Source of the DNA: the human T2T-CHM13v2.0 reference genome, Homo sapiens
DNA length: 64,000 bases
Direction: 5' to 3' (one strand)
Assembly (NCBI RefSeq): GCF_009914755.1
Contig: NC_060947.1
A program made the position numbers and the translations under genes. The notes under the pieces were generated by a model. It ran no database searches. It had not been told where the DNA came from and saw only the letters and a program-made list of their open reading frames with translations. Shown piece after piece: positions 1 to 64,000 of the stretch (its first letter is position 1; each line of letters opens with the position of its first letter).

Positions 1-260
1 AAAATATTAAGCCTGAAGACTTCTAAAAAGACAAGAAACATGGCCTAAATAACCAACATAGATTTACATAGTAAGTTTCACACTACCTTATTACCAAAAG
101 CAAACACCTCTTACTTTAAACTACATTATCATGTATATCTATTGTATGCTGGTCTTTACTTTTTGCCAAAATCAACATATAATGAAGAGATGCCTTTGTT
201 TCATGAGATTCAAACTTGATGCTATGCTTTAAAATAAACTCAGTACTTTTAGAAACATAA
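1..260 (+). other. SH3BGRL: Terminal part of a 3'UTR, probably SH3BGRL; gene body lies upstream of the window
   Basis: Unique AT-rich non-repeat sequence with AATAAA at 233-238, a CA/TA cleavage region about 20 nt later and GU-rich ttatgtgttcttgg downstream. Gene identity is from my memory of the SH3BGRL mRNA end and fits an SH3BGR-family relic 53 kb downstream; not verified by search. Confidence 0.65.
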
Positions 261-275
261 CTTATGTGTTCTTGG
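233..275 (+). terminator. Polyadenylation signal and downstream GU-rich element
   Basis: AATAAA 233-238; aaacataa at ~253-260; cttatgtgttcttgg 261-275. Confidence 0.65.
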
Positions 276-2784
276 AGTTTATATAATAGTAATTTTAGAT
301 GAGTAATATCTTTTTTTAGAGGGTTGGGAATGCAAAAAGAGAAAATAGTAGAAAGAAAAAGCTTTGAATGCAATTCAAGGTTTTCGTTTTCTATGTTTTC
401 TTTTTAGGGCTTTTAATCTCACAATACACATGAGGTCAAATGAACAATTTTATTGGGTTTACAAAAATACGGCATAAAGAACTCTAGAGAAAACAGGGTG
501 CTTTGTAATACACTGGAAACGCAAAAAAAGTTTTTTAGTCAATATTTTCTCCTAAGCTTTATTAAATGTTGCTGATGATACTTGCAATATTTTATGTGGT
601 CATTTTCACTTTTATTTTAATGTCAAATAAGTTAACACTGCCAAAATGGGCATTCTTTAAAAATAGATGTATTTTTTGCCATGTTTATATAACTTAAAAT
701 TAACATAGTATATTAAAGTAAAAGGTTGAATTGAGTCTTCCTAAACTGAAATATTTTATTTTGTCAGCTGAGAAATATGTTTTGTAGATACAAAAATGCA
801 AGTGAAATTCTGAATATGAAGGTGAGTTTTATTTAAAAAAATCTCCAAAATATTTGGCCGGAAAATATAATCTTTGCCACTTGTTATATTACATTCAGAT
901 TGTTTCTGTTTGTAAATCAGACTTGTTTATTTGTTATGTTCAGTTATTGAGCTGGTTTGTTCTTGGGAATATTTGACTCTCAGGAAGATTTTCATTTTCA
1001 CCAAACAATGCAAATTGGACGTCGATTGCATTGTTAAATGTCAACATTTCTTTGGGAGTCTGAGTGTAGGGGTAAACAGAATTTTAAAACAGAAGTTGTT
1101 AATTACTTGCTTGGGAAAGTTTAAATACAGAAAATGTTGGTGAAGTCAGATTTCATTGCACATATTCCATTCATTCAGCAAAAGGAAAAATGAGGATTCA
1201 CATGGATTTTATTACCCAGTTGTGGATGCTGAAAAATATTGAAAGGTTGACATTGGTCTAATCTTTTTAATGTAAAATACATATTTCTTTTCTTTTGAAG
1301 AATTCCAACAAAACTGATTAAGAAACATGCACATTTGATTAATTTGAACCTTCTAGTCTTCTGCTTCCACCCATCATTCTTCCCCTGTATCTATTATCAC
1401 CTTCCTTTATTTAGCAAACAAAATTTTGAAATCCTTTGTAAAGAGTACTATAATGTTACCATAATTCCTATTTTCACACAATTGTCTTTTTAACATCTTT
1501 ACTGAGATATACAATTCACATACTGTAAACTTTGCTCATTTAAAGTGTATAAGGCAGTGACTTTTACTATATTCACAGAATCATGCAACCATCACTAAGA
1601 TTTAAGTTTAGAATGTTTCATCACCCAACAAATAAACTCTACCCAATAGCAGTCACTCCCCATCCCCCACTCCCTCAGCACTATGCAAACACCAACTTAC
1701 TTTCTGTCTCTGTGGATTTACCTATTCTAGACATTTTATATAACTAAAATCATACAATATGTGGTCTTTTGTGGTTTGTGTCTTCTAGTTACCACATTTT
1801 TGAGTTTCATCCTTGTTGTAGCATGCATTAGTACTTCACATGTTTTATTGAATAACATTCCATTGTATGGATAAAAGCACATTATGTTTGCCCATTAATC
1901 AGTTGATGGACATTTGGGTGGTTTCCACTTTTTGGCTGTTACGCATAATGCTGCTATGAACATCGGTGTACAAATTTTTTGTTGGAATACCTGTTTTTGT
2001 GTCTTGGATATATATGTAGAAGAGTTACATGATTGTTCTGTATTTAACAATTTGAGGAACGTGAGACTTTTCCAAGTTGGCTTCACTATTTTACATTCCC
2101 ACCAACAATGTATGAGTATTGTTCTGATTTTCCCAATTTCTGGCCAGTGCTTGTTGTTATTTACACTTTTGATTACAGCCATTCTGATGGCTATAAAGTG
2201 GTTCCTCATTGTAGTTGTGATTTACATTTCTCTGATGGCTAAATATGTTGAGCATCTTTTTATGTGATTATAGCCATTTATATATCTTCTTTGGAGAAAT
2301 GTCTTTTCAGATCCTGTGTCCATCTTTAAATTGGGTTATTTGTATTTTTATTGCTCAATTTTAACATTTCCTTATATATTCTGATTACAAGTCTGTTATT
2401 ATATATGTGGTTTGAAAATGTTTTACCATTATATGGGTCGTCTTATTTTCTTGAGGGTATGCTTTGAAGTATGTAAGTTTTAAATTTTGGCAAATTCATC
2501 TTTTTTTTTGTTATTGCTTATATTTTGTTTTTGCTAAGGAAACATTGCCTAATCCAAGGTCATAAAGATTTACTTTTCTGTTTTCATTTAATAGTTTTAC
2601 CTTGAGCACTTACGTCTGTGATCTATTTTGAGTTACTTTTTGTATATGATATGGGATAGGGATTTAAGTTCATTCAGTTGTCCAAGCACCATTTGCTGAA
2701 ATGACCACTCTTTCCCCATTAAATTTTCCTGGCAGCTTTGTCAAAAATAAGATAATCATACATAAATATGTAGTTATATATTTG

Positions 2785-3580
2785 TTAATTTAATGATTTT
2801 AACAAATTATAATTGCATACAACTAGAAGTAGTGTGATGCTATTTTATATAATATATATTATATATGTGTATATATGCACAGTGGGAAATGATTTAATCA
2901 AACTAATTAATATATCCATAACCTTACTTTATTCCTACTGTTCAGATGCAACTTTTTACTGTTTGACCAACATCACCCTATTTCACCCCACCTAGCCTCT
3001 GCTAACCAACATTATTTTAGATTCCACATATAAGTGAGACCATGTGGTATTTGTATTTCTGCATCTGGCATATTTCACTTAGTATAGTGTCCTCCACATT
3101 CATCCATGTTGTTGCAAATACAGAATCTTCTTTTTTATAAGGCTGGATAGTATTCCACTGTATATGTGTGTGTATATTATATATATGTAAAACATAAATA
3201 TATAATATATATATAAAATACACATATACAGTGGAAATGTTACATAAGAAACACATATAAAGACACATATATAAAGGAACATATATAGAGAACATAAGAA
3301 GAACACATGTAGACATAAGAAGAACATAAAGAACATATATATGTTCTTTATATATGTTCCTTTATATATGTTTTTATAAACAACATATATTCTTTAAGAT
3401 ATTTTATAAAGAACATATATTCTTTATAAAAACATATATAAAGGAACATATATAAAGAAAATGTTTTATATGTATATATATATATACACACACACACACA
3501 GACATATTTTCTTTATCCATTCATCCATTGATGGACACCTGGGTTGATTCCATAACTTGTCTATTGTAAATAATGCTGCA
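2785..3580 (-). mobile_element. L1MA-type 3' end fragment nested in the L1MB
   Basis: L1MA 3'UTR motifs (gattccacatataagtgagaccatgtggtatttgtatttc); internal TA-rich expansion. Confidence 0.7.
3160..3505. repeat. Degenerate (TA)n / AT-rich simple repeat ending in (CA)n
   Basis: Directly visible low-complexity tract. Confidence 0.85.
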
Positions 3581-4479
3581 TGTAAAGGTATATTTCGGGG
3601 CATTCAATTATATTTCTATGGTTTATATGTCAGTGTACTATATGTGTACCTTTGCCAGTTCCACACAGTTTTGATTTCTGTAGCTGTGTAGTACATTTTG
3701 AAACTTGGAAGTGTGAGTCCTCCAGTGTTGTTCTTTCTTTTTAAATTCTTTTTTTTCTTTGGCATCCCTTGCATTTCTGTATGACTCATAGGATCAGCAT
3801 GTCAATACCTGCAAAAAACCCAGCTGGGATTTTGATAAGGATTCTGTTGAATATTTAGTTGAACATGGGAAGCAGTGTCATCTTTACAATATTAACTCTT
3901 TTAATTCATAAGCATGGATGCCTTTCCATTTAATTGCATCTTTTTTAGTTGCTTTCAGCAATAGTTTTTAGTTTGCAGAGTTTATACTTCACCCTTTTTT
4001 CTTAAATTTATTTCTAAACATTTTATTCTTTTTGATGCTGTTATAAGTAGAATTGTTTTCTTAATATTAATTTTGGTTTCTTCATATCTATCCAGTGTAC
4101 ATAAACACACGTGACCACTGTATTTACGTATGATTTTTGTATTTTCATTTTGTAACTTGCAACATTGTTGAATTGGTTTATTGCTTCTCATAGGTTTTCT
4201 TGTGGATTCTTTAAGATAGTTTATATATTAATAAAAAATCCTGTCATCTGCAAAGGAAGAAACTTTTACTTCCTTTCTGATCTGGATATATTGTATTTCT
4301 TGCCTGATTGGCCTGGTTAGAACCTCGATTACAATGTTGAAAATAAGTTTCTAGAGCATAAATCCTCGTCTTCTTCCCGATTTATTTATTTACTTATGTC
4401 AATCTTTTGCCGTTAAGTGAAATATAAGTTTGACATATATTTTTTCCACATTTATTAAGCTGGTTTTACCTAAAAGCGC

Positions 4480-7400
4480 TTTTTTTTTCTTTTTATTTTT
4501 AAAGTAGGTTCAGGAGCTACATGTGCTTTACTCATTTTTACATGGGTAAAATACATGTTAATGGGGTTTGCTGAAGGAATTATGCTGTCACTCAGGGAGT
4601 GAGTTTAGTACACAATAATTAGTTTTTTAACTATCAACCCACTTCCACTATCCTCTCCAAGTAGTCCTCAGTGTCTGTTGTTCTCAGCTTTGTGTCCTTG
4701 TATACTGTGTTTAGTTCCCACTTGTAAGTGGGAACACGTGATATTTGATTTTCTGTTCCTGTGTTAGGTGGCTTAGGATGATGGCCTCAAGCTGCATCCA
4801 TGTTTCTGCAAAGGACATGATTTCATTGTTTTTATGACTGTGTAGTATTCCAGGGTCTATACCACATTTTCTTAAATCCAGGCCACTGTTGAAGGGCATC
4901 CAGGCTGATTTCATATCTTTGCTATTGTTAATAATGCAGCAATGAACATATGAGTGCATGTGTCTTTTTTGTAGAATGATATATTTGCTTTTAGAGGTAT
5001 ATCCAGTAATGCGGTTGCTGGTTTGAATACTAGTTCTGTTTTAAGTTGTTTAAGAAATCTCAAAATGGCTTTCCACAGTGGCTGAACTAATTTACATTCC
5101 CACCAACAGTGTATAGGCATTTTCTTTTCACCACAAACCTAGGCAGCATCTGCTATTTTTTGACTTTTTAATAATAACCATATTAACTGGTGTGAGAAGG
5201 TATCTCACTGTGGTTTTGATTTGCAAATCTTTGATGATAAGTGGAGTTGTGAATGTTTTCATATATTTAATAGCTCCTTTAAATAGTCTTCTTTTGGGAA
5301 GTGTCTGCTCATGTCCTTTCACCATTTTTTAAATGGGGCTATTTGGTTTTTGCTTCTTGATTTGTTTCAGTTCCTTATAGATTCTGGATATTACACCTTT
5401 GTCAGATGCATAGTTTACGAATATTTTCTCCCATTTTGTATGTAGTCTGTTTACATTGTTGATCGTTTCTTTTGCTGTGCAGAAGCTCTTTAGTTTAATT
5501 AGGTCTCATTTGTGAATTTTTGTTTTTGTTACAGTTGCTTTTTGGGACTTAGTCATAAAATCTTTGCCAAGGCCTATGTTGAGAAAAGTATTTCCTAGGT
5601 GTTCATTTAGGGTTTTTATAGGTTGAGGTCTTATGCTTAAATCTTTAATTCAGCTTGAGTTGATTTTTGTAAGTGGTTAAAGAAAGGGGTCCAATTTTAA
5701 TCTTCTGCATATAGTTATCCAGTTATCAAAGCACAGTTTATTGTATAGGAAGTCCTTTCCCCATTACTTGTCATTGTCAACTTTGTCAAATATCAGATGG
5801 TTGTAAGTGTGCAGCTGTATTTCTTGGTTCTCTCTCCTGTTCCATTGGTCCATGGATGTGTTTTTGTACCAGTATTATGCTGCTTTGGTTACTTTAGCCT
5901 TGTAGTGTAGTTTCAAGTTGGTAAGTGTGATGCTTCTGGCTTTGCTCTTTTTGCTTAGGATTGCTTTGATTATTCAGGCTCTTTTTTTGGTTCTATGTGA
6001 ATTTTGAAATTGCTTTCTATACTTCTGTGAAAAATGGCATTGGTAGTTTGATAAGAATAGCATTGAATATATTGATAGCTTTGGGCAGTATGGCCATTTA
6101 AATGATATTAATTCTTCCCATACATGAGCATGGAATATTTTTCCAATTGTTTGTGTTGTCTCTATTTCTTTCAGTACTGTTTTGTAGTTCTCAATGTAGA
6201 GATCCTTCATGTTTTTGTTTGGATGTATTCCTAGATATTTTATTCTTTTTGTGGCTATTGCAAATGGGATTGCATTATTGATCTGGCTCTCAATGTGAAT
6301 GTTATTGTCATATAGAAATGCTATTGATTTTTGTACATTAATTTTGTATCCTGAAACTTAACTGAAGTCATTTTTCAGTTCTAGGAGCCTTGTGGCAGAG
6401 TCTTTAGCATTTTCTAGCAATAGAATCATATCATCTGCAAAGACAGATAGTGTGACTTCCTCTTTTTCTATTTGGGTGCCTTTTATTTCTTTCTCTTGCC
6501 TAATTGCTCTGGCTACAAATTTCAGCACTGTGTTAAGTAGGAGTGGTGAGAGTGGGCATCCTTGCCTTGTTCCAGTTCTCAAGGGGAATGCTTCCAGCTT
6601 TTGCTCATTCAGCATGATGTTGGCTGTGGGTTTTTCATACATGGCTGTAATTAGTTTGATGTATGTTCCTTCAGAGCCTAATTTGTTGAGGATTTTTAAT
6701 ATGAAGTGATGTTGTATTTTATCAAAAGCCTTCTCTGCATCTCTTGAGATGGGTACGTGGTTTTGTTTTTAATTCTATTTTGTGGTGAATCACATTTATT
6801 GATTTGCAGATGTTGAATCAACCTTGCATCCCAGGAGTGAAGCCTATTTAATCATGAGGTATTAACTTTTTGTTGTGGTGCTCAATTTGGTTTGCTAGTA
6901 TTTTGTTGAGGATTTTTGTGTGTATGTTCATCAGGGGTATTGGCCTGAAGTATCCTTCTATTATTGTGTCTCTGTGAGGTTTTGGTATCTTAATGGTGCT
7001 GACTTCATAGAATGAGATAGGGAGGTGCCCCTTGTCCTTGATTTTTTGGTATAATTTTAGTAGGATTGGTACTAGCTCTTCTTGGCACATTTGGTCAAAT
7101 TCAGCTGTAAATCCATCTGATCTAGGGCTTTATTTTTTGCTTAGTAGGTGTTTTTTATTACTGATTCAATTTCAGAAGTTGTTATTGGTCTACTCAGGGT
7201 ATCAAGTTTTTCAATGTTGGGAGGCTATGTGTTTCCAAAAACTTACCCATTTCTTCTAGGTTTTCTAGTTTATGTGCATAGAGGTGTTTGTTATAGTCTG
7301 TGATTATTTATTTTTTTTCGTATTTCCATGGGGTTATTGTAATGTCACTTTTTTCCATTCTGATTGAACTTATTTTTATCTTCTCCATTTTTTTCTTTGT

Positions 7401-10400
7401 TAGTTGAACTAGCAGACTATCAATCTTGCGTATTCTTTGAAAGAACAAACTTTTGGTTTTGTAGATCTTTGTATGAATTTTTGCATCTCAGTTTTATTTC
7501 GTTTTCCTCTGATTTTTGGTTATTTATTTTCTCCTGCTAGCTTTGGGGTTTGTTTGCTCTTGTTTTTCTAGTTCCTCCAGGTTTGATGTTAGGTTGTTAC
7601 TTTGAGATCTTCCTTTTTGACGTCTTTAGTGCTATAAACTTACCTCTTAACACTTCTTTAGCTCTGTCCCAACAATTCTAGTATGTTGTGGCTCTTTTTT
7701 CATTAGTTTCAAATAATTTATTGGTTTCTCCATTGATTTTGTTTTTTACTCACAGTCATTTATAAGTGCATTGTTTAATTCCATGTAACTGTATGCTTTT
7801 GAGAGATCTTCTTAGTATTGATTTCTATTATTGTTATACTTTGGTCTTAGAATGTGAGTGATATGGTTAGATTTTTTTTTAAATTTGTTGAAACTTGTTT
7901 TATGGTCAAGCATGTGATCCATCTTAGAGCATGTACTGCATGCAGATGAGAAGAATGTGCATTCTGTTCTTATTTGGTGGAGTATTCTGTAGATGTCTAT
8001 TATATCCAATTGTTCAAGTGTTGAGTTTAAATCCAACATATCTTTATTAGTTTTCTGCTTGGATGGTCTGAAACATTGTCAGTGAGGTGTTGATGTCTTC
8101 TAATATCATTTTATCATAATCTACATCTGTTCATAAGTCTCTATGTACCTGTTTTATGAATCTGAGTGTTCCAAATTTGGGTGTATATATATTTAGAATA
8201 GTTAAGTTTTCTAGTTGAATTGAACCCTTTTTTATTATGTAACGACCTTCTTTGTCCTTTTAAATTACTGTTGGTTTAAAGTCTGTTTTATCTGATATAA
8301 GAATAGCAATCCCTGCTCTTTGTTTTCTGTTTGCATGATAAATATTTCTCCATCCCTTTACTGTGGACCTGTGGGTATCATCGCATATGAGATGGGTCTC
8401 CTGAAGACTGCAGACAGTTGAGTCTTGCTTCTTTATCCAGCTTGCCACTCTATGCCTTCTAAGTGGGGACATTTAGCCTGTTTATGTTCAAGGTTAATAT
8501 TGATGTGCAAGGATATGATCCTGTCATCATGTTGTTAGATCGTTGTTATGTAGACTTGATTATGTAGTTGCTTAATAGTGTCTGTGGCATATGTATGTAA
8601 GTGTGTTTTTGTGATGGTAGGTATCTTTCTTTCATTTCCAAGTTTAGCACTCACTTAAGGATGCCTTTTCAGGCAGATCTAGTGGTAACAAATTCTCTTA
8701 GCATTTGCTTCTCTGAAAAGGAATTTATTTCGCCTTCACATATGAAGCCTCGTTTGGTGGGATATGAAGTTATTTGTTGTAATTTATTTTCTTAAAGATG
8801 CTGAAAATAGGCCCCCAATCTCTTCTGGCTTCTAATGTTTTTGGTGAAAGGCCCATGTTAGCCTGGTAAGGCTGCCTTTATAGGTGACCTGATCCTTCTC
8901 TCTAGCTGTCTTTACAATTTTTCTTTCACATTCACTTTGGAAAATCTGATGAGTCTGTGTTTTGGGGATGTTTGTCTTGTATGATATCTCAAAAGCGTTC
9001 TCTGAATTTTTTAATTTGCATGATGACCTCTCTAGTGATATTGGGAAAATTTTCGTGGACTGTGTCCTAAAATATGTTTTCAAAGTTCCTTACTCTTTCT
9101 CCTCATTCAGGAATACCAATGAGTTATAGGTTTGGTCTCTTTACATAACTCCATATTTTTCAGAGATTTTGTGCATTTTTAAAATTATTTTTTAAATTTT
9201 TGTTTACTTGCATTGATTCAAAGAAGTGGTCTTTGAGCTCTGGGATTCCTCAGCTTGATCTATTCTGTTGCTAATGCTTCCAATTGTATTATGAAATTTG
9301 TGTACTAAATTTATTATCAGAAGTTCAGTATGGTTCCTTCTTAAGATGGCTAGGTCATCTTTGAACTCTCGCATTATTTTACCATTTTTCTTGTTTGGTT
9401 TCAACCCTCTGTATCTCTTTGAGCTTGGTTTCCATCCAGAGGCTGAATTCTGTGTTTGACAGTTCAACCATTTCAATCTGGTAAGAACCATTGCTGGGGA
9501 GCTAGTGTGATCATTTGGAGATAAGACGACACTCTGGCTTTTAGAGTTGCCAGAGTTTTTGTGCTGGTTCTTTGTCACCTGTGAAAGCTGATGTTAATTT
9601 ATTCTTTGAAATTGCTGTCTTTTGGATGGGGCTTCTTGTTTTTATAGTCTTAATTTCTCTTGAGTGTTTGTGGTGCAAGTTAAATATGGTTGATTGGCTT
9701 CACGTCTGGATGCTTTTAGAGGGCCAAGGCTCACCTTGTCACTCTTGGACTGCTGCTTTTATCCTGGGGGACTGGGACTGAGCCCGTAGTCTTGTTATCT
9801 GGCCCCTTGAGACTGAGCACCAGCTGTGCTAGGGGGGTTGAGAGTCTCCCAAGCTGCTGGTAAAAGCATTCTGTTGGGGTTAGAAGGTGAAAGTGCTCCA
9901 TCAGGTCAGTGGGGGTTGGTTTGTAAAAGCACTACGTCAGGGCAGTGGGGGCAATAGTCACAAGCACTCCCTCAGAGCGGCAGGGAGCCACTGGCTAAAG
10001 GGCTCCAGTGGGGCAGTGGTGGGGGCGGGGGCACTGGGGAAAGCACTCTGGTGGGATGGTGGGAGGGGCCCCCAGTGAAAGCAATCTGGTAGTGGTCACC
10101 TGCAAAAGCCCTCTGGTTGAGCAGTGGTGGCTTCACTGTGTGCCCGCTCCCATGGTGAAGTGGACAGGGGGCACTTAGATCAGTTTTGCCCTTGTTCTGT
10201 GGGAAAGACAGCTCTGCTCTCTTCAAGTCCTGTAGTTAACACAGCTGAGAGCCATCTAGAGGAGTATGGAGAGCATTGATGAATGGGCACCTACGGCCAT
10301 GTTCCTTTGCAGCTATCCCCATGGCAACTCCCTGGGCTCTGTCTGTTCCATCTCTTTGTGCAGTTCCTCCTTTCAATTTATATGTCCGTAAGAGTCATGG

Positions 10401-10697
10401 GATTTCCTGCAGTTAAGATCTTGCAGATCTGTGGTGAGAGTGGGTTACTCCACAGTTAGTTCATTCACCCCTACCTTAGGAGCCTTTCAGGGCCAGGAAT
10501 GAATCCCAGTGCTTGGCAGCCCAGTGCAGGGTTCGCAGCTTCCTCTCTCTTCAGCCCCAATTTCTATATTTTTCTCTCTACTCACTCTCAGTGTATTTTC
10601 TGAGACGATTTGTTTGGAATATGCTGTTCTACCCTATATTCTGGTCTCTCTCAGTGGGAGAAGCTCATCCTGGCTGTGTCTTGTTGAGCATCTTGTC
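4480..10697 (-). mobile_element. Near full-length old primate L1 (L1PA13-16-like), degenerate
   Basis: Poly(T) and 3'UTR at 4480; ORF2 fragments (6358..6642 [12 protein letters not shown], 8260..8472 EN domain); ORF1 fragments (8832..9578); GC-richer 5'UTR to ~10697. Confidence 0.9.
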
Positions 10698-11693
10698 ACA
10701 GTCTTTTGGGTTTTCCATAGATGTTCTTTATCAGGTTTAAGAAGTTCGATTCGATTTCTAGTTTGTTGACCGCTTATCATGAAAGTGTTGGGTTTTGGCA
10801 AATGCTTTTTTCTACACTTATGGAGAAAATTATGTTTTCTTTTTATTCATTTAGTATATTACATTAATTGATTTTCATATGTTGAACCAACTTTGAATTT
10901 CTGAAAGTTCCACTTAGCCATGGTGCATAATCTCTTTTATATATTGCTGGATTTTGGTTTACTATACATTTTCATCAGGATTTTTGCATGTTTATTCATA
11001 AGGGGATATTGGTCTGTCATTTTTTATATCGTGATATGTTTTTATACTTTTGCTATCAGGTTAATATTGACCCCAAAGAATATATTGTAATGCTTGTTCT
11101 GCTCTTCCATATTTTGGAAGAATTTTCAAAGGATTGGTGTTAATTTTTCTTAAATATCTGGTAGCGTTTACCAGTAAAGCCATCTGAACCTGGACTTCCC
11201 TATGTGGGAAGTCATTGGATTACTAATTCAGTATCTTTACTCATTACATACCTTTTTAAGTATTCTATTTCTTTTAACTCAGTTTTGACAGATTTTAACA
11301 TTTTCCAACTATACTAGTTCATACAATTCCCTTATAATCCTACATATTTCTCTATAGTCAGTAGTGATGTCTGCTTTTTTATTCCTGATTTTAGTAATTT
11401 TAGTGTTCTCTCTATTTTTATTGATCTATCTAGCTAAAGGATTGTCATTTTTGTTTATCTTTCAAAGAACCAAGTTTGGGTTTTGTTGATTTTCTCTATT
11501 GTTTTTCTGTTTTATATTTTGTTGATTTCCCCTCTAATCATTAGCTTGCTTTTGTTTAGTTTGCTCATATTTTCCAGTTTCTCATTAAAGTGGGAGTGAA
11601 TGTATTGATCTGAAAAATTTCTTAAATTAAAATATTACAAATATACATTTTCCTCCAAGCACTTTCTAAACTACATCCTATAAGTTTTGTTAT

Positions 11694-11695
<2 letters not shown>

Positions 11696-11744
<49 letters not shown>
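11696..11744. repeat. (TG)n microsatellite, about 24 units
   Basis: Perfect dinucleotide tract. Confidence 0.97.
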
Positions 11745-11746
<2 letters not shown>

Positions 11747-11812
11747 CTTTTATTTATACCAAGGTCTTTTCTCATTTTTTTCTTTAACCCACTGGTTAGG
11801 AATTTGTTTTTA

Positions 11813-12486
11813 TTTTTTATTTATATTTTTAATGTTTTCAAATTATTATAATTTTTTCCATGGGTTATTGGGGAACAGGTGGTGTTTGGTTACATGAGTA
11901 ATTTCTTTAGTGATTTGTGAGATTCTGGTGCACCCATCACCTGAGCAGTATACACTGCACCCAATTTGTGGTCTTTTATCTCCCACCTGCTTCCCACCCT
12001 TTCTCCCTGAGTCCTCAAAATCCACTGTGTCATTCTTATGCCTTTGTATCCTCATAGCTTGTCTCTCACTTATGAGTGAGAATATTTAGTTTGGTTTTTT
12101 ATTCTTGAGTTACTTCACTTAGAATAATAGTCTCCAGTCTCATCCAGGTTGTTATGAATGCCATGAATTTATTCCTTTTTATGGCTGAATAGTATTTCAT
12201 TATACATACACGTATATACACACGCATATACATACACGTATATACACATGCATATACATACACGTATATACACACGTATATACATACACGTATATACACA
12301 CGTATATACATACACGTATATACACATGTATATATGTATATACATGTTTATATGTATATACATATATAAGTATACATATATACGTATATATACGTATATA
12401 CGTATATATGTATATACGTATATACGTACATATATACGTATATACGTATATATGTGTGTATATATATAAAATACACGTATATATAT

Positions 12487-12522
<36 letters not shown>

Positions 12523-15500
12523 CACAGCTTCTTTATTCACTCGTTGATTGATGGGCATTGGGTTGGTTCCACGTTTTTGCAGTTGTGAATTGTGCTGCTA
12601 TAAACATGCATGTGCAAGTATCTTTTTCGTATAATGACTTATTTTCCCCTGGGTAGATACCCAGTAGTGGGATTGCTGGATCAAATGGTAGTTCTACTGT
12701 TAGTTCTTTAAGGAATTTCCACACTGTTTTCTATAGTGACTATACTAGTTTACAGAGGTGTTCCCTGATCACCACATCCATGCCAACATCTGTGTTTCTT
12801 TTTTTATTTTTTGATGATGGCCATTCTTGCAGGAATCAGGTAGTATCACATTGTGGTTTTGATTTGCATTTCCCTGATCATTAGTGATGTTGAGCATTTT
12901 TTTATATGTTTGTTGGCCATTTGTATATCTTCTTTTGAGAATTGTCTATTCATGTCCTTAGCCCACTTTTTGATGGAATCATTTATTTGTTTGTTTGTTT
13001 CTGATTTGTTTGAGTTAATTATGCATTCTGGATATTAGTCATTTTTCAGATGTATAGATTGTGAAGATTTTCTCAACTCTGTGAGTTGTCTGTTTACTCT
13101 ACTGACTCTTCCTTTTGCCATACAAAAGCTCTTTAGTTAAGTCCCAGGTATTTATCTATCTTTGTTTTTATTGCATTTGCTTTTGGGTTCTTGGTCATGA
13201 AATCCTTGCCTAAGCCAATTTCTAGAAGGGTTTTTCCAATGTTATCTTCCAGAATTTTTATAGTTTCTGGTCTTAGATTTAAGTCCTTGATCCATCTTGA
13301 GTTGATTTTTTTTATATAAAATGAGAGATGAGGATCCAGTTTCATTCTCCTACATGTGGCTAGCCAATTATCCCAGCACCATTTGTTGAAAGGGGTGTTC
13401 TTGCCCTACTTTATCTTTTTGTTTGCTTTGTCAAAGATAAGTTGGCTGTAAGTATTTCGGTTTATTTCTGGGTTCTCTTTTCTGTTCCATTGGTCAATGT
13501 GGCCATTTTTATACCAGTACCATGTTGTTTTTGTGACTATGGCTCTATAGTATAGTTTGAAATCAGGTAATGTGATGCCTCCAGATTTGTTCTTTTTGCT
13601 TAGTCTTTCTTTGGCTATACAGGCTCTTCTTTGGTTCCATATGAATTGTAGGATTGTGTTTTTTTTAATTCTGTGAAGAATGAGGGTGGTATTTTGATGG
13701 GAATTGTGATGAATTTGTAGATTGCTTTTGGCAGTATGGTCATTTTCACAATATTGATTCTACCCATCCATGAGCATGGGATGTGTTTTCATTTGTTTCT
13801 GTCATCTATGATTTTTTTCAGCAGGGTTTTGTAGTTTTCCTTGTAGAGGTCTTTAACAACCTTGGTTAGGTATATTCCTGAGTATTTTATTTTATTTTTT
13901 TGCAACTATTGTAAAGGGGATTGAGTTCTTGATCTGATTCTCAGCTTTGTCACTGTTGGTGTATAGAAGAGTTACTGATTTGTGTACATGAAATTTGTAT
14001 CCAGAAACTTTGCTGAATTTTTAAAATCAGTTTCAGGAGCTTTCTGGAAGAGTCTTTAGGGTTTTCTAGGTAAACAATCATATAATCAGCAAACAGCAAC
14101 AGTTTGACTTTCTCTTTACTGATTTGGATGCCCTTTATTTCTTTCTCTTGTCTGATTGTTCTGGCTAGGACTTCCAGCACTATGTTGAAGAGGAGTGGTG
14201 AGAGTGGGCATCCTTGTCTTGTTCCAGTTTTTAGAGGGAATGCTTTCAACTTTTCCCCATTCAGTATTATGTTGGCTGTGGGTTTGTCCTAGATGGCTTT
14301 TATTACATTGATGTACCTTATATGCTGATTTTGCTGGGAGTTTTAATCATAAAGGAAGCTGGATTTTGTTGAATCCTTTTTTTGCATCTGTTGATATGAT
14401 CATGTGATTTTTGTTTTTAATTCTGTTTATGTGGGGTATCACATTTATTGACTTGTGTATGTTAAACTGTCCCTGCATCCCTGGTATGACATCCACTTGA
14501 TCATGATGTGTTAACTTTTTGATATGTTATTGGATTCGTTTACCTAGTTTTTTTCTTTAGGATTTTACCATGTACGTTAATCAAGGATATTGGTCTGCAG
14601 TTGTTTTTTTGTTTTGTTTTGTTTGTTTGTTTGTTTGTTTTTGGTTATGCCTTTTCCCGATTTCTGTATTAGGGTGATACTGACTTCATAAAATGATTTA
14701 GGGAGGGTTTTCTCTCTATCCTGTGGAATAGTGTCAATAGGATTGGTACCAGTTCTTCTTCAAATGTCTGGTAGAATTCTGCTGTGAATCTTTCTGGTCC
14801 TGGCCTTTTTTTTTTTTTTTTTTTTTTTGGTAATTTTGTAATTACCATTTCAATCTTGCTGCTTGTTATTGGTGTTTTCAGAGTGTCTGTTTCTTCCTGA
14901 TTTAAGCTAGGAAGGTTGTGTCGTTCCAGCAATTTTTCCATCTCCTGTAGGTTTTCTAGTTCATGTGCATAAAGGTGTTCATAGTAGCCTTGAATGGACT
15001 TTTGTATTTCTGTGGTGTCATTTGTAATATCTCTTGTTTCATTTCTAATTGAGCTTATTTGGATTTTCTCTCTTCTTTTCTTGGTTAATCTTGCTAATGG
15101 TCTATAAATTTTATTTATCTTTTCCAAGAACCAGCTTTTTGTTTCATTTATCTTTTGCGGTTTTTTTTTTTTTTTTTCAGTTTCATTTAGCTCTGCTCTG
15201 ATCTTTGTTATTTCTTTTCTGCTGGGTTTGAATTTGGTTTGTTCTTGTTTCTCCAGTTCCTGGAGGTGTCCTCTAGATTCCTTGAGAATCTAAATTCCTT
15301 AGGATTCTGTTTATGCTCTTTTAGACTTTTTGATGTAAGCATTTAGGGCTATGAACTTACCTTTTAGCACCACCTTTGCTGTATCACAGAGATTTTGATA
15401 GGTTATTTCACTATTATCATTCAGTTCAAAGAATTTTGTAATTTCCATCATGATTTCATTTTTGACCCAATAATTATTCAGGAGCAGGTTATTTAATTTC

Positions 15501-18500
15501 CATGTATTTTCATGGTTTCGAAGGTTCCTTTTTGAGTTGATTTCCAGTTTTATTTCACTGTGGTTTGAGAGAGTGCTTGATATAATTTCAATTTTCTTTT
15601 ATCTACTGAGGCTCATTTTGTGGCCTATCATATGGTCTATCTTGGAGAAGTTTCCATGCACTATTGAACAGAATGTATATTGTCCAGTTGTTAGATAGAA
15701 TGTAGTGTATATATTTGTTAAGTCTATTTGTTTCAGTGTATAGTTTAAATCCGTTTTTTTTTTGTTTTTGTTGCCTTTCTGTCTTGATGACTTGTCTATT
15801 GCTGTCAGTGGAGTATTGAAGTCCCCCACTATTATTACTGTCTTACTGTCTATCTCATTTCTTAGGTCTATTAGTAATTGTTTTATAAATTTGGGAGCTC
15901 CAGTGTTAGGTGCATATGTGTGTAGGATTGTGATAGTTTCCTGTTGGGCAAGGCCTTTTATCATTATGTTATGTCCGACTTTTCCTTTTTTAACTGCTGT
16001 TGCTTTAAATTTTGTTTTGCCTGATATAAGAATAGCTACTTCTGCTCACTTTTTGTGTCCGTTTACATGGAATGTCAGTTTCTACCTTTTTACCTTAAAT
16101 GTATATGATACCTTATATGTTAGGTGAGTCTCGTGAAGGCAGCAGATGGTTGGTGAGTTCCTATCCATTCTGCAATTCTGTACATTTTAAGTGGAGCATT
16201 TAGGCCATTTACATTCAATATTAGTATTGAGATGTGAGGTACCATTCCATTCATTGTGCTATTTGTAGCCTGTATACCTTGGTTTTTTATTTTTTTGTTT
16301 TAAGTTGTATTTTTGCTTTATAGGTTTTGTGAGATTTATGCTTTTAAAATGTCCTTTTTTGATGTGTTTCCAGGATTTGTTTCATGATTTAGAGCTCCTT
16401 TTAAAGCAATTCTTGTAGTACCTGCTTGTTAATGGCAAATTTTCTCAGCATTTGTTTGTCTGAAAAAGACTTTTTCTTTCTTTCATTTATGAATCTTAGT
16501 TTTGCTGGATACAAAATACCTGGCTGATAATTGTTTTGCTTAAGGAGGCTGAAGATAAGGCCCCAATTCCTTCTAGCTTGTAGGGTTTCTGCGGAGAAAT
16601 CTGCTGTTAATCTGATAGATTTTATAGGTTACCTGGTGCTTTTGCCTGATAGCTCTTAATATTCTTTCTTTAATCTTATCTTTAGATATCCTGATGACCA
16701 TGTGCCTAGGTGATGATTTTTTTGCGATAAATTTCCCAGGTATTCTTTGTGCTTCTTGTATTTATATGTCTAGGTTTCTAGCAAGGCTGGGGAAGTTTTC
16801 CTCTATTATTCCCCCAAATATGTTTTCCAAACTTTTAGATTTCTCTTCTTTCTCAAGAATGGCAATTTTTTCTTAAGTTTGGTCATTCAACATAATCTCA
16901 GACTTCTTGGAGGCTTTGTTCATATTTTTTTTTCTTTGTTGGATTTGGTTAATTCAAAGACCTTGTCTTCGACCTCTGAAGTTCTTCTGCTTGTTGAATT
17001 CTATTGCTGAGACTTTCCAGAGCATTTTGCATTTCAATAAGTGTGTGCATTGTTTCCTGACATTTTGATTTTTTTATTTATGCTATCTCATTGAATATTT
17101 CTCCCTTCACTTCTTGTTTGTTTGTTTGTTTTTAATTTCCTTTTATTGGGCTTCACCTTTTTCTGGTGGCTCCCTGATTAGCTTAATAACTAACCTTCTA
17201 AATTCTTTTTCAGGGAAATCAGGGATTTCTTCATGGTTTGGATCCATTGCTGGTGAGCTAGTGCAATTTTTTTTGGTAGTGTTAAAGAAACTTGTTTAGT
17301 CACGTTACCAGAGTTGGTGTTTTGGTTCCTTCTCATTTGGGTAGACTGTCTGAGGGAAGGTCTAGGCCTGAAGGCTGTTGTTCAGATTCTTTTGTCCTAC
17401 AGGGTGTTCCCTTCATGTAGTATTCTCCCCATTTTCCAAGGGATGTGGCTTTCTGGGAGCCAAGCTGTAGTGATTGTTATCTCTCTTCTAGATCTAGCCA
17501 CCCAGTGAGTATACCAGGCTCTGGGTTGGTACTAGGGCTTGTCTGCACAGAGTCCTGTGATGTGAACTCTCTGTGGGTCTCTCAGCCCTGGATACCAGCA
17601 CCTACTCTGGTGGAGGTGACAGGGGGGCAAGATGGACTCTGAGAGTCCTTAGCTTTGGTTGCTTACTGCACTATTTTTGTGCTGGTTGGTCTCTTGTTGG
17701 AAAGTGGCTCTTTCAAGAGAGCATCAGCTGTAGTAGTATGGGGAGGAACATGTGGTGGGTGGGGCCCTAGAACTCCTAAGAGTATATGCCTTTTGTCTTC
17801 ATTTACCAAGGTGGGTAAGAAAGTACCATAAGGTGGGGACAGGGCTAGGCATGTTCGAGCTGAGACTCTCCTTGGGCAGGTCTTCTTGTGGCTGCTGTGG
17901 GTGATGGGGGTGAAGTTCCCAGATCAATGGAGTTATGTTCCTAGGAAGATTACGGCTGCCTTTACTTTGTCATGCATGTTGTCAGGGAAGTGGGGGAAAG
18001 CTGTCAGTCACAGGCCTCACCCAGCCCCCACTCAACCCAAAGGGCCAGTCTCACTCTCACCGTGCACCCCCCAACAACACGGAGTCTGTTTCCAGGCACT
18101 GAGCCAGCAGGGCTGAGAACTTGCCTCAGACTACTCACCTTCCAGTTGCGAAAGCAATTAAGGCTTTCATTCTTCTCCTGCCTGTGGAGTCTGCACACCA
18201 GATTCACGCCCTCCCCTGAGTTCTGGCCAGGAGACTTCTCAATCAGTTCAAATTGTTAACAGTGTTGAGCTAGAGGTTTCCTTCTCCCTGTGCCCTTTTC
18301 CCAGTGCCTCTGACTGCCCTCCCTAAGGACCCTTCTGAGGCAGGGCAGAAATGGCTTCTAGGGAACCCAGTGAGCCCACAGGCATTTTCCCACTCCTTTC
18401 TCTACCCTGTATTTCTCTTGGCTCTCTAAATTGACTCAGCTCCAAGTAAGGTCAGAATCTCTGTAACATAGACCTTCAGGTTTCCCAGTATTTGGGGTGT

Positions 18501-18682
18501 CTCCCTATTCCTGCAGGAACAGTCTGCTTTCTTCAGAGGGCCTGTGGGTTCTCTTGCCTTTACTAATGTATTTCTGCAGTTGTTATGGAGCAAAAGTTTA
18601 TGATGTAAGCCTCCACACACTGCTCTGTCTGTCTGAGTGGGAGCTGCAATCTAGTCCTGCCTCCCATCTGCCATGAGTCTCC
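11813..18682 (-). mobile_element. Full-length L1PB1-like element with target-site duplication
   Basis: L1PB 3' end (ttattggggaacaggtggtgtttggttacatgag); ORF2 fragments 13950..14249, 14669..15127, 15599..15964; 5'UTR to ~18680; TSD aggaat(t/g)tgttttta at 11798-11812 and 18683-18697. Confidence 0.9.
12200..12520. repeat. Complex alternating purine-pyrimidine repeat (TA/CA/CG) ending in (TA)n
   Basis: tatacacgtatatacatacacg-type units followed by a pure (AT)n tract. Confidence 0.92.
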
Positions 18683-20471
18683 AGGAATGTGTTTTTAAAT
18701 TTCTACTTCTTGTGAATTTCCTAAATTTTGTTCTGTTCTTGTTTTCTAATTTCTTTTCACTGTGGTTGGATAGCCTATTTCATATGAATCCAGTCTGTTT
18801 AAATTTACTGATTCTTGTTTTATTGCCTAATATGTGATCTATCATGCAGAATATTTTGTGTACACTTGAGAAGAATGAGTACTCTGATAGTGGCTGGAGC
18901 ATTCTAAAGATGACTAATTGAAAATGGGGTATTGAAGCCATCAACTATTATTGTTCAGTTGGCCACTTGTCACTTTAATTCAGTCTGTTTTCTTCATTTA
19001 CTGTGGGGCTCTTTTATTAGGTGCATTTTTTTAATTTTTATTTTTTCGGGTATATAGTTGGTGTATATATTTATGGGATACATGAGACTTTGATATGGAC
19101 ATACAATGTTTAATAATCACATCAGTAGATAGGGTATCAATCACCTCAAGCTTTTATTTCTTTTGTTACAGACAATCCAGTTATACTCTTTTATTTTTAA
19201 ATGTGCACTAAATTATTGTTGACTGTAGTCACCCTCTTGTACTATCACATACTACATCTTATTCATTCTATCTAATTATATTTTTGTACCCATTAACCAT
19301 CCCTAAGTCCCCCCTCCACTACTATTTCCAACCTCTTGTAACCATCATTCTACTCTCTGTCTCCATGAGTTCAGTTGTTCTAAAGTTTAGCTCCCACAAA
19401 TAAGTGAGAACAAGTGAAGTTTATCTTTCTGTGTCTGGCTTATTTCATGTGATGTCCTCCATTTCCATCCATGTTGCTGCAAATAATAGGATCTCATTCT
19501 TTTATGGCTGAATAGTACTCCATTGTGTATTTGTGTCACATTTACTTTATCCTTTCGTTGTTGATGGACACTTGGGTTGCTTGCAAATCTTGTCTATGTG
19601 AATAGTGCTGTAATAAGCATGGGAGTGCAGTTATCTCTTTGGTATACTGACTTGCTCTCTTTTGGGTATAGACCTAACAGTGGGACTATTGGGTCATGTG
19701 CTAGTTCTATTTTTAGTCTTTTGAGGAACCTGCAAACTGTTCTCCATAGTGCTAGTACTAATTTACATTCCCACCAACAGTGTGCAAGGATTCCCTTTTC
19801 TCCACGATCTTGCCAGAATTTGTTATTGCCTGACATTTGGATGAAAGTCATTTTAACTGGGGTTAGGTGATATCTCATTGTAGTTAGTTTTGATTTGCAT
19901 TTCTTGGTTGATCAGTGATGTTGAGCACCTCTTCATATGCCTGTTTGCCATTTGTATGTCTTCTTTTGAGAAATGTCTATGCAAATATTTTGCCCAATTT
20001 TTAATTGGATTATGAGATTTTTTCCTATATTGTTGTTTGAGTTTCTTATGTATTTTGATTATTGATTCCTTCTGAGATGGAGAGTTTGCAGGGTTTTTTT
20101 TTTTTTCCCATTCTGTGGTTTGTCTCGTAATTTTGATGATTGCTTCCTTTGCTGTGCAGAAACTTTTTAACTCAATGTGATCCAATTTGTCAATTTTTTC
20201 TTACGTTGCCTGCGCTTGTGGCAGTATTACTCAAGAAATTTTTCCCCACTCCAGAATGTCCTGGAGAGTTTCCCCAATGTTTACTTTTAGTAGTTTCATA
20301 AGTTGAGGTTTTAGATTTATTTAATTCTTTAATACATTTTAATTTGATTTTTGTATATAGTGAGAGGTAGGGGTCTAGTTTCACCCTTCTGTATATGGAA
20401 ATTCAGCTTTCCCAGCACTGTTTATTGAAAAGACTGTACATTTTTGGCACCTTTCTCAAAAATGAGTTCAC

Positions 20472-24060
<3,589 letters not shown>

Positions 24061-26114
24061 AAAAATGAGTTCACTTTAGTTGTATGGATTCATTTCTGGG
24101 TTGTCCAATCTGCTCCATTGTTTTATGTGTCTGTTTTTATGCCAGTACTACACTGTTTTGGTTACTATAGCTTTGTAATTTGAAGTTAGGTAATTTGATT
24201 CCTCCAGTTTTCCTCTTTTTGCTCAGCATAGCTTTGGGAATTCTGAGTCTTTTATGCTTCCATATAAATTTTAGGGTTTTATTTCTGCTTCTGTGAGGGA
24301 TGTCATTGGTATTTTGATAGGGTTAGTATTGAGTCTGTAGATTGCTTTGGGTAGTATGGGCATTTTAACAATATTGATTCTTCCAATCTATGACATGGAA
24401 TATCTTTCCATTTTTTGTGTGTGTCCTCTTCAATGTCTTGCATCTATGTTTTATAGTTTTCATCACAGAGGTCTTTCACTTTGGTTAATTTTATTACTAT
24501 GTACTTTATTTTATTTGTAGCTATTGTAAATGAGATTACTTTAAATTTCTTTTTTCAGATTGTTTGCTGTTGGCATATAGAAATGATACTGATTTTTGCA
24601 TGTTGATTTTGTATTCTGCCACTTTACTGAATTTGTTCATCAGTTCTAATAGTTTTTTTTGGTGGAATCTTTAGGTTTTTCCAAATTTAAGATCATATTA
24701 ACTGCAAACAAGGATAATATGACTTCTTTATTTCCAATTTAAATGCCTTTTATTTGTTTATCTTGTCTGATTTCTCAAGCTAGGACTCCCAGTACTGTGT
24801 TGAATAACAGTTGTGAAAGTGGGCGTCCTTGTCTTATTCCCGATCTTAGAGAAAAGGCTTTCAATGATATAGTTTTTATAATTGTTGTATCTTCTTGATG
24901 AATTGACTCTTTCTTCATTATAAAATGTCCTTCTTTCTCTATAAATAACTTTTATTGTTAGTTTAAAATCTATCTTCTGTGGTATAAGTATAGTCATTCA
25001 TCTTATTGTTGTTTTTCATCCTTTCGCTTTCAACCAGTTATTATCTTTGAATTTAGTGTGTGTGTCATAGAAAGTATAAAATTGGATGTCGTTTTTTTTT
25101 TGTGATGTTATCTGCTTTTAGATTGGATTGTTCAATCTGGTGACATTAATGTTATTATTGATATAGTTGGATTGACATCTGTGATTTTGCTTTTCGTTTT
25201 CTGTCTCATGTCATTTTTGTTCCTTTTTTACTGTATTCTTTTAAGTTAATTGAATATATTTTTAGTGTAAGCTTTTAATTCTGTTGATTATTTTAAAATT
25301 GTATTTTTAGTTATTTTCTTAGAGTTTCTGTCTAGGGCTTACAATACACATTTTAATTTATCAAAATTTCCTTCAGATTTGTATTAACTTAATTTCAGTG
25401 AAGTATAGATATTTACTCCTATAAACTCTATCCCCTTTTGCCATTTTCATGCTATTATAATTATACGTATGGCATCTATATATATTACAAATCCATAAGT
25501 ACATTGTTTTAATTATAACATTATATAGTATGTCTTTTAAAGAGACTATGAGAATAGAGCAGAACACAAATATAGAGTTTTTATAATATGTATATTCTTC
25601 TTTACCCTTTTGGCTCTCTTCATTTATTTCTGTGGAACTGAGTTACCATCTTCTGTCATTTCCTTATGACAGTACTGCTCTATGCCCTTAGGGAAAACTT
25701 CCAGAAATTTAACTTGTGTTTTAAATAATTTTCTTTGTTGAATTGTTTTGTTGTATCAAAGACTGCCATGTTCCTCACTCTTCCATTACAAAAGCTCAGC
25801 ATGGTTGCCTTTTACAATAAAGTAAATCTTATTTCCTGTACAAATTTAAAAGCTTTGACATACAAAATCATTTAACTGACTGAGATTTTAAAAATCTTTG
25901 AGCTTTTAATTTGTATTACTACTCGAGTAATGTATTGGAAGGGGCAGAGAGACAGTAATGGGCACATGTTTTTAGCACTTTCATTTTCCTTCTCCTACTT
26001 TTGAGTAAAGTACAATGGCTATAGAACTTGTATAGAACACCTTTCTCTTCTCCCTTTTTTTATCCAAGTCCCAATTGTGTTATTGTGACTGGGCATCATG
26101 AAAGTTGTGCATCT

Positions 26115-27040
26115 ACTCTGGGCACTCTGCTAGGTACTCTGCATATATAATTTCACTTAATCTTCACAATAGCCCTGAAAAGTAGGTACGAGGGTTAATT
26201 TTACGTGCCAGCTAGACTATGATGCCTAGTAGTTTGGACACCAGTCCAGACGTTCCTGTAAAGGTGTTCTTTAGGTATGATTAACATTTAAATTAATATA
26301 CTTTGTAAAACAGATTACCCTTCATAAAGGTGAGCAGACCTCATTCAATCATGTGAAAGCCTTAAGAGAAAAAGGTTGAGGCCCACTGAGGAAGCAGCAA
26401 CTCTGCTTCCAGACTGCTTGCAGACTCAAGACTACAACGTAAACTCTGGAATTTTCAGCCAGCCAGCTTCCTCTGCAGATTTCAAACTTGCCAGCCTCCA
26501 CAATTGTGTAAGCCAGTTCCTTAAAATGTATCTTTTAAATTAATTTCTTACATGAATCTCTCTTTCCTTTCTCTCTTGCTATATATGTATACATAGACAT
26601 ATATATTTAATACAGATAGAAATATATACATATCTATGTATATCTACATAAATATATATCTTTGTTGATATGTAGACATTGATCAATATACATAGATACA
26701 TAGATGCATGTCTTTATAGATGTATAGATATCTATATGAACATAGATATGCATATAGAACATGTATGAACATAAATATAGCTATCTGTTCCTATATATCT
26801 ATACCCATAGATATATAGATATTGATATTTATATATATATAGAGAGAGATTTATATATATGTAGTTATTTACATATCTATCTGTTTATCTGGAGAACCTT
26901 GGCTAATACTGTAGATATTATTATCTCTACATTTTTGATGGAGAAACTGAAATTATGTAACCTTTCCAGGGTTACACAGCTGGGAAATAGCAGTTCTCTA
27001 AATATTAATAACTCTAAAATCTGTGTTTTTGCCACTCACT
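26115..27040 (-). mobile_element. MIR split by an MLT2 LTR
   Basis: MIR core motifs (cacttaatcttcacaatagccctg ... gagaaactgaaattatgtaacctttccagggttacacagc) on both sides of the LTR. Confidence 0.6.
26187..26910 (-). mobile_element. MLT2 (ERVL) solo LTR with internal TA-rich expansion (26560-26880)
   Basis: gttaattttacgtgccagctagact start and ctggagaaccttggctaatac end, typical of MLT2; orientation less certain than family. Confidence 0.75.
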
Positions 27041-28087
27041 GCCATTCCTCTTAAAGTGAGGCTGAACGGAACCATTTTCCCTGCTTCTCTCTACCCCTAA
27101 ATTCTCTTTAGATGACCATATATAAAATAAATACATTCCTGAACACTGACTATAAAGTCAAATTCTTGGGCACAAACACTTTTTTTATTTACTTAAATTT
27201 AAAAATTACATCCTGGTCTTACTGAATGCTGCAGTTTCTGTGGCAGCAGGAAGTCTAAACTTTGAAATAGAATTTTAAGGCAAATACTACAAACAAGTAA
27301 CTTAGATAAACAAATCAGAGAAGGTACAGATTTTACCTCAACTGTTTATCTTGTATAATTTTAATCTAGCTCTTTATTCACAAAGCATTTTGATACTTAT
27401 ATTGGTTTTATCAGCTCCATCAATAAAAATAAGTCAAATGAAGAATTGGACTGACAGTTTCTGGACTGGCTTGAAGAGGTGAAGTCAGTTAAAATAATCA
27501 AACAGGTTTGTTTATGTTGATGATACTTGAACGAAATAGTGGATAGTTTTATTTCCTTTCAGTTTTTTTACTATATATATTGGAAATATATACAGATCAC
27601 ATTTCTCTATTTCACATCTCTCTAAGTGTTAGTAAAGTGTTAAGCAGAAGATTTGGGGAAGCATGTGTTTATTAAATTTATAATAACTAGCTTGGAGTGG
27701 AGGTGGGAAAAACACAAATTAACATCTGGTTTAATGACTGACTCCTCAGCAAATGGGACAACAGTCTACATGGTTAATGGCCAATGGACATTTCAACTCA
27801 ATTCTACTTTTTTTTTGTTGTTTCCTACAATGTATCTGCCACGATGCTATGCTTTGGGAATGTATAATTAAGGAAGAAGACATTCTGGGTCATCAAAAAA
27901 CTCAGTCTTAAAATCAAATTCTCTACATTTTGTAATGTTTAAGTTGTAAAGTGCTACTGTCAATAGTAATTATAATTATTCACTGATTTGACCCATATTT
28001 TTAATTGTATACTATGTAGCAGGCACTTCGTTAGAGAATGAGAATACTATTATGAACAACACATTATGCCTACTTTTAGAAACTGAT

Positions 28088-30655
28088 TGCTGTGGTTTGG
28101 ATATGGTTTGTTTGTTCCTACCAAAACTGATCTTGAAATTTGGCCTCCAATGTGGCAGTGTTGAGAAATGGTGACTAGTGAGAGGTGTTTGGATCATGAG
28201 GGATGACCCATCATGAAGGGCTTAGTGCCATTCTGACAGTAGTCAATGAGTTTTCTCTCTGGTGAGATTGAATTATTTCTTATGGTAATGGATTAGTTTA
28301 GTTCTCATGGAAATGAGTTCATTACCTCAAAAGTGGGCTGTTAATAAAGCCATAATGCCCTTTGGGTTTTGCCTCTTTGTACGTGTCTATTTCCCCTTTG
28401 ACCTTCTCTGCCACGTTATGACCACGTAGTATGAAATCCCTCATCAGAAGCCAGAGCTATGCCCTTGAACTTCCCATCATGCGGAACTGTGAAGTAAATA
28501 AACCTCTTTTCATTATATATTACTCAGCCTCAGGTATTCTGTTACAGCAACACTAAATTGACTAAGGCATAAAATTGGTACCAAGGAGTGGATTGTTACT
28601 ATAAAGATACCTGCAAATGGGGAAGTGGCTTTGAACTGGGTAAAGGGCAGAAGTTGGAAGAGTTTGAAAGAGCAGGCTAGAAGGAGATGGTATTGCAGCA
28701 ATGGGAGCATTAGGGTGCTTTTGGTAAGTACTCAAAAGAAGACTAAAAAAATGAGGGAAAGTTTGCAACTTTTTAGAGATTGGGTAAGTGGTAGTGACTA
28801 AAATTAGACAGTAAAGGATATTCTGATGAGATTTCAGATGAAAATGAGTATTTATTTGAAAAGTAGAACAAAGGTCACTCTTGTTATAAAGTTGCAAAGA
28901 ATTTGGCTGCATTATGTCTATGCTCTACAGCTTTGTGGAAGGCCAAACCTAAGAATAATGACCTAGCATGTCTGATGGAAGAAATTTCTAAGCAGCAAAG
29001 TGCTCAAGAATTAGTGTGGTTACTTTTAATAGCTTATGATTAGTTAAGGCATCAAAGGAATGACCTAAGAGCCAGAATTTATAATTAAAAATGAAGCAGA
29101 TCATAAAAATTTGGAAATTTCATAGCCTGGCCTTGTGGTAGAGAATAAAAGGGAATTTTAAGGAGAGGAATCAAGACTGGCTGAGCAACGGATTGCTAAA
29201 GAAGTTAGCAGGGCTAAAAGGGAGACAGGTGCAAATAGTCAAAACAATTAGAAGGCTACACCGGCATTTGAAGATCTTCATGGCTGTCCTTTCCAACACA
29301 AGCCCAGAGGCCTGGAAGGGCAGAATGGTTTTCTAGGATGAACCTGGGGCACTACTGCCTTACATCAACTCAGGATGCTGCTCCCCAAATCTCAACCCAT
29401 CTGGGTAGATCAGTCATCACTTTAACAGCCTCAGGTATGGCTCAGACCACTGCTCCAGAGGGCCAAAGTAGTAAGTCTTGATGGTTTCCATATGGTACTA
29501 AGTCTACAAGTGCCTAGAATACAAGAGTCATGGAGGCTAGGTGGCTTCCACCTAGATTTCAGAGGATATATCTGAAAGCCTGGGAGCCCATCCAGAAACT
29601 TGCTACAGGGTGGAGCCACCGCAGGAAATCACTACTAGGGCACTACCTAGTGGAGCCATAGGGGCAGAGCCACCACTGGGCCCCCAGAATAGTAGAGCCA
29701 CAGGCAGTGTGCAATACCAGCTAGGAAAAGTCACAGGCATTCAACTCCAACTTGTGAGAGCAGCCACGTGGGCTACATCCTGGAAACCTATGTGGGCAGG
29801 TCTTCCGAGGGTCTTGGGAGCCCACCCCTCACACCAGTGTGCCCAAGATGTAGGACATCGATGTCAAAGGAGATTGTTCTGGAGCTTTAAGATGTAATAT
29901 AATCCCAGCAGTTAGAAAGGCCAAGGCAATAGGGTCACATGCGCCCAGGAGTTCAAGACCTTCCTGGGCAACATAGGGAGACCCTGTCTCTGTGAAAAGT
30001 AAAACAAATTAGCCTGGCATGGTGGCACACACCTGTGATCCTAGCTACTTAAGATGCTGAGGTAGGAGGGTCAGTAGGGTCCAGGAGATTGAGGCTGCAG
30101 TGAGCCATGATCGTGCCACTGCACTCCAGTCTGGGTGACAGAGCAAGACTCTGTCTCAAAAAAAGAAAAAAAAAAGGATTTAATTCTGCATGTCTGCCCT
30201 GCTGGGTTTCAGATTTACATGGGGCTTATTTTTTTTTTTTTTTTTTGGCCTATTTCTCCCTTTTGGAATGGGAAAGTCTACCAAATATCTGTCCCACCAT
30301 TATATCTTGGAAGTAAATAACTTGCTTTTTATTTTATAGGCTCATAGCTGAAAGGAACTTGCCTGAGTCTTCAATGAGACTGGATTTTGGACTTTAGAGT
30401 TAATGCTGGGACAAGTTAAGACTTTTGAGACTACTGAGATGAAATGACGTATGTGAGAAGAATATGAGTTGAGGGGGAGGGGAAGAATGCTTTGGTTTGG
30501 ATAGCATTTGGATGATTGCTTTGGTCCCACCACAACACCTTGAAATTTGGTCCCCAGTGTGGCAGTGTTGGGAGGAGGGGCCTAGTGAAAGGTGTTTGGG
30601 AAATGGAGGAGGATTCCTCGTGAAAGGCTTGGTGCTATTCTTATAGTAGTGAATG
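28088..30655 (+). mobile_element. MST (MSTB-like) MaLR provirus: 5' LTR 28088-28569, internal region, truncated 3' LTR 30488-30655
   Basis: Two similar LTR starts (tgctgtggtttggatatgg / tgctttggtttggatagc), aaattggtacc start of the internal region, and a purine tract gagggggaggggaagaa before the 3' LTR. Confidence 0.85.
29900..30175 (+). mobile_element. AluJ (slightly 5'-truncated) in the MST internal region
   Basis: Two-arm Alu with J-type motifs (cccaggagttcaagacc, gaggctgcagtgagccatgatc) and A tail. Confidence 0.9.
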
Positions 30656-30949
30656 TTTTTTGTCATTTATTAATGTGCTTTACATTTATTTGATGTGTTC
30701 CTTGTTTTTTTATATTTATGTTACATTGTTTGGAATTGGAAAGGAATTTAAGAGATCATTTGGCCCAGGGATACAAAATGTCTTACATAAAAGCTTCCAC
30801 ACTTATTCCCTTGTCCGTGCCAGATACTGTTTAAATGATTATAGTGATCTTTCCTATGGAGTCTCAGAATTCTTCTGAACACATTACTTTAGGAAGATGC
30901 TACCAATCATTAGATCTGGCACAGGAGTTAAAACCTATTTGCTACTTCA

Positions 30950-31090
30950 ATCTAGTCTAGACAATCTCATTTTACCAACAAGGAAACTGAAATACAGAAA
31001 AATCAAATGATACCCCAGGACTCAAAACTTGTAACATGCAAAGGAAGAATAATTCTGGTGCTTCTTACTCAATCCAGTGGTATTTCTACT
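30950..31090 (-). mobile_element. MIR fragment
   Basis: ctcattttaccaacaaggaaactgaaatacaga core motif. Confidence 0.5.
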
Positions 31091-32544
31091 ATATGTCTTT
31101 TAAGGTCATCTTGAAAGAGAAATTTTCTGAAGTAACAGGAAAATTACTATGAAGTGCACACTTCAAGATTTTCTTGAAAAACGTGCATTTCTGTTTTCAG
31201 TGCTAATCAACCCTGGTTATGACTAGTGTCTTAGAAAACACCAAAAAGAGTTGTTTATTTGAACAACATATGATATAAGCCCAGTATGAAATATTTGTTA
31301 AGTAAAGCTTTTCTGAGTGAAATAAGTGTGTGTGTGTATTTGTTCTCTCCCCCACTCCATCTCAAGCACCAAGTAACTCTTGGGACCCCCTAAGCCTTTT
31401 TAAAGAACAGTTTGAAAGCCATTACACTCGAGAAACAAATGTTTCTGCCTAAAGGAACTGTAAATATTATACATTCATAATTTAAAGTATATTTTTTCAA
31501 CTCAGATACCATATCTATTTGTCAAACACAAAGAGTCATAGACTGATATTTCCCTGAATTATGCCAATGGACTTCATATATATAACAAACTAGTGATTCA
31601 TTTTTAATGTACTTGATTAATAAGCAGATTTTATATTGGATTGTTAAATCAGGCAAGTGATACTACAGGAGACTATCTATGGATAAATAAGGCAAAATAA
31701 TTGAAATATACTTTACTATTTATCCTTTGGGCTGCTACCATTACAAGCACTTATTCTGTGTTAGATATGTTGTACACAGTGCTATTATTTTTCAAAATTA
31801 ACCTGAAATAAAGTCTCAGCTCAGTATTCTTGACATAGAAGGGAGGGAGTCAGAAAACTCCAGGTCCCAAATGTTCTTTAGCTTGTTACACCCTTCACAC
31901 ACACACAGTCCGAAATAATGTAAAGTAGCCTTAACTTGAGTCATTTATTTTCAACCCATTATAATAATTACCTTCAAACTTTTTGGTTATGATCTCCAGT
32001 GAGAAATATACCTTAAATCATGACTCAATAAATAAGTAAATATAGATCTATAAGTATGTAAGACTTTATCTACATCAGTCACTATATACATATTCATAAG
32101 CATGTATATCTCCCCATTCATACTGTAATTGGAAAATAAATTTAATGAAACTTCTTTTTTCTTGTCCTACTTTCTCCAATGTAGTTAGCAGTAGCCTGTC
32201 AATATCATTATATGCATTAGTTTCACAAAAATGTCCTAAGCTGTCAAATGCATGATAACCCAGAACCTTGCCTTTATAAGTATTTAATTAGAAGTATCCA
32301 ATGGTCAAATTTTGCATATCTCTATTGACACATCATGCTGTGGACAGAGTGCCCTGTTTATCACTTGAAAGAGAGTCTGTAATGTCTTTAATTTGATTAG
32401 AGAAAAATTTCCAGAAAACCCAGAACCAAACCCGAAAATTCATCTTTAAGAAATCATCATATATACCATAAATATATATAATTTTTATTTATCGGTTAAA
32501 AAATAGATATCTCAGCCAGAGGTAAAATAAAACATAGAAAAATG

Positions 32545-33828
32545 CAGCCTTGCCAGCATCTGTTGTTTATTGACTTTTTAATAATCGTCATTCTTACTGG
32601 CAGGAGATAGTATCTCATTGTGGTTCTGATTTGCATTTCTCTAATGATCACTGATGTTGAGCTTTTTTTCATATGTTTTTTGGCTGCATATATGTCTTCT
32701 TTTGAGAAGGTTCTGTTCGTGTCCTTTGCTCAATTTTAATTGGTCGCTTTTTTTTCTCTTGTAAATTTGTTTAAGTTTCTTGTGGATTCTGGATATTAGA
32801 CCTTTGTTAGATGGGTAGATTGCAAACATTTTCTCCCATTCTGTAGATTGTCTGTTCACTCTGATGATAGTTTATTTTGCTGTGCAGAAGCTCTTTAGTT
32901 TAAATAGATCCCATTTGTCAATTTTTGCTTTTGTTGCAATTGCTTTTGTTGTTTTTGCCATGAAATCTTTGCCTGTGCCTATGTCTTGAATGGTATTGCC
33001 TAGAATTTCTTCTAGGGTTTGTATAGTTATGGGTTTTACTTTTAAGTCTGTAATCCATCTTGAGGTGTTTTTTAATAAGGTTTAAGGAAGGGGTCCAGTT
33101 TCAATTTTCTAAAAATGGCTAGCCAGCTATCCCAGCACCATTTATTAAATAGGGAATCCTTTCCCCATTGCTTGTTTTTGTCAGGTTTGTTGAAGATCAA
33201 ATGGTTTTAGATGTGCGGTCTTGTTTCTGGGATCTCTATTCTGTTCCGTTGGTCTGTGTGTCTGGTTTTTGTACCAGTACCATACTGTTTTGGTTACTGT
33301 ACCCTTGTAGTATAGTTTGAGTCAGGTAGCATGATGCCTCCAGTTTTGTTCATTTTGCTTAGTGTTGTCTTGGCTATACAGGCTCTTTTTAGTTCTGTAT
33401 GAATTTTAAAGTTTTTTTTTTTTTAATTCTGTGAAGAGTGTCAATGATAGTTTAATGGAAATAGCATTGAACCTATAAATTTGGGCAGTATGGCCATTTT
33501 CAAGATATTGATTCTTTCTGTCCGTGATCATGGAATGTTTTTTCATTTGTTTGTTTCCTCTCTTATTTCCTTGAGCAGTGGTTTGTAGTTCTCCTGGAAG
33601 AGGCCTTTCACTTCCCCTTTTCACTCCATTTCTAAGTATTTTATTCTCTTTGTAGCAATTGTGAATGGGAGTTCATTCATGATTTGGCTCTCTGCTTGTC
33701 TATTGTTGGTGTATAGAAATGCTTGTGATTTTTGCACATTGATGTTGTATCCTGACACTTTGCTGAAGTTGCTTATCAGCTTAAGGAGTTTTTAGCCTGA
33801 GACGAAGGGGTTTTCCAGATATAGGATC
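32545..33828 (-). mobile_element. L1PA (about PA7-10) ORF2 fragment lacking both ends
   Basis: ORF2 C-terminal homology (32641..32859); no 3'UTR or poly(A). Confidence 0.85.
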
Positions 33829-33829
33829 A

Positions 33830-40440
<6,611 letters not shown>

Positions 40441-41849
40441 CTGGATGGACCATGTTTTTTAATCCATTCTGCCAATTTTCCTATTGATTTAAGAGTTTAA
40501 TTCACTTACATTTAGAAGTAATTACTGATAAATAAAACTTCAGACATTTTTGTTTTTGTTTTGATAAATTTCATACCGTTTCTGTCCCTCATCTCTTCAT
40601 TAGTGCTTTCATTTGTATTTTTTTTTATTGTATTGTAGGGAATTTTCATTCCCTTCTCATTGCCTTTCACCTATATTTTAAAAATATTTTCTTAGTGATT
40701 ACCATGGGAATTATAATTCACATTCTTAATTTATAACAGTGTAGTCTTAATTGATATAACCTTATTTTCAGTAGCATGTAAAAACTTTGTGCCTATATAG
40801 CTCTGTGTCTCCCCTCTTTATCTTGTTGTTCTCTTCACAAATTACATCTTTTTACATTGCGTAATCAATAACTGATTTATTTTTTATGCATTTGTATTTT
40901 AAATCAATTCTTGTCTTTTTAATGAAGTCTGGTGTCATTCCATTTGAACCCAAATGACTCCCTTTGGCATTTGTTATATGGCAGACTTATTGGCAATAAA
41001 CTGTCTCAACATTGGTTTACCTGTGTATGTCTTAATTTATCCTACATTTCTGAAACATAATTTTTAGGATTCTTGCTTGACATGTTTTATTTTTCTTTTA
41101 ACACCTTAAATATGTTATCTCACTGCTTTCTGGACTCCGTGGTTTGCGATGAGAAATTGGCTGTTGTTCTTATTGAGGATTCCTTGTATTCGATGATCCA
41201 CTTCTCTTGCTGCTTTCAAGAGTGCCCTTTTGTTTTAAGCTTTTGACAGTTTGATTATAATGCATTTCCTTGTGAATCTCTTTGAATGTATCTTACTTAA
41301 AGTCTGTTGAGTTTTTGGATGTGTAGATTCATGTATTTTATCAAATTTGTATTGTTTTGTTATTTCTTCAAATAATCATTCTGTTTCTTTCCCTTTTGCA
41401 TTGCTGTTCTCATTATGCACATGTGTGTTGATTTGCTTGATAGAGTCCCACTAGTCCCTTAGGATCTGTTCACCTTTGTACATTTTTTTCTGCCTCTCAG
41501 ACTGGATTATTTCAATTGTCTTGTCTTCAAGTCTGCTGAATCTTTCTCCTCTCTCTTAAAATATGTTTTGAATCTCTAGTATTTTTTAAATTTCAGTTAT
41601 TGTAAGCTGAATAATTTCTTTTTTTAAATTTATTATTATTATACTTTTAGGGTACATGTGCACAATGTGCAGGTTAGTTACATATGTATACATGTGCCAT
41701 GCTGGTGCGCTGCACCCACTAACTCGTCATCTAGCGTTAGGTATATCTCCCAGTGCTATCCCTCTCCCCTCCCCCCACCCCACAACAGTCCCCAGAGTGT
41801 GATGTTCCCCTTCCTGTGTCCATGTGTTCTCATTGTTCAATTCCCACCT

Positions 41850-45656
<3,807 letters not shown>

Positions 45657-45719
45657 TATGATGTTAGCTGATTATTTTGCTCGTTAGTAGGTGCAGTTTC
45701 TTCCTAGTCTTGATGGTCT

Positions 45720-46736
45720 TTACATTTTGGCATGATTTTGCAGGAGCTGGTATCGGTTGTTCCTTTCCATGTTTAGTGCTTCCTTCAGGAGCTCTTTTAG
45801 GGCAGGCCTGGTGGTGACAAAATCTCTCAGCATTTGCTTGTCTGTAAACTATTTTATTTCTCCTTCACTTATGAAGCTTAGTTTGGCTGGATATGAAATT
45901 CTGGGTTGAAAATTCTTTTCTTTAAGAATGTTGAATATTGGCCCCCACTCTATTCTGGCTTGTAGAGTTTCTGCCAAGAGATCCGCTGTTAGTCTGATGG
46001 GCTTCCCTTTGTGGGTAACCCAACCTTTCTCTCTGGCTGCCCTTAACATTTTTTCCTTCATTTCAACTTTGGTGAATCTGACAATTTTGTGTCTTGGAGT
46101 TGCTCTTCTCGAGGAGTATCTTTGTGGCATTCTCTGTATTTCCTGAATCTGAATGTTGGCCTGCCTTGCTAGATTGAGGAAGTTCTCCTGGATGATATCC
46201 TGCAGAGTGTTTTCCAGCTTGGTTCCATTCTCCCCGTCACTTTCAGGTACACCAATCAGATGCGGATTTGGTCTTTTCACATAGTCCCATATTTCTTGGA
46301 GGCTTTGCTTGTTTCTTTTTATTCTTTTTTCTCTAAACTTCCCTTCTCACATCATTTCATTTACTTCATCTTCCATCGCTGATACCCTTTCTTCCAGTTG
46401 ATCGCATCGGCTCCTGAGGCTTCTGCATTCTTCACATAGTTCTCGAGCCTTGGTTTTCAGCTACATCAGCTCCTTTAAGCACTTCTCTGTATTGGTTATT
46501 CTAGTTATACATTCTTCTAAACTTTTTTCAAAGTTTTCAACTTCTTTGCCTTTGGTTTGAATTTCCTCCCTTAGCTCGGAGTAATTTGATCATCCGAAGC
46601 CTTCTTCTCTCAGCTCGTCAAAGTCATTCTCCGTCCAGCTTTGTTCCCTTGCTGGTGAGGAACTCTGTTCCTTTGGAGGAGGAGAGGCGCTCTGCTTTTT
46701 AGAGTTTCCAGTTTTTCTGTTCTGTTTTTTCCCCAT
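45720..46736 (-). pseudogene. L1 ORF1p, full span (338 codons + stop) but interrupted by stops
   Basis: ATG at 46736, TAA at 45720-45722; ORF track shows only 45849..46280 open, ending prematurely at EGEIK*. Confidence 0.88.
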
Positions 46737-47191
46737 CTTTGTGGTTTTATGTACTTTTGGTCTTTGATGATGGTGATGTACAGATGGGTTTTTGGTGTGG
46801 ATGTCCTTTCTGTTTGTTAGTTTTCCTTCTAACAGAGAGGACCCTCAGCTGCAGGTCTGTTGGAGTACCTGGCCGTGTGAGGTGTCAGTCTGCCCCTGCT
46901 GGGGGGTGCCTCCCAGTTAGGCTGCTCGGGGTTCAGGGGTCAGGGACCCACTTGAGGAGGCAGTCTGCCCATTCTGAGATCTCCAGCTGCGTGCTGGGAG
47001 AACCACTGCTCTCTTCAAAGCTGTGAGACATGGACATTTAAGTCTGCAGAGGTTACTGCTGTCTTTTTGTTTGTCTGTGCCCTGCCCCCAGAGGTGGAGC
47101 CTACAGAGGCAGGCAGGCCTCCTTGAGCTGTGGTGGGCTCCACCCAGTTTGAGCTTCCCAGCTGCTTTGTTTACCTAAGCAAGCCTGAGCA

Positions 47192-47347
47192 ATGGTGGGC
47201 GCCCCTCCCGCAGCCTCGCAGCCGCTTTGCAGTTTGATCTCAGACTGCTATGCTAGCAATCAGCGAGACTCCGTGGGTGTAGGACCCTCTGAGCCATGTG
47301 CGGGATATAATGTCCTGGTGCGCCGTTTTTTAAGCCCATCGGAATAG
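47192..47347 (+). CDS. L1 antisense ORF0, truncated to 51 aa
   Basis: Manual translation MVGAPPAASQPLCSLISDCYASNQRDSVGVGPSEPCAGYNVLVRRFLSPSE* matches the known 71-aa primate ORF0 up to a premature TAG at 47345-47347. Confidence 0.75.
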   Translation: MVGAPPAASQPLCSLISDCYASNQRDSVGVGPSEPCAGYNVLVRRFLSPSE

Positions 47348-48837
47348 CGCAGTATTCGGTTGGGAGTGACCCGATTTTCCAGGTGCAGTCTGTCACCCCT
47401 TTCTTTGACTGGGAAAGGGAACTCCCTGACCCCTTGCACTTCCTGAGTGAGGCAATGCCTCGCCCTGCTTCGGCTCGCGCACTGCGCGCACACCCACTGA
47501 CCTGTACCCACTGTCTGGCACTCCCTAGTGAAGATGAACCCGGTACCTCAGATGGAAATGCAGAAATCACCGGTCTTCTGCATTGCTCATGCTGGGAGCT
47601 GTTGACCGGAGCTGTTCCTATTCGGCCATCTTGGCTCCTCCCTTAATAATTTCACTTTGGTTCCTTTTTTATAGTTTCTTTTTATTAAAATTCTCATTTT
47701 GTTCAATATATTGCTTTCTTGGTTTCCTTTAGTTCTTCATTCATAGTTTCCATTAGCTCTTTGAGTGTATTTAATACAGTTGACTTAAAGCCTTTGTGTG
47801 GTAAGTCCAATATCTGGTCTTCCTCAGGAATGATTTATTTTTTCCTTTGAATGGCTGTACTTTTTTGTTTCTTTGTATACTCATTGTATTTCAAAAATTG
47901 CACATTTGACTATTATAATGTAGTTACCAAGGTTGGTTGTTCTTTATTCCTGAAAGTTACAGTTTTTCTATTTTTCTATTGCAAAGATTGTATTCACTGA
48001 ACTTGTGTTCACTGAAGTCTCTAGTTCTATTAGCTTCTGTTCAGCTTGTGTTTTCTGAGATTTTCTTAAGGTCGAGGAGTTCAAAAAAACAAACACATAC
48101 AAAACACCACTCCCACTCTTTGAGTATTGGCTTTGTGCTATGGCAAGGCTTTTAGGCTTAGCCAAGCCATTTGCAAGTCTGACATAACCTTCACTTTCTG
48201 CTTGCCTTGAGTCTAGATATTAGCCAGAGGTGAAATCTTAGGGTCTTCTCAAGCCTTTTCTGAGCATGCATTCTGTCCTTAGCATTAAGTCTATTTTTAA
48301 ATTCCCCGGTATATAGGAGGACTTTTGCATGCCCAAGTTTCCCGAAGAAACTTTCTTCTCAGGCTTTCCTACCAAGATTTAGACAGTGTGCTGTATGTAT
48401 AGGTCATAGTCATTTGCTTCAGGTGGCTGTGTGTTTCTTATTCACCTTACAATGTTTTCAAGCAGTGCCCACTGGTTTTCCACCTCGAGTGAGTTCTGAG
48501 TTATGTACTTTTATATGTGTGCTATATACTGTAGTATTTTCTGCTGTTTTATTTCTTTTTCTCAACAAGGCCAGTAGCATACTACTAGATATTAATTTCA
48601 CATAACCTCCTTTCTTTCCAAAGTCTCTGCATTACAGAATTAATATAAAAGGTACTTGGGATTTGAGAGTGACTCTTGCCTTATTCCACTAGCTTTCACC
48701 CATAGTGCAACCTTAGGAATATGTCTGTGTCTATCCTTTATCAGTGTAAAGGGAAACCTTTTCTTCTTTCAACCTCAACCGTGATCCCAGATATTTTAAT
48801 TCTCTTCTGCTTTCTTTTTGGGAAATGGCGGTTGCGG

Positions 48838-49313
48838 TATATATTAACTTCCTGTGAATTCCATAACAAACTATCACAAATAAGTGGCTTAAGACAATGG
48901 AGATTTATTCTCTCACAGTTCCGGAAGCCAGAAGTTTGAAACGAAGCTATCAACATTTCTACATTCCCTCTGGAGACTCTAGAGGATAAAATGTTCTTAG
49001 TCTGTTTTGGCATCTGTTGGTTTCTGGAAGTGCTTGGCATGTGGCTGCATCACTGCCATCTCTGTTTCCATGATCACAATGCCTCCTCTTTCTTCTCTCT
49101 GTCTAATCATCTCCCTCTTCCTTACCCTTATAAGGAAAGTTGTCATTGGATTTAGGGTTCACTTGGATAATTAAGGGTGATCACCTCATCTCAAAATCCT
49201 TAATTACATTTACAAAGACCCCTTTTTCCAAATAAGGTAACATTCACAGGTTCCAGGGATTCAGATGTAGACATCTATTTTTGGGGGGAGGGGTCACCTT
49301 TTTACCCATGACA
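48838..49313 (-). mobile_element. MLT1 (MLT1B/C-like) MaLR solo LTR
   Basis: atttattctctcacagttccggaagccagaag and aaataaggtaacattcacaggttccaggg motifs. Confidence 0.85.
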
Positions 49314-49703
49314 GGGGATTTAGGAGAAGAGAAAAGACCTTCCCAGTGGATGGTTGTCAGTGTGTTGTATAGGCAAAATTAGTAGAGGTTTTTATGCCAC
49401 CCGGGTTAACAGTCCTATGGGAAGCTCCAAGGAATGTTATTATGCTAAGTGACAATCCTCAGATTTTTTAGTCAGTGTCTGAAAGCTGGAGGAATAAGGT
49501 GTTAATGGGGGAAAAACTCATTTGTATATAGTATGCATTGTCTTTATTTTAAAGGAGAAATGAACTTTAAACTGTGAGTGATTTGTATATTTCCCTCTAC
49601 TTATTTGTCATCAGGTTCACAAAGGTCTCTAATCATTCATTTTCTGAGTTTGAATATTCTATATCTTCTAGCTCACACTTCACATCTTTTAGCATCTCCT
49701 GGA

Positions 49704-50199
49704 GTGGAGAAACTGAATATAGAGACAGACGATGGACAGTTTTTATAAAAAAATAGATATCTAACCCATAACTTGCAACATCCAACCTAGAAAGCCAAAT
49801 CTTGAACTCTGCAGCAAACGGTTCATGAAATCAAACCACAGCCTCTTTGAAGTCAGCCTCAAACAGCTAGTACTTGGTTAATAACTGCCAGCTTCCCTAA
49901 TTTTTGTCCCTACTTCCAACTTAAGACCAATTGGAGAAAGCCAACTATGCTTCTTTAATCAATCATGTAAGATGCCTTGCTTCTAGTTAGCCTGAATTCA
50001 GCTTCCCCGTGCCAACAGCCTCCAATCAGGGTGTATATAAAGCTTTTCCTTTTTTTATGCCATAAAGATTTCCCAGTTCTTTGCCTTCTTTTCAATCTCT
50101 GCAAAATGCAAGTGATTGTGGCTCACTCCTTTGCTATAGCAAACTGAATAAATAGTCTTTAATTGTTCTCATTTTTGGTGGTTTTCATTTATTTCCACA
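49704..50199 (+). mobile_element. ERV solo LTR (family not assigned)
   Basis: About 500 bp ending ...tttccaca, with ccaatcag, tatataa and AATAAA in LTR order. Confidence 0.6.
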
Positions 50200-50487
50200 G
50201 GAGGCATATGAAATTTGGAAGGCTGTCTCACTCACCGAAATGGAGCCGTAGGGCTTTGTGAGGCTTCCCTGAACCCCATCATCCTAGACTCTCACTTAGG
50301 CACTGCAACTCTGCAGTTGTGTTGCAATGAGAGGCTGCCAGTCTTCTCTGGCTAGACTTTGGAAATGAGATACAACAGTCATTTCTGCTTTCTGGTCCTC
50401 CTAAAATTAGCTGAGAGATTTTTGAAGAGTCTATTCCTCCATCTCCCTGGGGGTTTTGGGTTTTGGGTTTTAACCATAAGAAGGGAC

Positions 50488-50791
50488 TTTTTTTTTTTTT
50501 TTTTTTTGATACGGGACTCTGTTGCCCAGGCTGGATTACAGTGGCAAGATCTCGGCTCACTGCAACCTCTCCCTGCTGGGCTCAAGTGATCCTCCTGCCT
50601 CAGCCTCCTGAGTAGCTGAGACTACAGGTGCGTGCCACCATGCCTGGCTATTTTTTTTTTTTTATATTTTTTGTATGGATGGGGTTTCGCCATGTTGTCC
50701 AGGCTGGTCTCTAACTTCTGGACTCAAGTGATCCACCTGTCTCGACTTCCCAAAGTGGTGGGATTACAGGCATGAGCCACCGTGCCCGGCC
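50488..50791 (-). mobile_element. AluJb-like
   Basis: Reverse Alu with poly(T); short ggactt duplication on both flanks. Confidence 0.9.
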
Positions 50792-50914
50792 AGGACTTCT
50801 TTTTTAGGGACCCCTACTACTGACTCATTTTGTTGCTGTCTTCTCTCTTTTCAGATCCTCCCTCCTCTTCCTGTAACCCCATTGTGTAGGAAAGGCCTTT
50901 TATTTTGCGTCTGT

Positions 50915-51115
50915 AATGGGTTCAAGACCTGACGTTATCACTTATTAGCTGTGTCATCTTGTGCAAATTACTAATTGGCAACTCATTTTCCTCCTCCATG
51001 TAGTGGGGCTAACAAATAGTACCTGCCTCATAGGGTTGTGAGGATTACATGAGGTATATTCATATAAAAAAACTTTAGTAAAGTGCCGGGCATATAGTAA
51101 GTATTCAAAAGTGTT
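50915..51115 (+). mobile_element. MIR
   Basis: cacttattagctgtgtcatcttgtgcaaattact ... tacctgcctcatagggttgtgaggatta. Confidence 0.75.
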
Positions 51116-51459
51116 GGCTTTACTTTTAAAGTAGACAATAGTTCTAAACTTTTATGAGGGCTGTGATAGAAGTAGACAATTAATGTCATCTAGGTCATAA
51201 AGAGGAATGGAGTTACATTCAATTAGAGAAGGAAGATGTCAAGAAAAACCTTATAGGGAAGTTGTACTTCAAAGATCAATGATTACTGTCAAGCAGATGG
51301 TGGGATGAAGCAGGACTACAAGTGTCTGCAAAAAGGCAAGGAAATGCAAAGGTGATGGTGATGCATGGTGGAGAAGGATGGATATAACGGAGAGGTGGAA
51401 AAGAATGATCTACAGATGCCGATTTCAGCGAATGAGTATAGAGGCATATTGATCAATAG

Positions 51460-52100
<641 letters not shown>

Positions 52101-52109
52101 GCAGCAGTG

Positions 52110-52420
52110 TAGAGGGCAGACATCAGAATAGTAAAATTAGAAATAGGGGGTTAGTTAATATATCATTGCAGTAGTGCAGGCAAGAGTGATGAGGACATGA
52201 ACAAAGGCAACAGCTGGAGAAGTAGAGTGTAACTGAAATGTTGAGACTAACCCATCTAGGGCTTGGTGATTCGTTCCATATGGGGGTGAGGGAGTGTGTG
52301 ATATTAAGGATGACTACCAAGTTTCTGAATTGGGATTTGAGTGGATGGACTTGCCATTCAACATGATAGAACAACTGGAGAAGAAACAGATTTGGAAGAA
52401 GACTATCATTTTATAATGGA
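52110..52420 (-). mobile_element. L2 fragment
   Basis: aaggatgactaccaagtttctgaattggg...tggatggacttgccattcaac typical of L2. Confidence 0.65.
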
Positions 52421-52672
52421 GGTGGGGGCAAGGGAGAGGTGACCTAAAACTATTGTTATTCTTTAGTATTGGTTCCCAGATTTCAGTGTACAAGAAAAAT
52501 CACTTGAGACCTTGTTAAGAATATAGATTTTTACTCTGTTCTCTATTTTCTTTTTAGGAGGACTTAGAATAAGGCCAGTGATCTGTTTTTTTCTTTCCTT
52601 TTTTTTTTTTTTTGAACAAATAGCCCCAGTATGGTATTTAAAACTCAGTTAAGTGTACTAAGAAGTATTTAC

Positions 52673-52921
52673 CCTCCCTGTGTCCGTGTGTTCTCATTGT
52701 TCAACTCCCATTTATAAGTGAGAATATACGGTATTTGGGGCCTGTCAGGGGAGGATGGCAGGGGTAGAGCGTTAGGGAAAAGAGCTAATGCATGCTGGGC
52801 TTAATGCCTAGGTGATGAGTTGATAGGTGCAGCAAACCACCATGGACACATTTCCCTGTGTAACAAACCTGCATGTCCTGCACATGTACCCTGGAACTTA
52901 AAAAAAATAAATTTTTTTAAA
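52673..52921 (+). mobile_element. Very short twin-primed (5'-inverted) L1PA 3' end
   Basis: 52673-52736 is L1 3' sequence in minus orientation; 52737-52921 is the + strand 3' terminus with A tail; TSD aagaag(t/c)a(t/c)ttac 52660-52672 / 52922-52934. Confidence 0.82.
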
Positions 52922-53084
52922 AAGAAGCACTTACAAAATAAAACTGAAAGCAAATTTAAAATTATACTGAAAGTATATTTCTTGCCTATAAATGGATAGT
53001 GATTCTTAAAAGTTTGATTATGATAGACAATTTACAATGTTTTTTACACAGCTATATAAAATATTCACAGTGTAATGAAATAAT

Positions 53085-53090
53085 TTTAAT
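53085..53090 (-). terminator. Candidate poly(A) signal (ATTAAA) of the SH3BGRL3-like gene
   Basis: ATTAAA on the minus strand about 150 nt after the TGA stop, followed by a CA and a U-rich stretch. Confidence 0.45.
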
Positions 53091-53236
53091 GCGCGATTGA
53101 AACAGGAAAGGCCCATGTGTCAAACTGGTTATGTTAGTGAAAGAGTTCTGTTTTTATAGTTTTAAAAGTAACTGATATATATGGATGTATATGTGGATCC
53201 ATACCAGTAAGTGTCTCTTGTATCATAACTATCCAT

Positions 53237-53302
53237 TCATTCCATCTTCAGGAATTTCAGAATCTCTTTATTCTCCTTTGCTTTGTAAAACATTTCAAAA
53301 TG
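53237..53302 (-). pseudogene. SH3BGRL3-like exon 3 (acceptor degenerate: TTTTTGG instead of AG)
   Basis: HFEMFYKAKENKEILKFLKME*; TGA at 53237-53239; aligns with SH3BGRL3 DYELFVEAVEQNTLQEFLKLA as recalled. Confidence 0.85.
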
Positions 53303-53696
53303 CCAAAAATAATTAATTTGTAATACTACTGCTGATAATTTTTAATTATGAAGTTATTAAGTTCAGGTATATAGGTTAAGTTTGCTAATTATCTTGCTGG
53401 ACATTTGCAAACCTCTGCCAACTGTTAGAAGAAAAATTTCCCCAGAACACTAGTCATTTCATATTATAATGTATGGTGAAAACTACTGCATAAGTATCCC
53501 AAAACAAGTGGCATGATATATTTTTCTTTTATGATAATCTTTTTATCAAAAGTACAAATTGTTTTGTCTTCAGAGACATAGTTAAGTTATTCTGTAGATA
53601 GGTAAATCTGAATCTCATACTCCATAAATGTAATATTTCCCCATGTATATGACCTTAAGGTGTCAAAATAAAATAACAATGGACATTTACTCTTAC

Positions 53697-53864
53697 TCCA
53701 CGATATTCTTGACCATTGAATATCTGAGGTGGTAGAGCCTTAAGGGTAGAAACCTTTATTCTCATTTATTGAAGTACTTTAAAACTGATAGAAACATCTG
53801 TTAATTCATACTTTATATTGTAACTCTCTAAAATTCTAGTAACTTCTTCTTGTCTCTGCTTCAC
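53697..53864 (-). pseudogene. SH3BGRL3-like exon 2 with in-frame TAA
   Basis: Strong acceptor (ctttctatttctctctccctctatctAG), donor GTAAGA at 53696-53691, 168 nt, stop at 53766-53768. Confidence 0.93.
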
Positions 53865-55431
53865 CTAGATAGAGGGAGAGAGAAATAGAAAGATGTTAAT
53901 CTGCTGGCTGGTCCCAATGTTTTTATATTTTTTTCATTTTCCCTGTCCATTATATTATGGAACAGGAACAGCTTTTAACGGTGTAATTTTCTTTGAGGGG
54001 CAAAAGTTAGATAACTTTCTTGTGAAATCATATATATACACACATATATGTAATATATAAATATATTAAATAGCTGTATTTGATATATAATATATATTTT
54101 ATTTTTCATCCTCCCATGGGTTTTATTTCTATATTTAGGCATAGTTTCTGATTGTGATTTGGAACTTGTAGTATGTTTTCCTCAAATTAAAAAACCTGGT
54201 ATCATGTTCATTTTCATATATATATAAAGAATTTTAGTGGGGGCAGAAAATCCCTAATGGGTTATAAATATTTACCAGATTGATTTCATAACACACTTGA
54301 AGTGGTAAGAACATTCTGCTAACACTTGAGGCAGCCTTTGCACTCCTCACTGCATTAATTTATGCTAATATCTATGGCAGCTTTGCGTAGGAAATGGACA
54401 TGATACCAGGTTTTTAAGTTTGTGGAAACCATACTACAAGTTCCAAATTATAATCATAGACTATGCCTAAATATAGAGATAAAATCCACAGGATGGAAAA
54501 ATAAAAGAAAATAAATACACAAGGGGATTAATATTTACAAATACGTGAGTGGATAAAAGTGGTCAGTTCTTGCTATGTTCTCTCGTGTGAACTGTAAGAT
54601 TTGTATCATCTGTTAACAGACTGTTTTTTTCCATTGCCTTTTCCCCTGAAACACATGTAACTGCTAAAGTAAAATGTTAATAGTTGGCTGTCTTTTAAAC
54701 ATATTTTTTAACTACAATTTTAAAAATAAGTACAGCATGAATGTTAGGTAAAGGTTGAGGTTTCTGTGTTTTTGCACAACAATCTTAGACCATTTTGTCA
54801 CATAAAACCTCTAATGCTAGCAGGAGAAAACATATGTGAAAGTAATTTGAGAGGTACAAACCCCAGTTTATTCAAGTGGGATTCCTGTGAAAGTCAGTGG
54901 GCTTTTTGTTTAATGACTTGCAAATATTCCAGCCATGCTTAAGAAACTCTGCCTATTTCCAACAGACAGCAGAAAAAATTCTGAAGTTCCAAAATTCAGC
55001 ATTTCTACCTTCTAAGCCTTCTTAGATTTTGAGGTTGCAAAAGCATGTTGAATGTGACATGTCACATTTTTGTAGTAGTTTTTCAAAACCTTTTCAAAGG
55101 AAACCATTAAGAGAAGAACAGCCTAGACCAATGTTATTCTGCGTGTGATTCACAGACTGGCAGCATCAGCATTACTACACTTTAAGTCTACAAAATCAGA
55201 CTCACTGGGAATGTGTCTTAGGTATCTGTTTTAACAAGTCCTCTAGATGATTTTTTTGCTACAGTTTGGGAGTCATGGACCAATAGTTGGGTGAATCTTT
55301 TGCTGCACCCATCATGGTCTTTATTTATTAAATTATTCTTTCTTATGGATGCTTAGTACCGGTACTCAATAACATAAATCACAGTGTTAAAAACAACAGC
55401 AACTAGTCAAATAGTCCATAATTTTCTTTTT

Positions 55432-55603
55432 CTTTCTTTCTTTCTTTTTTAAATCCGTATAAATGTATGGGGTACAACTGCAGTTTTGTTGCATGGGTAT
55501 ACTGCAGAGTGGTGAAGTCGGGTCTTTTAGTGTGTCCATCACCTGAATAATGTACATTGTACTCATTAAGTAATTTCTCATTACCCACACCCCTCCCATT
55601 CTT
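55432..55603 (-). mobile_element. Short L1 (L1PB/L1MA-type) 3' end in intron 1 of the pseudogene
   Basis: T-rich tail plus L1 3' terminus; TSD cataa(t/c)tttcttttt 55417-55431 / 55604-55618. Confidence 0.8.
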
Positions 55604-55883
55604 CATAACTTTCTTTTTAAAAACAGCCTTTTGCTATCGTTGTTTCTTAATACCCAAGTGAAATCACTAATCTACCAGACCAGGTTTTATGCAACAGCAA
55701 TGCACTCTTTCTAGGCTGAGATCAAACCTCATTCCTGTCTGCAGTTATCATGGCGTCTGGCACATAGCAATCATGTAGAGTGTTTGTCAACCATTTATAA
55801 TAATCTCCACATCCTTCAGTTTTCATTCTTCTCTAAAAACTTTGCAGAATGAGGTTCTAAGTCATATAATCGTCTGTCTTTAA

Positions 55884-56168
55884 CTGTGCTATCCAATGTG
55901 ATAACCACTAGTCACATGTGACTTTTGTGTTCTTGAAAAGTCGCTAGTCCAAAATGAGATGTGCCATATGCGCGCAAATCCATGCTGGATTTTGAAGACA
56001 ATGTGAAAAAAAGAATAAGTAACATCTTTTAAAAACATTGACTACATATTGCAATGATATTTTGTAAATTTTGTGTCAAATAAAACTTTAGTATCTTTTT
56101 TAAGTGGCAACTACAATTTTTTAAATTTGATATGTGACTCACATTATATTTCTGTTGGAAGGCATGGT
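55884..56168. mobile_element. MER33/MER3-like hAT-Charlie DNA transposon relic
   Basis: ctgtgctatccaatgtgataaccactagtcacatgtg start and cacattatatttctgttgga end. Confidence 0.75.
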
Positions 56169-56647
56169 TCTATAATATTTCTTTTATCCCCGTCAAAATA
56201 ATTCATCTAAACTTTAATTCATCTAAGAAATGTCTCATCTATGCAAATACAATTGCTTCTTAGAAATCAACAACCAGTTTGCCCTTCTTTTAGGTTGCCT
56301 TGACTTCTTGGATGATTTTGGCCATTCACTCACTGACATTTTTCCTCTTCTGTACTAAACAGGATTTTTTACTTCTTCCATTTGAAACATCTGCAAAATT
56401 ATTGGAGGACCTTAAGATGGTTGAGCTCAGAATACTGAAACCTCCCGGATCATTCCATTCTAAGAGCACAACCTAAGTGAGGGCAATAATCACTTTCTCT
56501 GTTTTCCTTGCACCTCCCACCTTTGAAAACTTAGAGTTGAAGAATAGAAGGCAGAAACGGGCTGATAATGTCTTAGCACAATCTTAAGTCTTCACTCCTA
56601 CCCACTATCCCCACCCCACTGGCTGAGGTTCTTTTCTTCCCACTCAC

Positions 56648-56695
56648 CTCCCTAGAGCCTGACATGCTGGTGTAATAGACTTTAATGGAACTCAT
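56648..56695 (-). pseudogene. SH3BGRL3-like exon 1 (coding part)
   Basis: ATG in GAAACAATGA context (A at -3), MSSIKVYYTSMSGSRE, consensus donor GAG|GTGAGT at 56647-56642. Confidence 0.92.
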
Positions 56696-56769
56696 TGTTT
56701 CCACTGAGTCTACTTTGCAGAAGCAACACAGGGTCAGCCTCTTCACCGCTGCTTCAGGCTCAACTCCCA

Positions 56770-56835
56770 TACCCCGCCCTGCCCTTATCCTTGGCCATTG
56801 GTAAGGGCCAGCGGCCCATGCACTCACCATTGGCT
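56770..56835 (-). promoter_or_regulatory. Putative promoter: GC box, GATA motif and two CCAAT boxes
   Basis: GGGCGGGG 56772-56779, GATAAG 56784-56789, CCAAT at 56797-56801 and 56829-56833 (32 bp apart), 80-140 bp upstream of the ATG in a locally GC-rich island. Confidence 0.65.
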
Positions 56836-57619
56836 GGGAAACAAGTGCCTCTGTAGCCTAGGCAAGGGTCCATTCCAGGGAATGCTGGTGAAGAGGAAGT
56901 GGAATCCCCACTGGCTTGGGGGAGTGGTCTGGACACCTAGGGATGATAAACTACAGGTAAGTCCTCTTCTATTGTCTCATCTGCGAGGCTCAGGGGAGGG
57001 GGAGAGGGAAGAGCAAATTGAATCTGCAATCCTGCTGCCTTTTCTCCCCCTCCATGCTTGGGAATGGAGGAGAACATGAACTTTCCTGCTGTCAACTGCA
57101 GCCACGCTTGAAAGACCTAGATACCTGAGGGAGAAAATGGCCAAAATAAAATGTAATCAGTGAAGAAAAGATAAATAAAAATCACGTTGCTTGTGCTTGT
57201 AGGGACAGAGCAAAAGGTGCCTGTCAGGACATGACCACTTTATCAACTTTTGTTATCTCTTAGCACAGGGAAATGCCTCCATTCTCCAGTCCTCCTCCCT
57301 TCTTGAGGGCGTGCTTTGTAAGCTGCCCTTTCCTTCTGGGAGTTGACCTTTTGGTTTCTGAAATAGCGGGTTCAATTGTCCCTGCCTGTCCTACACTTCC
57401 TCTTCCTTTTTCCTGTATAAAAGGGACCTCTGTCTTAAATGCTTGCTTCCTCTTCAATACGTTCATATCTCATTTTTTCAGCCTTTATTTTTTATTGTAA
57501 CCTTGTAAGGTAGTGGAAAATAGGAACAATATTTACAGGATTTGGGCAGTTTGCCAAATGTGGGGAATAGAAATTGAGAGTGAAGGGCCAAAGAACCTCA
57601 ACTCCAAACGTTTGAGTTA

Positions 57620-57830
57620 GGCACAGTTAGAATCTATGGCTCTACCACTTAATAACTATGAGTCTCAGGTAAATTACTTTCTCCAGTGTCAGTTTCTTTA
57701 TTGTTAAAAAGAGGGCAGTGATACCAACCTAAAAGCATCATTGTGAGGATTAAAATAATTGAGTACATAAAAGTGTTTGGTAAACTGTCTGACACATTGT
57801 AGGTAGTGCAGAAAATGATAATAAGTTTTG
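57620..57830 (+). mobile_element. MIR
   Basis: gctctaccacttaataactatgagtctcaggtaaattac...ttgtgaggattaaaataa. Confidence 0.65.
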
Positions 57831-57849
57831 TTTATGATAATAAGTGCCA

Positions 57850-58560
57850 CACTCTCCATATTGCTTGGGAACACATGCATGAATAAGACAAAGTGTTTAC
57901 CTTCAAGGAACTCACAGAGTGATAACTGGTAAGATGAAGTAAATACAATTAAGAGAAATCAAAACCAGGCTAGGTGGGTTAAGGCATGTATCTTTAAAGC
58001 ACTGAAACCTGATGGATGTATATACTCTGCCAGGAAATTATGAGAAAGAAAACATTTCAGGTAGAAGGACCGATAATGAAGCAATGTGGTAATTGGAGCT
58101 TTGGGAGCAAGTGGAGGAAAAGATGGAGGCTGAGGAAGTAAACAAGGCAAATCACAGAGGGGTTCAGCTTTCATGTTGTATTTTGATTTTTAATCATTGG
58201 AGGGTATTTTCTGTTTTTTAAAATTGTGGATAATCCCAACTGGCAGATTTGCTGCGAAGATTAAGCATAGAAGTTTCCTAAGAACATCTTTCACTTATGA
58301 GACACTCAATAAATTGTGTCTATGCTTATTATTAAATGATGGGTGATCAGAAGCCATTGAAGATTTCAGAAGGTTTGTGAGAAAGGTAGACCAATCTAGG
58401 ATGGCAATTGGATTGGAAAGAGGCAAGGTTGGAAGCAACTACAAAAATCTAAGAACCAAAAGTCATGAGAGAAGTGAAAAGGCAGATATTCTGAGGACAG
58501 GGCATTGCTACAACTGATTGAGCTGGAGGTAGGGGTGAGGACGGCAAAAGAGGTGGGATA
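57850..58560 (-). mobile_element. Degenerate L2 fragments
   Basis: gaataagacaaagtgtttaccttcaaggaactcaca and gaagccattgaagatttcag motifs. Confidence 0.5.
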
Positions 58561-58589
58561 TAACATAAAGGAGTCTATGTTAGAAGCAA

Positions 58590-61500
58590 AAAGTGTTCCA
58601 TTTTCCCAACACCTCACCAGCATCTGTCATTTTTTGACTTTTTAATAATAGCCATTCTGAGCTTTTACACTGTTGGTGGGAATGTAAATTAGTTCAACCA
58701 TTGTGGAAGACAGTATGGTGATTCCTCTAGGATCCTGAACCAGAAATACCATTTGACCGAGCAATCCAATTACTGGGTATATCCCCAAATGAATATAAAT
58801 CATTCTGTTATAAAGATATATGCACACATATGTCTATTGCAGCACTATTCACAATAGCAAAGATATGGAATCAACCCAAAACCCATTAATGATAGACTGG
58901 ACAAAGAAAATGTGGTACATATACACCATGGAATACTATGCAGCCATAAAAATGAATGAGATTATGTCTTTTGGAGCTGGAAGGCATCATCCTCAGCAAA
59001 GTAACACAGGAAAACAAAACCAAGCACCATATACTCTCACTCATAAGTGGGAGCTGAACAACGAGAACACATTGACACAGGGAGGGGAACAACACGAACT
59101 GGGGCCTGTCAGGGGGCAGAGGGAGGTGAGCAGCAGGACAAACAGCTAATGCATGTGGAGCTTAATACGTAGGTGATGGATTGATAGGTGCAGCAAACCA
59201 CTGTGACACACATTTACCTATGTAACAAACCTGCACATTCTGCACATGTATCCCAGAACCTAAAAAAAAATAAAAAAAATAATAATAACAATAGCAATTC
59301 TGACTGGTGTGAGATGGAATCTCATTTTGAATTTGATTCGCACTTCTCTAATAATTAGTGATACTGAAAATTTTGTCATATGCGTGTTGGCTGGGTCTAT
59401 ACCTTATTTTGAAAAATGTCTGCATCCTTTGCCTGCTTTTTGATAGGGTTGTTTTTTTTTATGCATGTTACTTTAAGTTCCTTATAGATTCTGGATATTA
59501 GACCTTTGTTGGGTGCATAATTTGCTAATATTTTCTCCCATTTAATAGATTGTCTGTTTACTCTGTTGATAGTTTCTTTTGCTGTGCAGAAGCTCTTTAG
59601 TTTATTTAGGTTCCAATTGTCAATTTGTGTTTCTGTTGCAATTGCTTTTGGCATCTTGGTCATAAAATCTTTTCCAGGTCCTTTGTCCAGAATGGTGTTT
59701 CCCAGGTTATCCCCCAGAATTCTTATAGTTTTAGGTTTTACATTTAAGTGTTTAATCCATCTTGAGATAATTTTTGTATATGGTGTAAGGAAGGGCTTCA
59801 GTTTCAGTCTTCTGCAGATGGGTAGCCAGTTGTTCCAGCACCATTTATTCAATAGGGAGTCCTTTCCCCATTGCTTGTTTTTGTCAATTTTGTTGAAGAT
59901 CAGATGGTTGTAGGTGGCTGGCATTATTTCTGGAGTCTCTATTCTGTTCCATTAGCCTATGTGTCTTTTTTTTTTGTACCAATATCATGCTATTTTGGTT
60001 ACTGTAGACTTTTAGTATAGTTTGAAGTCAGATAATGTGATGCCTCCAGCTTTGTTCTTTTAGCTTAGGGTTGCCTTGGCTATTCGGGCTCTTCTTTGGT
60101 TCCAAATGAATTTTAAATTAGAGTTTTCTAATTCTGTAATGAAATTTGTGTTTGATAGGAATAGCATTGACTTGGTAGTTTCATAGGAATAGCATTGAAT
60201 GTGTAAATTGCTTTGGGCACTATGGCCATTTTAACAATATTAATTCTCCCTACCTATGATCATGGAATGTTTTTCCATTTGTTTGTGCCATCTCTGATTT
60301 CATTAAGCAGTATTTTGTAATTCTTGCTGTAGAGGTTTTTCACCTCCTTGGTTAGCTATATTCTTGAGTATTTTATTCTTTTTGTGGCTATTTTGAATGG
60401 GATTGCATTCTTAATTTAGTTCCCAGCTTGGATGTTGTTGGTTTATAGGGATGCTACTGATTTTTGTACATTGATTTTGTGTCCTGAAACTTTGCTGAAG
60501 TTGTTTATCAGATAGATCAAGGAGCTTTTGGGCAGAGACTATAGGGTTTTCTAGCTATAGAATCATATTGTCTGCAAACAGGGAAAATTTGCCTTCCACT
60601 CTTCCCAACTGGATGCCTTTTATTTCTGGCTCTTGCCTAATTACTCAGGCCAGGACTTCCAGTACAATGTTGAATAGGACTAGAGAGAGAGCGTATCCTT
60701 GTCTTGTTCCAGTTTTCAGTGGGAATGCTTCCAGCTTTTACCCATTCAGTACGATGCTGGCTATGGTGTTTCATAGATGGTGCTTATTATTTTGAAGTAT
60801 TTTCCTTCAATGCCTAGTTTGTTGAGGGTGTTTAACATGAATAAATATTGAATTTTACGGAAGACCTTTTCTGCATCTACTGAGATGATCATGTGGTTTT
60901 TACTTTTAGTTCTGTTTATGTGGTGAATCACATTTATTGATTTGTGTATGTTGAATCAACCTTGCATTTTAGGGATGATGGTGGATTAGCTTTTTGATGT
61001 GTTGCTGGACTTTGTTTACTATAATATTAACAGTATTTTGTTGAGGATGTTTGCATCTATGTTCATCAAGGATATTGCCTTGAAACTTTCTTTTTTTGTG
61101 TGTGTCTCTGCAAGGTTTTGGTATCAACATCACGGTGGCATCATGAGTCAGGGAGGAGTCCATCCCCATCATTGTTTTTGAAGTATTTTCAGTAGGAATG
61201 GTACCAGCTCTTTTTTATGCACCTGGTAGAATTCAGCTGCGTTTTTGGTCCTGGGCTTTTTTTGGTTGGTGTGCTTTTTATTACTGATTCAATTTCAGAA
61301 CTTGTTATTGGTCTGTTCAGGGATTCAATCTCTTCCTGGTTAAATCTCAACATGTTGTATGTTGCCAGGAATTTATTTCTTCTAAGTTTTCTGGCTTGTG
61401 TGCATAGAGGTATTCATAGTAGTCTCCGAGGGTGTTTTTTTTTTTTTTCTATTTCTGGGTTATCATTGGTAATGTCCCCTTTGTCATTCTGATTGTGTTT

Positions 61501-61700
61501 TTCTCTTTTTTTTATTAGTCTAGCTAGCAGTCTAATTTCTTCCAAGGAACAAACTCCTGGATTCGTTGACCTTTTGTATGGTTTTTCTTCTCATTTTTCT
61601 TCAATTTAGCTCTGATTTTGGTTATTTATTTTGTCTTCTGCTAACTTTCGGGTTGGGTTGCTCTTTTCTCTCTCTTTTTCTTCTTCTTCTTTTTTTTTTT
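58590..61700 (-). mobile_element. Old L1PA ORF2 fragment, host of a nested + strand L1
   Basis: ORF2 homology 59397..59924 and 60969..61172; lacks 3'UTR. Confidence 0.85.
58661..59285 (+). mobile_element. 5'-truncated L1PA (about PA8-11) 3' end inserted antisense into the host L1
   Basis: 3'UTR and A tail at 59260-59285; TSD taa(t/c)aatagc(c/a)attctga 58643-58660 / 59286-59303. Confidence 0.88.
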
Positions 61701-62109
61701 AAATAGGTTTCATTATGTTTCCAGTGTAGGATTGTGACATGCCTCCTCATTTCACTGTGAGCCATTCCCTTGACTCTAAGCTAAATTAGTGCACTACTTC
61801 TTACAAGAGTGTATCTTTGACAACCTAAAATAATTAGGTTACTATGGCATACAAAATTATAACCTACTCTATAGTATGTTTGTGATAATCATTTATAATG
61901 GTAAAACTGTAAAACAAAAGCTGTATTGATAATTGTCGATAAAAATGTGAACTACATAGATATTTTGCTTATGCTGCCTAGTCTACTTTGGCAGTTTGCA
62001 TCTGGGTGTAAAAATCCTTCTAAAAAACAGGTAAGACATTTGTGAGGCTGAGGAAAATACATTATAAAGAGGGTAGTAAAGATTTTTCTTCTTCTTTTGT
62101 GTGTGTAAA

Positions 62110-62970
62110 TGTTTTATTATTATTCAAGTAATACGTGAATACATGCTCATTTGTACAAGAATTCAAACCATGTGTAAATATATAGAGTAAAATGTGAAAA
62201 TATTCCTTCAGTTACCGCCTACCACTGTCCCTCCAGAGGAAGCTACTATTAAGAATTTGATTTGTATCCTTTTCCGCCAACATGGTTACACATATTAAGG
62301 TAACTAAAAGGGAGAAAAAGTCAGTTTAACAAAGAAGTTAACCATGCTTTCTTTGAAGCTGGGCTTCCTGGGTTAAAACCCAGATTCTGTTACTTAATGT
62401 TGTGTGATATTGGTGATGTTATCTAATGTCTCTGTGCCTGGGTTTCCTCATAGGTAAAATGGGGATATTAAGCGCTTCATAGACATGTTATGAGGATGTC
62501 TTTAGCATGTGTGAAGTATTTAGAATAGTGCCTGGCATATAGTGCACACAATTCATCATGGAATCATGATGCATATATTGTTTCACAACTTGTATTCTGT
62601 ACACATAGGGGAAATGTAGTGTAGCCATTAAGAGCATGGATTCTGGTTCTGAATCCAATTATCAGGTGCAAATCCTAGTTCTATCATTTACTAGCTTTAT
62701 GCCTGTCAGGAAGTATATAAACTTCCTTTGTTTTCTCTGTAAAATGGGGGTAGTAGCTTTAGCTCTAAATTAAGTACTATATATAGGACATTTAGAATGA
62801 CTGACATGTAGTAATTACTCTGTAGATGCTTATTATTATTATGTCATTGAAAGCACTCAGTTTATTATTTCATGTTATAGATATATTATAATTAATTTAA
62901 CAATTCGTAGTTGATGGTCATTTAGATTACTTCTAAATATTCATTGTTACAAAATATTCTGGTATCCATA
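62110..62970. mobile_element. Interleaved L1ME-like 3' fragments and two MIRs (~62360-62545, ~62615-62840)
   Basis: MIR cores (tctctgtgcctgggtttcctcataggtaaaatgggg; ctctgtaaaatgggggtagtag) between degenerate L1M 3' sequence. Confidence 0.6.
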
Positions 62971-62977
62971 CTTTAAC

Positions 62978-63545
62978 TAAAGATGGAATTACCATTTGAC
63001 CCATTAGACCCACTGCTGGGTACCTATCAGAAGAAAAATAAATTGTTATGTAAAAAAAAACACCTGTACTTGTGTGTTTATCACAGCACTATTCACAATA
63101 GAAAAGTCATGGAATCAATTTGAGTGTCCATCAGTAGATGATTGGATAAAGAAAATATGGTATATACACACAATAGAATACTACCCAGCCATAAAATAAG
63201 AGTGAAATCATGTCTTTTGCAGCAGCATGAATGGAGTTTGAGGCCATTATCCTAAGTGAAATAACTTAGAAAGAGAAAACAAAATACCACACTTTCCCAC
63301 TTACAAGTGGGAGCTAAATGGGTATAAATGAGCATACGGAGGAAAATAATAGACACTGGAGACTACAGAAGGGGGCAGGTTGGGAGGGGGATGAGGGTTG
63401 AAAAATTACCTGTTGGGTACAATGCTCACTTTTCAGGTGATGGGTATGCTAGAAGCCTAAACTCCACCACTGCACAATATATCCATGTAACAAACCTGCA
63501 CATGTACCCCATGAATCTATAAATATTTTTTAAAAATTAAAATAA
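62978..63545 (+). mobile_element. L1PB4-like 3' end
   Basis: ORF2 C-terminus and 3'UTR (gagggttgaaaaattacctgttgggtacaatg...tgtaccccatgaatctataaa). Confidence 0.85.
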
Positions 63546-64000
63546 CCTTGTCTCTGCCTTAACTTGTATGAAAAAAAGCTAGTGCTATTAACATTTTCCC
63601 ATTCTCATTGTTACTGAAAACTTGAATAAACATTTTCAAGATCCTCTTTTGGATCACTACCATACCGAACATGTGATCAATCCATGTCATTTTCTTATTA
63701 GTTTGGTTCAATCCCAGGGTGTGAGTGGAAAGCAGAACAATTTGTGTGGTTAAAGCTTTATTTTTGAAGAGTAAACGAAATATGAGAACTAAATGAGCCA
63801 AACAGGACATCTTCTGTGTTTTTACTGTTGGAGTCTCAGAAAAACAAATCTTTAGGTATCCTGATATTTCAAAAAGGTAAGTCTAAAATCTTACATATTT
63901 TGGTTCTTTTTTTTGATTTTCTTCACAGAAGGCTGTAAATATGAATATAAGTGCATTTCCTGGAAACAGTTATAACAAACAGTGTTGTCTTATAAGAGGA

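What the first reader, a model, noticed from the sequence alone, without database searches (positions are those of the whole stretch)
53300..53768. Only a few point lesions disable the gene, so the loss may be recent and datable
Seen in sequence: TAA at codon 49 (53766-53768), one change from GAA, where SH3BGRL3 has Glu in DEMR. The exon 3 acceptor reads TTTTTGG|CAT instead of AG|GAT, and the motif YCG reads YRG (CGT, 53700-53702). There are no frameshifts, and the other three splice sites are consensus. Inference: inactivation happened within primates or later, and some lesions could be lineage-specific or polymorphic. A transcript with the TAA about 69 nt before the last junction would be a borderline NMD target.
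Basis: partly seen in the sequence, partly recalled or inferred. Interest (0 to 1): 0.7.

Follow-up and report, generated by a model that had tools for sequence, protein, structure and literature searches.

The report
Lost fifth SH3BGR gene in apes
This is a broken human copy of a small gene, missing from the RefSeq table given, that has open reading frames in other mammals, reptiles and amphibians, likely makes an actin-capping protein there, and was likely lost before humans and gibbons split rather than recently.

Summary
The three changes are in the sequence: TAA at codon 49 (53768-53766), GG|CAT at the exon 3 acceptor (53304-53300) and CGT at codon 71. They sit in a three-exon, 93-codon, frameshift-free minus-strand gene (ATG 56695). 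It is not an SH3BGRL3 copy. It is the only human copy found of a fifth SH3BGR paralogue with open predicted proteins in 21 non-primate mammal clusters and in reptiles, a bird and amphibians, mostly labelled 'SH3BGRL3'. So it is a unitary pseudogene, lost within primates.

'Recent' is only partly right. A gibbon model shares Arg71 and six other changes at conserved positions and skips eight codons across codon 49, so decay likely predates the human-gibbon split. It keeps Asp73, so the exon 3 damage is likely younger. YRG is not a proven lesion: working human SH3BGRL has it. The stop is 69 nt before the last junction, but NMD would need the intron whose acceptor is broken. Dating is rough: no primate DNA or population data were available. 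A TASL-family remnant lies head-to-head about 8.5 kb away.

The parts
56775..56833 (-). Promoter-like elements: two CCAAT boxes (first bases 56833, 56801) and a GC box (56779); local GC 0.54-0.57, no CpG island (o/e 0.14-0.19)
   Evidence: motif matches only, activity untested
56696..56750 (-). Likely 5' UTR of exon 1
   Evidence: unnamed protein P0127 matches 56750-56709, then exon 1, exon 2, exon 3 and the 3' flank in order, as a spliced copy would
56648..56695 (-). Exon 1 coding part, 16 codons from ATG, GT donor intact
53865..56647 (-). Intron 1, 2783 nt, GT..AG with pyrimidine tract and branch-point-like site at -32
53697..53864 (-). Exon 2, 168 nt, codons 17-72, holds PPQIF
   Evidence: PF04908 45.4 bits, cut-off 21
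53766..53768 (-). Premature stop TAA, codon 49 (Glu in 18, Gln in 3 of 21 mammal orthologue clusters)
53700..53702 (-). CGT, Arg71 (Cys in 21 of 21 mammal clusters; Arg in the gibbon model and in human SH3BGRL)
53303..53696 (-). Intron 2, 394 nt, GT donor intact, acceptor reads GG; nearby AGs 23-29 nt upstream are out of frame
53237..53302 (-). Exon 3 coding part, 21 codons and TGA; first codon CAT (His73; Asp in 20 of 21 mammal clusters and in gibbon)
53085..53090 (-). ATTAAA, candidate polyadenylation signal about 150 nt after the stop
   Evidence: motif only

Best explanation
This is the broken, single human copy of a fifth SH3BGR-family gene whose orthologues are open in other mammals, reptiles and amphibians; the intact protein is predicted to have the SH3BGRL3 thioredoxin fold and likely caps actin-filament pointed ends, and the gene likely died in a primate ancestor before humans and gibbons split. 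Shown: three exons with introns at the SH3BGRL3 positions, a stop at codon 49, a GG acceptor, and a clade of orthologues apart from SH3BGRL3. Inferred order: (1) constraint relaxed after the split from rodents and rabbits, probably in early monkeys and apes; (2) the codon 49 stop (one G>T change from GAA) was probably in place before the gibbon split, cutting the protein inside helix 44-54 and removing PPQIF, two strands and two helices; (3) neutral drift followed, and the A>G and G>C changes at the exon 3 junction likely came later on the line to humans. Any transcript today would likely retain intron 2 or use an out-of-frame AG and could give at most a 48-residue fragment.
For: Orthologues: 110 proteins at E<=0.001 of 169 candidates; 21 full-length non-primate mammal clusters, 54-79 of 92-93 residues identical to the fossil. 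Same locus: P0006 reads through into intron 2 and aligns with human exon 2 plus intron 2 (55% over 145 aa, E 3e-41); the zebra model's N-terminal extension matches human 57412-57284 and 62283-62206 on the same strand. Tree: human+gibbon sister (100/95), in a mammal clade (100/99), in a tetrapod clade (92/90), apart from SH3BGRL3; AU tests reject a mammalian SH3BGRL3 duplicate (p 0.0005) and an SH3BGRL duplicate (p 8e-5). Single copy: 6 PF04908 places in the genome, four at the expected loci of the known genes, one intronless SH3BGRL3 copy, and this one. Age: 7 of 8 human changes at 61 conserved columns are shared with gibbon; the gibbon model is 85 aa with an 8-codon gap over codon 49; 3 human-only and 3 gibbon-only changes fit neutral drift (2.6-3.8 expected each, assumed branch lengths). 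Fold: bat orthologue pLDDT 94, TM 0.96 to SH3BGRL3 1t1v. Family function: PMC12827327 (abstract and passages).
Against: No primate DNA was seen; the gibbon stop is inferred from a gap in a predicted protein, which could be a real deletion or an assembly error. The excess of changes is modest in a leave-one-out control: human 3-5 against a median of 1, but 5 of 21 mammals have 3 or more. Cluster P0007 has 38 members shown under one name and could hide intact primates. Branch lengths for dating are recalled, and intervals run from zero to the whole branch. The tetrapod clade is just under the star threshold and was left unresolved in the smaller quick tree. All orthologues are predicted proteins; expression and actin binding were not tested.
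Confidence: 0.8

Rival explanations
1. Recent loss (great apes or humans only). The gene worked in the ape ancestor with tolerated changes such as Arg71; the human stop and acceptor change are young, perhaps polymorphic, and the gibbon gap is a separate lesion or an error.
For: No frameshift, three good splice sites, promoter-like boxes present; Arg71 is tolerated in SH3BGRL; other mammals with open frames carry as many changes; a sea otter model also has its own gap.
Against: The gibbon gap falls exactly over codon 49; 5-6 changes on the two ape lines exceed what constraint at omega 0.2 predicts (P 0.005-0.019, assumed lengths); no other named primate appears among 110 hits.
Confidence: 0.12
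2. The locus still works as a non-coding transcript or a 48-residue peptide, which is why promoter boxes and three splice sites remain.
For: CCAAT and GC boxes and exon 1 are intact; intron retention would remove the junction that triggers NMD; two AATAAA hexamers lie at and just after the stop.
Against: No transcript in the RefSeq table given; no Rfam match in 50000-64000; the fragment lacks half of the fold; a few tens of millions of years of drift would leave most short motifs intact anyway (inference).
Confidence: 0.05
3. A duplicated pseudogene of SH3BGRL3 or of the neighbour SH3BGRL that never had its own function.
For: Same exon lengths and phases as SH3BGRL3; databases name the relatives SH3BGRL3; it lies 53 kb from SH3BGRL.
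Against: Only 43% identity to an SH3BGRL3-type protein in exon 2 against 81% to the walrus cluster; AU tests reject both origins; open orthologues reach amphibians.
Confidence: 0.03

Closest known systems
SH3BGRL3 (TPEC-3; PDB 1t1v, 1sj6)
   Same: 93 residues, three exons with the same coding lengths for exons 1 and 2, PPQIF without PXXP, no CXXC; bat orthologue model TM 0.96
   Different: Separate clade, about 50% identical, on X rather than chromosome 1, broken in human
SH3BGRL (X-linked neighbour; PDB 1u6t, 1wry)
   Same: Same family and fold; has YRG at the same motif
   Different: Longer, with a loop insertion and C-terminal tail; opposite strand; not its parent
Human unitary pseudogenes (Zhang et al. 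2010, PMC2864566; Mudge et al. 2019, PMC6886504)
   Same: Intron-bearing, disabled in place, no working counterpart found in the genome, open orthologues elsewhere
   Different: Not found in the parts of those lists that I searched; its orthologues carry the name of a paralogue, which would hide it from name-based screens (inference)

Membership tests
Unitary pseudogene | Unprocessed (keeps introns) | tested here: met
   introns of 2783 and 394 nt at family positions
Unitary pseudogene | Disabling lesion | tested here: met
   TAA at codon 49, GG acceptor
Unitary pseudogene | No working counterpart in the same genome | tested here: met
   only best candidates are scored (15 of 15, 1 of 1, 16 of 16)
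Unitary pseudogene | Intact orthologues in other species | tested here: met
   21 full-length mammal clusters and tetrapod proteins, all predicted models
Unitary pseudogene | Orthologues at the same genomic position | tested here: inconclusive
   intron 2 and upstream flank similarity for two relatives; gene order in other species not seen
Unitary pseudogene | Lesion fixed in the human population | not testable with these tools
   no variant database
SH3BGR family (PF04908) | Domain match over the curated cut-off | tested here: met
   45.4 bits against 21 for exon 2 alone
SH3BGR family (PF04908) | Thioredoxin fold without CXXC, with PPXXF | tested here: met
   bat orthologue model and PDB search; PPQIF at 61-65; features as given in PMC12827327
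SH3BGR family (PF04908) | Caps actin-filament pointed ends | not testable with these tools
   shown for SH3BGRL, -2 and -3 in PMC12827327; inferred here
SH3BGRL3 orthologues or copies | Groups with SH3BGRL3 in a tree | tested here: not met
   (AU p 0.0005 for a mammalian duplicate)
Junction-dependent NMD target | Stop more than 50-55 nt before a junction that is actually spliced | tested here: inconclusive
   69 nt, but the acceptor of that intron is broken; the rule is recalled

The most novel reading that the evidence does not exclude
Tetrapods carry an undescribed fifth actin pointed-end capping protein, hidden in databases under the name SH3BGRL3, and monkeys and apes lost it together with its head-to-head neighbour, the immune adaptor TASL2, whose remnant lies 8.5 kb upstream: two linked gene losses, possibly through one shared regulatory region.
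Probability: 0.2. Interest if true: 0.75.

Novelty: new member of a known kind. Interest (0 to 1): 0.55.

Why it matters
The family is described as four genes (PMC12827327, 2026). A fifth, kept across tetrapods and dead in apes, adds an entry to the short list of human gene losses and gives a testable protein: rat, rabbit, dog-like carnivores and bats have it, humans do not. It also warns that many 'SH3BGRL3' records in non-human animals are a different gene.

Tried and rejected
Upstream AGs as rescue acceptors: none within intron 2's last 150 nt gives the exon 3 frame. Single-sequence fold of the bat protein was poor (pLDDT 53) and was replaced by an alignment-based one. Leucine-rich-repeat hits in the PDB search had no stretch passing the cut-off and were ignored. 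No Rfam family in 50000-64000. The chromosome 6 intronless hit is an SH3BGRL3 copy (77% to an SH3BGRL3-type protein, 47% to the orthologue), not a retrocopy of this gene. Dating by amino-acid counts gave only a wide range. Paper searches found no account of this paralogue or pseudogene. Mouse coordinates of Gm6377 were not in the stored part of the supplement, so the TASL2 synteny is recalled, not shown. No complex prediction was run.

Full report
Observation. The minus strand holds three coding exons: 56695-56648 (16 codons), 53864-53697 (56 codons) and 53302-53237 (21 codons and TGA). Joined, they give 93 codons with one internal stop, TAA at codon 49. CGT is codon 71, and the intron 2 acceptor reads GG before CAT. 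The other three splice sites are consensus, and the stop is 69 nt before the last junction. Two CCAAT boxes and a GC box lie 80-140 nt upstream of the ATG.

What it is. Exon 2 matches SH3BGR proteins in the PDB, best SH3BGRL3 (E 7e-9). A profile search gave 110 proteins of 169 candidates. From these I took the 21 full-length non-primate mammal clusters; I left out partial, intron read-through and alternative-start models, a partial manatee model and a gapped sea otter model. The 21 cover walrus (38 members), bats, pikas, hare, meerkat, donkey, beaver, porcupine and muroid rodents, and are 54-79 residues identical to the fossil. Turtles, tuatara, lizards, crocodilians, a goose and salamanders hold similar proteins. 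Most are named SH3BGRL3 by their sources. In a tree of 66 proteins the fossil is sister to a gibbon model (100/95), inside a mammal clade (100/99), inside a tetrapod clade (92/90) that excludes SH3BGRL3-type proteins. With 93 columns the deep forks are open, and a 34-row quick tree did not resolve the tetrapod clade; but AU tests rejected both a mammalian SH3BGRL3 duplicate (p 0.0005) and an SH3BGRL duplicate (p 8e-5). Two relatives tie the clade to this very locus: an unnamed frame that runs on into intron 2 aligns with the human intron, and a zebra model's extra N-terminus matches human sequence 0.6 and 5.5 kb upstream on the same strand. The human genome gave 6 PF04908 places: chromosomes 1, 6, 21 and X at the expected places of the four known genes, an intronless SH3BGRL3 copy on 6, and this locus; the exon 2-3 DNA is single-copy. 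So this is a unitary pseudogene of a fifth paralogue.

The lesions against true orthologues. Codon 49 is Glu in 18 and Gln in 3 of 21; residue 71 is Cys in 21 of 21; residue 73 is Asp in 20 of 21. The stop falls in helix 44-54 of the bat orthologue's model (pLDDT 94; TM 0.96 to 1t1v) and removes PPQIF, two strands and two helices. It is enough to kill the protein. Arg71 is derived but not shown to be harmful: human SH3BGRL has YRG in its solved structures, and the family has no catalytic CXXC (PMC12827327, passages). The acceptor damage is two changes three bases apart; I saw no orthologue DNA there, so AG|GAT is inferred from Asp73 and from SH3BGRL3's AG|GAC.

Age. The only named primate among the 110 hits is a gibbon model of 85 residues. 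It shares Arg71, lacks eight codons across codon 49, and keeps Asp73. A gap just there is what a gene predictor leaves when it steps over a stop (inference); a real deletion would remove most of a helix and also be a lesion. Of 8 human changes at 61 columns where at least 19 of 21 mammals agree, 7 are shared with gibbon. A leave-one-out control is less striking: human 3-5, median 1, but 5 of 21 mammals reach 3 or more. Since the split there are 3 human-only and 3 gibbon-only changes (one at the gap edge), as neutral drift predicts (2.6-3.8 each) and more than omega 0.2 predicts (P 0.005-0.019). The ape stem alone is too short for 7-11 shared changes (P 0.013 or less). Point estimates put 0.015-0.05 neutral substitutions per site before the ape ancestor, about the root of monkeys and apes, with intervals from zero to the whole branch. 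All branch lengths in these sums are recalled, not measured. Reading: lost within primates, likely before apes, with the exon 3 junction damaged later. Lack of frameshifts in 282 nt does not argue for a young age (inference). Cluster P0007 may hide intact primates.

NMD. At 69 nt the stop is past the usual 50-55 nt rule (recalled), so a fully spliced transcript would be a target. With the acceptor broken, intron 2 would likely be kept or spliced to an out-of-frame AG; if kept, no junction follows the stop. No transcript is in the table given.

How it likely worked. SH3BGRL, -2 and -3 cap actin pointed ends without enzyme activity (PMC12827327, abstract and passages). The orthologues have the same size, fold and motif set as SH3BGRL3, so a tissue-restricted pointed-end capper, redundant enough to be lost, is my best guess; binding and tissue are untested. 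Mus spicilegus (11 changes at conserved columns) and sea otter (gap) may be decaying too.

What is in print. That paper counts four family members. Searches for the paralogue or pseudogene found nothing relevant (listings only). SH3BGR terms were absent from the main text of PMC2864566 (supplements not searched) and from the one supplement each of PMC10195156 and PMC7555810 (main texts not searched). In PMC6886504 they occur only for SH3BGRL3 (files 1 and 8 not searched); its unitary list has one X row, elsewhere, and I saw 30 of 43 chrX places of Data S1, none here. PMC4376344 (passages) does not describe it. GENCODE and HGNC were not available, so an entry there is not excluded.

Neighbour. 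A TASL-family remnant with four stops lies just past the window end, on the plus strand, about 8.5 kb from the ATG, head-to-head. PMC11759703 says Gm6377/TASL2 is absent from the human genome (passages). That this is the TASL2 orthologue rests on my recall of the mouse gene order.

Verdict. Observation confirmed; interpretation partly supported. New member of a known kind; interest 0.55.

Noticed in passing
L006 (G000:C23:79797166-79797807, +; window coordinates about 65166-65807, just past the end): TASL-family remnant (PF15133, 209 bits, four stops; 36% to human TASL), head-to-head with the SH3BGR fossil and absent from the RefSeq table given. Likely the TASL2/Gm6377 orthologue that PMC11759703 calls absent in human.
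   Followed up: partly
window 53770-53765 and 53760-53755 (-): The codon 49 stop and the Ile52 codon each sit in an AATAAA, so both derived changes likely created polyadenylation-like hexamers inside exon 2; may be chance.
   Followed up: no
window 57412-57284 and 62283-62206 (-): Match the N-terminal extension of the zebra gene model P0015; possible ancestral upstream exons or a prediction artefact.
   Followed up: no
L002 (G000:C6:52496115-52496387, +): Intronless SH3BGRL3 copy with two stops; it also reads YRG, an independent Cys-to-Arg change.
   Followed up: partly
proteins P0038, P0056, P0127: Mus spicilegus model has 11 changes at conserved columns, the sea otter model has a 14-residue gap, and unnamed P0127 looks like a spliced, decayed copy of this gene's mRNA: possible further losses and a retrocopy.
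   Followed up: no
window 54135-54235 and 54375-54500: A stretch of intron 1 appears twice, about 250 nt apart, by eye; a short local duplication.
   Followed up: no
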